Source: Cetorhinus maximus (taxonomy: Eukaryota). Taken from it: a stretch of 64,000 nucleotides of DNA. Under the pieces are notes generated by a model. It made no database searches. It saw only the letters and a list, made by a program, of their open reading frames with translations, and was not told where the DNA came from. The stretch spans positions 135,470,001-135,534,000 of the forward strand of contig NC_135882.1 in the NCBI RefSeq assembly GCF_964194155.1. Direction: 5' to 3'. Positions 1 to 64,000 of the stretch are shown piece by piece. Both the position numbers and the translations under genes were made by a program. The number at the start of each line of letters is the position of its first letter. The stretch's first letter is position 1.

Positions 1-269
1 TGGAGAATAAAGAATAAAGGAACCTTCTGTTTTTCATGCAGGAAGTTGGAGTTCAGAAGCAGATAGCTGTGTGTGTATTCCTAATTGTTAAGAAGTGACA
101 AAACACTTCACTATAGTATCTTTAACATGATGAAATGTCTCGACTTTTCAGAATGGTGGGCGAAGGACAGAGTGCAGGTGTTGACAGATGAGATAGAGAA
201 AGCAACTAAACACTGAGTTGAAGAAGTAGATTTGGAAGAATCTTTCATAGCTGGAGAAAATCAATGGTT

Positions 270-600
270 GTGGTGCTGAAAGGATGTTTCCCCTTGGGGG
301 AGAGACCAGAACTATGGGACACAGTTTAAAAATAAGGTGCTTCCCATTTAAGGTGCAGATGAGGAGAAGTTTTCTTCTCTCAGAGGGTCATGAATCTTTA
401 GAACTCTCTTTCCCAGGGAGGGGTGGAGGTAGGGCATTTCATATTTTTAAGCTAGAAGTAGACAGACTCTTGACTAACAAGGGAGTCAAAGGATATAGGG
501 GATAGGCAGGAAAGTGACATTGAGACCACAGTCAGATCAGCCATGGTGGGGCAGGCTAAAAGGACACTCCTGCTCCTACTTCTTATGTTGGTTTGTTCAT
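270..600 (+). mobile_element. CR1 LINE 3' fragment
   Basis: MFPLGGETRTMGHSLKIR is the typical CR1 ORF2 C-terminus, followed by a CR1-type 3' UTR (gatcagccatg...cctgctcct). Confidence 0.8.
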
Positions 601-905
601 GATGGCTGAATGCCAAAGTGATGAGGGTGAAAGTTGAGGTCTGGTTTGGATGTTATTGTAGGAATGAGGAGGGGAATAATCCGGTTTGTAGGGTCGGAGA
701 ATGCTGCACGTGTGGGGTTATGAGCTGAGTTATAGGGCTAGAGTTAGCTTCAAGCTAGGGAGGAAGAAATATTAAACCTGTATAAAGGAGATTAGTTTCC
801 TCAAGAATAACAAGGATTGGAAATATGGTCCATAGTTGTAATTGATGTCCAATTAATTTTACAATTTCCTGGAGAATCTACTGTCATTGATGAGGTCACA
901 CAAAC

Positions 906-1921
906 TGTTGGATCCAGCGCCCTTGGTTTGTTGGGACTAAAGGATCCGGGTTGCACGCTTGTTTTGGGGTGACCGAGTTGCTACAGAGACAGAGAACATC
1001 AGTAGGTGGTTGTTAGAATAAACACATGGGGCAGAATTTTGCCCTTGATGGGCGGGCGGGCCCCATCTGCTCGGTGGTGGGCGGGCAGCCGATCGCCGCC
1101 ACCGAAATGGGCCCCGCCGCCATTTTAAGTGGGCGGGCCAATTAAGGCCCACCCAGCGGGCTGCCCAACGGGAAGCGCTATGCGCTTCCTGTGTGGGCGG
1201 GGGGGGGGGGATTCCCCAACTGTCAGAGTGCGCTCTTTCACGCATGTCTCCCTGAGGCAAAGTGCTGCCTCAGGGAGATCGCTGAAAGGCTGGCAAATGT
1301 AAAAAATAGAGCAATAAAAAATTCATTAACATGTCCCCCTCATGTGAAAATATCACACGAGATGGGACATTTTAATGAATTAAACAAAAACTATATTAAA
1401 CGTTTTTAAACCCGATATCAAACCTCATCCCGCCACTGGATGAAGTTTGTAAAAAAATCTCCTACCTGCCTGCCCGTTGGGCCCATGTGCTGAGCCGAAG
1501 TTCGCACAGGCTCCTCAAAATCGTTGACAATTGGCAAGTTAAGGACCTTAATGAGGCCTTTAATTAATGGCGGGCACACGTCCCGCTGCTGTGTGCGCCC
1601 AATGACCGAAATATCGCGATGCCGCGCACTGTCATCAGGACGCTCGCACGACGTCAGCGCGCAGCATTTTCAGCGCTGACGTGCGGGCTCCGCCACCCGC
1701 ATTTCAGCCAGAAAATTCTGCCCATGCTGTTTATTTACAAACTAAACTCAGCAGCTGCACTTGTGCGCTCACAATTCAAAACTCTGCCTTCACTCATCCG
1801 TGTCTAACTCAAGGCACTCCCACATAGGTAGCCCACGCTACTCTGCTATGGGGTATTAAGATCATGTGATCTTACATTACAACACTTGTCTTAAAGGTAT
1901 ATTACACATCAGATTACTACA
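906..1921 (-). repeat. 3' LTR of Gypsy copy 1, interrupted by a MITE
   Basis: tgttggatccag...tactaca aligns with 6114-6423 once 1029-1726 is removed. Confidence 0.93.
1029..1723. mobile_element. PIF/Harbinger-type MITE (~0.7 kb family A) inserted in the LTR
   Basis: TIRs gggcagaatttt / aaaattctgccc with a perfect 3-bp TSD (ATG). The sister LTR shows the empty site. CpG-rich, so relatively young. Confidence 0.9.
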
Positions 1922-1991
1922 TCCCTTCCCCTTTACTGAAAAATACATTTTACAATTTTTTTCAATATATCAAGTTATTTACACAGATCAA

Positions 1992-4900
1992 TTATTTATA
2001 AATCAGACTCTCTTGGGGTTTCCTTACGTGTGTAGAACATCTCAGCTCCACAGCTTCTGAAGTTTGATTTGGAACCTCCTTTACTGGAGTCGTCTGAGCA
2101 TCTAGTTCTTCAGTAGATACCTGTAAATCTGTTTCTTCGACTCTTTCAGGTACAGTCATTTTTGTACTCGGTTGAGTTCTTTCAATAGGAGATGTTGATT
2201 CAGTCTTGAACACTTGTGGGTATTTTGTTTCTCCTCTTCTTACGTGATCCACATGTCTCCTTTATTACTCGGTCTTCGACTTTCACGTGGTAGGATAGAG
2301 GTCTAATTACTTATTTCACCAAACAACCATGTTGGTCCTTCTCTAAAATTTTTCACAAATACTTTCTCTCCTACATTAACCATTCTGTCCCGACTGTGAC
2401 AGTCATGTCCAATTTTCTGACTTCCCTGCCTTCATTCTACTGCACACCACCCCACCCCCCACCACCACCCCCTGCACGTTTGGCATAATTAGGCTCAGCA
2501 TCTATTGGAGATGGCACTTCATCAACAATTATGCAGATGTACACATGTTGTCATATGAGGGGTTGTTCTAAAATGGAAAAGAAATTGTGCTAATTTAGTC
2601 ACTATAGAATCTCCAGGCAATTTCTTCATGCCAGATTTGAAAGCCTGAACTGCACTCTCGGTGAGTCCATTTGAAGAAGTGTGGTATGGAGATGTTTTCA
2701 CATGAATAATACCATTGAGGCTTGTAAATCAGTTAAATTCAGCACTCGTGAATGATATTCCATTGTCTGATACCAGCACTTCAGGTAGTCCATTGATTGC
2801 AAAACTTTGTCGTAGTTTGTCTTTTGTAGCAGAAGATGTGGGTGACCTCACTTCGTATATGTCCATCCATTTTGAATGAGTGTCTACGATAAGTAGAAAC
2901 ATTGTTCCCATAAAAGGTCCCACATAGCCGATATGTACTTGTACCCATGGCCTACCTGGCCTCTCCCAGATGTGTAACGGAGCTGTTGCAGGTAATTTTT
3001 GTACTTGTTGACACTGCACACAACTTAAATCTAAGCTTTCTGTTTCTCCATCCATTTCCGGCCACCACATATAGCTACGTGCTATTGCCTTTGTTTTGGA
3101 AATTCTGGGATATGCACTGTGAAGTTAAGATAACGATGGCTTTCGTCCTTTTGAAGGAGCAACCACTCGGACGCCCCACAATAAAATATTTTCTTGGCTG
3201 GTTATCTCACAGTTTCTCTGGAAATATGGTTTCATTTCATCAGATCATTGTTTTTGTGACCAACCTTGAAGACCTTGATTTCGCACTTTGGATAAGACCG
3301 GGCCTCGACTTGTCCAATCTTTAATTTGTCTTGCACATTTTGGTGATGAGTCCAGGAATTGGAACATCTTCATCTTTTACTTGCAAGGGTAAATGACTGA
3401 ATGCATCTGCTTTTGCAATTTGACTTCTGGGTCTATGAGTAAAAGTATACTCATACGCTGCCAAGATCAAAGCCCATCTTTCTACTCTTGCTGAGGTTAT
3501 CAGGGGTGTAGCATTGTCTTCACCGAATAATCCTAGTAATGGCTTGTGGTCTGTTATGATGCTAAAATGATGACCCTGTACATATTGATGAAACTTCTTA
3601 ACACTGATAATGATTGCCAGGCCTTCTTTTTCAATTTGAGAGTTTTTTTTCTCTGCAGCACTGTGTGTTCTTGACATATATCCTATAGGTCATTCTGATC
3701 CATCATCCATTCAATGGGAAAGCACTGCTCCCACTCCATAGGGTGATACATCGCACGTTAATATCAACTCTTTTTTGGGGTCAAAATGTACTAGAAGTGT
3801 AGATGATTGTAACAACTGTTTCACTTTTGTGAAAGTTTCTTCTTGTGGTGTTTGCCATGGCCACCTCTTGTTTATCTTGAGCAAGTAATACAGGTGGTGC
3901 CAGTTCCATTGACAAATTAGGCAGGAAGCGTCAACAGTAATTGATCATCCCGAAGAATGATTTCAGTTCAGGCGTATTCTTTGGCTCTGTGGCTTCTTTA
4001 CTGGTTTTCACTTTTTCTTCGACTGGACGTAGGCCTTATGAATCTACCTTGTGGCCTAGGTAAGTTACCTCTTTGGCCTGGAATGTGCACTTTTCCTTTT
4101 TCAATCTCACTCCAACCTGCAAAAAACATTTTAAAACTTCTTCCAAGTTCATCAAATGTTCCTTTTCAGTGAGTCCAGTCACGAGAACATCATCCAAATA
4201 AACTACAATGTGGGGCAGTCCCTGTATTAAACTTTCCATGGGTTCTTTGGAATATGGCGCAAGCAGAAGATACACCCAAAGGTAAATGGGTGTATAGGTA
4301 CAATCCCTTTGTGTATTTATGGTGACAAATTCCCTTCTCTAATTCTAATTGTTGTTAGGCATGACTCATATCTAACTGCATGTGGACCGTTCCGCTTGCC
4401 AGTTTAGCGTCTAACTCTTCAATTTTAGGTATGGGATGTCTATCCAATTTTGCCACTTTATTGACTGTTAATTTGTAGTCCCCACATGTTCCAATGCTTT
4501 GGTCAGGTTTGAGAACAGGTACAATTGGAGCTGCCCACTCTGAAAATTGTACTGGTTGTATCACTCTCGGTTTTTCTAATCTGTCCAGTTCGGTGTCTAA
4601 CTTATCCCATATTGCCTTCAAGTGTCCTGGTGTTGCCTCTGGATCTACATGAATATTTGCTTGTAGCCCCTCAATTTTTCCAAGTTCTTCCTTGAAAACT
4701 GAGGCATATTTTTGTAGTATCTCTGAAAGCCCATTTGTCCTCAGTTACAAGATTTCAGTCCATTCCAATTTAATTTCTTTCAGCCAGTTTCGTCTGGGGA
4801 GACTAGGTCCCTTGCCTGCTACTGCCATAAAGGATAATTTCACTGTTTGACCTCCGTAATGTACTGTGACTTTACATATGCCCGTGACCTGTATATCTTC

Positions 4901-5960
4901 TCCCGTGTAAGTTTTTAATGTGGCATCCGTTTCTTCTAATCTCAGTTTACGTTCCCCATGATTCATGTATATAAAAGTATGCTCACCAATCACTGTAGTG
5001 GCTGCTCTGGTATCCACCTCCACTTTGATGGGCTTCTCATTCACTCTCATGGTTACATAGATAGGTTTTGTTCTTCCTACATTTAAATTATACAACAAAT
5101 AAATATCAGAATCTATTACTTCTGGCTTTTCAATTCTGTTAATCTCATTGAGTTTTTGCTTCTATCTGAAAATCTGCCTGATTCTATCTTTACAATATCT
5201 CATGCGATGTCCATTTCGATGGCAGAAGAAACATTTGATCTTTTTAAACTGTAGTTCATTACAAGGTTGTCTGCTTCCACCTCTGTTACCATTATGCCAT
5301 GTTTTTGCTGCTAAATTATCCCTTTTAATTTGTCTGCTAGCAGTGCCTACTTCCAGCTTCTGAGTAAAGCTCTGCACTTTTGCGCTCTTTTTGGCTGAGG
5401 CTTCCATCCAACATGAAGGATGGCGCCATTTTGCGCTCCCTGTATGGCTTTCGAGTCTCACCCTGCACCTTCCATTGCCAGAGCGATTTCCAATGCCTTG
5501 TGAAAATCTAAATTTGTTTCAGCCAGTAATCTCTTCTGAACTGCATTTCCGTTTATACCGCACACCAAACGATCTCTAAGCATATCATTGATAGATGTAC
5601 CAAGCTCACAATATTCAGTTAATTGCTTCAGACTCATCACATAACAAGCAATTGTCTACCCCTTGCAGCTCTATTTACTGAGTTAAATTTAAACCGTTGC
5701 ATTGTCACCGATGACTTGGGCTGGTAATGATTCTTTACAAGGTTGACTAAGTCATCAAAACTTTTCGAGTCTGGGGCAGTGGGCACCAGCAGATTTCGAA
5801 TTAATCCGTATATTTCACTCACGCACATGGACAAAAGGATCGCGCACCTCTTCTCCCCTGCAATGTCATCTGCCTGGAAGAAGAACATGAGGCTTTCAAC
5901 ATAGTGAGACCAGTCATGCGAGGTAGCAACGAAAGGCTCCACTCTTCCAAATTGTGGCAT
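1992..5960 (-). pseudogene. gag-pol pseudogene of Gypsy copy 1 (frameshifts and stops)
   Basis: ORF fragments: gag (MPQFGRVEPF; LRDRLVCG), CCHC knuckle CFFCHRNGHRMRYC, protease EVDTRAA, RT (WAAPIVPVLK; VVYLDD), RNase H (QIEKEGLA, TDHKPL), integrase (WWP..CxxC, PWVQVH, SDNG). Confidence 0.93.
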
Positions 5961-6113
5961 GCTCTGAGGGGATTACCTCGACGATCAAGAAGGAAATTTT
6001 CTTTTACTTACAACTACTGTGCGGGGTATGGCCCGATTTCGGTTCTTCTGATTTCCTTCGTTCTTCCTCGCTTTTTACCTCTTTTTTTTGTGCTTTTACT
6101 CTCATCGCCAGTT

Positions 6114-6423
6114 TGTTGGATCCAGTGCCCTTGGTTTGTTGGGTCTAAAGGATCCGGGTTGTGCGCTTGGTTTGGGGTGACCGAGTTGGTACAGAGACAG
6201 AGAACATCAGTAGATCGTTGTTAGAATAAACACTTGCTGTTTATTTACAAACAAAACTCAGCAGCTACACTTGTGTGCTCATAACTCAAAACTCTGTCTT
6301 CACTCTTCAGTGTCTAAAACAAGACTCTCCCACAGAGGTAGCCCATGCTACTCTGCTATTGGGTATTAAGATCTTACATTGCAACACCTGTCTTAAAGGT
6401 ACATTACACATCATATTACTACA
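6114..6423 (-). repeat. 5' LTR of Gypsy copy 1
   Basis: Direct repeat of 906-1921 with TG...CA ends and an adjacent PBS (ctcatcgcca, 6101-6110). Confidence 0.93.
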
Positions 6424-7359
6424 CAAAAATTTAATGTAATTACATCAAATTTGAATTTGAAATAAATTTATTTAAAATAACAAAGTGAGGAGCTTGGCAC
6501 AGGCATGTTAAATGATTGTGCACTCACATCATTAACAGCTTCACCTCTAACTGTGAGGTGGAACCATAACATTTGAATCCTTTATTCATCAATATCGCAT
6601 TCAAATCACAAAAAGCAACCCTTTGTTTTAATGGAAACATATCTCCTCCCTCCTCCCAGAATGAATTCTACCTCCATCTTCTTTCTCTCTCTGCTCTCAT
6701 CAAAGCTCTTTCTCAGCCTCTTTTGAGCAGTCTCCTCTGGGCTGAGTTGATCAGTGGAACTGCAACACCCCCTCATGGACAAGGTGAGAAACCTTGCCGG
6801 GGCCCCTGAAATTTTCCTTTGTTCCTCTTCATATTTGCCAAAGAGTTCACCAGTTTTAAGACAGTCACAGATGTGGAAAGCAATTTGATTCATTTAAATT
6901 CATCCATCCAGAGAGAACACTTAAACTTTAGCAAATGATTCCAGGATTTTGACCTGCACTGCTCTAACCGGAGGTTCATTGCTCACCTTGATCCCTCTGC
7001 GTGTGAAGAAGAATTTCCTGATACTTGTGCCAAAATTACTTTTTACTACTTTGAACTTCTGTCTCTTTGCTTTACTCCTGCAGTTTAACTTAAAGTAAAT
7101 TTCCAGGTTAACTTTCTCTGTAATTTAAAAAAACTTACAGACCTCTACAAGACCATCTTGCAGATGCATTCAGGTTTAAATGCCCAAGTCTCTCCAGCCG
7201 TTCCTCAGACTCTTGTCACTGGGGGTCAGTCTGCAACTTCCCCTTGCTCTGTCTCTAGCGCTCCAATATCTCCCTTATTTCTTAGTGACCAGGACCAGAC
7301 TAAGGCACAAATTTCCATAAAATTAGAAGGGCTGCATGCCTTAGCCAAAATGGTGCTGG

Positions 7360-8490
7360 AGGCCAGAATCTAGGAGTCCCACCCTCAACCTGGCATACAC
7401 TATTTTCGGTGGGGACGGAGTGATTGGAGGTGGGAGGTATTTCACACATTCACAATTCACGGAGACAGCAGCACATTTAAAAGTGCAGCTAGCTTCAAAC
7501 AGAAGCAACTTTGGACATTAAAGTTTCAGAAACACACCTTACGGGCTTTAGACATTTGGAGAAAATGTCTGAACCTACCACAGATCTTTGGAGAGGTCAG
7601 GCACTACTTTGGGATTGTTAAGAGTAGATATGAATGTGCGTTAAAAAAAAGGGATAAGCTCTGTGCAACTGTCAAGCTGTCAAGGCATTCATCTCCTGCC
7701 CTTCAAATTTTGGAGAAAATAACAGCCAGCCTGCAGTTGAAAAAAAAACGGTGTTTGCAATTTTGCTGGATGTTTTCTGACACAAGCCTGCGGATTATCA
7801 TTATAGTTTTGTGTTGCCTGACTGCTCTGACCTAACCTGACCTAACATTATCACAGTGAGGGGTTTTGAGCTCACAGCTCAATTGACAGCTCCAAGTGAT
7901 TATAAAGAGACTAGCTGTCTTTGACGTGGAGCTATGAATACAAATGTTTGTTTATATAAGGGATTAAGTATATGAAGCAAAAGTCTACAATAGATACTTG
8001 GAACATCATTTTATTTCATCTTACTATGGGCTCCTGAGGTCTGCCTATGGTGGATACTGAATGAGTTGGTATGGAGAGTGTAAGGGCAAAGAATGGTGGT
8101 TGGGGGGTGGGTTGGCATGAATTGAAACCAAGTTGGCACAGGGGCTATTATGGGCTATGGAGATGAGTGGGGGGTCATGGGCTGGTTTGAGTTGGCATTA
8201 AGTTGGCATGGGAATATGAGGAGTCATGGGGGTGGGTAGAGGGGCAGACTATATGCGGGGCCATCAGGAGTGGGGGGCATGAGGCAATATGAGTTGGCAT
8301 GAATGGCGCATAGGAAGGGCATGGGCAGAGAGCAGGTGTGAAGGGTGAGGGCTGTTTTTGGTTTACTGCTGTTTTTACAACTGGGACACAGCCTTTAACC
8401 AGCCCGCCTCAGCATCTGGCAGCTCCTGTGGCTACCACTGAACTCATCCCAGCAGCAGTGGGCCTGACCCCAATTAGCACCCATACAGCC
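7360..8490. mobile_element. Old, degenerate Harbinger-like MITE / non-autonomous DNA element
   Basis: Starts ggccagaatct like the other MITE termini and has a G-rich low-complexity interior (8050-8340). Boundaries are approximate. Confidence 0.4.
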
Positions 8491-9339
8491 CTGTACAGTT
8501 TGATTATTACCTCCTCCGTTTAGTACTCTACTGTTGTGCTATATAGTTCAATATCCTGCTGGCTTCATTGATAACTGCTCTTCATTGAGTTTACTAAGAT
8601 TTCTAGGTGTCTGTCTCTTTTGACACTTTTCAGAGAGAATAGAAAAGAAAATTGGATGGGGTAGAAAAGGGGCTGTTGATTTGCTATTTTCCATTTTGCG
8701 GTGCCACTGATATGAGATTTCGCCCTCATTGAACATGTCATCTCTTTTTCCTTCCTTTACACCTATCATTGCATTGAATTTTATCTCGCTCTTGTGACCA
8801 CTTACTAACCTTGTCCAACTCACTCAGTAATTTCAGAGCTGCCCCTAACAAATCCTTCACCCCATCTCATTTGATATCATCCGTAAATTTGACCATGTTA
8901 CATTGGAACCTATAAGCAGGGAACAAAGGTATCATCTGTTCTGAGGTACTCATCAATGCCAATAATACAGAGGATGAAGGGATTTCTAGCAGTCTATTAA
9001 TGGCACCTGGTGCTTCCTTATGCAAGGTTTAGCAGGAAGCAGGAAGCACCTATTAATTCCCAACAAACATGAATCACGGCTTTGCTGTCAGAGGAGCATC
9101 CAGTTCCTCATTACAATGTAAAAATAACAAAATTATCCTGTATGCCCATATACAGCAACAACAATTTGCATTTATATAGTGTTCTTAATGTAGAAAAATG
9201 CGCACCTTTCAAACATATTTTGCTTAAAATCGATAGTTTTGTGCCTTCAAACTTTATTTTCATGGTATTATTAGATAAAGAGGGGCTGAAGGAGAAAAAT
9301 GGCATATGTTAAAAAAGAGATTGCATTTATACTGCACAT

Positions 9340-9565
9340 TTCATAGTAGCCATTGAATGAAGCCATTCAGCCCATCAAGCCTGCGCCTACTCTTTTGAAG
9401 AGTAATACAGTTTGTCCCCCTCCCACACCCTTTCCCAATTTCCCTTCAACTTTTTTTTTCTCCATCAAGTACTTATCTAATTCCCTTTTGAAAACTACTA
9501 TTGAATGTGTATCCTCCGCCCTATCATGTAGTGCATTCCAAATCCCAACCACTTGTTGCGTAAGA
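9340..9565 (-). mobile_element. CR1 LINE 3' fragment
   Basis: Translation GIWNAL...VFKRELDKYL matches the CR1 ORF2 end. Confidence 0.75.
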
Positions 9566-9569
9566 AGGT

Positions 9570-9975
9570 TTCATCGCCTCAGGATGTCTCAAAGTGCTTT
9601 ACTGTCATTAAATACTACTGAAGTGTAGAGGCAGTTGTGGATAGGGAACACAGCAGCCAATTTGTATGCAGTAAGTTCCTACAAACAGAATAAAAAAATG
9701 TCAAATCATCTATTTCAGGTGATATTTGAGGGCCAAATATTGGCTGGGACACATCCTGGGAGAACCGCTCTGCTCCTCTTTGAACGGTGCTGTGGGATCC
9801 TTGACACCTTACTTGAGCAGAGACAATGTCTCACCCGCAAAGTAGCAACTACCTACATCATAGCACTCCCTCAGTACTGCACTGATTTATCAGCCTGGAT
9901 TATTTGCTCAGCTCTCTGGGGTGGGTGGTGACCTTCTGATTCAGAGGATGATTGCTGCCTATTGAGCCACAGCTA
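9570..9975 (-). mobile_element. tRNA-derived Deu-domain SINE (SacSINE1-like)
   Basis: Homologous to 22683-23112: head gctgtggctca on the minus strand and central gggatc...ctgctc block. Confidence 0.7.
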
Positions 9976-10296
9976 GCCTCAGGCAGCGTTTTTTAAAAAA
10001 AGCATTCCCACTTGTTCGATGCCAGATTTTGCACTCTGGCATTTGACGATGCAATTCCCAACACATTTGGGTGTAAGCTCCTGTCAGCAAGATCAGTGTA
10101 AAAACCAATGTAGATTTTGGCATCACTTCGGCATGAGTCAGATTCAAGAAATGATCTTTTGATAATTGTGGTGGGGGTGGAGAGGTTGGGTAGATTGGAA
10201 AATTTGAAATCAAAGCGACAATGGAGTGAAGAAACTTAAACCTCAGTGAATGCATGGAACTGGGAGATAGATGTCATCCCCACCCCCCCGTAACGT

Positions 10297-10943
10297 GGCC
10301 TGATTTTTCAGCTCGGCGTGTGAGCACAACCGACAGGCCCAGGATCGGCTGGGAAATGGACCCCCGACCGCGATCAGCCCCCGACAACGATTTCACGCTG
10401 GCTGGCCAATTAACAGGGCAGCCAGCGTGAAACGCGCGCTGAAAAGCTCGGCGTTGCCGGGGTGGGGGCGGGAAGAGGGCGGGCGATGATGTCAATGCAG
10501 ATGCAGGCCAGCGCTAACAGAAAGCTCCCTGAATGTTTCAAAAGCTAAAGAAAAGTGTCTTTACATCATAACCAATCACCTGAAAATTTAGCTTATGAAA
10601 ATGCTGTCCGCAGAAATGTATTTATGTTTTATTTCATCAGAGAAATCTCATCCCGCCTGTGGATAAGATTTGTTGAAAAATGCAAAGGCCGCCTGTCCGA
10701 TTCGTCCGTCCGCCAACCGTAAGGTTGGACCAGCTATGTAAAAATGACAGACAATTGCTCCATTAAAGGGCTTAATTACCCTCTTAATTGTCGGCGGGTG
10801 CGCGCAAAAGTCGGAAGCGCGCCCACCGGCCGAAATGTCGCGTGAGCACGGGATGACATAGGGACACTCGCTGACGTAATCTCATGCGATTTCACACTCC
10901 ATCGGGTCAGGCATGCCCACTCGATCAGCGTAAAATTCTGCCC
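10297..10943. mobile_element. Harbinger-type MITE (family A-related)
   Basis: ggcctgattttt ... aaaattctgccc. The interior is similar to 16149-16830 and 43329-43985 (ggctggccaattaa, ctcatccc..ggat.agg hairpin). Confidence 0.85.
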
Positions 10944-10980
10944 CTAGTGTGTGATTTCACTGATATCTTGGGGATTCAGA

Positions 10981-10996
10981 TGCCCCCTACTGGTGA
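10981..10996 (-). promoter_or_regulatory. Candidate CTCF-binding motif
   Basis: Minus strand reads tcaCCAGTAGGGGGCA. Confidence 0.5.
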
Positions 10997-11099
10997 TCCC
11001 CAGTCATACCAATTTTCCTGAAACTTTAAATTGAATGAAGCTGTATATGGCAACTTAGAAACATTTTAAAATGCTTCACAAAGAATTAATTATTTTTAA

Positions 11100-11330
11100 G
11101 TTTTTATGATCTGGAATGTGCCATCTGAATGAGTGATGGAAGCAGATTTAATAGTAACTTTCAAAAGGGAATTAGATATATACTTGAAAAGGAAAAGAAA
11201 TTACAGGGCAATGGGGGAAGCGTGGAGGAGAGGGACAACTGGACTGCTCTTTCCAAGAGCCAGCACAGGCACAATGAGCTAAATAGTCTGCTCCTGCGCT
11301 GTGCATTTCTATACTTCTACGCACAGAGGT
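11100..11330 (+). mobile_element. CR1 LINE 3' fragment
   Basis: tttcaaaagggaattagat...agagccagcacaggcacaatgag CR1 tail. Confidence 0.7.
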
Positions 11331-11599
11331 TGTAGATACGTAGGAAAATCATGGCAGCCATTTTGCACACAGCTATGTCCCTTGGAATATCCAGTTAACC
11401 TGATTATTTCCTGATGTAGATTGAAGAAAAATCACTCCTAAGATTTCCTGCCCTTCTGTGGAGTCATTACATCCAGCTGAGCATTACGATAGGCAGATGA
11501 GTCTCAGTTTAGCAGTTATTTTAACAATTACCCTGATATCCTGCTCTTAATGGCCACTCCTGAGCCATCCCAGAGGCCTGGGCATAAAATCTGGACTGT

Positions 11600-11895
11600 G
11601 TTGCATTGTTGGAGATGTTATTTTGGGGCCTCATCTGCCCTCTCACGTGGACATGAAAGGTCCCATGATACTTTTCTGAAGAAGAGCAGGGGAGTTTTCC
11701 CTGATGGCCTGACAAATATTTATCCCTCCACCAACAAAAACAAACAGATTATCTGCTTGCTATCACATTGCTGTTTGTAAGGCTTTATATGTGTAAATTA
11801 GCCTCCAGATTTCCCACACTGCAACAGTAACCACATTTCAAAAGTATTTCATTTGTTGTTAAACACTCTCCTGAGGTCATAAATGCAAGTTTATT
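11600..11895 (+). mobile_element. Deu-domain SINE fragment
   Basis: gtggacatgaaaggtcccatg...gaagaagagcaggggagtt...aatatttatccctc, the same core as the other copies. Confidence 0.75.
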
Positions 11896-12319
11896 TTTGG
11901 AAATCTGGAACTCTCTCCACTAAAGGGCCGTGAATACTGAGAGAATTAAAATTTTCAAGGTTGTTGGATTTTTGTTGGGTATGGAAGTGAAGGGATGTGG
12001 ATCAAAGGGGAATAAACAGAGCTGAGAGATCAGCCAGGATCTAATTAAAGGTCAGAAAAGGCCCAACTTCTGCCTATTCCTAATCCCATGCAATTTTACC
12101 AGGACCTCATCAGTCTATTATTAAAGCATAGGACCAAGAGGAGTATGATGGTGACAATTGGGAAAGAAGCAATTTGTGTTAAAGGATGGGGAGCATCAAA
12201 AGGCTAGGGGAGGAAGGAGCAGGAAATCCAGGACAAAATTAGAGTCAGGACAGGCTATTTTCTCACACAAAGGGTTGTGGGGATGTTGAAGTTATCTCCC
12301 ATAAAAGGCTTTGCAATCT

Positions 12320-13958
12320 AGGACAATTGAACTTGGTTTTCGGCATGGCTTTATGTTTGAAAATTACCAGAGGGTTTAATTTTGTTCCGTTGGTCATGCA
12401 GGCTAATACCACCATGAATCGTGTCTTCTCATGTCCTAAGGTTTTCACTAGAATGGTTTTTGAATCTCTCCACTCCATAGCTCGGCTGCTGGGCATATCA
12501 AAATCCATGTGCATTTCATCAATGTTGCAGAAGTGGCATAATGAGTGCTCATGTTTTTGATGCTGTCTGGTGACGAGTAGCTGGAAATTTTGACATTTTG
12601 GTAGCCTCTGAGTGACCTTGGACTTCTGCCGCAACACTAGGCATTTTTGTTCCATAAAGTGGCTACACCAACCAGCTGGTGCTCAAAAATCTTTGCTGGA
12701 CTCAAGGTTTGATTTGGCCCACTTAAGTGCATAAAAATGCATTGCATTTCTGGTGATGATGTAGCCATTCTGACAATTTTTGTGGATGCATTCCAATACA
12801 TGCTTCTCAGGATCAGGCCAGTGGCTGGTCTCTGTTCTCATGGTGCATTTAGTCTTGGGCATCTTCTTCAGGGTGGATTCCTTCTTCTTCCATTCTTGCA
12901 CTAGTTTTTCACTCAAACCCAATTAACTCGCTGCAGTTATTTGACGAGTTAGCAAATGTTATGACTTTTAGCTTGAAAGCAGCTTCATACTTCATTCCTT
13001 TCTTTGGAAGACTTACTTCCCTTCATTGTTTGCCATGTGTGGTCTACTCTGTGAGAGCGTGTCTTAAACTCTGGCCCATCTTCCTAACATATCTCGTATC
13101 GTTGCTCAAATTTTTGAGATACCTTGCCCTTAAAGGGTAATCTGAGGTAGACTGGGCACTTTTTAGGGTTGAAAGTGATGGCCTTAGGCCCGTTCATGAG
13201 TTTGCGTGATATACAACGTGAAATGACTTGATCAGGATAGCCCCCATTATCCCGCAGGATGCCTTCGATGCATCTTATTTCAGCATCAAGCTTGCGTGAT
13301 GAGCAAATGGCTCGGGCCAATAGGTTTGGTGCATTAATACACAGTTCTTTGCAGACAGAAAGAACATGGACACACATTGTACCTGTTTCAGCTAAACAAA
13401 ATAAGTGACAGCCATTTGCTGATTCATTTCTCAAGGCAATGCCTTGACCAATCAGGGACAAGCTGCCTGGCTTAAATTTCGAACAATGCTTTGCAGCTAA
13501 CTGCCAGTCACCATCAATTGGTGCATTCTCCATGACACTGCCTCTACCAATTAGAGTCCACTTGCCAACCGATCAGCACTCTCTTCTCATACGTTATAAA
13601 TTGTTGTTTTCCCCATATATTGGTATTCTTGCGAGTGCAAGGCGAAAAGCTTCAAGAAGTCTCTTTTTTTCAGCAGTGTTATTTATTTACAACTCAATGC
13701 ACTACTTTGGAACACTGCACAAGGTTAGACTTTTCCTTCCTTCCCATCTCTGTTACTTAGTCATATGTCATTGCTCATAGTTACATAAACATTAGGTGCC
13801 TCTGATGTTAACTCTTTACAGGAATGCAAGTATAGCATGTCATGGCTGAAAAGAGGGATTGACTTATACACCATGTATGCGCAAAAACATGACTTTTGTG
13901 GTCAGAAAAATGGGGTTGTCTTATATGGTGAGTTAACGTTTATGCGGCAATCTATGGC
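12320..13958 (-). mobile_element. pogo-superfamily (POGK/Passer-like) DNA transposon relic, interrupted by a Penelope element
   Basis: The minus strand gives a Brinker-like DBD (KYEAAFKLKVITFA...SEKLVQEWKKK), a CENP-B HTH region (HWPDPEKHVLE) and the start of DDE_1 (CNIDE..FDMP; GHEKTRFMVVLAC). A degenerate TACCGTA-like terminus with gacttata motifs lies at ~13860-13958. Confidence 0.8.
13084..13680. mobile_element. Penelope-like element (family 2) fragment with inverted 5' part
   Basis: 13084-13325 (minus) encodes RAICSSRKLDAEI..ILRDNG.YP (PLE RT C-terminus/linker). 13345-13680 (plus) matches the 3' end of the copy at 49720-50540. Confidence 0.8.
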
Positions 13959-14358
13959 AAAGTTCTTTCTTCACGTTATTATTGGCTTCTCAACAGCAGA
14001 AAAGTGACAATTTTTATAGAATATTAACCATTAATATTGTAAACTGCAGCAAAAATCACTTTGAAGGGTCTCAGGGTGATGTACACATTATGCTGATGTA
14101 AGAGTCCCAGACTATTCTATGTGCAGCTTCAAGAGTAACTTATTCTCATTTATGTTGACTTAAGTGCTGGAGCTGAGAGGAAGGGCAAGAAAGAAAAGAC
14201 TTGCATTCATTTAACACCTCTCACATGCTCAGGACATCCAAAATCACAGCCAATAAAACACTTGGCAATATTAGTCACTGCTGCAATGGAGGACATGCTG
14301 CAGCCAATTTGCACACAACAGAGTGCCCCATGCTGCAATGGGATAACAACCTGATAAT

Positions 14359-15476
14359 GGGCCATAACTTTCAAGCTCCAGGGTGTTGTACTGGGGCGGT
14401 TACCCCAAAGATGCACTGGGTTCACAGGTAGGATTTTCATGGCAATTCCCCAGGAGTGCATACTTCCCCCGGGCAATTGCCCTGCACTGGGAACCATCTG
14501 AAAATGCAAATTAAATTGCAAACTTCATATGGTTCCCACTGGGTAACACCAGTAGTTACCCAGAAAAAGTTAGAAGTATTAAACCTGGGTAACTATTGCA
14601 CAAAATCAGACCAACACTCCTCATGACTCTTTCACCTACCTGACCCCCCAGGGACTCCCCCACCACACCCCCGTCAGGACTACCCCATCCCCAAGGGACT
14701 ACAAGTCCCCGACAGGAACTCCCCAACCCATGGATTCCCCCCACTCCCAAGGAGAGGCTTCCCCACATTCCCAAGCCCAAACCTGCCCCCCTTCCCCCAG
14801 GCTCTCCCTGACTGAAGACCAACAGCAAACCCTCATGCCTCCTGAGGCCCAGTACTCCACCCCAATGCCAGATACCCCTCTGAGACCTGACACCCATCTG
14901 CCCTGAGGCCCGACACCACCCTCCCACCGAGTTCTGATCCGACCTTCGACCTCGACCCCCGAACTCAGACAACCCTGACTACTGACTCTTGGACCTCCGA
15001 CCACTGACTCCGCACCTCTGACCCCCAGGCATCCGACCCCAGACTTCTGACTCCCCCACCTCCGACCATCCCCGCCCTCCAGGACCTCCAACCCCCACCA
15101 GCCTTAGACCTCGCCTCTTCCGGACCCTCTGGACTCCCGTGACCTCCGACCACTGCCCCCCGCCCCCCAAACCCTTACCCACTTATCTTATACACTTACC
15201 TTCTCCCTGGCCTGTCTCGGAACTTTAAACTTCAATGGACCTTTCACTTAGCTGGTTTACAGCAGCTCATGCCACAAAAAGGGGGTGCGGCATTCTTCCT
15301 TTTGACAGAACTACCCTTCAAGGCTAGGCCCCCGGGGATGTGCTGCGCTGCTTGGATCTCACCCAGCCTGAATCAGAAGGCCGGGTGAGATAGGCTAGGA
15401 AAAAAATTTTAAGTAAAAAAACTAGGAGCAGAGTGGCAATCTGATGCTGATTGCCACTCCGAGGAAATTCAGGCCC
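14359..15476. mobile_element. Harbinger-type non-autonomous element (~1.1 kb family B) inside a SINE
   Basis: Termini gggccataactttc / gaaattcaggccc with TSD AAT/AAC. C-rich low-complexity interior. Shares the agttacccag/ctgggtaact hairpin with 47600-49350. Confidence 0.75.
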
Positions 15477-15487
15477 AACCTGTTTTA

Positions 15488-15616
15488 GGCCGGGATTTTC
15501 CGGCCCCGTCACGGGCGGGACCTGCCGCAGGCGAGGTGCCACCCCAGCCAGAAGTCCATTGGCTTACGGTGGGACCGGAAGATCATGGTGGCGGGCGGGT
15601 GCAGAAAACCCCTCCC
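15488..15616. mobile_element. Tourist-like mini-MITE (~128 bp family C)
   Basis: TIR ggccgggattttcc / gaaaacccctccc with perfect TTA TSD (canonical PIF/Harbinger). Confidence 0.88.
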
Positions 15617-16148
15617 TTAATGGTGTTTGAGGGATAAAATCTGGCCAGGTCATGAGGGATAACTCCCCTGCTCTTCGTCATTTATGTCCACCTAAAGTGG
15701 CATATGGAGCCTTGTTTTAACATCTTATATGAAAGACAGTCCTGCACTATTGTTCTAACTTAGATTATGTGCTCAATTCTCTGGAGATACGGGATTTGGT
15801 ATAATCGTAAATCACATGCCTCTCAGAATCTTCTTATACCTCCTGACATTCAGTGAGAGATTGATGCCTGCCTCATGGCCAGGCTTCTGTTAACAAAGAC
15901 TTCAGCCTCTGCTCCAGCTCATCTTGTTAATGTCTATAAATCTGGTTTAACCTCTGAGGAAAATCCTTCCTTTCTGAAATTTTACCTAAACAGAAATAAT
16001 AATGTAGATATATTTTTATTAGATCAAAGTATCAAGGGGATATGGAGCAAAGGCGGGTTAATTGAAGTTGAGGTGCAGGTCATTATGATCTAATAGAATG
16101 GCGGAGCAGGCCCTATAGGCTGAATGGCCTTAACATCCCTACCTTTTG

Positions 16149-16830
16149 GGGCAGAATCTTTAGGCTGGCGGGCACGATCGGTGGGCCTGGGATTGGCCAG
16201 GGAGCAGACTGCCGATTGCGATCGGCCCCCAACCACGATTTCACACTGGCTGGCCAATTAACGGCCAGCCAGCGTGAAGCACTCACTGAAATGCTCAGCG
16301 CTGCAGGGGTGTGGGCAGGCACTGATGTGAGCGCGGGCAAGGGCGAGCGCTGAATGTAAGCTCCCTGAAGGCAGAGAGCTGCCTGACAGAGCTGAAGACT
16401 TGAAAACAATGAAATAAAATTGTTTAAATCAGGAAAAATATGTCCACCAATCACAATCAGTCACCTGAACATATACATGATAAAAATGCTGTCCATAGAT
16501 TTTAATTTTAAAAAATTTATTAACGGTAACCTCATCCCGTCCTTGGATGAGGTTTCATGAAAAACGCAAAGTCCGCCTGGCCGATTCGCCCATCCACTAA
16601 CCGGTTGGTCGGACGGACCACGAAAAATCTGAGACAATTGCGACTTCAATTGCACTAATTGGGCCTCTTAATTGTCGGCGGGTGCGCTTCAGACTTTTGC
16701 ACGTAACCACCGACTGAAATATCGCGTCAGCGCAGGGTGAGGTCAGGACACTCGCCCAATGTCATCTCGCGTGATTTCACGTCCAATCAGGTCAGGCGTG
16801 GGCCCGCCCGCCAACCTAAAAATTCTGCCC
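16149..16830. mobile_element. Harbinger-type MITE (family A-related)
   Basis: gggcagaatct / aaattctgccc termini; TSD TTG/CTG. Confidence 0.85.
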
Positions 16831-18469
16831 CTGGAATCTTGGAATGAACAAGAGAGGGCTGCAGCAAGAAATAAAGAAATGGAGTTGACTTAAACTAGAG
16901 CAAAGGTACATTGTTAAACAGGAAAACAACCCGTGAGGAAGGAACCCAGCCACCTGCACTGTAACTGCATTGACCCTAGACCCCACCCCCACCCTCCTCT
17001 CCTCGGGTTTCCACAGTGTGCTTGTGACAATGCGTCCTCTTGTCAAACGAGGTCAGCACAATAATACTCCACGCACCGCCAGAAGGCCGGTTATTGTTCT
17101 TCGCACTGCATGCGACCCTTCCAAGAACCAGCCCCGTCCCCATGGCCCCAAGGAAGGGCGACTAAACTCCCAGGGGTGGCTCAAGTGTTATGTGTAAGCA
17201 CCACGTGTAGCTGGAGCCTTGGCAGCACATCTTACCATTGGGTTGTGAGGTGGCCTCCGGTGAGATCTGAACAAAGAAAGTGTTTTTTTTTATATATACT
17301 TCAAACATGTGCTGTCAAACAGAATAAGTGATTTGATACGCTTGATCCTATTGCTTTTGGCTAGGAGTCTGGGAAAACTTGGCACAGAATTCACAAACCA
17401 AACTTCAGACAATAACCTCTCTTACCTGGAAAAATAGTTTGTACAAGAAAAAGCTGAAACAACTTTAGGTAAAACACTTGCAAACCAGCCCAAGTATTGG
17501 GTAATGGTATTGGAAAGTGGGGGTAGGGTTGGCTCGGGATTCAGAAAGCAGAAGGAGACTGTACGAGTGCAAAGCCCTTTAACACTGGGAAGACAAAACA
17601 ACATTTTTGCATTTACATATTGCTTAATCCCATCTGTCAAAAACATCTCCGAGTGGTTCACATTCCACAAAAATGCTCATTTTCCCTCTGAAGTCTGAAG
17701 GGTAAGGCAGTGAAGCAATTATAGAGCTGGACTAGTTATCCAGGAGAATGCAAATTCAAATCCACATCAAATTGTGGCAGCTTAAAAATTTGAATTAAAA
17801 TATCCAGAAATGAAAACAAACTGGTCACACACATTAGTCCTGCATTTAACATACAATTCAGAGATTGTGAGTTCAAATCCCATCGTTAGAGTTTGAGAAG
17901 TAGCATATAGATTTCACCAATCTAAAAATAAAATGCTGGTAACAGTAAAAGTGACCATATCAGAAGGTATCGGAAGACAACTAGTTCACTTTAAGGAAGA
18001 AAACCCACTGTCCTTATCTGGTCCAATTTATATGTGGTTTCAATCCCACACTAAAGCCCTTGGCAGCAAAATTGGACAGCTTCGATCATGCTTACCCCGT
18101 GCCCACCGACTTTGTGCTGACTGCTTATTACCATGATTGTTGCATGGAAAGGCTAATCACGCTCTGGAGTGCACATCTGAGCAGAGGTCCCAAAATTGTG
18201 AGAGGCTAGTATAAGTTATGAAGTGTTTTGTCACTTCTTAACAATTAAGAATACTCACACAACTATCTGCTTCAGAGCTCCAAATTTTTGTATGAAGAAA
18301 AGAAGATTCCTTTATTCTTCATTCTCCACAAAGAGGGCAATGCATCCTGGACTTAGCATACCCTACTGGCAGGTTCTATATAACAATTCTTTTTAACTAA
18401 AAGGTCCTTCTACAAAGAAGCATAAACATTACACACAAACATCACATCTCCTCCCCCTTTATCCAGGAA

Positions 18470-21400
18470 CAAATTGGTCAGATGGTTCGCAAATTCGCTT
18501 TGGTCTGAAGAGGACCGTTGCCTTAGGTATCTGTTTGTTTGCTTAGAAATGGAAGGTTCTGCTGTTCCACTTGTTTCTGTTCAGATTCAACAGTTGCAGC
18601 TACAGGTGCTACAGGTTTGTCAGTTGAAACAAATCAGGTTTCACCAACTGGAGTAGATGTTTCCCAGAAATCTTCCACTGTGGCTGGAGATCCCTGGAAA
18701 TTTGGTTCCTTGGAATTGGCTTCTCAAATCTGGTCAGTGTGTCTCTGCCAGTTCCACAGGAAGATTCAACATCATAGGCCAGTGGTCTTCGACACTTGAT
18801 GATTCTTCCCAGGAGTCACTTTGGTGTTCCACAGTAATTTCGGATCCAACCAGACTAATTCAGATTAAACTCATGAGCTGGTTTACTTGTGTCATGTGAC
18901 CTTTTCTGATCAAGTTGCCTTGAACCAATCTTTCCTTTCAAATCTGGACACAACAAATCCATTCTGGTATGCAGTCATCTTCCAAACATCAGCTCAGCCT
19001 GTTGTTGAATGTGGAGCGTTACGATACATCATCAAAAAGTTCTTCAGCTTCAACTTCCAATCTGCATGCGTCCTCCCCTTCAATATGGCCAATTTGAATG
19101 TCTGGACAAAGCTTCACCATTTGAGGATGGGTGGTAAGGCGAGATGAGAATCTGCTTGATCCCATGTTTTTCAGGAATGTTTGAAATTCACATGATGTGA
19201 ACTGTGTGTCATTGTCAGACACAATCTGCTCTGGCAATCCAAAAGGAGTGAACACATTCCGGAGAGCATCAATGGTCTTTGCTGAAGTAGTCGACATCAT
19301 GGGAATAACGAGGCCACTTTGTGCAGGCATCCACCAAAATCAGGAATGTATGTCCGAGAAGTGGTCCGACAAATTCCACATGAAGTCTCTGCCATGGGTA
19401 GTCAGGCCAAGCCCATGGATGTAATGGGGCAGGGACAGGAGAAGACTTCATTTCTTGGCATGGAAGGCAATCACTGACCATGCGTTCGATGTCTTTATCC
19501 AGGTGTGGCCACCATACATGTAGATGAGCTAATGGTTTCATTTGGACGATTCCCATGTGACTGAGGTGAAGTTCTTCTAACACTCGTGTTTGGAATTTTG
19601 GAGGAATAAAATCTCTGATTCCCCATAACAGACAACCGTCTTGCAGAGTCAGCTCAAATCTACGCATGTAGTAAGGGTTAAGCTCAGTAGTCACTTCTTG
19701 AGGTACATACCAACCCTTCTGTGTGTACAGGCAAACTTTGGAGAGCACGGCATCCCTCTGCGTTTCAAGTCGAATTTGATCCACTTTAACAGGTAACATG
19801 TCTATCTGGTTCACATCGAAAGCAGTGACTTCACTTCAGGCTGTAGAGCTGTGGTGCATCCGCTTTTCCATGATTCTCAGTAGAACAAAATGTAATTTCA
19901 TACTAGTAAACAGATAAGATCAGTGACCACCTCTGTAGGTGTGCAGCAGCAAGTATCAGGGTTTGTGACTTTGGGCTAAGCAACCAGGCCAAAGGCTTGT
20001 GGTCTGTAATTAATGTGAATGTATGCCCATACAAATATTGGTGGAACTTCTTGACTCCATAGATTAATCCAAGAGCTTCCTTTTCAATTTGGGCATAATT
20101 TTGTTCTGCCTTGGGCAATGTATGTGAGGCGTATGCAATAGGAAATGCGTGGGAGATGACAGCTCCAACACCATATCCAGATGCATCACAAGCCAGGCTG
20201 ACTGGTAACTTTTCATTGAAATGTGCCAGGACTTTAGCAAAAGTGAGCTCCTGCTTGAGTCCCTTGAAGCTTTCCTGACAGGCTTGTGACCAATCCCATT
20301 TTGCATTCTTCTTCAGCAGATTATTCAGTGGTGTTGCCTTGGTAGCCAAACTGGAAATGCACTTGCTGTAGTAATTCACAAGTCCCAAAAACAAACGAAG
20401 CTCCTTAACATTTTTAGGCTGTGGTGTATTCACCACTGCCTCCACCTTTCTGGCTGAGGTTGAGTGGCCAGTTTTGTCGATCACATGTCCCAAGCACTCC
20501 GTTGAGGGCTTCAGGAATGAGCATTTGGATTTCTTACAGCAGATGCTGTATTTTTCCAATCTATGCAGGACATTGCCCAGGTTTTCTAAATGAGTTGGGA
20601 GGTTTTTCCCGCTGATGAGCATGTCGGCTTGGAAGCAGATTACACCAGGGAGGCCCTGCAGTATTTAGTCCATGGCCGGCTGGAATAAGGCTGCTGATGA
20701 CATGATTCCAAATGGTAGTCGTTTGTATTGATATAGACCTCTCTGTGTGCTGATGGTTGTATACTTCCTGGAATCTTCACTCAGCTGAATTTGCAAAAAT
20801 TCCTGTGATAGGTCAAGCTTTGCGAATAATTCACCTCCACTCAGAGCAACGAACAGGTCCTCAATTTTCGGTAGTGGGTACTGATGCGCTTCCAGGAAAG
20901 GATTAATGGTGATTTTGTAGCCACCACATATTCTGATAGATCTGTCATCCTTCGCTACTGGGACTATTGGAGCTGCCCATTCTGCATAATCAACTTTAAT
21001 CAACTTGCTCAATTATCTGAAAGTTTTCAAGTTGTTCTAGCTCTTGCTCGATTTTCTGTCGCATTGAGTAGGGAACTGAATGTGGTTTGGAGAAGCTTCA
21101 GCCTTCACAGCAAGTTTGGCTTTAATGTCTTTAATAACTCCAAGACCTTCTTTGAAGACATCAGTATGCTTGTCTAACAATGTCTGCAACGTGCGGTTAC
21201 AATGCACTTTATTTATTTTATTCCAGTCCAGCTGAATTTCTTTTAGTCAGATTCTGCCCATAAGCAATGGACGATCCCCTTTCACAATGATAAGTGGCAA
21301 CCTTGCTATTTGATCTCAATATTTAGCTTGAATGGGCATTTTTCCAAGTATATTCACAGGCTCACCAGTGTAGGTGCTAAGCTGAAGGAGGATTTTCTCC

Positions 21401-22394
21401 AATGGACATTTCTTGAAAATTTTCTCCCATGTCTTCTCTGAAGCAATAGAAACAGATGCTCCAGAGTCAACCCCCATTTCAACCATTTTATCATTTAAGA
21501 CAATGCCAACTTTTAGTGCTTCATCTAGTTTCAGATCAGACTGAATGCAATACAATTGCTCTTCTGCATTGTCACTGTTAGTTTCATTTTCTGTCTCATC
21601 TGGACTCGCATTACTTTTGTATTTTGTTTCCAAGTAATGTGTCTTTTTAAACTGCCTGTTTGTTTTCAAGTGTGACTTGTCTGTGTGCTCCTCTTGATGC
21701 CCTTTTCTTGACGGTGCTGCTTTACTGTGATCAGCCTTTGATCTACATGCACGCTGTATGTGTCCTTTTTTTTCCCACAGTTGCGACAAATGGTGGTTTT
21801 CCACTTACAGGATTCTGCATTATGCCCTATTCCATTACAGCGGTAACATGTTTGAAAGTGAGTATACCCTGACTTTACTATTTTAACTTTGGCATTGTTG
21901 GAATGCGCTTTCAAATCTCCATCTTGTTTTTCTGCCATTTCTATGCTTTGCACAATCTCACTTTCTTCAGTGTCAACTCTTGCTCCACTAAGAACCTACG
22001 CTGAATTCTTTCATTTCTTAGTCCACAAACCAAGCGATCGCACAATGCTTCTTTCAGGTAACCTTTAAAGTCACACTGTTCCACTAATTTTCTCAACTCA
22101 GCCATGCTGTTCACTTCTGTGAAACTTGAATCCCTTGGCAATAATTGCTGGTCTTGGATTGCAGAGCTTTTTCTAAACGTCCACAAGCTCTTTAAAGCTT
22201 TTATCTGCTGGCTTGTCAGGAGCAATGAGATTTCGCAGTAAAGTGAAATTTTTCATTCTGTTAACTGTAAGAAACACTGAGGCCTGCTTTTCCTCTTCAA
22301 TCTCATTCGCAATGAAAAACTGTTCCATTTGCTCAACATAAACTACAAAGTCCGTAGTAGCTGGTTCAAAAGTCTCTAATAAAGATGATCCCAT
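18470..22394 (-). pseudogene. gag-pol pseudogene of Gypsy copy 2
   Basis: gag (MGSSLLETFEP; LCDRLVCG), two CCHC knuckles (CYRCNGIGHNAESC and CRNCGK/KGHIQRAC), protease VDSGAS, RT (WAAPIVPV, RLPFG), RNase H (CDASGYGVGAV, EKEAL, TDHKPL), integrase (H..H..CxxC, PWQRLH, SDND). Confidence 0.93.
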
Positions 22395-22405
22395 CCTCGT
22401 CACCA
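22388..22405 (-). promoter_or_regulatory. Primer-binding site complementary to the tRNA-Ser(GCT) 3' end
   Basis: Plus strand atcccatcctcgtcacca vs vertebrate tRNA-Ser(GCT) 3' end ATCCCATCCTCGTCGCCA as recalled (17/18). Confidence 0.85.
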
Positions 22406-22682
22406 TTTGAAGTGTTTTGTCACTTCTTAACAATTAAGAATACACACGCAGCTATATGCTTCAGAACTCCAATTTTTTTGTATGAAAAGAAGTTTCCTTT
22501 ATTCTTTATTCCCCACCAGACGGCAATACATCTGGACTTGGCACACCCTACTGGCAGGTTCTATGTAACAATTCTTTTTAACTAAAACGCCCTTTTACAA
22601 ACATCACAAGTTAAAGCTAGCTTACGTTGCTTAAAGTTGGTGAGAGGGTTGAGAGTACTGGCTGGAATATTAAAAAAAAGAA

Positions 22683-23112
22683 AGACTTGCATTTATTTAG
22701 TGCTTTACACGATCACTGGATGCCTCAAAGTACTCTGCAGCCAATGAATTACTTTAGAAGTGTAATGTAGGAAATGCAACAGCCAATATCTGTACAACAA
22801 CTTCCCACAAACAGCAATGTGATAATGACCAGGTAATCTGTTTTTGTGATGTTGATTGAAGGATAAATATTGGCCAGGACACCAGGAATAGGGCCCCTGC
22901 TCTTCTTCAAAACAGTAGCATGGGATCTTTCACATCCACCAAAGCAGGCAGAATTGGCCTCAGTTTGACATCGCACCTGAAAGACAGCACCTCCAACAGT
23001 GTGGCACTCCCTCACTACTGCACTTGATTTTTGCACTTAAGCCCTGGAGTGGGACTTAAACCCTGAACCTTGTGACTCAGAGGTAAGACTGCTACCAACT
23101 GAACCACAGCTG
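22683..23112 (-). mobile_element. Near-complete tRNA-derived Deu-domain SINE (SacSINE1/AmnSINE-related)
   Basis: The minus strand starts tcagctgtggttcagttggtagc (A box), then a B-box-like ggtttaagtccc, a Deu-like core and the tail aaatgcaagtctttcttttt. Confidence 0.8.
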
Positions 23113-23119
23113 ACCATGA

Positions 23120-25340
23120 CAGCATCCTTGTGCCAAAGCCTCCTTTTTGCATCCCACTTCCCCCTCATCCTACCATCACTTCTGCGTTAAAAGTTATAGA
23201 TAGAGTAAGCATACAAAGCTTGCTTCTCTCCACTCCTCACCACAACCCTACCCTTATGTCTTTATCCTTCCAGATATCCGACAACTGCCACCTGGCCAGG
23301 TAGTGGTGGAGCAGCAACAAGTAGAAGAGCAACAAGACATTGATGATGATGAAGAAACACCATCACTTGGTTTAATACTGGCAGCCATCAGCTCAAATAC
23401 TGGCACTAGAGTAATGGTGTAATTAGAGAATAGCTTAGAGGCAAAATATCCATGTGGTGAGACACCAGGCAGAAGTGTCCTGCAGCCAGGGTAGGGAGCA
23501 AGGAAAGCATGGGCGCCAGCTCGCTGGAGGGTGAGGTCGCACACGAGTTCTGCTGCAGAGAACTTAGATGAAGGCTTCTATGAGGTAGGTTACAGAAGAA
23601 GGCTAATGGGTTTGCACACTGAAATGTTTATGCATTGGCAGGCCTTCCACAAATGCTGTGTGCAATGTCAAGAAGGAGGAGCTTGCACCAATCTGGCACA
23701 AAGCTTTGCTTAGAGCTTGAAGCCCATCATTTCCAATGTGGAAATGGTGGCCAACTCCACTAGCAGACTTGTCAACTCAGCCATGCAGCAGCATCTGGTG
23801 GCTGATGTTGCAGCTCCTATTGCAGCACAAGGAGAAGCAAGCTGATATTTGAGTGCTGCAGTGGGAGCTCAGATTGCTTACATGGAAGGTCAGCTTGCTG
23901 CCATGTAAATTCAGACTGCTGCCATCATGGCTGTGGATCACTGTATATGAAATGGTTTGCAGTGTGATGGTCTATGTGCTTTCGGGTAGAAAACAGACTT
24001 CATTTTGTGTTGGTGATGGTCTCTTTAAGGACTAGCTTTCTCTAGGATATGGTTTCTGGTAAAGCACTTTGCTTCCAGTAAATGATCATGTGACCAAGTT
24101 GCCCAGGGGATAAACAATAGAAAAAAGGGTCAACATGTTAATTATAGGGGGAGTAGATTGTATGGTACTGTGTTCAAACAGGTTAGTTTTGAGTTTGAGT
24201 TTAGAACAAGCTGGCTACAAGGAACATTTCTTTCAGTAAAATTCAGCTGAAATTCTATGTGTTGGCTACAAGAGTAAAAAGTCATATTAACTGAGGGACT
24301 CTATTAACAGTGAGTTGAATTTCTGGGATAGCCAAGCTGATAAGAAAGAGAGAGCTTTAGATACATGACTCCAGAGAGTTATAGAATATTAGAATCAGGG
24401 GAGTTCTGAATTAAGGTGGCTGTGCTTAAGATGCTAAAGATGTATGTTGAATAGGGAGTTTGCAACTATAGAGCAGTTGAAGGAAATTTGAAGAGACAAA
24501 GTCACTGGAAATAAGCAGAATGCCCAAGAAATCTCAGCCTTTATATGAAACTTTGAAACAGTACTCAGACCAAGTGATTAATCTTCCAATTTCTGATAAG
24601 TATCTGACTTGAGCTTATTAGGGGTATAAGTCAAATAAGTGTAAAAGGAAAGTGGAGTTAAGATGTTTGATTTAGAGTGGAAGTAACTGTGTTTATTATA
24701 CTTTTAATTTTTTTTACCATAACTGGATATTTAAGATGGAGCAGTTAGTAGTTAGTTAGTAGTATTAATGGTGTTTGATTTTTGGATAGTAAGACTCTTT
24801 TGATTTAAACAGTGAACCTTGTGGCTTCATTCTTTTAGTAAACTCCTGGGTTTTTGGATTCTAAAAAACAACTACCACTTTACTGGTCTCTACTAAGGTC
24901 CAACAATCTGTCCTCCAACAGATCACTAGGATGCTAAGGCACCATCTCAGTGGCAGTGGCTCCATGAAGCATAAATCTGCTGTCCTTCTTCAGGAGGACA
25001 GCATCACAGTATTGGTCCTACAAGCCTGGCCTATCTGCCAGTGCCCTTGCTATTCACCAGTCAGGACTGACTGCTGCTGCCCATACCAAGATGCTAGAAT
25101 CTACAGCCACATCTTCTAGGCTGTCCTACAAGGCCATCTGCAGGCTTCTCTACTGAAAGTCAGCAACCTTCCACCAACCATGCTCTAACCACAGGGGTAG
25201 CACTCTGGAGGAGCACTAGACCAGGAAGGCAGGCACTAAAGGAATGCATAAGGGTGAGTAGTTTATGTTTATATGCAAAATGGCATGATTTGATTTATAG
25301 CTTTGGTTTGGAATGGTTATTTTGCAGTGGCTTTTATTTG
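23120..25340 (+). mobile_element. Degenerate spliced-gene-like repeat, probably the Myb/SANT-type second gene of a Harbinger transposon, split by an LTR-like insertion
   Basis: Acceptor ttccag (~23273) followed by the acidic stretch DIRQLPPGQVVVEQQQVEEQQDIDDDEETPSL with stops and frameshifts. The sequence resumes at ~24906. Family assignment is from recollection only. Confidence 0.4.
23963..24905 (+). mobile_element. Probable solo LTR (~0.94 kb)
   Basis: AT-rich block from TG to CA that interrupts the flanking GC-richer repeat. No clear TSD. Confidence 0.55.
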
Positions 25341-25344
25341 TACC

Positions 25345-25918
25345 AAGAAGATGCTGAGATGCATCATCTCCTGACTCCCCAAAGCCTGTCCACCATCTAC
25401 AAGGCACAAGTCAGGAGTGTGACGGAATGCCCTCCACTTGCCTGGATGAGCGCAACTCCAACAGCACTCAAGAAGCTTGACACCATCCAAGACAAAGCAG
25501 CCCACTTGATTGACACCCCATCTACCACCTTAAACGTTCACTCCCTCCAAAACTGACGCACAATAGCAGCAGTGTGTACCATCCAGTTGTGCACTGCAGC
25601 AACTCACCAAGGCTCCTTCAACAGGATCTTTCAAACCTCTATTACTTAGAAAGGCAAGGGCAGCAGACACATGGGAACACTACCACCTGCAAGTTCCCCT
25701 CCAAGCCACACACTATCCTGACTTGGAACTATATTGCCATTCCTTCATGGTCAAAGTCCTGAAACTCCCTCCCTAACAGCACTGTGGGTGTACCTACACC
25801 ACAGGGTCCTCAACAGTTCAAGAAGGCAGCTCACACCATTTCTCATGTGCAATTAGGGATAGACAATAAATGTTGGCCTTGTTAATGGCACTCACATCCC
25901 ATGAAAGGATTGAAAAAA
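25345..25918 (+). mobile_element. CR1/L2-group LINE ('SAAPTTLKKLD' family) 3' fragment
   Basis: HLLTPQSLSTIYKAQVRS..PLAWMSATPT.LKKLDTIQDKAA with the 3' tail caattagggat...catcccatgaa. Confidence 0.85.
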
Positions 25919-26399
25919 ACACATACATTCACACACATGCGAACAGCTGTAATTTATAAGCCCCAAGTGCTGCTCTTATTAGAATTATATCACTTCCCCT
26001 GGTTTAATTTGTGGAAATGACATCATCCGTCTGACTCACCAACAAGGTGCGATGCTTTTTTCCCTGCTTTTAAATAAAACACAAAGACAGGTGACAGCTT
26101 TCAAACCATGCCCCAAACTTGAGGTAGTAGAACAGGGGCGGTTGGGGGGGGGTTGGGGTCACATCAAGGTCACTGCAGACCATTCCTGCTGGGAGACAGT
26201 GACAGACAGGGCAGGAAATATAACATGGACTTACATAATATGAAAATATATTACCCAAATTCGGCAGCCAACTCTCCACACCCACTTCTAGAACCTATTT
26301 TTACAAAGTATCAAACAACAAGGCCTTAGATGGAATTGAACATCAGGACGAAAATTTAAAGTTTGAAGCTTTCAAGGACTCAGGTCCAATGTAAATAAA

Positions 26400-26830
26400 A
26401 ATAAATTTATGGCACCTTTCATGACTTCAGGACACCCCAAAGCGATTAACAAACAATAAATTACTTTCTGAAGTCACTGTAGTAATGTAAGAAATGCAGC
26501 AGCCAATTTTCACTCAATGAAGTTCCACAAACAGCAATGAGGTAATGATCAGATAATCTGTTTTCAGTGATGCTGGTTGAGGGATAAATACTGACTAGGA
26601 TTCCCTGTTTCTCTTCAAAATAGTACCATAGGATCTTTTGTGTCTGCCACCCCCAGGGAGGGCAGATGGGTCCTCAGTTTAACATCTCATTGTGAAGGTG
26701 GCAACCAAGAGAGTGCAGCACTCCCTCAGTACTGTACTGAAGTGTCAGTCTATATTATGTGCTCACATCACTTGATTGTGGCTGGAACGCATGAATTTCA
26801 GGTTCAGCAGGGAAGGGTGCCAACACTGGC
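26400..26830 (-). mobile_element. Deu-domain SINE
   Basis: Colinear with 22683-23112. Confidence 0.75.
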
Positions 26831-27329
26831 TCACCAACAACAGCGGTGATGAGTGCACAGGACATGCTGTAGGATCGGATATCTGCTGCAGAGTTTTGAA
26901 TGAACTGAAGATTAAGGAACCTGGAGGATAGGAAACCGGACAGGGGAGTGCTAGCGTATTGGAGAGTGGGTGTAACAAAGACATGTTTGACAATTTTGGC
27001 AGCAAATGTGCTGAGGCAGGGACAATAGCAGACATGGTTGCAAAGATCATTGTGATGGACGGAGAATGGACCAGGAGCTCAGCTGGGATTCAAATAGAGC
27101 ACTGAGGCTCAGGACAGTCTGATTTGATCAAGGATAGCCATCAAGAAATGGAATGGCATCAATGGTAAGAGTACAGAATGGATGGTGGGAGCTGAAGATG
27201 ATGTCTACCCAACTGGAGGAATTTGTGACACAACTAAGACTGGGCAGTCTGGCAAAATACAGAGTCAGTGAGGTCATTGAGATAAATAGCACAGGGTGTC
27301 ACCGGTGGACATTTGGAAGATGATACCAT

Positions 27330-27940
27330 GGCCAGAATTGCATTTGCGCCCCCTCCCCCAAGTCTCTGGGATGCTGGCAAGTGGGGGCTTGCGTAAAATC
27401 TGTTGGGATTGTGGGATTCCCATTGCCTTCCTACCTCCGCTGATATTTTACCAGTGGTGGGGTAAATGGTGGCTTTCCCACCTGTCCTTGGACCAACTAA
27501 GGCCCTTAAGTGGCCAATTAATGGCTACAAAGGGCCACTTCCCTCCACCGCTGGAACTTTACTGGTGGCAGAGGCAGCCCATGCCATGTGACAAGGGTAC
27601 CATGGCTCTGGAAGGGTCCCTCATGATTGGACGCTCTTTGCCCCACGTAGGGTCACCCCAGAGACAAGGGCCACCATTGCTGTAAAATTACCTCCCCGGG
27701 CCTCTCTATCCAACAGAGACAGGAGCCTTCCTGACTGACCCTGGTGAGCCCGCCCCACTTACCTGCACATTGGGACTCCATTGATATTCAAGGACTGCAG
27801 TCCCAGCATTGGCGACCACTCCCCATGGTGTTCTGGGACCAAAGACCAACCATTAATTTTCTGAACACAGCAAAGTAGTATCATGGCTTCCAGGTCCAGC
27901 AGAGGCGGACCTGACTTTGCAGCCAGTGGGTGGGGCCACC
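27330..27940. mobile_element. Harbinger-type MITE, right end lost
   Basis: Terminus ggccagaattg; interior ggcccttaagtggccaattaatggc as in the other MITEs. Confidence 0.6.
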
Positions 27941-28900
27941 ACGTCTGTTTCTCCATCTCAGAATATCCCCTCTCCGCATCTGTCAGAGACCTGCTCATAT
28001 GGGCAATGATTCTCGGGCCTTCAGCATGCATTTGCTCCAGAGCTGCTCCTAGTTCTCTCTAGACTAGCTTCTGCTATGATTTTCAGTGGGGCATTTGGAT
28101 CATAGTATACCATGGTCTGAGCACCAATCAAGCTGTTTTTCAAAGCTTTGAAGGAAGCTTCCTGTTCTTCATCAAATCTGAACCATGCATTCTTTCTTTT
28201 CAGTGGATCAGCCAGGATAACAAAGTAGCTCACAAGTCACAGAAAACCTCTCACTTCGCTTGCATTTTGTGGGCACATGTGCCTCTGCTATTGCTTCAAT
28301 TTTGTCTTTGGTTGGATTGATTCCTCTGCTCGGGAGTTTATGCCCCATGAACGTGAACTTTGTCATGCCCAGCAAGCACTTGTCTGCATTTACCCTAAGT
28401 CCTGCTGACTGCAATCTAACCAATATAAATCTCAGCCTCTCGCTAGGTTCCCCTCTCTATTGGTTCCATGAATAATGATATCACCTGAGATATTAGCTAT
28501 TCCTGAGATCCTTTGTATCATGTTGTAGAATTGGTGTTGGTAAATCTCTGGTTGCTGCATTGATGCCAGATAGCAAACTCTTGTATCAGTAAAGTCCACA
28601 ATGAGTGACAAAAGTTGTCATCTTCCTTGAATCCAGCTGGTGGTATCCTCACTTTAAGTCTAATTTGGAGAATACCTTGCTTGTTGACAGCTCTTGAAAG
28701 ACTTTGTCCACAGTGGGAATTGGGTGACGTTCTCTCACATGCTTCATTCACACGATACAGATCAACACAGGGTCTGCTGTCACCATCCAGTTTAGGCACG
28801 ACAACAGGGCTCACCCATGGTGTTGGTCCTTCAACTGGCTCTAGGATGTCTTGGTTGATCAATTCCTCGATCTTTGCCTCAATCTTCCCTCTCAGACCAT
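27940..28900 (-). pseudogene. Gypsy pol fragment (RT-RNase H), third family
   Basis: GPTPWVSPVVVPK..CVDL, RLQSAGLRVNADKC, VYYDP, SRSLTDAERGYS. Confidence 0.85.
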
Positions 28901-29528
28901 GTTAATAAGCTTGTTATTAATCTTTCCCCCCTTTCTGCCAGGTCAGGTCGCACCAGAAAACAGGTGTAGGCTGAACTACAGGTTTCACATATTCTTCTGA
29001 TGAAGAGTCATATGGACTCAAAACATTAACTGTGTTCCTCCCCGCAGATGCTGTCAGACCTGCTGAGTTTTTCCAGCTATTTATGTTTTTTTTACAGGTT
29101 TCACATTCTCGTCAATGGTTAACCTCGCACTCTAAGCTTCACATAGGATTTCACACAATTCACTTTCAAGCTGATGTGTGGCACGCCCAACACTTGGGCA
29201 GTTTCTCTACTCAGAGGAGGCTCATCATCCTCCTCAATCACTACAAATTCTGTCTCTACATTCCGATCCCCGGCTCTCATGGTGGTGAAGGGCAGGCACT
29301 GGGGACAGGAGCTACGCGGTCAAGTGGGGTCACATTAGGACTAAAGCAGGAGGAAATGTGGGGAGTGGCCGGGGCCCAAAGAGAGTAGAGACCGGGAGAA
29401 TGAATGCCGCGTTCACCATGTTAGACAAATAGTGACAAAACTTGCACAGATTCAGACACATTCTGGTGCGACCTGGCAGAAACGGGGGAAAGAGTCATAG
29501 CTTATAGCAATACAAGTTTATAAACATG
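28898..29528. mobile_element. Unclassified non-autonomous element with ~60-bp imperfect TIRs
   Basis: 28898-28958 (catgttaataagcttgt..tctttccccc.tttctgccaggtc..gcaccagaa) is the reverse complement of 29461-29528. Confidence 0.7.
28991..29092 (+). mobile_element. Short Penelope 3'-end copy with hammerhead motif
   Basis: 14-bp TSD tacaggtttcacat (28977-28990 / 29093-29106); CTGATGA-A-GAGTC-atatg-GACTC core. Confidence 0.85.
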
Positions 29529-29981
29529 AAAATATATTGAGGTGTTTACGGAGAAGAAACTTGGCAAGGAATTTGCAACTGGACAGGAAATGGGGCTGGC
29601 AGGGTTTAAATGAGACCTGGACCAGCAACAGCAGCAACTGAGTTTAAACTACCCTGCCCTTAAAACCGGGGCCTATCTCTTTTTGTGCTCCTATTACATT
29701 TCCAATTTATAAACTGCACTTAAACGTGGGAAGTCTATTGAAGTCAGAGAAAAGTTTCTAAAAGATTTTGGCAAGCAGGAAAGATAGTAACAAAGCAGAG
29801 GTACCTAGGAAGGAAGTCCCAGAGGGAAGGGAAGTCAGTTGTAAGATGCCAAACAGAAAGTGAAGTCCAACACTCTTGACTCGTCTTGGACTTGGTCTGA
29901 CAAGAAGAGAATATCAGACTTTTGCAGAGCCTCACAGTGAATATTCTTGTCAATGGAAGTGGTCTCATAAAATGCCAATTC

Positions 29982-29999
29982 TGGCCACAAGGTGGCAGA
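29982..29999 (+). promoter_or_regulatory. Candidate CTCF-binding motif
   Basis: tggCCACAAGGTGGCAGa in non-repetitive sequence. Confidence 0.55.
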
Positions 30000-30254
30000 A
30001 GCTTCACACAGAAAAGCTTTTGCTGCTTGGAGAGAACAGGTGCAGCGAACTGGACGTTCAGGCAGAATCAACCTATTCTGTTGCTACTCACTTGCTTGGT
30101 GCAAAACTGTTGACAGAACCCATTAGCAAGCATCCCAGGCTTTGTGAGATTTTAAGCATGTGTTTGTAATACTCACTTTACCCGAGGCATTTACTGTATT
30201 CAGGCAGAGAGAAAAAGAATTGAAAATAGAGTAATAGATCTGAGCTTGTTTGGC

Positions 30255-30975
30255 ATTTAGAATCAAGAGAATCAAAGAAAAGTTACGGCACAGAAAGAGG
30301 CCATTCAGCCCATCATGTCTGTGCTGGCTGAAAAAAAAACATAGCCGCCCATTCTAATCCCACCTTCCAGCACCTGATCCATAGCTTTGCAGGTTACAGC
30401 GCTTCAGGAACAGGTCCAGATACTTTTTACCAAACCAGACAGCGAATTCAAGACACCCACCACCATCTGGGTGAAGAAGTTTTTCCTCATGTGCCCTTTA
30501 CTCCTTCTACCAATGACCTTAAATCTGTACCCCCAGTAATTGACCTCTCCGCTCGGAGAAACAGAGCATTCCTGTCTACTCTATCTAGACCCCACCCCTC
30601 AGCTTCCTTTGTTCTAAAGAAAACAACCCTGGCCTATCCAATCTTTCCTCATAGCTGCAATTTTCGAGCCCTGACAATATCCTTGTAAATCTCCTCTGCA
30701 CTCTTTCCAGAGCAATTATGTCCTTCCTGTTATGTGGTGACCAGAACGGTACACAAAATTCCAGCTGTGGCCTAACCAGTGTTTTATACAGTTACATCAT
30801 CCCTGCTTTTGTATTATATACCACATCCAATAAAAGAAAGCATTCCATATACCTTCTTTACCACCTTATTCACCTGTACTGCCATCTTCAGGGCCTGTGG
30901 GCATGCACACCAAGGTGTCTCACTTCCTGTACCCCTCCCAATATCCTCCCGTTTATTGTGTATTCCCTAGCATTC
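30255..30975 (-). mobile_element. CR1 LINE 3' fragment
   Basis: Tail aggccattcagcccatc; antisense of the RT C-terminus (ctcctctgcactct, tgtggtgaccagaac..acacaa). Confidence 0.85.
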
Positions 30976-31544
30976 CTTTGTATTCCCTATTTGGTATGTT
31001 ATCCTGGAAACTCAAGAAAAAAACCTCTTTACTACCCACCCTTGCCCCACACTCTCTCTCATCCAACCCTGAATATAGTGCCTTATGTTGAGATGAGGTT
31101 CTGTGGTCAAGGCGCATCTCATCTGAGGTGAGGTAGTGGGCGTCAGCAGATGAGTTTAGGAGGGTCATTGAAGCAGACAGCAGTCCTTTTCTCACCCAAC
31201 ATCATCAGTTTCCCATTTGGAGTTCAAAGGATAGTGACCTTGAATAAAACCCTGACTGATTTTCCAATCCTGAAGCCACTGAGACTAGTTGCTACATCCC
31301 TAGCAATGACTTGGCTGAGATCAGATAGCTTAGCACAGACCAGGGGTCAAGCCCAAGGGTTTCCTCTTCTGTTTCATTCAGATGTAGAAGAGAAGTCTTG
31401 ATTTCTTTTTAGAAGGAATTGCGACGCTGAGACTTCTTAATGGACAAGGTCCTGATGATGACAATGCCTTAGAGGATCTTAACAAAGTATCTTCATTTAG
31501 TCTCTCTCCTGATATGGAATTCTGATTGAATTACCTCATTGGCA

Positions 31545-31835
31545 CAGTCTCAGGATAAGGGGCTTATCGTTTAGGGCTGAGAGGAGGAGAAATTTCTTCA
31601 CTTAAAGGGTTGTGAATCCTTGAAATTTTCTATCTCAGATGTTTGCAGAACTTCCTCCATTGAATTTATTTAAGGCTGAGATAGGCAGATATTTGGTCGC
31701 CTGGGGAGACAAGGGATATGGGGACTGGGCAGAAAAATGGAGCTGAAGTCCAAGATCAGCCAGGATCATATTGTATGATGGAGCAGACTCGATGGGCCGT
31801 AGGGTACACTCCTGCTCCTATCTCTTATGTTCTTG
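31545..31835 (+). mobile_element. CR1 LINE 3' fragment
   Basis: Homologous to 270-600. Confidence 0.75.
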
Positions 31836-31889
31836 TGTTCCGGAGTATTCTGGGTACTAGGATTCTCTTTCAATGGATGGAAGAAGAAA

Positions 31890-32297
31890 ACTTGCACTTA
31901 AATAGCCCCTTTCCTGACCTCAGCACATTACAACCAATGATGTACTTTTGAAATGAAGGCATTATTGTAATGTAGGAAATAAATCAGTAAGTTTGTGCTC
32001 AGCAAGCTACACAAAAGATAATGTGATAATAGCCAGATGACCTGCTTTTAGAGATGCTCGTTGAGGGATAAATCTTGTCGAAGAATTCCCCTGCCTTTCT
32101 TCAAAATAGTGCCAATTGGTCTTTTACAACCAATTGATAGGGTGGATGGAACCTCACCCTAACAATGCATCGAAAAGGCAGCAGCTTTGACAGTGCTGCA
32201 CTCCCTCAGTACTGCTTCTCAATATTGTGCTCAAGGGAAATTGAATCCACAACCTTCTGATTCAGAAGTGAGAGTGCTACCAACTGAGCTATAGCTG
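31890..32297 (-). mobile_element. Deu-domain SINE
   Basis: Colinear with 22683-23112, including the head (agtgctaccaactgagc). Confidence 0.75.
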
Positions 32298-32949
32298 ACA
32301 AAGGGGAGGTTGGATGCAAGCAAGGGAGCTTGCTGCTTGATCTGTGACATTGCTAAATTGAAAGGCAGGACACCTGTAATGTGCTCAGAGAATGACTTCA
32401 AGTGTCCGTTTAACCCCACATACAACCTGACCTAACCATAACATTCCCATCAAGCACATCACTTCCCATTCACACTCAATATGTCAACTGCAGCGTCCAG
32501 GAAAAACATCCCTCGATGTATAATCCTGCTCCAAGGATAACATTTTTCCCAATTAGTCCTGTTCCATGGTCCCGGTGCACTCAACAGCATCAGTTCATGG
32601 CCTGAAGTCAGTTAAAGTCAGCAGCAGCTGTGAGCTGACAAGCTTTTCAGCACATTAGCACCTTCCAGATAATTGTCAGCTTGGCTCACTCAGAACACTT
32701 TCACCCAGAGTCACAAAGTCTTAAGGTAGATGTAGAGAAGTTATTTCCTCTGGCAGGGGAAATCCAGAACAAAAGAGCATAATCTTAAAATTAGAACTGA
32801 ATAATTTCAGAGAGAATTGGGAAGCATTTACTCACATAAATGACAGTGCAAACTTGGAACTCTCTTCCTCCAAAGGCTGCGCACACTGGGTCAATTGGAG
32901 TTTCAGGACTGAGGTTGATAATTTTTTGTTACAAAGGGTATCAAGGATT

Positions 32950-33465
32950 TCTTTTATTCTTTCATGGGGTGTGGGCATCACTGGCTAGGCCAAGCATTTA
33001 TTGCCAATCCCTAATTGCCCTTGAACTGAGTGGCTTGCTTGGCCATTTCAGAGAGCAGTTATGAGTCAACCACATTGCTGTGGATCTGGAGTCACATGTA
33101 GTCCAGGCCAGATAAGGATGGCAGATTCCCTTCTCTAAAGGACATTAGTGAACCAGATGGGTTTTTTTACAAGGATGGTCATCATTACTGAGGCCAGTTG
33201 TATGTTTCAGAGTCATTAACTGAATTTAAATCCCACCAGCTGCCGTAGTGGGATTTGAACCCCTGTACCCAGAGCATTCCCCTAGACTTCTGGATTACTA
33301 GTTCAGTGACATTGCCACTATGGTCGGGATTTTCCGGCATCGTCATGGTGGGACCTGCCGCAGGAGATTCAGCAGCCCAGCCAAAAGTCCAATGATTTTC
33401 AGCGGGACCGGACGATCCCGGTGGTGGGCGGGGCCGGAGAATCCCTTCCTATGTCACCATCTCCC
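32950..33465 (-). mobile_element. tRNA-headed SINE made of the LINE head plus the LINE tail
   Basis: Head matches 38985-39298 and tail matches the 3' end at 36500-36560. Carries a mini-MITE. Confidence 0.8.
33322..33449. mobile_element. Tourist-like mini-MITE (family C)
   Basis: Homologous to 15488-15616; perfect TAT TSD. Confidence 0.88.
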
Positions 33466-33911
33466 TACAATTGCCCTTGAGAAAGTGGTGGTGAGCTGCC
33501 TTCTTGAACTGCTGCAATCCATGCGGTGTAGGTACACCCACAGTGCTGTTAGGAAGGGAGTTCTAGGATTTTGCCCCAGCGACAATGAAGGAACAACAAT
33601 ATGATTCCAAGTCAGGGTGGTGTGTGGCTTGGAGGGTAACTTGCAGGTGGTGATGTTCCCATGTGCCTGCTGCCCTTGTCCTTCTAGGCGGTAAAGGTCC
33701 CAGGTTTAGAAGGTGTTGTTGAAGTAGTCTTGGTGAGTTGCTGTAGTACACCTTGTAGATGGCACACACTGCTGCCACTGTGAGTGGTGGAGGGAGTGTA
33801 CGTTTAAGATGGAGCAAATGGAGTTGGAGCACATATCAGCCATAATCTACCTGAACTTTGGAACATGCACAAGGGGCTGAGTGGCTATACCTGAATGGCC
33901 ATGAATATCGA

Positions 33912-34599
33912 GAGCTGAATTTTAAAGGCCACCTGCAGGTGGAGCAACAGGTGGGTGGACCCGTAAACCCGGACAATGTGCCAACGGCGGCAAGACCACC
34001 ACCTGCCCCCAACCCCACCATAATTTTACAGGTGGTGGGAGAGGCATCGTGTGGGCTGCTGCCCATGGCCCATTTGAGGCCCTCAAGTGCCCAAATAAGG
34101 GCCTCATCCTGCCCACCACTTCAATTTAATGGGTAGCACAGAATGCATTCGCCCAGCATGTAGCCCATCAGGTTTAACCCTGTGAACGGTGGAGGGTGCC
34201 ACCATCCTGGGCCCCCTGTGCCAATTGGAGCCCCTCCTCCACGTGGTTTTGCCTCCCCGCATCCACCCTCCCTGCCTGCCTTGTCCAATATGTCTCCCCC
34301 ACCGACCTCACTGGGACCAGGCTCACAGGCCCCGGAGAGTTCCCAGCCTATTTGGGTTTGGGGGCATCCACAGTTTCTCTAAATCCCAGGCCTCCTACAA
34401 TACCGACAGTGGTCATTGATACTGGTGTAATGCAGAGCTGCCGGCCTCCGATTAACTGGCAACTCTACGAGGCACAACATCCTCCTGGAGACAGAGGAGA
34501 GTCCCGCCTCATACCAATTAAACAGCCATTGATGAATAATTAAAGCTGCCAAGCAGAGGGTGGGGTGTGGGGAGGCCACCCTCGGTGTATAATCAGCCC
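33912..34599. mobile_element. Harbinger-type MITE (older subfamily)
   Basis: gagctgaatttt ... ataatcagccc termini. Confidence 0.6.
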
Positions 34600-34654
34600 C
34601 CTGTTTCAGGCATCGCTGCTTTCGTTCCAAGGCATGAATCTTGCATCATTTGTG

Positions 34655-35900
34655 GCAGTAATATAGCAGCGGTCATGCATTCTTGAGAATAGAGACCTGG
34701 TGTATATTATAGAGAATAGTTCCTGCATATAATAGGGCAAATAACAGATCCTGTATATATTACAGAGAATCTTCTGTGTGCTTTGGATAATGACAGACCC
34801 TATGGGCTGAATTGTCATCCAGAAGTGGGGGTGAGTTTGAGGCGGGCATGCTGGAACTTTCTGCTACCAGCTGGTGTGCCAGTCTGTAGGAATGTTCCTT
34901 TCTCTGGCCTATTTTCTGAGAGCAGTCTTCAGGGATTGGCAGCTACCCACTAGTGGCCAATCAAAATGCCAATTAACGGCACTCTTCGCATGCCTTCTGG
35001 ATTTTCCACACTCGGACAGGCCCCCCCAAAAGTGGCTGGAACACTTAGGTGGCAGCCTCCTGGTGGCATGCCGGAGTGACGGGTCAGAGGTATGACCCGT
35101 AAGGCAGCTGAGCATGAAAGTGCGGGGCTCTGAGGGCCACAGCAAAGGCCACAGGCCATCCTGTGAAGAGACTCTCCCTCCGCAATGACGGCCACAGTAT
35201 GTTTTGTAGCATTTACGGCACCTTCACCTTGAGGTGCCCTCAGCGCCCCCACCTTCAAAGAGGGTGCCCACCTCTCCCAGTGGTGCTATCATCTTCCCAT
35301 AGCCTTTGTTCCTCCCATTGGCCTTCCTGGCTCTGAAGCTCGCCCGTCTTCCTTAATTGGACATGTCTTCCAGAGAGGGCTCCTCAAAAATCTTCTCCAG
35401 TGTCCTACCACGGCCACTTCTGGGTTCCTGACCCAGAATTCAGCTTGGCTTTGAGACCGGGCCCCCGGAAATAAAATTCAGCCCTACATATATTACGGAG
35501 AATAAGTGACCTGTATATGTTATAGAGAATAACAGATCAAGTGTATATTATAAAGATTAGCAGACCCTGTGTTTGTTATATAGAGAGTAACAGACCTTGT
35601 GTATATTATGGAGTTTAGCACACCCTATGTAAATTATAGCAATTAGCAGGTCCTGCATTTATTATAGAGAATAACATACCCTATATATATTATTGATAAT
35701 AGCAGATCCTATGCATGTTATAGTGAACAGCAGACTCTTTGTATATTGCAAAAATCAGAGGCCCTTCATATATTATCGAGGATAGCAGACCTTGTATGTA
35801 TAAAAGGGAATAGCTGACCCTGTGTACATTACTGAGAATAGCAAACTCTGTACATATTGCAGAGAACAGCAGACCATGTGTATATGTGAAGAAAAGCTGT
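34655..35900. repeat. Degenerate ~28-bp minisatellite split by a MITE
   Basis: Unit ~gagaatagcagaccctgtgtatattata, repeated at 34655-34803 and 35485-35900. Confidence 0.8.
34804..35484. mobile_element. Harbinger-type MITE
   Basis: TIR gggctgaatt / aattcagccc; TSD TAT/TAC. Confidence 0.8.
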
Positions 35901-37615
35901 GAACACTGTATATTACAGTGTTTATCTGATCCATTAGCTTGATGATGTCTTCAGTCACATTTGCAAACATCAATATTCCAACAGGTGTCACTGTTTACAA
36001 ATCGGACGTGGGAATGCTGCTGGGTGTTTGTTAGCTCAGAAAGGCTGAATCAGATGTAGAACTTTCATAGTATCCCAGTGATTTGGAATATCTAATTTAG
36101 CAAAGAGTAAATATCGGTTTAAGAAAATATTACACATTCAGCAGCTATTGTTCATTATTTTAATGGAATATTTATAATAAATGAGCTGATTAAAATAAAC
36201 ATAGCATCCATCGGTACTGAAAAATGTGTAGCTGAGAGATGATAATTCAATCAGAGCTTTAAGTACCATGTCTTGGACCCTCATCTCTAAATATGGAGGT
36301 TTGTTGGTTCAAACTCCACTCTCAGATTTGAACACCTGATCTCGGTCAACAACACAGGGTAATACTGAGGTAGTACTGCACTGTCAGGCTGGTCACTCTA
36401 TGTTAAATGCAATTGTTGCCTGCCTGTTTCACTGGTTCCAGTGATTGACATCCTTCCAACTACAATAGATGATGGCAATTGTTTAAAAATTTATTATTTC
36501 AGAGGATGTGGGCATCACTGGCTAAGCCAGCATTTATTGCCTGTCCAAAATTGCCCTTGAGAAGGTGGTGGTGAGCTGCCTTGAATCGCTGCAGCCCCTG
36601 TGATGTAGGAACACCCACAGTGCAGCTAGGAAGGTCTGTGAAGGAACAGTGATATAGTTCCAAGTCAGGATGGTGTGTGGCTCAGAGACGAACTTGCAGG
36701 TGGTGTTGTTCCCATACATCTGCTGCCCTTGTCCTTCTGGGTGGTAGAGGTTGCAGGGTTTGAAGGTGCTGTTAAAAGAACCTTGGTAAGTTGCTGTAGT
36801 GCATCTTGTAGATGGTACACACTGCTGCCTCTGGGCATTGATGGTGGAGGGAGTGAATGTGGTGGTGGTGGTGGATGAGGTGCCAATCAAGTGGGCTGCT
36901 TTGTCTTGGATGGTGTCGAGCTTCTTGAGTGTTGTTGGAGCTGCACTCATCCAGGCAAGTGGGGCGTATTCCATCAGACTCCTGACTTGTGCCTTGGACA
37001 GGCTTTGGGGAGTCAGGAGGTGAGTTATTTGTCACAAAAATTCCCAGCCTCTGATCTGTTCTTGGAGCCACAGTATTTATATGGTTGTTTCAGCTCAGGT
37101 TCTGGTCAATGGTAACCCCCAGGATGTTGTAACATGGACGGAATTTACATATTGTCTTACTGCCACTGATCAGTGTGTTTTGTATGTAAGTGATGCGTGA
37201 TTTATTACCCTCAGAGTGGTTGTCCCAATTTATATAATTCCAGCACCAAGCTCATTTTTAGGTATGCCTGGTGCTGTTCCTGGCATGCCCTCCTGCACTC
37301 TTCATTGAACCAGGGTTGATCACCTGGCTTGATGGTGATGGTAGAGTGGAGGATATGCCAAGCCATGAGTTTACAGATTGTGGTTGAGTACAATTCTGGG
37401 GCTAATGGCCCACAGCACTGCATGAATACCAAGTTTTGAGTTGCTAGATTTGCTTGAAATCTATCCCATTTAGCACGATGGTAGTGCTACACAACACAGT
37501 TGAATGTACCCTCAAGGTGAAGACGGGGCTTCATCTCCACAAGGACTGTGCAGTGGTCGCACCTACCAATGCTGTCATGGACAGATGTACCTGTGACAGG
37601 TAGAAATGGTGAGGT

Positions 37616-38349
37616 TCCGTTTTGCGGAACACCTGCGGTCTGTCCGCAAGAAAGACCCAAACCTCCCTGTCGCTTGCCATTTTAACACTCCACCCTGTTC
37701 TCTTGCCAACATGTCTGTCCTTGGCTTGCTGCATTGTTCCAGTGAAGCCCAACGCAAACTGGAGGAACAGCACCTCATCTTCCGACTAGGCACTTTACAG
37801 CCCTCCGGGCTGAATATTGAATTCAACAACTTTAGATCTTAAACTCCCCCTCCCCCCATCCCCACCCCGTTTCTTTCCCCCCCCCGCTTTTTTTTCAATA
37901 ATTTATATAGATTCTTCTTTCCCCACCTATTTCCATTATTTTTAAATCTAAAACTAAAACCTTTAGTCTTTCCACCCCACCCCCACTAGAGCTGTACTTT
38001 GAATATCCTGTCTTCCATTCTTGATTAGCACTTTTCTCAGACAAAGACCACCACCTTCGACACCTCTTTGACCCTTTTGTCTGTGACATCTTTTGATTAT
38101 CTGCTCATCTCCACAATCACCACACCACACCCTCAATGTGTCTCCCCCCCCCACCCACCTTAAACCAATTTATATATCTCCCTTCTTCTAACTATGCTCC
38201 AGTTCTGCCGAAGGGCCATGAAGGCTCGAAACGTTAACTGATTTCTTCTCCGCCGATGCTGCCAGACCTGCTGAGTTTTTCCAGGTAATTCTGTTTTTGT
38301 TTTGGATTTCCAGCATCCGCAGTAGCTTTTAGCTTTTTGTTTTTATATA
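37616..38349 (+). mobile_element. Penelope-like element (family 1) 3' part: GIY-YIG C-terminus, 3' UTR and hammerhead
   Basis: RFAEHLRSVRK..LPVACHFN...RKLEEQHLIFRLGTLQPSGLN* is a typical PLE endonuclease end. TGAGG is duplicated at both sides. Confidence 0.9.
38200..38240 (+). ncRNA. Minimal type-I hammerhead ribozyme motif (core mutated)
   Basis: CAGTT-CTGccGA-A-GGGCC-atgaa-GGCTC-GAAACGTT-AACTG: stem I CAGTT/AACTG, stem II and palindromic stem III. Confidence 0.7.
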
Positions 38350-39869
38350 TGAGGATGAGGTCAAGTAGGTTTTTCCCTCTTGTTGCTTCTCTCACCACCT
38401 GCTTCAGACCCAGTCTAGCAGTTATGTCCTTTGGGACTCAGCCAGTTCAGTGATGAACATTGCAGCCCCCCCACTCAGAGTACATTCTGTATCCTTGCCA
38501 TCCTTAATGCTTCGTCCAATTGGTGTTCAACATGGAGAAGTACTGATTCATTAGCTGGGTGGGGGAGAGGGAAGAGGGATTGGTGGTAATCAGCAGGAGA
38601 ATTCCTTGCTTATGTTTCACCTGATGCCAAGAGGCCTCATGTGATCCAGAGTCAACATTAAGGACTCCGAGGCTGCAACTCCCTCCTGACTGTATACCAC
38701 TGTGCTGCCACCTCTGCTGGGTCTGTCCTGTAGGTGGGAAAGAACCTACCCAGGTATGGTGATGGTGGTGTCTGGGACATTGTCTGTAAGGTAAGATTCA
38801 ATGAGTATGACTATCTCAAGCTGTTGCTTGACTGGTCTGTGGGACAACTCTCCCAATTTTAACACAAGCCCCAAATGTTAGTAAGGACCACTTTGCAGGA
38901 TCGACAGAGCTGGGTTTGCTGTTATCATTTCAGTGCCTAGGTCCATCTGATTCCATTCCTTTTAGGCTTTGTAGCAGTTTGCTAAAACTGAGTGACTTAC
39001 TAGGCCATTTCAGAGGTCAGTTAAGAGTCAACCACATTGCTTTGGATCAGGAGTCACATGTGGGACAGACCAGGTAAGGATAGCAGATTTCCTTTGCTAA
39101 AGGGGCATTAGATGGGTTTTTTAAGACAATCAGCAATGGTTTCATGGTCACTATTACCAAGATTAGCTTTTATTTCTAGATTCAGTAATTGTATTTAAAG
39201 TCCACCACAGCTGCTATGGTGGGATTTGAACCTGTGACCCCAGCCATAGCCCGGGTTGTTGGGTTACTAGTCCAATGACATTCCCACTACACCATCTCCA
39301 CTGCAGTCTCAGAGCTTTATTGAGCTCAGGTGAGATCATCTGCTGCACTTATTTTATTGGCAGAACAATCCAATTCTAGAAAAGCAAATTCTGCCACAAA
39401 TGCTGCACATGAAGCTGTCCCTTGCTGCTGGTATGGGATGATCTCTGCTGACATCTTGTTTGCAGGGCTGGCATGTGCTTTGAAGATTTTGAAACCACAT
39501 GTCATTGTGGCAGCAAATTCCTGCCCACAGCTCGTGTCGCCATTTGCATCAATCATCAGCTAGAGTTTCGCATTTGTCCTGATTGATGCTGTGGTTACAT
39601 TAGAGATCACAGAATAAAACTCCTATGAAGGCTCCTCAATTTCCCAACATAACATCAGTGGAAAACCCCCTACTGAAAAAAATGGCAAAAATCAACACAT
39701 AGCATTTTTTCCAGTTTCCACCCCATCTACCACTGGAGGTGCAGCGGGAAGTCTGGGTGAAATGTCATATTAGTTTCAGCCACCTCTATTTTAGTGAGTT
39801 CTCCAAGTTTTCTGGCCAGCATTCCTCCCTTAATTGTTACCGAGGTGAACTGATCATTCATCTCATGAC

Positions 39870-40190
39870 TCTTTCTATCTCTGTAACCTCCTCCAGCACT
39901 ACATCGCCATGGGAACTCTGCATTCCTCCAACTCTGACCACTTGCGCATTTTCCACTCCTTGTGCCCCACCATTGGTGGCAATGCCTTCAGGCATATAGG
40001 TCCTATGGAATACCTCCCTAAACATCACCATTTCTCTCTCCTCCTTTGAGACTTGTCTTAAACCCTATCTCTTTGACCGAGCTTTTGGACACCAGCCTAA
40101 TGTCCTCTTTGTCTTGGTGCTAATTTTTCTGTCTGATTATGGGCTCGCAAAGCACCATAGGATGTTTTCCCCTTTAAAAGTGCTAGCTGT
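39870..40190 (+). mobile_element. L2-type LINE 3' end
   Basis: ctctgtaacctcctccagc...ctctttgaccgagcttttgg; a similar sequence starts at 63890. Confidence 0.6.
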
Positions 40191-40409
40191 TAAGGTTATT
40201 TGTGGGATCTTTCTGTCTGCAAAATGGCTGCTCAATTGATTATGCTATAAAACTTAACTGTAAGTCATTTGTAACGTTCTTTGGATGTAATGAGGTGCTA
40301 TATAAATACAAGTTTCTTTTCCCAATAAGTCAGCTGAGCTACACTGCTGTACCTGCAGCCTCAAATGCTTCATATTGCCCTATCTAACTCACTCTCTGTC
40401 CAGGTGCCA

Positions 40410-40668
40410 TGCCCTATGAGGCATGGTGACCATGGACTTCTATGGTTATGCTTGGCAAGGTACTACAGTAGTTTGCCATTGCTTTCTGTAGGTGGCTGAC
40501 CTGGAATCTCTGCTGTAGCCATAGTTTGGAAGGATTCACAAGTTGACACTCAATCTGTTTGGCCATATTATTAATGTATCTTTCTTGGCCATCAAGTCTC
40601 AACATGGGACTTGAACCTTGAGCTTCTGGCTCAGCAGTAGGGATGCTATTACTGTGCCACAAGACTAA
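40410..40668 (-). mobile_element. tRNA-headed SINE with RTE-like tail
   Basis: Minus strand: gtggcacagtaatag...ggttcaagtccc head and ggcaaactactgtagtaccttgccaag tail. Confidence 0.55.
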
Positions 40669-40806
40669 CCCCCAAATGACCATAGGGTGAATTACAATAT
40701 GGACTGCAGCTAACATATCGAAAATTGTTCTGTTTTGTTTAATGTGCGGTTTGCAGATTGAGTGTAAATTTTAAACAAAGCTGACAACCAACTTCTATTT
40801 TTATTA

Positions 40807-40944
40807 TAAAAGCAAAATATTGCGGTGCTGGTAATCTGAAACAAAAACAGAAAATACTGGAAGAACTCAACAGCTCTAACAGCATCTGTGGAGAGAAAAA
40901 CAGAGTTAACGTTTCAAATCCGTATGACTCTTCTTCAGATTCTT
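40807..40944 (-). mobile_element. Short Penelope 3'-end copy with intact hammerhead core
   Basis: 15-bp TSD cttctatttttatta; minus strand reads CTGAAGA-A-GAGTC-atacg-GATTT-GAAACGTT-AACT. Confidence 0.85.
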
Positions 40945-41227
40945 CTTCTATTTTTATTACCTTTTTCATTCATTCTTGGGATGTGGGTGTCACTGGCATT
41001 TCTTGTCCACCCATCTCTAGTTATCCTTGAGAAGATGGTCAGAGTCCTTCTTTCATCATTTGGCCTGAAATACCTAAATACTCAAAGTGTTGTAAGTTCT
41101 TGGAATGAAATGCTAAGAGGACTAAGAACCTACTGATGCTCCCACAGATTTAAATTGTTTTATAAAGTAAGCTCATGTACCATGTAGGTAAGAAATAGTA
41201 GACCCCACTTACAGTTCTAGGCTGTTG

Positions 41228-41435
41228 GGTGTGGTTCAGTGGTAGCATTCTTGTCTCTATATTACATGGTTGTGGGTCTGGCTGTAGATCAGTGGTAGCA
41301 TTCTTGTCTCTATATTATATGGTTGTGGGTCTGGCTGTGGTTCAGTAGTAGCATTCTTGTCTCTATATTACATGGTTGTGGGTCTGGCTGTGGCTCAGTG
41401 GTAGCATTCTTGTCTCTATATTACATGTTTGTGGG
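41228..41435 (+). repeat. Four tandem 53-bp copies of a SINE tRNA head
   Basis: gtagcattc recurs at 41242, 41295, 41348 and 41401. The last unit continues into B box gggttcaaatccc and the SINE body. Confidence 0.92.
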
Positions 41436-41589
41436 TTCAAATCCCACCATATAGCCTTGAGCACAAAATCAATGCTGACACTTCAGTGCAAGTCAGAGAG
41501 TGCTGTGCAGTTGGAGGTGCATCTCCTGATTAGCTGGTAAACTGAAGTCCTGTCTGTCTTCCTGGATGGATGTAGTGGATCCCTTTTTT

Positions 41590-43165
41590 TACTCATTCCT
41601 GGGATCTGGGCATCACTGGCTAGGCCAGCATTTATTGCCCTTGAGAAGGTGGTGGTGAGCTGCCATCTTGAACTGCTGCAGTCCATGTGCTGTAGGTACA
41701 CCCACAGTGCCATTAGGGAGGGAGTTCTGGATTTTGACTCAGTGACAGTGAAGAAACGGCGATATACTTCGAAGTCAGGATAGTCAGTGGCTTGGAGGGG
41801 AACTTTCAGGTGGTGGTGGTCCCATGAGTCTGCTGCCCTTGTCCTTCTAGATGGTAGTGGTTGTGGGTTTGGAAGGTGCTGTCGAAGGAGTGTTGGTGAG
41901 TTCCTGCAGTGCATCTTGTAGATGGTACTCATTGCTTCCACTGTGCATCGGTGGTGGAGGGAGTGAATGTTTGTGGATGGGGTGTCAAGTAAGTGGGCTG
42001 CTTTGTCCTGGATGTTGTCAAGCTTCTTGAGTGTTGTTGGAGCTGCACTCATCCAGGCAAGTGGGGAATATTCCATCACATTCCTGATTTGTGCTTTGTA
42101 GATGGTGGACAGGCTTTGGGGAGTCAGGAGGTGAATTACTCTCCACAGGATTCCTAGACTCTGACCTGCTCTTGTAGCCACAGTATTTATATGGCTAGTC
42201 CAGTTCAATTTCTGGTCAATGATAACTCCCAGGATGTTGATAGTGGGGAATTCAGCAATGGTAAAGCCATCGAACATCAAGGTGTGATGACTGGATTCTC
42301 TCTTGTTGGAGATGGTCATTGCCTGGCACTTGTGTGGCGCAAATGTTACTTGCCACTTGTCAGCTCAAACCTAGATATTGTCCAGGTCTTGCTGCATTTG
42401 GACATGGACTGCTTCAGTATCTGAGGAGTCACAAATGGTGCTGAACTTTGTGCAATCATCAGAAAACAACCCCACTTCTGACTCTATAATGGAAGGAAGG
42501 CCATAGATGAAGCAGCTGAAGATGGTTGTGGACACTATCCTGAGGAACTCCTGCAGTGATGCCCTGGAATTGAGATGATTGACCTCCAGCAACCATCCTC
42601 CTTGTGCCAGGCATGACTCCAACAGCATAGAGTTTGCCCCCTGATTCCCATTGACTCCAGTTTCGCTAGGGCTCTTTGATGCCACACTCGGTCAAATGTT
42701 GTCTTGATGTCAAGGGCATTCGCTCTCACATTACCTCTGGAGTTCAGCTCTTTTGTCCATGTTTGAACCAAGGCTGTAATGCTGAGTGACCAAATTGAGC
42801 ATGAGTGAGCAGGTTATTGCTAAGCAAGTGGTGCTTGATAGCGCCGTTGATGATCCCTTCCATTATTTTTCTAATGATCAAGAATAATCTGATGGGGCTG
42901 TAATTGGCCGTGTTGGATCTGTTCTGCTTTTTGTGTACAGGACATACCTGGACAATTTTCCACATAGCCAGGTAGATGCTAGTGTTGTAGCTGTACTGGA
43001 GCAGCTTGGCTAGGGGCATGGCAAGCTCTGGAGCACAAGTCTTCAGTACTATTGCCGGAATATTGTCAGGGCCCATAGACTTTGCAATATCCAGTGCCTT
43101 CAGCTGTTTCTTAATATTACGTCGAGTGAATCAAATTAACTGAAAACTGGCATCTGTGATGCTGG
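41590..43165 (-). mobile_element. CR1/L2-group LINE, 5'-truncated, RT pseudogene, inserted in a Deu SINE
   Basis: GPDNIP..LKTCA, ALDIKTTFDRVWH, LFSDD (RT catalytic motif), ILGV.IDQKLNW. Confidence 0.9.
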
Positions 43166-43328
43166 GGATCTTTGGAGGATGGTCCTCTGATGCTACTTTG
43201 AAGATGAGCAGTTCTGCTGATGGTTTGGTCAATGTTTATCCCTCAACCAACATCTGAAACAGATGATTAGATCATTACTTCATTACAGGCTATGGAAACT
43301 TGCTGTGCATGTGCAAATTAGCAACTGT

Positions 43329-43985
43329 GGCCTGAATTTTACCCTTGGCGGGAATGTAAGATCAGTAGGCCCGGGTGAAATGGACTGCTGACAGCGATCA
43401 GCCCCCGACCACAATTTCATGCTGGCTGGCCAATTAATGGACAGCCAGCAAGAGATGCGTGCTGAAAAGCTCAGCGCTTCTGTGGGGTTGGGGGGGGAGT
43501 TGGTGGTGGGAACAGTGATGACGTCACTGCAGGCACATGGCTGAGCACTGTGAGGGAGCTCTCAAGGCAGACAGCTGCCTAAGGGACCTATAAGCCTGCA
43601 AATAATTAAATAAAGGTGTAAAAAGCTGCAAAAAAAATCTCAATGAATCACAATCAAGCATCTGAAAGCAAACCTCATAAAAATGCTATCCGCAGATATT
43701 TAGTTTTATTTTATTTTATGACGGAGATTTCATCCCACCCTTGGACGAGGTCGGATGAGAAATGTAAAGACCGCCTGGCTGATTGGCCCGTCCACCAGCC
43801 GTGAAGTTGGACGGGCCATGACAAATCGCAGACAATTGCGCCGTTAATGGGCTTAATTACCCTCTTAATTGCTGCCGGGCGCACTTCCGTCTTTTGCGTG
43901 CGCGAGCAAAATATCGCGCGAGTGCGACGCTCATCCGACGTCATCTCGCGCGATTTTGCGCCCGATCAGGTCAGGCACGCACCTG
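43329..43985. mobile_element. Harbinger-type MITE (family A-related), right TIR missing
   Basis: Starts ggcctgaatttt; interior homologous to 10297-10943. Confidence 0.8.
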
Positions 43986-44680
43986 CATTACAACAGGGAC
44001 CTGACTTCAAAAGCACTTCATTGGCTGTCAAGCGCTTTGGGGCATCCTGAAATTGTGAAAGGCACTATATAGATGCAAGTATTTCTTTCTTTCTGATTGA
44101 GCTATCCTCAGTCTTGACAGTAAGAGGGAGGCTGCAATTGGTTTCAGTGTGCCAGAGTTAAGCAGCAGAACAAAAGCAGCTGGAGTTCGCACTCCTGATC
44201 ACTATTCAGACCCCCCTGATGGATAGTCTGTAAAAATGTCAAATCAAGTTAGGAGCAGAGGTGACTGTCCTGACATTCCCCAATACACAAGAACTGCTCC
44301 AAAACATAAACCATTGTAAGTTCTGAAAACTTTTTTTAAAAAAGACAACCCCCAGGGTTTTCAGCAATGTCCTGCTATTCCACTGCAGCTTGTGATTGAA
44401 TGAGCTCATGAAGAAAGAATGCTGTAGAGCTGATATTCTCATTCAATTAAATCAATTTTCCCAACTTCTGCTGAGTTAGCTTATTTCAGCTTGGAAAGCT
44501 ATGGAGAGATACTGCATTTGAGCCTTTGCATCCCCCGCGGAGGGGAGAAAAAGAGCAGTTGATGTCCACACTCTTTATCGCCATCCAGTGATTCTGGCTG
44601 AAAAGACTGTGTGGGTGAGGATGGGATTGGGCACCACTGTTGTACCTCCGCAGTTGAATAGCCTGAGAATCAGTGTAGAG

Positions 44681-46153
44681 CAATGGCAGCTGATCCGTGG
44701 CTCGTGAGCCGCATGCGGCTATTTTACAAATAAAGTTCGTCTCCCGGCGGATTCAGTGACAGAAGCAAAAGATTTCTCCGCCTGAAACTGTTGAAAGACA
44801 AATTTCAGAATTCTTTTTAAATTTCATAAGTGAGGTACATTGTCATAGACTCATAGACGCCTAGATGTCTACAGCAAAGAGTGAAGCCTTCAGCCCGTCG
44901 TGTCCTTGCCAGTCAACAAAGATCTGACTGCACTAATCCCAATTTCAAGCGCTTGGCCCATAGCCCTGGAGGCTATGGCAACGCAAGTGAATCTCTAAAT
45001 AATTCTTAAATGTTATGAGAGTTTCTGATTCAACCACCTTTCAGGCAGTGAGTTCCGGACTCCAAAAACCCTATGGGTGAAAACATTTCTCCTTAACTCC
45101 CCTCTTAGTATTTTACCTCTTACCTTAAATCTATGCCCCCTGGTTATTGACCCCTCTACTAATAGAGAAGGTGCCTTCCTATCCACCCTATCTATGCCCC
45201 TCATAATCTTATGCACCTCTATCAGGTCCCCTCTCAACCTTTGTTGCTCCAAGGAAAACAGCCCCAACCTATCCAATCTTTCCTCATAGCTCAGACCCTC
45301 CAGCCCAGGCAGCATCCTGGTAAACCTCCTCTGCACCCTCTCCAGTGCAATCACATCCTTCCTATATATCCTGGTTGTTCTAATCACCTCAGTCAAATCA
45401 GATAGTTCAGACAATCTTTCTGAACATTCAAAGGTCTACAAACTCAACGATTTCTTAGTTTGATAAATCATGCAATTCAGGTGGAACTTGCCCATCCTTG
45501 TGGAGGTGGGATTGGCGTCTAGAAAAATAGCGGAAATTGCCGTTGGGTTGACTGTTCTGAAGTCTTCCTGCTATCTGCCATCTTTACAGGGACGGAATGG
45601 GAGTGAAGTCTGAAACCCCTGTGGCTGAGGTGGGTAGTCATTGAGGCAGTCAATAGCATTCAAGAGTCTTTTTACATTTGCAATGCCTCTTTCCCAATGG
45701 CACACTGGTCACATGTTCCGTCGGCAACTTGACAGGTTAGAAAAAACGAATACAGTTTAACATTGGTCAGTTTCTTTTAACGTAATTTCCAATTGGTCTG
45801 ACTTAAGGCCATGTGACCCAATCAGCGTCAGTTTGGAGCAGCACCTCCGGCTCCCTAACTCACCACTCACTATTGACCCTCCAACGTGCAGTCTCTGTTG
45901 TTCCCTGATTTTCAAAAGACCTATCTCCAGGATGGAGACTCACAAGGCCTCTACCTCTAGCAGTGATTAGCCCTGATAATTGTAATTATCATCTGACTTA
46001 AGGGATATTACTATTCTAATAGTTTCATTAAGGTGGAGTTTAATTGAATCGAGCAATCATATTGAATATGTAAACAGGTTGTCTGTTTCTTGCGGCTTCT
46101 GAATTAAGATTATTGTATATGGCACTAAGGCTCAGAAAGTTTGGCCACTCCTG
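44681..46153. mobile_element. hAT (Charlie-like) non-autonomous element with nested CR1 and MITE
   Basis: Left subterminal gtggctcgtgagccgcatgcggct, right terminus aaagtttggccactcctg. The left flank gtgtagag resembles nTCTAGAn, but no matching TSD was found. Confidence 0.55.
44845..45365 (-). mobile_element. CR1 LINE 3' fragment
   Basis: YRKDVIALERVQRRFTRMLPGL..LSYEERL..LGLFSLE..RLRGDLIEV is the canonical CR1 ORF2 end. Confidence 0.92.
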
Positions 46154-47599
46154 GAGGCTCACCTTTGAACCCGACTAGTTTGCTGATGTCATTTGGGGAA
46201 GGAAACCTGTCACTTCCTAGCCAGTGATGGGTTTCTCATACACCCTGATACCCAGGTCCAACCGAGTGGCAAAGGTTGCGAGTTTGGGAGGTGCTGCTAA
46301 AGAAGCCTTGGCAACTCGCTGCAGTACATCTTGTGGTTAGCATACTGTGGCTGTAATGGAAAACTGGCTATTAATCTTTAGACCTGCTAAAGAATAGCAG
46401 GAGATATCTGACAAATCGCACAACCTGCACTATAATGTAAGTCATGGATGACGAAAAGTCAACATTATCTTTGTTTTTCACTCTCCACTGGTCATGTCAG
46501 ACCTGCTGAGCATTTCCAGCATTTTCTGTTTTTACCTCAGAGATGCTTTGTTTGTCCATACCACCAAATTTCCACATGGGAAACAACCAGCAGCATGAGA
46601 TTTATTTTACTGTTTGATTATAAATTCTGACAATATAGGGCATTAAGATGCACCCTTCCTCCATATACAGAAAGGGACTCCATTCTATGAATATGTAGTT
46701 AGCTGTGACCATATGTACAGAATTAAACCCACTACCCCAGCAGTTTCCACCACTCATTTACTTTATACCGATCCATCATTGCATCACTATTTGAAATCCT
46801 AGTATAACTAGGTAGATGGCTGCTTACTCCATTAAGGAACTAAAATCCAAGATCAGAGGAGTGACATAAAGTGGAGAATTCAGTTGCTCAGGTCTTGTTA
46901 GGGTAGACCCTTGTTACCTTAAAGAAAGGATCAGACACATGAACTGATTGAGTAGGTGATGAGGGGATGGGGAGGGTGGGTGACATGGAGGCTATGGGAG
47001 GAGGGAGAATCTATAATAACAATGATATGCAGATTTTGTCTGTCTGGGTTGTTTTGATTGGTCAGTTTAAAGAGTACATCTGTTGGAGGTTTTACTTGGT
47101 ACGGACTGCAGCGTTTCAAGATGGTGGCTCACCACCACCTTGTCAGGGACAATTAGGGATGGGCAATAAAAATGCTGGCCAAGCCAGCGATGCCTACCCT
47201 GTGAAAGAATTTAAAAATTGGTGGGTGGTGGGTCTAACTACTCAGTATCTGAATATTACATTAAACTGTCATCACACAGGTGCAGAACAATAGAGTATTG
47301 CAGAATGGCTTCACAAAACATAAAGCACTCCACAAGGGGTGGGGGGTGGGGAGGGGGGTGGGTGGCGGATGTATTGGAGAGGGACAGCATGGGAGGGGAT
47401 GAGGTGTGAATGGCATGGGGGGGGAGACAACATAGGGGAAATTCATGAGAGGTATGGAATGAGGGTTGTGGTGGATGGGACGGGATGATGTGAGAGGAAT
47501 GAAAGGAATGGGTTGTGTATGGCATGAGAGGGGTGGCATGGGAAGAATGGAATGATATGGGATGGGGACTTAAAGAGATACCGTTGCAACGAAGATACT

Positions 47600-49350
47600 G
47601 GCCCAGCCCTTCTAGTCTCTGGGTTGTTAGAGCCAAGATGCACATCAGGACAACATAGAAGTCCTGACAGGCTGATATTCATGGGAATTGCTTGTGAAGT
47701 TTGAACTTCTGATGGGCAGCTGTGGTGCTCCCTGGGACCCTCCGAAAATGTCTCTGACTCTAAATTAGAGTCGCAGACTTTGGACAGTTCCAATGTACTT
47801 ACCAGGATAGTTACCCAGGAAATGTTTGTCAGTAAAATCCTAATCTAACTCCTGGGTAACTACACAACTGACCATACCCCCAACCCCAGCAACAATCACT
47901 CATACTGACACCCCCCCCACCCCACGTCCCCCATCGCTCACCACCGTGTCGGTGGTGGAGGGAGTGAATGTTTGTGGATGTGGTGCCAGTCGAGTGGGCT
48001 GCTTTGTTCTGGATGGTATCCAGCTTCTTCAGTGTTGTGGGAGCTGCACTCATCCAGGCAAGTGGGGAGTATTCCATCACACTCCTGACTTGTGCCTTGT
48101 AGATGGTGGATAGGCTTTGGGGAGTCAGGAGATGAGTTACTTGTCACATGATTTCTAGCCCCTGACCTGTTCTTGTAGCCACAGTATATATATCACTGGT
48201 CCAGTTCAGTTTCTGGTCAATGGTAATCCCCAGAATGTTGATAGTGGGGATTCAGTGATGGCAATGCCATTGAACATTAAGGGGTGATGGTTGGATTCTC
48301 TCCTGTTGGAGATCGTCATTGCCTGACACTTGTGTGGCATGAATTCACCAAGGCTCCTTCGACAGCACCTTCCAAACACATGACCACTACTACCTAGAAG
48401 AAGGGCAACAGATAGATGGGAACACCATACCTGGAGGTTCCCCTCCAAGTCACTCACCATCCTGACTTGGAAATATATCGCTGTTCCTTCACTGTTGCTG
48501 GGTCAAAATCCTGGAACTCCCTTCCTAACAGCATTGTGGGTGTACCTACACCACATGGACTGCACTGGTTCAAGAAGGCAGCTCACCACCACCTTCTCAA
48601 GGGCAATTAGGGATGGGCAATAAATGCTGGCCCAGCCAGCGAAGCCCACATCCCATGAATGAATAAAAAGAATTTTTAAAAAACTGACCTCCACGACTCC
48701 TCTTCGACCCCCTGTCACCGACTACCCCCACTGACTCGCTGACCAGACCTGACTACCCCACAACACAACTAGCCCTCCAGATCTGGCCCGACAAACCCCC
48801 AATCCATCTCCCCATTTTCCACTTGCTACCCTACTAACCTGCCACTCTATCCACCTGTCCCCTTACTCACCTGCCACCCTACCTGCCTGCCACCCTACCC
48901 GCCTACCATACTACTCACCTGCCACCCTCCTCATCTACAACCTCACCCATCTTCCTCCCTATCAATCTACCAACCGACCCACTTCCCACCCTATCCACTT
49001 ATCTCACCTATACTACCCAATTTCCTCACCCACCTACCCACTTACCTCACCCACCTACCCACCCTAACATCCTATCCATTCATTCATTCATCCACTCATC
49101 CATTCACCCATTCACTAACATTTGCATCAGAAATTTAAACTTATGATATGGCAATAGTGCCATAAAAAGGGGCTTGTCTTCTGCGCTGATTGTCTTCACA
49201 GGCCTCTGCATGGATCTCTGCGCTGAGCAAGTTCTTCAGAATGCTGCATCAGAAGTCGGATGCTTTTAAACGTAACCAGGGAAGTGCACAGTTTTCTGAC
49301 TGATTAGCATAGGACGCAACAGTTCCAACACTGATCAGAAGATTTGGGCC
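47600..49350. mobile_element. Harbinger-type element (family B) hosting an inverted LINE insertion
   Basis: Termini ggcccagcccttct / agaagatttgggcc with a perfect ACT TSD. C-rich ccaccctacc-like repeats lie inside. Confidence 0.78.
47945..48680. mobile_element. CR1/L2-group LINE with 5' inversion
   Basis: 47945-48342 is antisense and 48343-48680 is sense through the 3' tail. Confidence 0.85.
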
Positions 49351-49719
49351 ACTAATTGCATGGCAAATATTTTACGGGTCCCTGCTAGTGTCACAGTAAA
49401 GCCCAGCCAAGAGGTCCAAGATTATTGTTCAGAGACATGTCTCCAGTACTGGGACTTTCCTTGGGAGTTCTCCTGAATGGCCATTGCAGCTTTAGAAGAA
49501 GAAATGCAGATACAGATGTACAATATATTACAGTACAGCTGAGGCCATTCAGTCCATCATGCCTGAGCCAGCTTTGAAAGAGCTATCCAGTTAGTCCCAC
49601 TCACCCACTATTTGCGCATAGTTCTGCAAATGTTTCCTTTCCAAGAAAGTTCCCATTTGCAAGCTAATTTTGCTTTAGCATTGCTTCCACCAACCCTTCT
49701 AGAGAGTACATTCCAGGTT

Positions 49720-50545
49720 GCTGAAAAAAGAGACATGTTGTTGAAGCTTTTCATTTTGCACCCATCAGGACAGATGCAAAAATGCCACATTTCAAAGGGA
49801 ACAACAATTTATACTGCTTGAGAACTGGGTGCTGATTGGTTGGCAAGCGGAATATGATTGGTAGAGGCATTGCCATAGAGAATGCACCAGGGACCAGTTA
49901 ACTGCCAAGCTTTTGTTTAAATTCAAACCAGGCTAGTTGACTCTGATTGGTCAAGACATTGCCATGTGGAATGAACCAGGGAATGGATGTCCCTAAAACT
50001 TTTGTTTAGTTGAGAAAGGCACAATGCATGGACATGTTCTTTTGTTTGCAAAAGACAGGGCCCTGTGTGTGAATATATGTAGCTTCTAACATGTGTAAGA
50101 GCCACGCTGCGGGTCTGACTGATAATCTTAAACTGGTTGTTAGTGTAATTCTTAGCCCAATCGAGATTGTTTACTAAGTGCAGTCTAATTGCAGAATCAC
50201 ATCTAATGTTGCACACTATATTTTGAGTTTTACAAGCATGGGCTGGTTCAGTATGCTCAATAGTTTGCCTGTTGCGAACAGCCAAAGGGACATGTTGTTG
50301 ATACAATCCATCAGTCACTGGGACGTACAGCCTACATACCTAGCATCACACTGGCACTGAAATTCATATCCCACATTACATGTTTGTGTGGTGAGCAGAA
50401 TGTCTTTTTGGCTTGACGACAGCATCCTGTTAGTGGAGAATACCACTCGTGTTGCTACTGAAAAGTGAAACGGTTAGCTTCACCTGTTGCTCAAATTTTT
50501 CAGACACCTTACCTTTCCAGGATAATCTGAGGCAGAATGGGCAGT
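49720..50545 (-). mobile_element. Penelope-like element (family 2) 3' part, inside a CR1 fragment
   Basis: DSAIRLHL...QFKIISQ GIY-YIG C-terminus. The 3' end is shared with 13345-13680, and CR1 flanks it at 49520-49710 and 50575-50880. Confidence 0.8.
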
Positions 50546-52399
50546 TTTCATGACCATTCCATATTATAACAACTCACTGTGTAAGAAAATGTCTCCTCAT
50601 CTCCTCCCTGGTTTTTTTGACAATTATCGTGAGTCGGTGTTCTTCGTTTACTGATGCTCCTGCCAGTGGAAATAGTTTCTCCCTGTCTATTCTATCAAAA
50701 GATTTCTCGTCATTTGGATCGCCTCCATTAAACCTCCCCATTACCTTTATAAAGTGAATAGTCACAGCTTCTCTTGACTCCCCTCATAACAGAAGTCCAT
50801 CATCCCTTAAATTTTGGTATAGTGCCTCTTCTTCAAGCCCTTGGCCTTATTTCTGAAGTACGATGCCTGCACACTATCAAGAACTCTGTTGTCCATTTAA
50901 TCTCCTGAGGAAATGTTTCAACAGTTTTACTCCACCTCTTTCCCTATAGCAAAATTAAACAAGCCATCAAAGACCCCTACAACCCCATATCCCACTTATT
51001 ATTTATTTTGACAAGGGCCCTACTGTAATTCCTAACAGCTCAAGGTCACCATGCCTCACATGAGATTTGATCATCTCCATCTGTACCCATCCTTACACTT
51101 TTCATTCCCATTCTTAATCTTTATTCTTGTCTAATGTCTAACCCACTTGTATAATGTTTTCGCTCTTCCATCCTGCATACCTGGAGATTAATTTCAACCT
51201 GCTTATTTTTTTAATTCAAACTTTGCAATTTTAGCAATGGATACATTAACACATTCATGTAAAATTCCCCTCTGCCTGCCATTTCAATTTGTTTATTTAA
51301 ATCCCTTGTTAAACTGGTGAAGGGAGGGGCATGTGATAATCGCACTTTAACACACTCATGACTAACATTGCAACATGATTTCAACACCAAGGTCACTGGA
51401 ATTGTATTGAGTAAATAAATCCCGTGATGCTGTGGAAGTTCAAGGAATAGAGATGCTGTTTATTTCATAAATGGCATTCAGCAAATGGGGAGCTAAGTGA
51501 GTCACTTGCGTAGCAAATGAATTAATGAGTTTCCTTCCTTCGTTTAGCTCCAGCATTCATGAGATGATCTAATCTTTATAGAAACCATTCTGCAAGGCTG
51601 TAGTACAATATGTTTGTTGTTTTTTGTGTTTGGAGTAGTTGTTTCCAACACTTGCCCAGATATGATTCCATTTATTTTCCTGAGTATTTTCGTTCTAAAT
51701 GTTTTAGCTGTTGCGTCAGTTTTCAGTTATTCTTCCTTTCCAGTTATCCATACACACCTCCATGGTAAGCACTAGTCCATGGAATTAAGAGGGTGGAGAA
51801 GGAGCTCATAGTTTGGGAGAAAATAAATAAATGACTAAAGACTTGCACAGTGCACTTCACATTTTCACAATGTCCCAAAGTGCTTTATAGAGGGTGAAAG
51901 AGGCAGAGAGAGAGAGAGACATGACTCGGTCTACTAAGGAATTGTCTTTCATTCCTTGAAAAAGCCATGAGTTTGTTACAGAGAGCTCACCCTATCTGTG
52001 CAAATCACTGTATGGTTATGAAACATTAGGGTTCCTGGCATATTTTGTCTGTAGAAATGTTTCGATGAGGAGGTCAATTTACCAATGTGTAGTGTAGGGA
52101 AGTGGGACTTGATGCATGTTCCAGAGATTTTCTTGGTTTTTTTTTTAAAAAAGACTTGTATTTATGAACTGTCTTTATTTTGCCTCTTAAAAATGTCTCA
52201 CAATGCTTTTAAACAAAGTTTCAACAATTTCACTTTCCTAATGAGATGTCATGCACAAGAGGCATAGACCCACAACACACTTTTTTGTGACTCCTGACGG
52301 TATAACATCAGTAAATTTGCACAACAAAATGTTGTTAAATAGGCAAGCATTGCAGCCATTAGCTAGATAGACAGACAGACAGACAGGCAGTCAGTCAGT

Positions 52400-52842
52400 C
52401 TGTCTTGGCTCAGTAGTAGCATTCTTACCTCTGAGTCAGAAGGTTGTGGGTTCAAATTCCATTCTATAAACATGAGCATATAATCTAGGTTGATATTCCA
52501 GTGCAATAATGAGAAAGTGCTGTATCAATAGAATTGCTGTTCAGATAACAAATTACATTAGTCTGATTCTGCCCTTTCAGGTGAATGTAAAAGATCCAAT
52601 GGCACTGGTTGAGAAGAGCAGGAGTGTTTACCACAGGATCCTGGCCAAAATCTATTATTCACCCAACATCACTAAACAACTAATCATCTGGCCATTGCTG
52701 TTTGAGGAACCTTGCTGTGTGCACATTATTTGCCATATTTCTTGCATTATATTGGTGACTATACTTCAAAAGTTCTAAGTTGGTAGTAAAGTTCTTTGAC
52801 ATGTCTTGAGGTTATGAAATACACTAAATGCAAGACTTTATT
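52400..52842 (+). mobile_element. Deu-domain SINE preceded by an (AGAY)n/(AGTC)n microsatellite
   Basis: tggctcagtagtagc A box, gggttcaaattcc B box, Deu core. Confidence 0.8.
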
Positions 52843-53861
52843 TTGATTAGACTCATCTCAGGTCGCCCTTCTACCCAGGAATCCCATCCTTGCTTTGTTC
52901 TCTGTTAATATGAAGAACCTCTTGACATCAGTCCTAAATGTAATAAATTTAGTTTGAAGTAGTGTTCCAGATGTATCTTTTCAAATCAATTATGAGCTTA
53001 CATGCCTCTATACAAGGTCCTGTCTCAGTTCCATACCAACTTCCTCCTGTTTTTCCACATAATTCAGTGCTCTAAACCTAGAGATCAGCCATCTGGTCCT
53101 TCTCTGAACTGCCTCCAAAACTTTAAAATCTCCCTTGCAGTTCAGTAACCCAAAGTGAGTGCAGTACTCAATGTGTCATCTGTCCAGAACACGCAACAGT
53201 TTCAACATGGCCTCTGACCTACACTCAACTGCTTTTGTTATATTGATCAACATTTGATTTGGCTTTAATAAAAACAGAAAATGTTGGAAATACTCAACAA
53301 GTCAGACAGCATCTGAGGTGAGAGAAACAGAGTTAACGTTTCAGGTCAATGACTTGCCTTTGCCTTGTTGATTGTTCCTCTACAGTGACTTATTGAGTGT
53401 GGGATCTACCAGGACCCATAAATCTCTTTGAACTTCAACCTTAGTTATTGTGGCATCATATTTTTTTTGCCATATGCAAGTACTTTGCACCACATTTTCA
53501 AATAGAGCCTCGGGATCTTTATGTTTTGATGAGGTTTCACTTACTCTACGAGTGACTTGCAGATACTCAGTATACAATTTTTCTTGAAACTTTATTTAGC
53601 ACTACTTACAACTTTTCTGTGTCATGTTCTCTTGGAGCTTCTTGGTCACCTGACTATTGATATTATGCTTACATCATCATTAACAGCATTGTCTAATTAA
53701 CATAACCATTAACTCTTTGCTCTACACTTCAAACAGATAAATAGGGCCTCAATTTAACACCTCACCTGAAGCAGAAACTTTAAGAATTTTTCCTAATGAG
53801 ATTAAATGCATAGGATGTAGTTCAAATCAGAAAGGATCATATATTGTCTGTGGAAGGCATG

Positions 53862-54111
53862 TGTCATATTTTTATAATGATATGAAGACACCACTCACTC
53901 ATTAGAGATTGGATAAACACGCTGTGTGTTCATTTACTAAGACTAGCACATGAGAACAGATCTGCAAAGGTATAAAGCTTCAAGATGCCAGCAGCAAAGC
54001 TGACTGCTGTGTGCTCTGCTGAAAGCAAAGGTGAAACTAAAACAGAATCGCATGACATACTTTCTTTCTAGTGAAAGGCATGCTGCTATTCCTTAAAGGC
54101 ATATTACAACA
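53862..54111 (-). mobile_element. Solo LTR (Gypsy/Mag-type)
   Basis: TG...CA with a perfect 5-bp TSD (GCATG); reverse-complement homolog of 59800-60052. Confidence 0.85.
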
Positions 54112-54547
54112 GCATGGACTTGATAAACTTTAAGGTTCTTTAAATAAGCACATGCCCTACCACTTCAAGGTGTAATACATTTGAGTCAGCAACTACATCC
54201 AGGTGTTCAGATCATGTGGAGCGCTCAAGCACTAGGACCTTGACATCATCTGCGAGTCATCACATCCTTGAACTTTAAGAAACTGCACTGCAAATGAACA
54301 AGTTTCATCATGTCTTCAGGAAACAGCTTTCAAAAAACTTTGGAGAACCAGTCCATGGTGCTAACATAAAGGATGAACAATGTGTCCACAGGGGGAAATA
54401 ATATATAAATTGGCCCTTAATTTAATGCCAAATTTTTCATAATCTAATGATCTTGTGTGTGGGCGTCAGTCACAAAGTTGGCATTTGTTGCCAATCCTGA
54501 GTTATCCTTGAGAAGGCAAACTGCTGATATTGGTTTCAGCCATGTTT

Positions 54548-54892
54548 TTCTTATTCGTTCATGGGATTCGGCATCGCTGACTAGGCCAGCATTTATTGCC
54601 CTTGTTGAGGGGGCATTTTTAAGAGTCAACCATATTTCTGTGAGTCTGGAGTCACATGTAGGCCAGACCAGGTGAGGGCAGCAGATTTCCTTCCCTAAAA
54701 GACATCAGTGAACCAGATGGGTTTTTATGACAACTGTTTCATGGTCATCATTAGACTTTGAATTCCAGATTTTTATTGAATTCAAATTCCACCATCTGCT
54801 GTGGTGGGATTTGAACTCAGAACCCCAGAGCACTACCCTAGATCCCTGGATTACCAGTTCAGTGACAGTACCACTGCACTACCACCTCCCCA
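54548..54892 (-). mobile_element. tRNA-headed LINE head+tail SINE
   Basis: Homologous to 32950-33465. Confidence 0.8.
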
Positions 54893-54957
54893 GTATTGGG
54901 TCAGAATTCTCAGACTGGGTAAGGAGGACAGGTTTATAACAAGCTGACAGATTGATA

Positions 54958-55085
54958 GGGCGGGATTTTCTGGCCCCGCCTGCCAGCAGGATCATCTAGT
55001 CCCGCCGAAAGTCAATGGGCTTTTGGTTAGGCCATCGAATCTCCCGCAGCGGGTCCAACCATGATGGGGCCAGAAAATCCTGGCC
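54958..55085. mobile_element. Tourist-like mini-MITE (family C)
   Basis: gggcgggattttct / agaaaatcctggcc termini. Confidence 0.8.
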
Positions 55086-55349
55086 ATTGTCACTTTTACT
55101 GATGTTGGGTTTTTTTATTTTCAGATGTTTCAAAACTGAAATTAAAGTGTCAAACTGCTACGGTTCTCTGGATTTTTATCCCAGGCCTCTGGAATATGAG
55201 TACAGTAACATAACCACTGCATTATTACTTCCTTGATAATTGGTGGCCTATATACTTGTGCTCATCAAAGTGAGCAGCATTAAACTCAGGTCTGGAGCAT
55301 TTCCTATTTTTGGCATCCAACAATAGTATCCAGAACTTCCAGAGAAAGG

Positions 55350-55702
55350 AAGTACTTGCACTTATATTGGGCTATTCTTTACCCAGGACGTTCCAAAACA
55401 CTTTACATTTACAGCCTATAAAATGTAATGTAGGAAATGTAACAGCTAATTTCTGCATAGCAAGATCCCACAAAGAGCAGAGATAAACAATCAGTAATCT
55501 ATTTCAGATGTTGGTTGGGGGATAAGTGTTGACTAGGGCACTTCCCTATCTCTGCTTTAAAATATTGACACGGGATTTTTTTATGTCTATCTGAGAGCAC
55601 AGACTGGGCCAAACTGGAATGTCAGCCTCAATTTTGTGTTCAAGTCTCACTTGATCCCATACTTTTCTGACTCAGAGGTGAGAGTGCTACCACTGAACCA
55701 TG
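55350..55702 (-). mobile_element. Deu-domain SINE
   Basis: Colinear with 22683-23112. Confidence 0.7.
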
Positions 55703-56324
55703 GAAGACACATTGTTGAGGTTAACCTCCTCCTACGCTATGTCCAATGTCATAAAGTCACCCTTTACTGTACTAATACATAACTCAGTTGCCTAGCCCAA
55801 ACAATTTTATGGGTTGATGCAGTGGGACCAGCAGCACTGAAATAGAGGCAGTTTTGTAAGTTAGGCTCCAGACCATAAGGAATTGTGCAGAAGTACAGCT
55901 ATACTTGTTCAACAGTTTAAAGCTGTTAAAGAGAGAGAGGAATTTTATTCCATTCCACCCTAACAGTGACTGGATAGAGTTCTGACTCATGACATCACCC
56001 AAGCCTGCTGCATGTTTTCCATTTTACACTCAAGATTGGTTGAGAATACTACAGGATTCTTTATTAGATGAATGTTGTGTTATTATTTAAAATTATGAAT
56101 AATGTTATATGCTGACAGGTGCACTCATACAGTCACTCCACCACCAGGCTAGGCGCTGGCGCAAAAGATGTTGTTTAAGACATTTGTTGCTTGGCAACCC
56201 CACAAAACTAAGGATGCACAAAATGTACATATTTATGAAAGAAGGATTTGCATTTTTATGCACCTATCATGGTGTTAGAACTTTCCAAAGTGCTTTATCA
56301 CTAATTAAGGACTTTTGGAGTATG

Positions 56325-57072
56325 GGGCGGAACCTTGTGCAGAAGACAGGGGTCTAGACTGCCCGGCTGAAGCGCCAACCTCTTTTAAAGAAGGTCTGCC
56401 ACATCCTCTGTCATTCAAAATTTAACAGGCCAGCAGTGGCCTTCTCCCGGTATCAAGGATTCCTGAGGGGGCGGAAGTCCTGCCCACTGGAAGTTACTAG
56501 TCAATCAGAGGCTACCAGTTCCTCTGAACTCAATAGCACCACCGGAGAGGCAGTAGCTGCTGTCAGTATTATGCATGCCCTAGACCTCGGATCAAGGGGG
56601 TACCCAGGCACAGGTGAGTGATGGCGGACAGGTGTAACATGGTGGGTGGTTAGCAGTTGAGGGGTTTGGGAGGGTTGGAAGCAAATGCAGGGGGTTGGCT
56701 TTCAAGGCAGATCAGACACTGTGCCTTTCAACGAGGGACCCCCTCTTAGAGCCGCAAGTAAACATGCCAGGCTTTGATTGTGAAGATTCTCATATGGTGA
56801 GCCCCCTGTCCACTGCTGGGGTACTACCGGTGGCTGAAGTCCTTAAGTGGGCATTAATTATGTCAGATGACTTTTAGGTAATTCAATGCTAATTAATTGC
56901 CCACATAAGGCCTCAAGTGGCAACGGGGTGGGAAGGCTGTCCACAGGCCTTCTCGCTCCAGACTTAATTGGGGTGGAGGTGCGAAGCTGGTGGGATCACC
57001 AACCGCCACCCTCCCATCTGATTAAATATCCCTCACCACCAAACTTTCCATTGGGAGGGCACAAGATTCTGT
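56325..57072. mobile_element. Harbinger-type MITE within a Deu SINE
   Basis: gggcggaacctt ... aagattctg; interior ccttaagtgggcattaatt. Confidence 0.6.
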
Positions 57073-57829
57073 TTATATGCTCTGTCGAATGTAGAAGACA
57101 TCACAGTTAAATTTCACATCGCAAGGGCCCAGAAACAGCAGTGGCCAATAAATGACCAGATAACAGAAGGCATTGGTGGAGGGTTAAACGTTGGGCCAGG
57201 GTGCTGAGAGAACTCGACACCAAAGAGTGCTAGGGTTCTTTTGGATCTACCGAAAAGCAAAGATTGAGGTCTAGTTTAAGCTCTCACCCAGAAGACAACA
57301 CATTCAAATGGTACTATCCTAGATAACATTCTCAGCTCACTGGAGAAAGACTTGAACCTACAACCTTCTGATTCTGATGTATTGAGCTACATATAGCAAT
57401 TGATTTACTGATCCCACATCCCTAGCTGTGCTCAAAGCAGAGTGTCAGTTGGAGATACAGCTGCAGCACTGTGACACAGATTGTCCAACCTATTCAACTT
57501 TTGAGCACAGCAGCTTGCTGGCAAGCTGTATCTTAACCTGATTCAGCTGCCAATGTTGCTAGCAGTGAGTCAGAAGGTAGTGGCTTCAGAGACTTTAGGC
57601 TAACTTTAGGGAGAAAATAAAACATTGCTATTTTGTTAAAATTTGTTTTTGGCATATGGGCATTCCTTCAAAGGTTGGCATTTATTGCCATCTTTCGTTG
57701 ACCTTGAGAAGGTGATGGTGGGTCTTTTTGAGCTGATTCACTCTTATCCGTGGATACAACTAAGCGTCTTTCTAGCATATTCCCAAGAGCAGTTAAGAGT
57801 CAACAATATTAGTGTGGAACCGGTGTGGG

Positions 57830-58120
57830 AACTCACCAAGGCTCCTCCTCCAAATTCGTGACCTCTACCACCTAGAAGGACAAGGGCTGCGAATACATGG
57901 GAACACCACCACCTGCAAGCTCTCCTCCAAGCCACAGACCATGCTGACTTGGAACTATATCACCATTCCTTCACTGTTGCTGGGTCAAAAAATCTGGAGC
58001 TTCCTTCCATACTGCACTGTGGATGTATCTACACCAGATGGCCTGCAGAAATTCAAGTATGCAGCTCACGCCATCTACTCAAGGGGAATTAGGGATGGGC
58101 AATAAATCCTGGCCTTGCCG
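57830..58120 (+). mobile_element. CR1/L2-group LINE 3' end
   Basis: Homologous to 48343-48680. Confidence 0.8.
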
Positions 58121-58384
58121 TAAAGAAGGCTGCAGGCTGGAATCTGAGTGAAAAGAAATGAGGAAAAGGAGCAAACTATTAAAGAACAGCTAATGAGAAA
58201 CCAAACTGTACAAAGCAGCACAGTGCACAGTTCTGAAGGAGAAGGAGTCAATAAGCTTTGGGGAGAACCTCTTTCATTATCTGGACAAACTAACAAAGTT
58301 CTTTTATATTGAAAGATGGCCAATTATTGGTCGTGAAAGACAACTCTCAAGCATTAAACAGGGGCAGTGACCATGTCTGTATTT

Positions 58385-58757
58385 TTTTTTCTTCATCCTT
58401 TCATGGGATGTGTGCATCACTGGCCCAACTCAAATTGCCCTTGAACTGAGTGGCTTGCTAGGCCATTTCATCGGGCAATTAAGAGTCAACTACATTGCTC
58501 TGGGTCTGGAGTCACATGTTGGCCAGACCAGATAAGGATGGTAGAGCGGACATTAGTGAACCACTAGTGGGTTTTTTCAATAATTAATGATAGTTGCATG
58601 GTCACCATTACTGATAAATTTCAACTCCAGATTAATTTATTGAATTTAAATTTCACCAGCTGCTGTAGTGGGATTTGAACCCATGGCCCCAAAACATTAG
58701 CCTGGGCCTCTGGATTACTAGTCCAGTATCATTACCATTACACCACCATCTTCCCCT
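58385..58757 (-). mobile_element. tRNA-headed LINE head+tail SINE
   Basis: Same junction (gcccttgaactgagtggc) as 32950-33465. Confidence 0.8.
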
Positions 58758-59109
58758 CAATGACTTGAAAGACTTGAGAAGAAAACAAAGGCAAGCAACA
58801 ATGAGTATTACTCTGCACTGGCAGCACTGGACAAGGGAAAGTGTAATGACACCAGTTCGACATATGGATAAATGTGCTCATTTACTCATGTTCATGTCAC
58901 CTGCTGTTTTCATAGAGGAAGTAAACCCCAACATACTGAACAAGAATCTGAAGAGGAGCATCTAACTGGAATCCCAACCATTACTGCCCTCACTTGACTC
59001 CTCATCTGCTTTCAACCTTGGCCACCCCAGCCCTTTAAGTCTGCCTTCCATGTTCACTCTTTCTTTTATGCCACATGTGCTGCTCAGGTCCCAGTCTGCA
59101 AGGCAATCC

Positions 59110-59700
59110 TACCTAAGCAGGGAAGTTGTGCCAAACATTTATAAATCAATGTTTAGACCTCAGCTGGGTCCAATTCTGAGCATCACATTTTGGAAGATGC
59201 CAAGTCCTTGAAGAGGGTGCAGAGTATATTGCTGAACAAATGCTAAGGATGAGGGACTTCAATTATGTGGAGAGACTTGAGAAGCTGCAATTGATTTCCT
59301 TAGAGCAGAGAAAGTTAAGGGCAGACTTAATAGAGTTGTTTAAATTTATGAAGCTTTGAATGCGTAGCTGGTGAGAAACTGTTTCCACTGGCAGGAGGTC
59401 CTGTACTCAGAGGATACAGATTTAAGATAATTAGCAAAAAAAAAAACATAGGGTGGAGACCAGGAGAAATTGTTTTACACAGCCAGTTGCAATTGGATGT
59501 ACTGCATGAAAGGATAGCGGAAGCAGATTCAATAATAACTTTCAAAATGAAATTGTCCTTTACTTGAAAAGGGAAGAAATTGTCCAGCAATGGGGAAAGA
59601 GTAGGGAAGAGGGATTAATTGGATGATAAGAGAGCCAAAGAGCCGGCACATACACATTGGACCAAATTGCTTCTTCCTATGCTGTAAAATTCTATAATGC
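59110..59700 (+). mobile_element. CR1 LINE 3' fragment
   Basis: gagggtgcagag...ttagagcagagaa.gttaaggg RT C-terminus and tail. Confidence 0.75.
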
Positions 59701-59799
59701 TAATATTCATATCCAAGTTAATTTACTGCCTTCCTCCTCAGGCTGGGAATTTGGAGTTATTCAATGACTCTCCTTCACATTCAGATAAAAGGAAACACA

Positions 59800-60052
59800 T
59801 GTTGTAATATGCCTTTAAGGGATAGCAGCATGACATCACTAGAAGGAAAGTGTGTCATGAGATCCAGGCATAGTTTCACTTTTGCTTTTGAGCAGGGCGC
59901 ACACACATACACACAGCTCTGCTGCTGATGTGTTCAAGCTTTCCATCCATGTATATCTGCTCTCATGTGCTCAGTCTTAATAAATGAACCCACAACGTAT
60001 TTACCCAATCTCTGATGAGTGATTGGTGCCTTTAGATCATCATAACACAACA
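59800..60052 (+). mobile_element. Solo LTR, same family as 53862-54111
   Basis: tgttgtaatatgcctttaag...aataaa...caaca; flanks ACACA/AAACA. Confidence 0.8.
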
Positions 60053-61524
60053 AAACACGCAGATGCAGTCTATGAAAAATAAGGCACAATGGGATCCTCA
60101 TACACAAATTTGCTGATGCGGCGGGGGAGGGGGGCAGCTTTGTTTTTTGGAGCATTCTCCTCTTCTGCACCTCCTTAAAGGGGCCAAACAAAGTCTTCAA
60201 TCCCACTACCATGTCCCAGCCAGGTAAGTGTAAGTGCTGGGAGAGGATTGCTAAGATACAAGGCACTTTGGAGAGACGGGGAACCAGACTGAGATTTTAA
60301 AAGCTGAGGAGAGCTCACATGAAGGTCAGGTTTGTTGTCGTACAGAGGCACAGACCAGACCAGGTTTGACTCCTGATCTGTATCAGTCATAGGCAGAATG
60401 TTGCTAAAGGCTTTGGGCAAGGGAGGGAGTTAGTTGTAATGTTGATGATCCTGACTGTCATCTGGTAAGTTATGCAAGAAAGTGCATGTGGACAGGTAAC
60501 CAGTGATACAAACTTACAAAAATAATATGCAGGAAAAGACCGGCTGGTCTATCAAGCCTGCCCCACACTCAATAGCTGGAGCATCATGATTAGATACTTC
60601 CCCACCCCCTCCCCTTATTTCTCTTGCCTCCCCCCTGCAAAAGCCATGTAATCTCTTGAGGGAAAGAAAATCCTATGTCAATATGAGGAAAAAATTTCAG
60701 AAATTCCTTTCCAACCTCCTCAGTTGATCGAAACTTGTCCAGGAAATCACACTGACCGTACGTATGTTAACTCTTAATCTACTTACCTTATATTTGGCAC
60801 ATCTGTGGCCCAGCCAAGAACCAGTGTTGCTTCTTTTTGAGGCGTGTGGAGAGATAGCAGACACCACACAATTATTCTCTTGGGAAAAGAACTGGCTAAC
60901 ATTTAGCCTATTCCTACCCTTTCGTAGATTAAGTACCTGACCCAGTCCTCCCCAATTTGAGAAACTGAAATAATAATGAAATAGTGGTGATAAGGTCAGA
61001 CCTGGTTATTTATGATACTCGTGGCTCGATATCCTGCCATCATTTAAGGGTACATTATTGATCCGACATAGGCAAGGGTGCAGTCCCACTGAAAGGATAC
61101 ATGGATTAGTGATGGGCTGACAACATCTTGACTTCCAGTTCCTCTGGCTCTAGCACTGAGGTAACACAAACTAATTAGGCTCACACACAATAACCACTAA
61201 AAAGAGAGGCTTGTGTCTCTGCATGTTAGCCCAAGTCAGCAGAGGTAGGGCGAGAATTAGGAAACAAATGGTGAAAACAATTAATGAGATGAAGTTCAAT
61301 TAGAAGGGGTCGCTGTCAATGGTTTGGGAGCCTGCTACTAATCTGGAAATTTCTCTTCTGCCCCAGGCAATCTCATTTTCATTCCAAACACAAACTTCGA
61401 ACAACCTGGAAAAAGTAAAAGCAGGTGTTGATCCAAGTAACATCCCATGGGAATTCAGCTTTTTACATGTAAAATCAAACATGTTCCTCACACTTGGAAT
61501 GTTACTACTCTAGCTTAAAATACA

Positions 61525-62120
61525 TTGAATTTTCAGGCCTCCCTCTGGCAGTCACAGGGTGGCAGTCTTGAATCAAGGACGGGGGGGGTGGGGTGGGGGG
61601 GTGGGGGGCGGGGTGTGGCAATGACTTCAGTGGGGGCAGTGGTGGCAATGATTTACCACCCTGTTCCCACTGCTGCTATGCAACAATGTTCCAACCTGAG
61701 ACTGCTGTTGGGCATCCAGAATGCCACCCCTCTCCTTAATCAGGCACTAAGGAGACTGAAAGGCTTACTCCTGTTCCTGTGTTAGGCAGAAATTTGTGTC
61801 TGATACTGTACAGAGGCATTCAATTGCCATATTTTGGAATGAACGTGTGCCATTCCCATTCAAACTGTTTTCAGACCATTACCAACATGCATCATTTCCC
61901 CCTCTCTGGCCCCTCCCCACCTCCTAGAGACTGGGGCGGTGGGGAGACATTCCCCTACCGATCTACTGGCACCAAGGCCGCCTGAGTTGTCCTATATTAC
62001 GGCCTCAGTCTGGAATCCCAGTGTTAACAAGGCCTGGTCCTCAGGATGAACTCTGCTCCTGATGTGAAATTTGGGTGATTGGCCAGCGGCGCAAATTCAG
62101 CTTTGCGGAAAATCCACCCC
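61525..62120. mobile_element. Degenerate Harbinger-type MITE
   Basis: ttgaattttc ... gaaaatccacccc termini. Confidence 0.45.
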
Positions 62121-63060
62121 AATGGCTCTTAGAGGGGATACCTTAGAGATGAACAAGCTGATCTCTCATCAAGCATCATGCTGACAATTAGCTGCCAAGT
62201 TGGAGCTCCACTGAACTCAGTCTTCTTATTAAGACTGCTGACCAGGTGCGCCCTATGGAGAAGTAGCCTAAATAGATATCGGCATAGATCAATTAGAGTT
62301 CAACTGTTGAAGGAGGTTTCTATAGATTGGCAGCTGCTTGCAAATCTCTTGCTCCTGTAACTGTAGAGAGACCAGGTTTAGAAGATCAGGAAAGCAGCAG
62401 GAAATGACTGGCTGTCTCTTTTTTCTGTTTGGAATCCTGGCATCTGTCTGAGGTCTAACGTCTGAAATTCAAAGGATGCATGCTAGATGCAAGAAATAAA
62501 TATATATTGGCTGATAACCAGTGGCCTGGTTCATGGTGAGTCAATGGGTGGTATGCAGCCATTTGGCAGACAACACTCACAGGCAGCAGCGAAGAGCAAT
62601 GAGCCTGGGGGAATGGAGCTCACATGGAGGGGTCTGGAACAAGGACAGGAGCCAGGGTTGGGAGTAGGTGTGGGGGGCAGTAATGCAGGCACTAGATCAG
62701 CTTGACTTTGAATAGAGCCAGGGGACCAGGGCTGAGAGTTTTGGAGAATGAGACCAACATTTTAAATAGATCCAGAAGGCAGGTGAGAATTTTTATTGAA
62801 TATCAGTGGTGCTGGCTCTGTGGCCAACCCAGAGCAGTAGATATTGGCCCAGTTTGGCCTCATTGTGGCCTGAAGTGGGATGTAGCCTACGGGCCAGGAC
62901 ATAGTGTTCTGGAGCCAGGGTCAGCAAGGCAGTGAGGCACTAATTTTTATAGCAAATGTCTTTCTAAAATACATTCAAGTTTAAAAAAACCTCATAGTAT
63001 TAGAGTAAAACTGAAAACTGTAATAGATGGTAATCTTACAGCCAGCAAGTAAATTTTCAG

Positions 63061-63618
63061 CAAAAACAAAAATACCTGGAAAAACTCAGCAGGTCTGACA
63101 GCATCTGCGGAGAGGAACACAGTTAACGTTTCGAGTCCATATGACTCTTCAACAGAACTAAGGAGAAATAGAAAAGAGGTGAAATATAAGCTGGTTTAAG
63201 GTGGGGTGGGACAGGTAGAGCTGGATAGAGGGCCAGTGATAGGTGAAGATAACCAAAAGATGTCATAGACAAAGGGACAAAGAGGTGTTGAAGGTGGTGA
63301 TATTATCTAAGGAATGTGATAATAGGTGACATTAAGGGTAGAAAGCAGGACGAGCAAGGTACAGATAGCCCTAGTGGAGGTGGGGTGGGGGGAAGGGATC
63401 GAAATAGGCAAAAAGGTAGAGATAAAACAATGGATGGAAATACATTTAAAAATAATGGAAATAGGTGGGAAAAGAAAAATCTGTATAAATTATTGGAAAA
63501 AAAGGGGGATCAGAAAGGGGGTGAGGATGGAGGAGAGAGTTCATGATCTAAAATTGTTGAACTCAATATTCAGTCCGGAAGGCTGTAAAGTGCCTAGTCG
63601 GAAGATGAGGTGCTGTTC
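63061..63618 (-). mobile_element. Penelope-like element (family 1) 3' part with hammerhead
   Basis: Reverse-complement homolog of 37760-38310 with a 13-bp TSD (agtaaatYttcag). Confidence 0.9.
63120..63160 (-). ncRNA. Minimal type-I hammerhead ribozyme motif
   Basis: Minus strand: TAGTT-CTGtTGA-A-GAGTC-atatg-GACTC-GAAACGTT-AACTG. Confidence 0.72.
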
Positions 63619-63648
63619 AGTAAATCTTCAGATTGTGATGTCCTATTA

Positions 63649-63668
63649 GAGCACCATCTACTGGTGTC
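63649..63668 (-). promoter_or_regulatory. Candidate CTCF-binding motif
   Basis: Minus strand reads gacaCCAGTAGATGGTGCtc. Confidence 0.55.
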
Positions 63669-64000
63669 ACAAGGAAATATAACAAGATAATGTAGACATT
63701 TTAACATTGGAATTCAATAGAGGACATGATATTTGTAAAAAAATTATATATTTTATGCAAGAAAACCTCCATTTTACTTATAAGGGACACAGAAAGTAAA
63801 TATCCCCAGAATGCACAGAAGCTTCAACAGATATACATATATGGTATACTCCCATCCTTGTTTTCATATTTCTCCTTGGCTTTGCCTCTCTCTATCTCTG
63901 TAATCTCCTCCAGCCCCACAACCCCCTGGGATATCTAGGCTCCTCATATCTGACTTCTTGTGCATTCCGGATTTTAACCACTCCACCATGGTGGCTGTGC

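Follow-up and report, generated by a model that had tools for sequence, protein, structure and literature searches.

A decayed shark Zenon LINE from a family whose coding copies begin with a tRNA-Thr-derived head

Introduction

As a working rule, LINEs are transcribed as Pol II messages, whereas the retroposons made by Pol III are short and carry no coding sequence (PMC3531059); the normal products of Pol III are only short RNAs that do not code for protein. The closest described relatives of the element reported here are the Zenon LINEs of sharks, rays, coelacanth and hagfish, all of which lack ORF1 and carry a poly-A tail according to their survey (PMC13343379). In the survey's main text the words 'tRNA' and 'promoter' do not occur, and 'SINE' occurs once, in a reference. 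A lepidopteran Zenon is, like our element, a single-ORF CR1-group LINE of about 3.3 kb that repeatedly gives short derivatives retaining both ends; its derivative Persaeus has neither tRNA homology nor a Pol III promoter, whereas the derivative here is a tRNA-headed SINE (PMC6740152). In the literature searched, which excluded Repbase, Dfam and subscription journals, no autonomous LINE with a tRNA head was described.

Some BovB consensuses carry pieces of SINEs at their 5' ends. In the study of SINEs with a tRNA head and bipartite LINE parts, RTE and Vingi are reportedly the sole donors. As described there, these SINEs resemble our element in that a small-RNA head is fused to 5' and 3' pieces of a LINE, but the head stands on a non-coding, deleted LINE, whereas here it stands on a coding LINE family (PMC5786205). 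Mammalian T+ SINEs such as B2, Dip and Ves are described as sharing a Pol III head, an AATAAA near the 3' end and, in some copies, a T-run followed by an A tail, although they are short and non-coding (PMC8466645). Two further groups offer partial likenesses in the sources consulted: SacSINE1, of the DeuSINEs, is a shark tRNA SINE, and MetaSINEs have a tRNA-Thr-like head (PMC5499810, PMC4824008, PMC7245038).

Results and Discussion

A dead copy of a 3.27-kb element

The window, a 64,000-nt stretch of Cetorhinus maximus contig NC_135882.1, holds on its minus strand, at about 39300-36482, a dead copy of an element of about 3.27 kb. The family layout runs from a head derived from tRNA-Thr(AGT), in which A and B boxes lie, through a body of about 220 nt into a single APE-RT frame, followed by a 3' UTR of about 55 nt and an A tail. 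The parts of the window's copy, and the related copies in the same window, are as follows.

39215..39300, minus strand: tRNA-Thr(AGT)-derived head, with A box TGGTGTAGTGG at 39294-39284, anticodon loop CTAGTAA at 39270-39264, B box GGTTCAAATCC at 39232-39222 and a variable-arm insert of about 20 nt
38986..39212, minus strand: body common to the partner SINE, family nt ~95-315
38895..38985, minus strand: leader, with a conserved AUG at 38956-38954 that is out of frame with the APE; the family majority has a 35-codon uORF here
38350..38894, minus strand: N-terminal part of the APE (KVVLTNIWGL...), frameshifted and with stops; Pfam Exo_endo_phos_2 is found on a sister copy
37615..38349, plus strand: nested 3' piece, presumably Penelope-like (GIY-YIG-type C-terminus), 735 bp, inside the APE, with CCTCA duplicated at its flanks
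37251..37614, minus strand: last part of the APE and beginning of the linker (family nt 973-1338; 86% to the majority)
37130..37250, no strand: 121 unrelated nt that replace family nt 1339-2610, so that the RT core is lost
36550..37129, minus strand: C-terminal stretch of the ORF, covering family nt 2611-3217 at 81% to the majority
36482..36549, minus strand: 3' UTR, with AATAAA at 36538-36533 and, at its end, a T5 run and A3; common to the SINE tail
41593..43179, minus strand: another copy of this LINE, truncated at the 5' side (nt 1636-3272; 88% to the majority)
32953..33320, minus strand: partner SINE copy linking family nt 16-315 to nt 3207-3273
54551..54891, minus strand: partner SINE copy whose junction differs, running from nt 292 to near nt 3225; it groups with the younger LINE subfamily
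58444..58745, minus strand: head plus body copy, nt 11-315, called tRNA-Thr(agt) by ARAGORN; tail unconfirmed

The initial annotation had described a minus-strand tRNA-like head with A and B boxes that runs for some 400 nt into the APE and leaves no room for an ORF1. Both observations hold: the boxes lie where the list places them, the head resembles tRNA-Thr(AGT) above the level of shuffled sequences (see below), and the APE begins at 38894, about 405 nt from the 5' end. The APE motifs LTNIWGL, IVILIESYL and DRPSRGGSTVVY are all present; since the copy is frameshifted, they fall in two frames. Its alignment to the family majority comes in three blocks, at nt 6-977 (78%), 973-1338 (86%) and 2611-3269 (81%). 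Neither the nested piece nor the loss of the RT core appears in the initial annotation. The piece nested in the APE we take to be Penelope-like from its motifs, since Pfam found nothing in it; a longer relative carries YIDD and YCIRC..YIGET motifs.

The head-APE junction is found throughout the family

When the 4.0-Gb genome was searched with the head plus APE, the junction was spanned by all 39 of the non-self matches listed, a ranking by whole-length similarity that is biased towards such matches. We therefore used the APE interior alone as an unbiased query and fetched 29 of the 39 non-self matches listed. All but one of these (28/29) continue colinearly upstream along the same path, the exception being truncated within the APE; 25 reach the part shared with the SINE, 19 reach the tRNA head and 14 end within 8 nt of the 5' end. 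No common alternative 5' region and no ORF1 was seen among the 29, and their upstream flanks gave 19 pairwise matches, none in register at both break points. Exact motifs gave 6,334 and 4,961 matches across the body-to-leader junction (controls 2 and 0) and 5,873 across the main SINE junction (controls 0-2). The head-APE junction is thus not unique to this locus but family-wide, and the proposal of a coding retroposon with a SINE-type promoter is supported.

Uninterrupted copies of about 3.2 kb make up 17 of the 40 loci that we extended and diverge by 5.4-13.9% from their own majority. In the nine of these 17 for which both ends could be located no target-site duplication was found; the longest shared strings were 4-5 nt and out of place. 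Among the loci scanned there was no intact full-length ORF, and the longest natural frames among those listed were 459 aa and 634 aa.

The element matches published Zenon LINEs

The family matches the published elasmobranch Zenon LINEs (CR1 group) in each respect compared. It has a single ORF with APE and RT, a 972-codon frame in the majority, with Pfam RVT_1 and Exo_endo_phos_2 on natural copies; its nearest proteins are about 42% identical. No ORF1 was found within the best 40 matches of one query, beyond which a distant ORF1-bearing lineage may lie. An A tail is present, with at least five A within 22 nt of the end in 61/72 LINE-type ends. Compared by eye, and over the first 400 letters only, the majority is near-identical to the published CarCar_Zenon-1, and its 3,273 nt fall within the 3,244-3,314 of the elasmobranch consensuses (PMC13343379). 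In the same survey a ray consensus has the head and the start of the APE contiguous, and all five elasmobranch consensuses (CarCar_, RhiTyp_, ScyCan_, SquAca_ and HypSab_Zenon-1) start with this head.

The initial annotation had also treated the lack of ORF1 as unusual, and this does not stand: every Zenon element in the survey is described as lacking it (PMC13343379). Its interpretation as a whole is supported in part. Both the family and the absence of ORF1 from it have been published, recently; the head, here confirmed from sequence as a trait of the coding element, is absent from the survey's main text, as is discussion of the terminator purge, the missing AUG and the partner SINE. The hagfish and coelacanth consensuses lack the head in their first 400 letters, although the coelacanth 5' end looks poorly resolved (PMC13343379). 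Since Zenon elements lack ORF1 throughout the survey, and since those two 5' ends and the lepidopteran derivatives as described have no head or Pol III promoter, we regard the loss of ORF1 as ordinary for the clade and the head as a likely gain in the shark-ray ancestor.

The head is tRNA-Thr-like and the body is of neither Deu nor Meta type

The family head (nt 1-92 of the 3,273-nt majority) is identical at 49/70 positions to the genome's own tRNA-Thr(AGT) gene as called by ARAGORN, a similarity equalled by none of 2000 shuffles. For the decayed head of the window's copy the figures are 46/66 and 7/2000. The family head retains the tRNA anticodon loop and has a 20-nt insertion in the variable arm. 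Rfam gave no tRNA match for the head in the window's copy or in ten others, which this insert may explain, and single-sequence folding of five copies gave no consistent cloverleaf (z +1.2 to -2.3). In the majority both boxes fit the Pol III consensus, and the spacer between them differs among species. Neither box (11 nt each) contains a shared non-CpG variant. This conservation is weak evidence, given how short the boxes are and that the anticodon arm varies no more than they do.

Having a tRNA-derived head with A and B boxes, the family resembles SINE2 elements. Two other SINE2 features, a length below 700 bp and a non-autonomous nature, are found only in its derivative of about 380 nt and not in the 3.27-kb element with its constrained ORF.

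The body was compared with the Deu and Meta domains. Unlike SacSINE1 and other DeuSINEs, it has none of three Deu motifs within one mismatch, and the genome's separate Deu-type repeat gave no significant alignment to the element. Although the head is Thr-like as in MetaSINEs, neither of two Meta motifs is present. Both identities were rejected.

In 80 metagenome loci containing distant relatives, blastn with the head and body found no match, and a B-box pattern occurred once, 768 nt upstream; ARAGORN at a relaxed threshold returned only noise.

The ORF was under purifying selection and lacks an in-frame AUG before the APE

The majority ORF spans nt 302-3217 (972 codons), contains one CpG-type stop and encodes APE and RT. 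Shared variants within it number 72, with 42 at third positions and 40 synonymous, and this predominance shows that the ORF was under purifying selection.

There is no in-frame AUG ahead of the APE in the majority, where the first Met is codon 145. Metagenome relatives whose upstream frame is closed have a Met there in 30/31 cases. Both this genome and, so far as their 5' parts extend, the five published consensuses conserve an AUG at nt 348, which opens a 35-codon frame offset from the APE. Spacing between this AUG and the APE keeps the offset at its modal value in 9/25 copies and is in frame in two. A -1 shift at GCA-AAG would fuse the uORF to KVLLTNIWGL, where the domain of the homologues begins. 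Translation from nt 348 by way of such a shift is a speculative route; variants in the leader (n=7) favour neither frame.

Minimal Pol III terminators are absent from the sense strand

The shortest Pol III terminators are given as TTTT and TVTTT (PMC8466645). The element has none on its sense strand and 22 on its antisense strand, as against 19 in a CR1 family of the same genome, the one in-genome control. Mononucleotide shuffling gave a mean of 8.0 and reached zero in 0/5000 trials; a null that preserves both protein and codon usage gave a mean of 4.3 (P=0.0034). At least three such motifs occur in each of 63 distant metagenome relatives, which are those with a match of more than 1.5 kb among the 80 loci and are 27-42% identical, their Zenon membership not being established.

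The shortage extends to shorter runs. Runs of at least three T number six against 22 expected, as compared with 39 against 36.6 in CR1, and the observed-to-expected ratio of TT, at 0.69, is lower than in any of the 63 relatives (minimum 0.86). Runs of at least four T, taken alone, give weak evidence, with P=0.094 when codons are permuted and P=0.2 under a dinucleotide Markov null; in large part, therefore, the signal is a general shortage of TT. This shortage need not stem from terminator selection alone.

T-runs at the 3' end, possibly of the T+ SINE type

The AATAAA lies at nt 3229, about 40 nt ahead of the element's end and within the 3' UTR of about 55 nt. A run of at least four T followed by at least three A is present in 19/72 LINE-type ends and in 5/41 short-type ends, against a background of 0.9%; the other 53 LINE-type ends lack it. 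Around four internal T-A4/5 sites, each examined in about 60 copies, there were 0-2 T4 runs. Such a T-run fits a terminator ahead of the tail. It is suggestive only, because amplification of T is documented in T+ SINEs as an accompaniment of A-tail shortening after insertion (PMC8466645), and the runs seen here may likewise be post-insertional.

Transcription of the family

Our preferred reading is that the window holds a dead Zenon copy from a family whose APE-RT gene stands behind a tRNA-Thr-derived head and was transcribed from that head by Pol III over the whole 3.27 kb. We give this a probability of about 0.6, the terminator purge and the conserved boxes being its indirect support. Contigs from four sequencing runs presumed to be RNA cover the repeat throughout and do not bear on start, strand or polymerase. 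TFIIIC would bind the A and B boxes, and Pol III would initiate some 10 nt ahead of the A box, giving the sharp GGGGAG 5' end. Read-through to the 3' end would have been made possible by selection that removed TTTT and TVTTT. The RNA would probably end near the AAUAAA and U-run and be polyadenylated in the manner of mammalian T+ SINEs. More speculatively, this uncapped RNA might be translated from a non-standard start, either a non-AUG codon or the out-of-frame AUG with the -1 shift; that it would have to be translated in such a way counts against this reading. Target-primed reverse transcription by APE-RT is established for LINEs, and the family's APE-RT would copy its RNA in this way. Internal deletions that spared the head and the last 70 nt or so would then yield ready-made Pol III SINEs.

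Taken in full, these steps would make the family an autonomous retrotransposon of sharks and rays with a 3.3-kb Pol III mRNA made from a captured tRNA promoter, purged of terminators, polyadenylated in T+ SINE fashion, translated with neither a cap nor an in-frame AUG, and able to give SINEs by single deletions. That whole chain we hold tentatively, at a little under even odds. If true, a successful vertebrate LINE with a tRNA promoter would break the rule that LINEs are Pol II messages and would provide a natural case of translation of a long Pol III transcript.

The head could instead be a relic, the 5' end of a captured tRNA-SINE now serving as an ordinary 5' UTR or RNA structure of a Pol II LINE, with U-runs scarce through avoidance of splice acceptors or of U-rich decay signals. 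LINEs are by definition Pol II transcripts (PMC3531059), an AATAAA stands some 40 nt from the element's end, much of the absence of T4 is explained by TT depletion, and the lepidopteran Zenon as described has no head and gives a derivative, Persaeus, without a Pol III promoter (PMC6740152). We nevertheless consider a relic head unlikely: the CR1 control and the 63 relatives, all presumed Pol II, show no shortage of T-runs, the purge is confined to the sense strand, and both boxes fit the Pol III consensus while the spacer varies among species. Labour might also be divided, with Pol III making the template RNA, in effect a 3-kb 'coding SINE', and the protein supplied in trans from capped Pol II read-through of a few copies. 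Such a division would account for the terminator purge and the sharp 5' end and would require no uncapped RNA to be translated; it would suit a majority that has no in-frame AUG before the APE where nearly all relatives with a closed upstream frame have a Met, and that the protein works in trans is shown by SINE copies in their thousands. Yet the ORF of headed copies was under purifying selection, which is kept most easily if the copied RNA is also the one that encodes the protein, and a capped read-through RNA would meet the same missing AUG, so we rate divided labour as quite improbable.

SINEs with the same head are common in the window, and one of them could by chance have inserted here just ahead of a LINE that had lost its 5' part. 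This is refuted by the colinear junction, which recurs in copies numbering thousands and in the consensuses of five species, so far as these were compared, without any SINE tail separating the head from the ORF; we give chance insertion next to no weight.

Origin of the partner SINE

A SINE of about 380 nt corresponds to the element without its middle, joining nt 1-315 to nt 3207-3273 in most of 33 matches. Its junctions are 315|3207 (dominant), 318|3188, 292|3208 and 292|3225, the query having favoured the main one. With both ends derived from the LINE and more than one origin indicated by the tree described below, it has the character of a short internally deleted element.

We built a tree of 76 heads (44 LINE and 32 SINE) after dropping duplicates and seven unclassified rows. 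Most SINEs fall near older LINE copies, including that of the window, with weak support, and two SINEs with the 292 junction are nested in a younger LINE clade (100/94). The starred branches require at least two changes, and the SINE is likely to have arisen at least twice. Because the 292-junction SINEs nest within the younger LINE clade, at least the later SINE is likely to be a deletion product of the LINE, which, if true, would represent a one-step route from LINE to SINE.

tRNA-Thr-Type Heads of the Zenon LINE

Element heads lacking the 20-nt insert accounted for 10 of the 12 matches to a tRNA-Thr pattern of canonical spacing (loci L226-L237 of this genome), and five of these ten insert-less heads were followed by LINE-type copies. 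At L229, ARAGORN made a tRNA call. Within the window, ARAGORN made a single tRNA call, at 58661-58749; this is a head of the Zenon family rather than a genuine tRNA gene. Counts of tRNA genes in genomes carrying such family heads may be inflated.

Variation Within the Leader and ORF

Inside the element, the chief hotspot for TTTT, a minimal Pol III terminator, was family nt ~1122 (numbered on the 3,273-nt majority sequence; window ~37465), where TTTCG had become TTTTG in 17 of 70 copies. The terminator at this site is created by CpG decay. In the leader, about one-fifth of copies carried deletions of 11-14 nt at family nt 356-392, situated between short GGAC/GACC repeats.

A 2A-like peptide (GDxExNPGP) directly before APE is a known feature of CR1-type elements. 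It was found in many of the metagenome relatives at L153, L156, L157, and L168-L207; the shark Zenon family has none.

Neighboring Repeats and Surroundings of Other Copies

The Penelope-like element nested in the window LINE copy recurred elsewhere, and other repeats were present in the window.

Additional repeats in the window and at other loci of this genome
Window 63061-63618: Penelope-like element, same as the nested insert
L031:6127-7941: Penelope-like element, same as the nested insert
L036:4546-5157: Penelope-like element, same as the nested insert
Window 41226-41456: tandem array of four 53-nt units built from the beginning of a second kind of tRNA-like head, followed by a head
Window 35489-35885: degenerate tandem array, 28-nt unit, 14 copies

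The L036 pieces were 94-98% identical to the nested insert, so this Penelope-like family is young. The head following the 53-nt array, which may be of SacSINE1 type, gave a weak Rfam tRNA match (19.8 bits, E = 1.8).

Two loci on different contigs, L034 (C741) and L035 (C207), were near-identical and shared the same flanks, reflecting either duplication or assembly redundancy. Adjoining one Zenon LINE copy was an open frame (L038:2482-3108) that, judging by motif, presumably resembles an LTR-retrotransposon RT.
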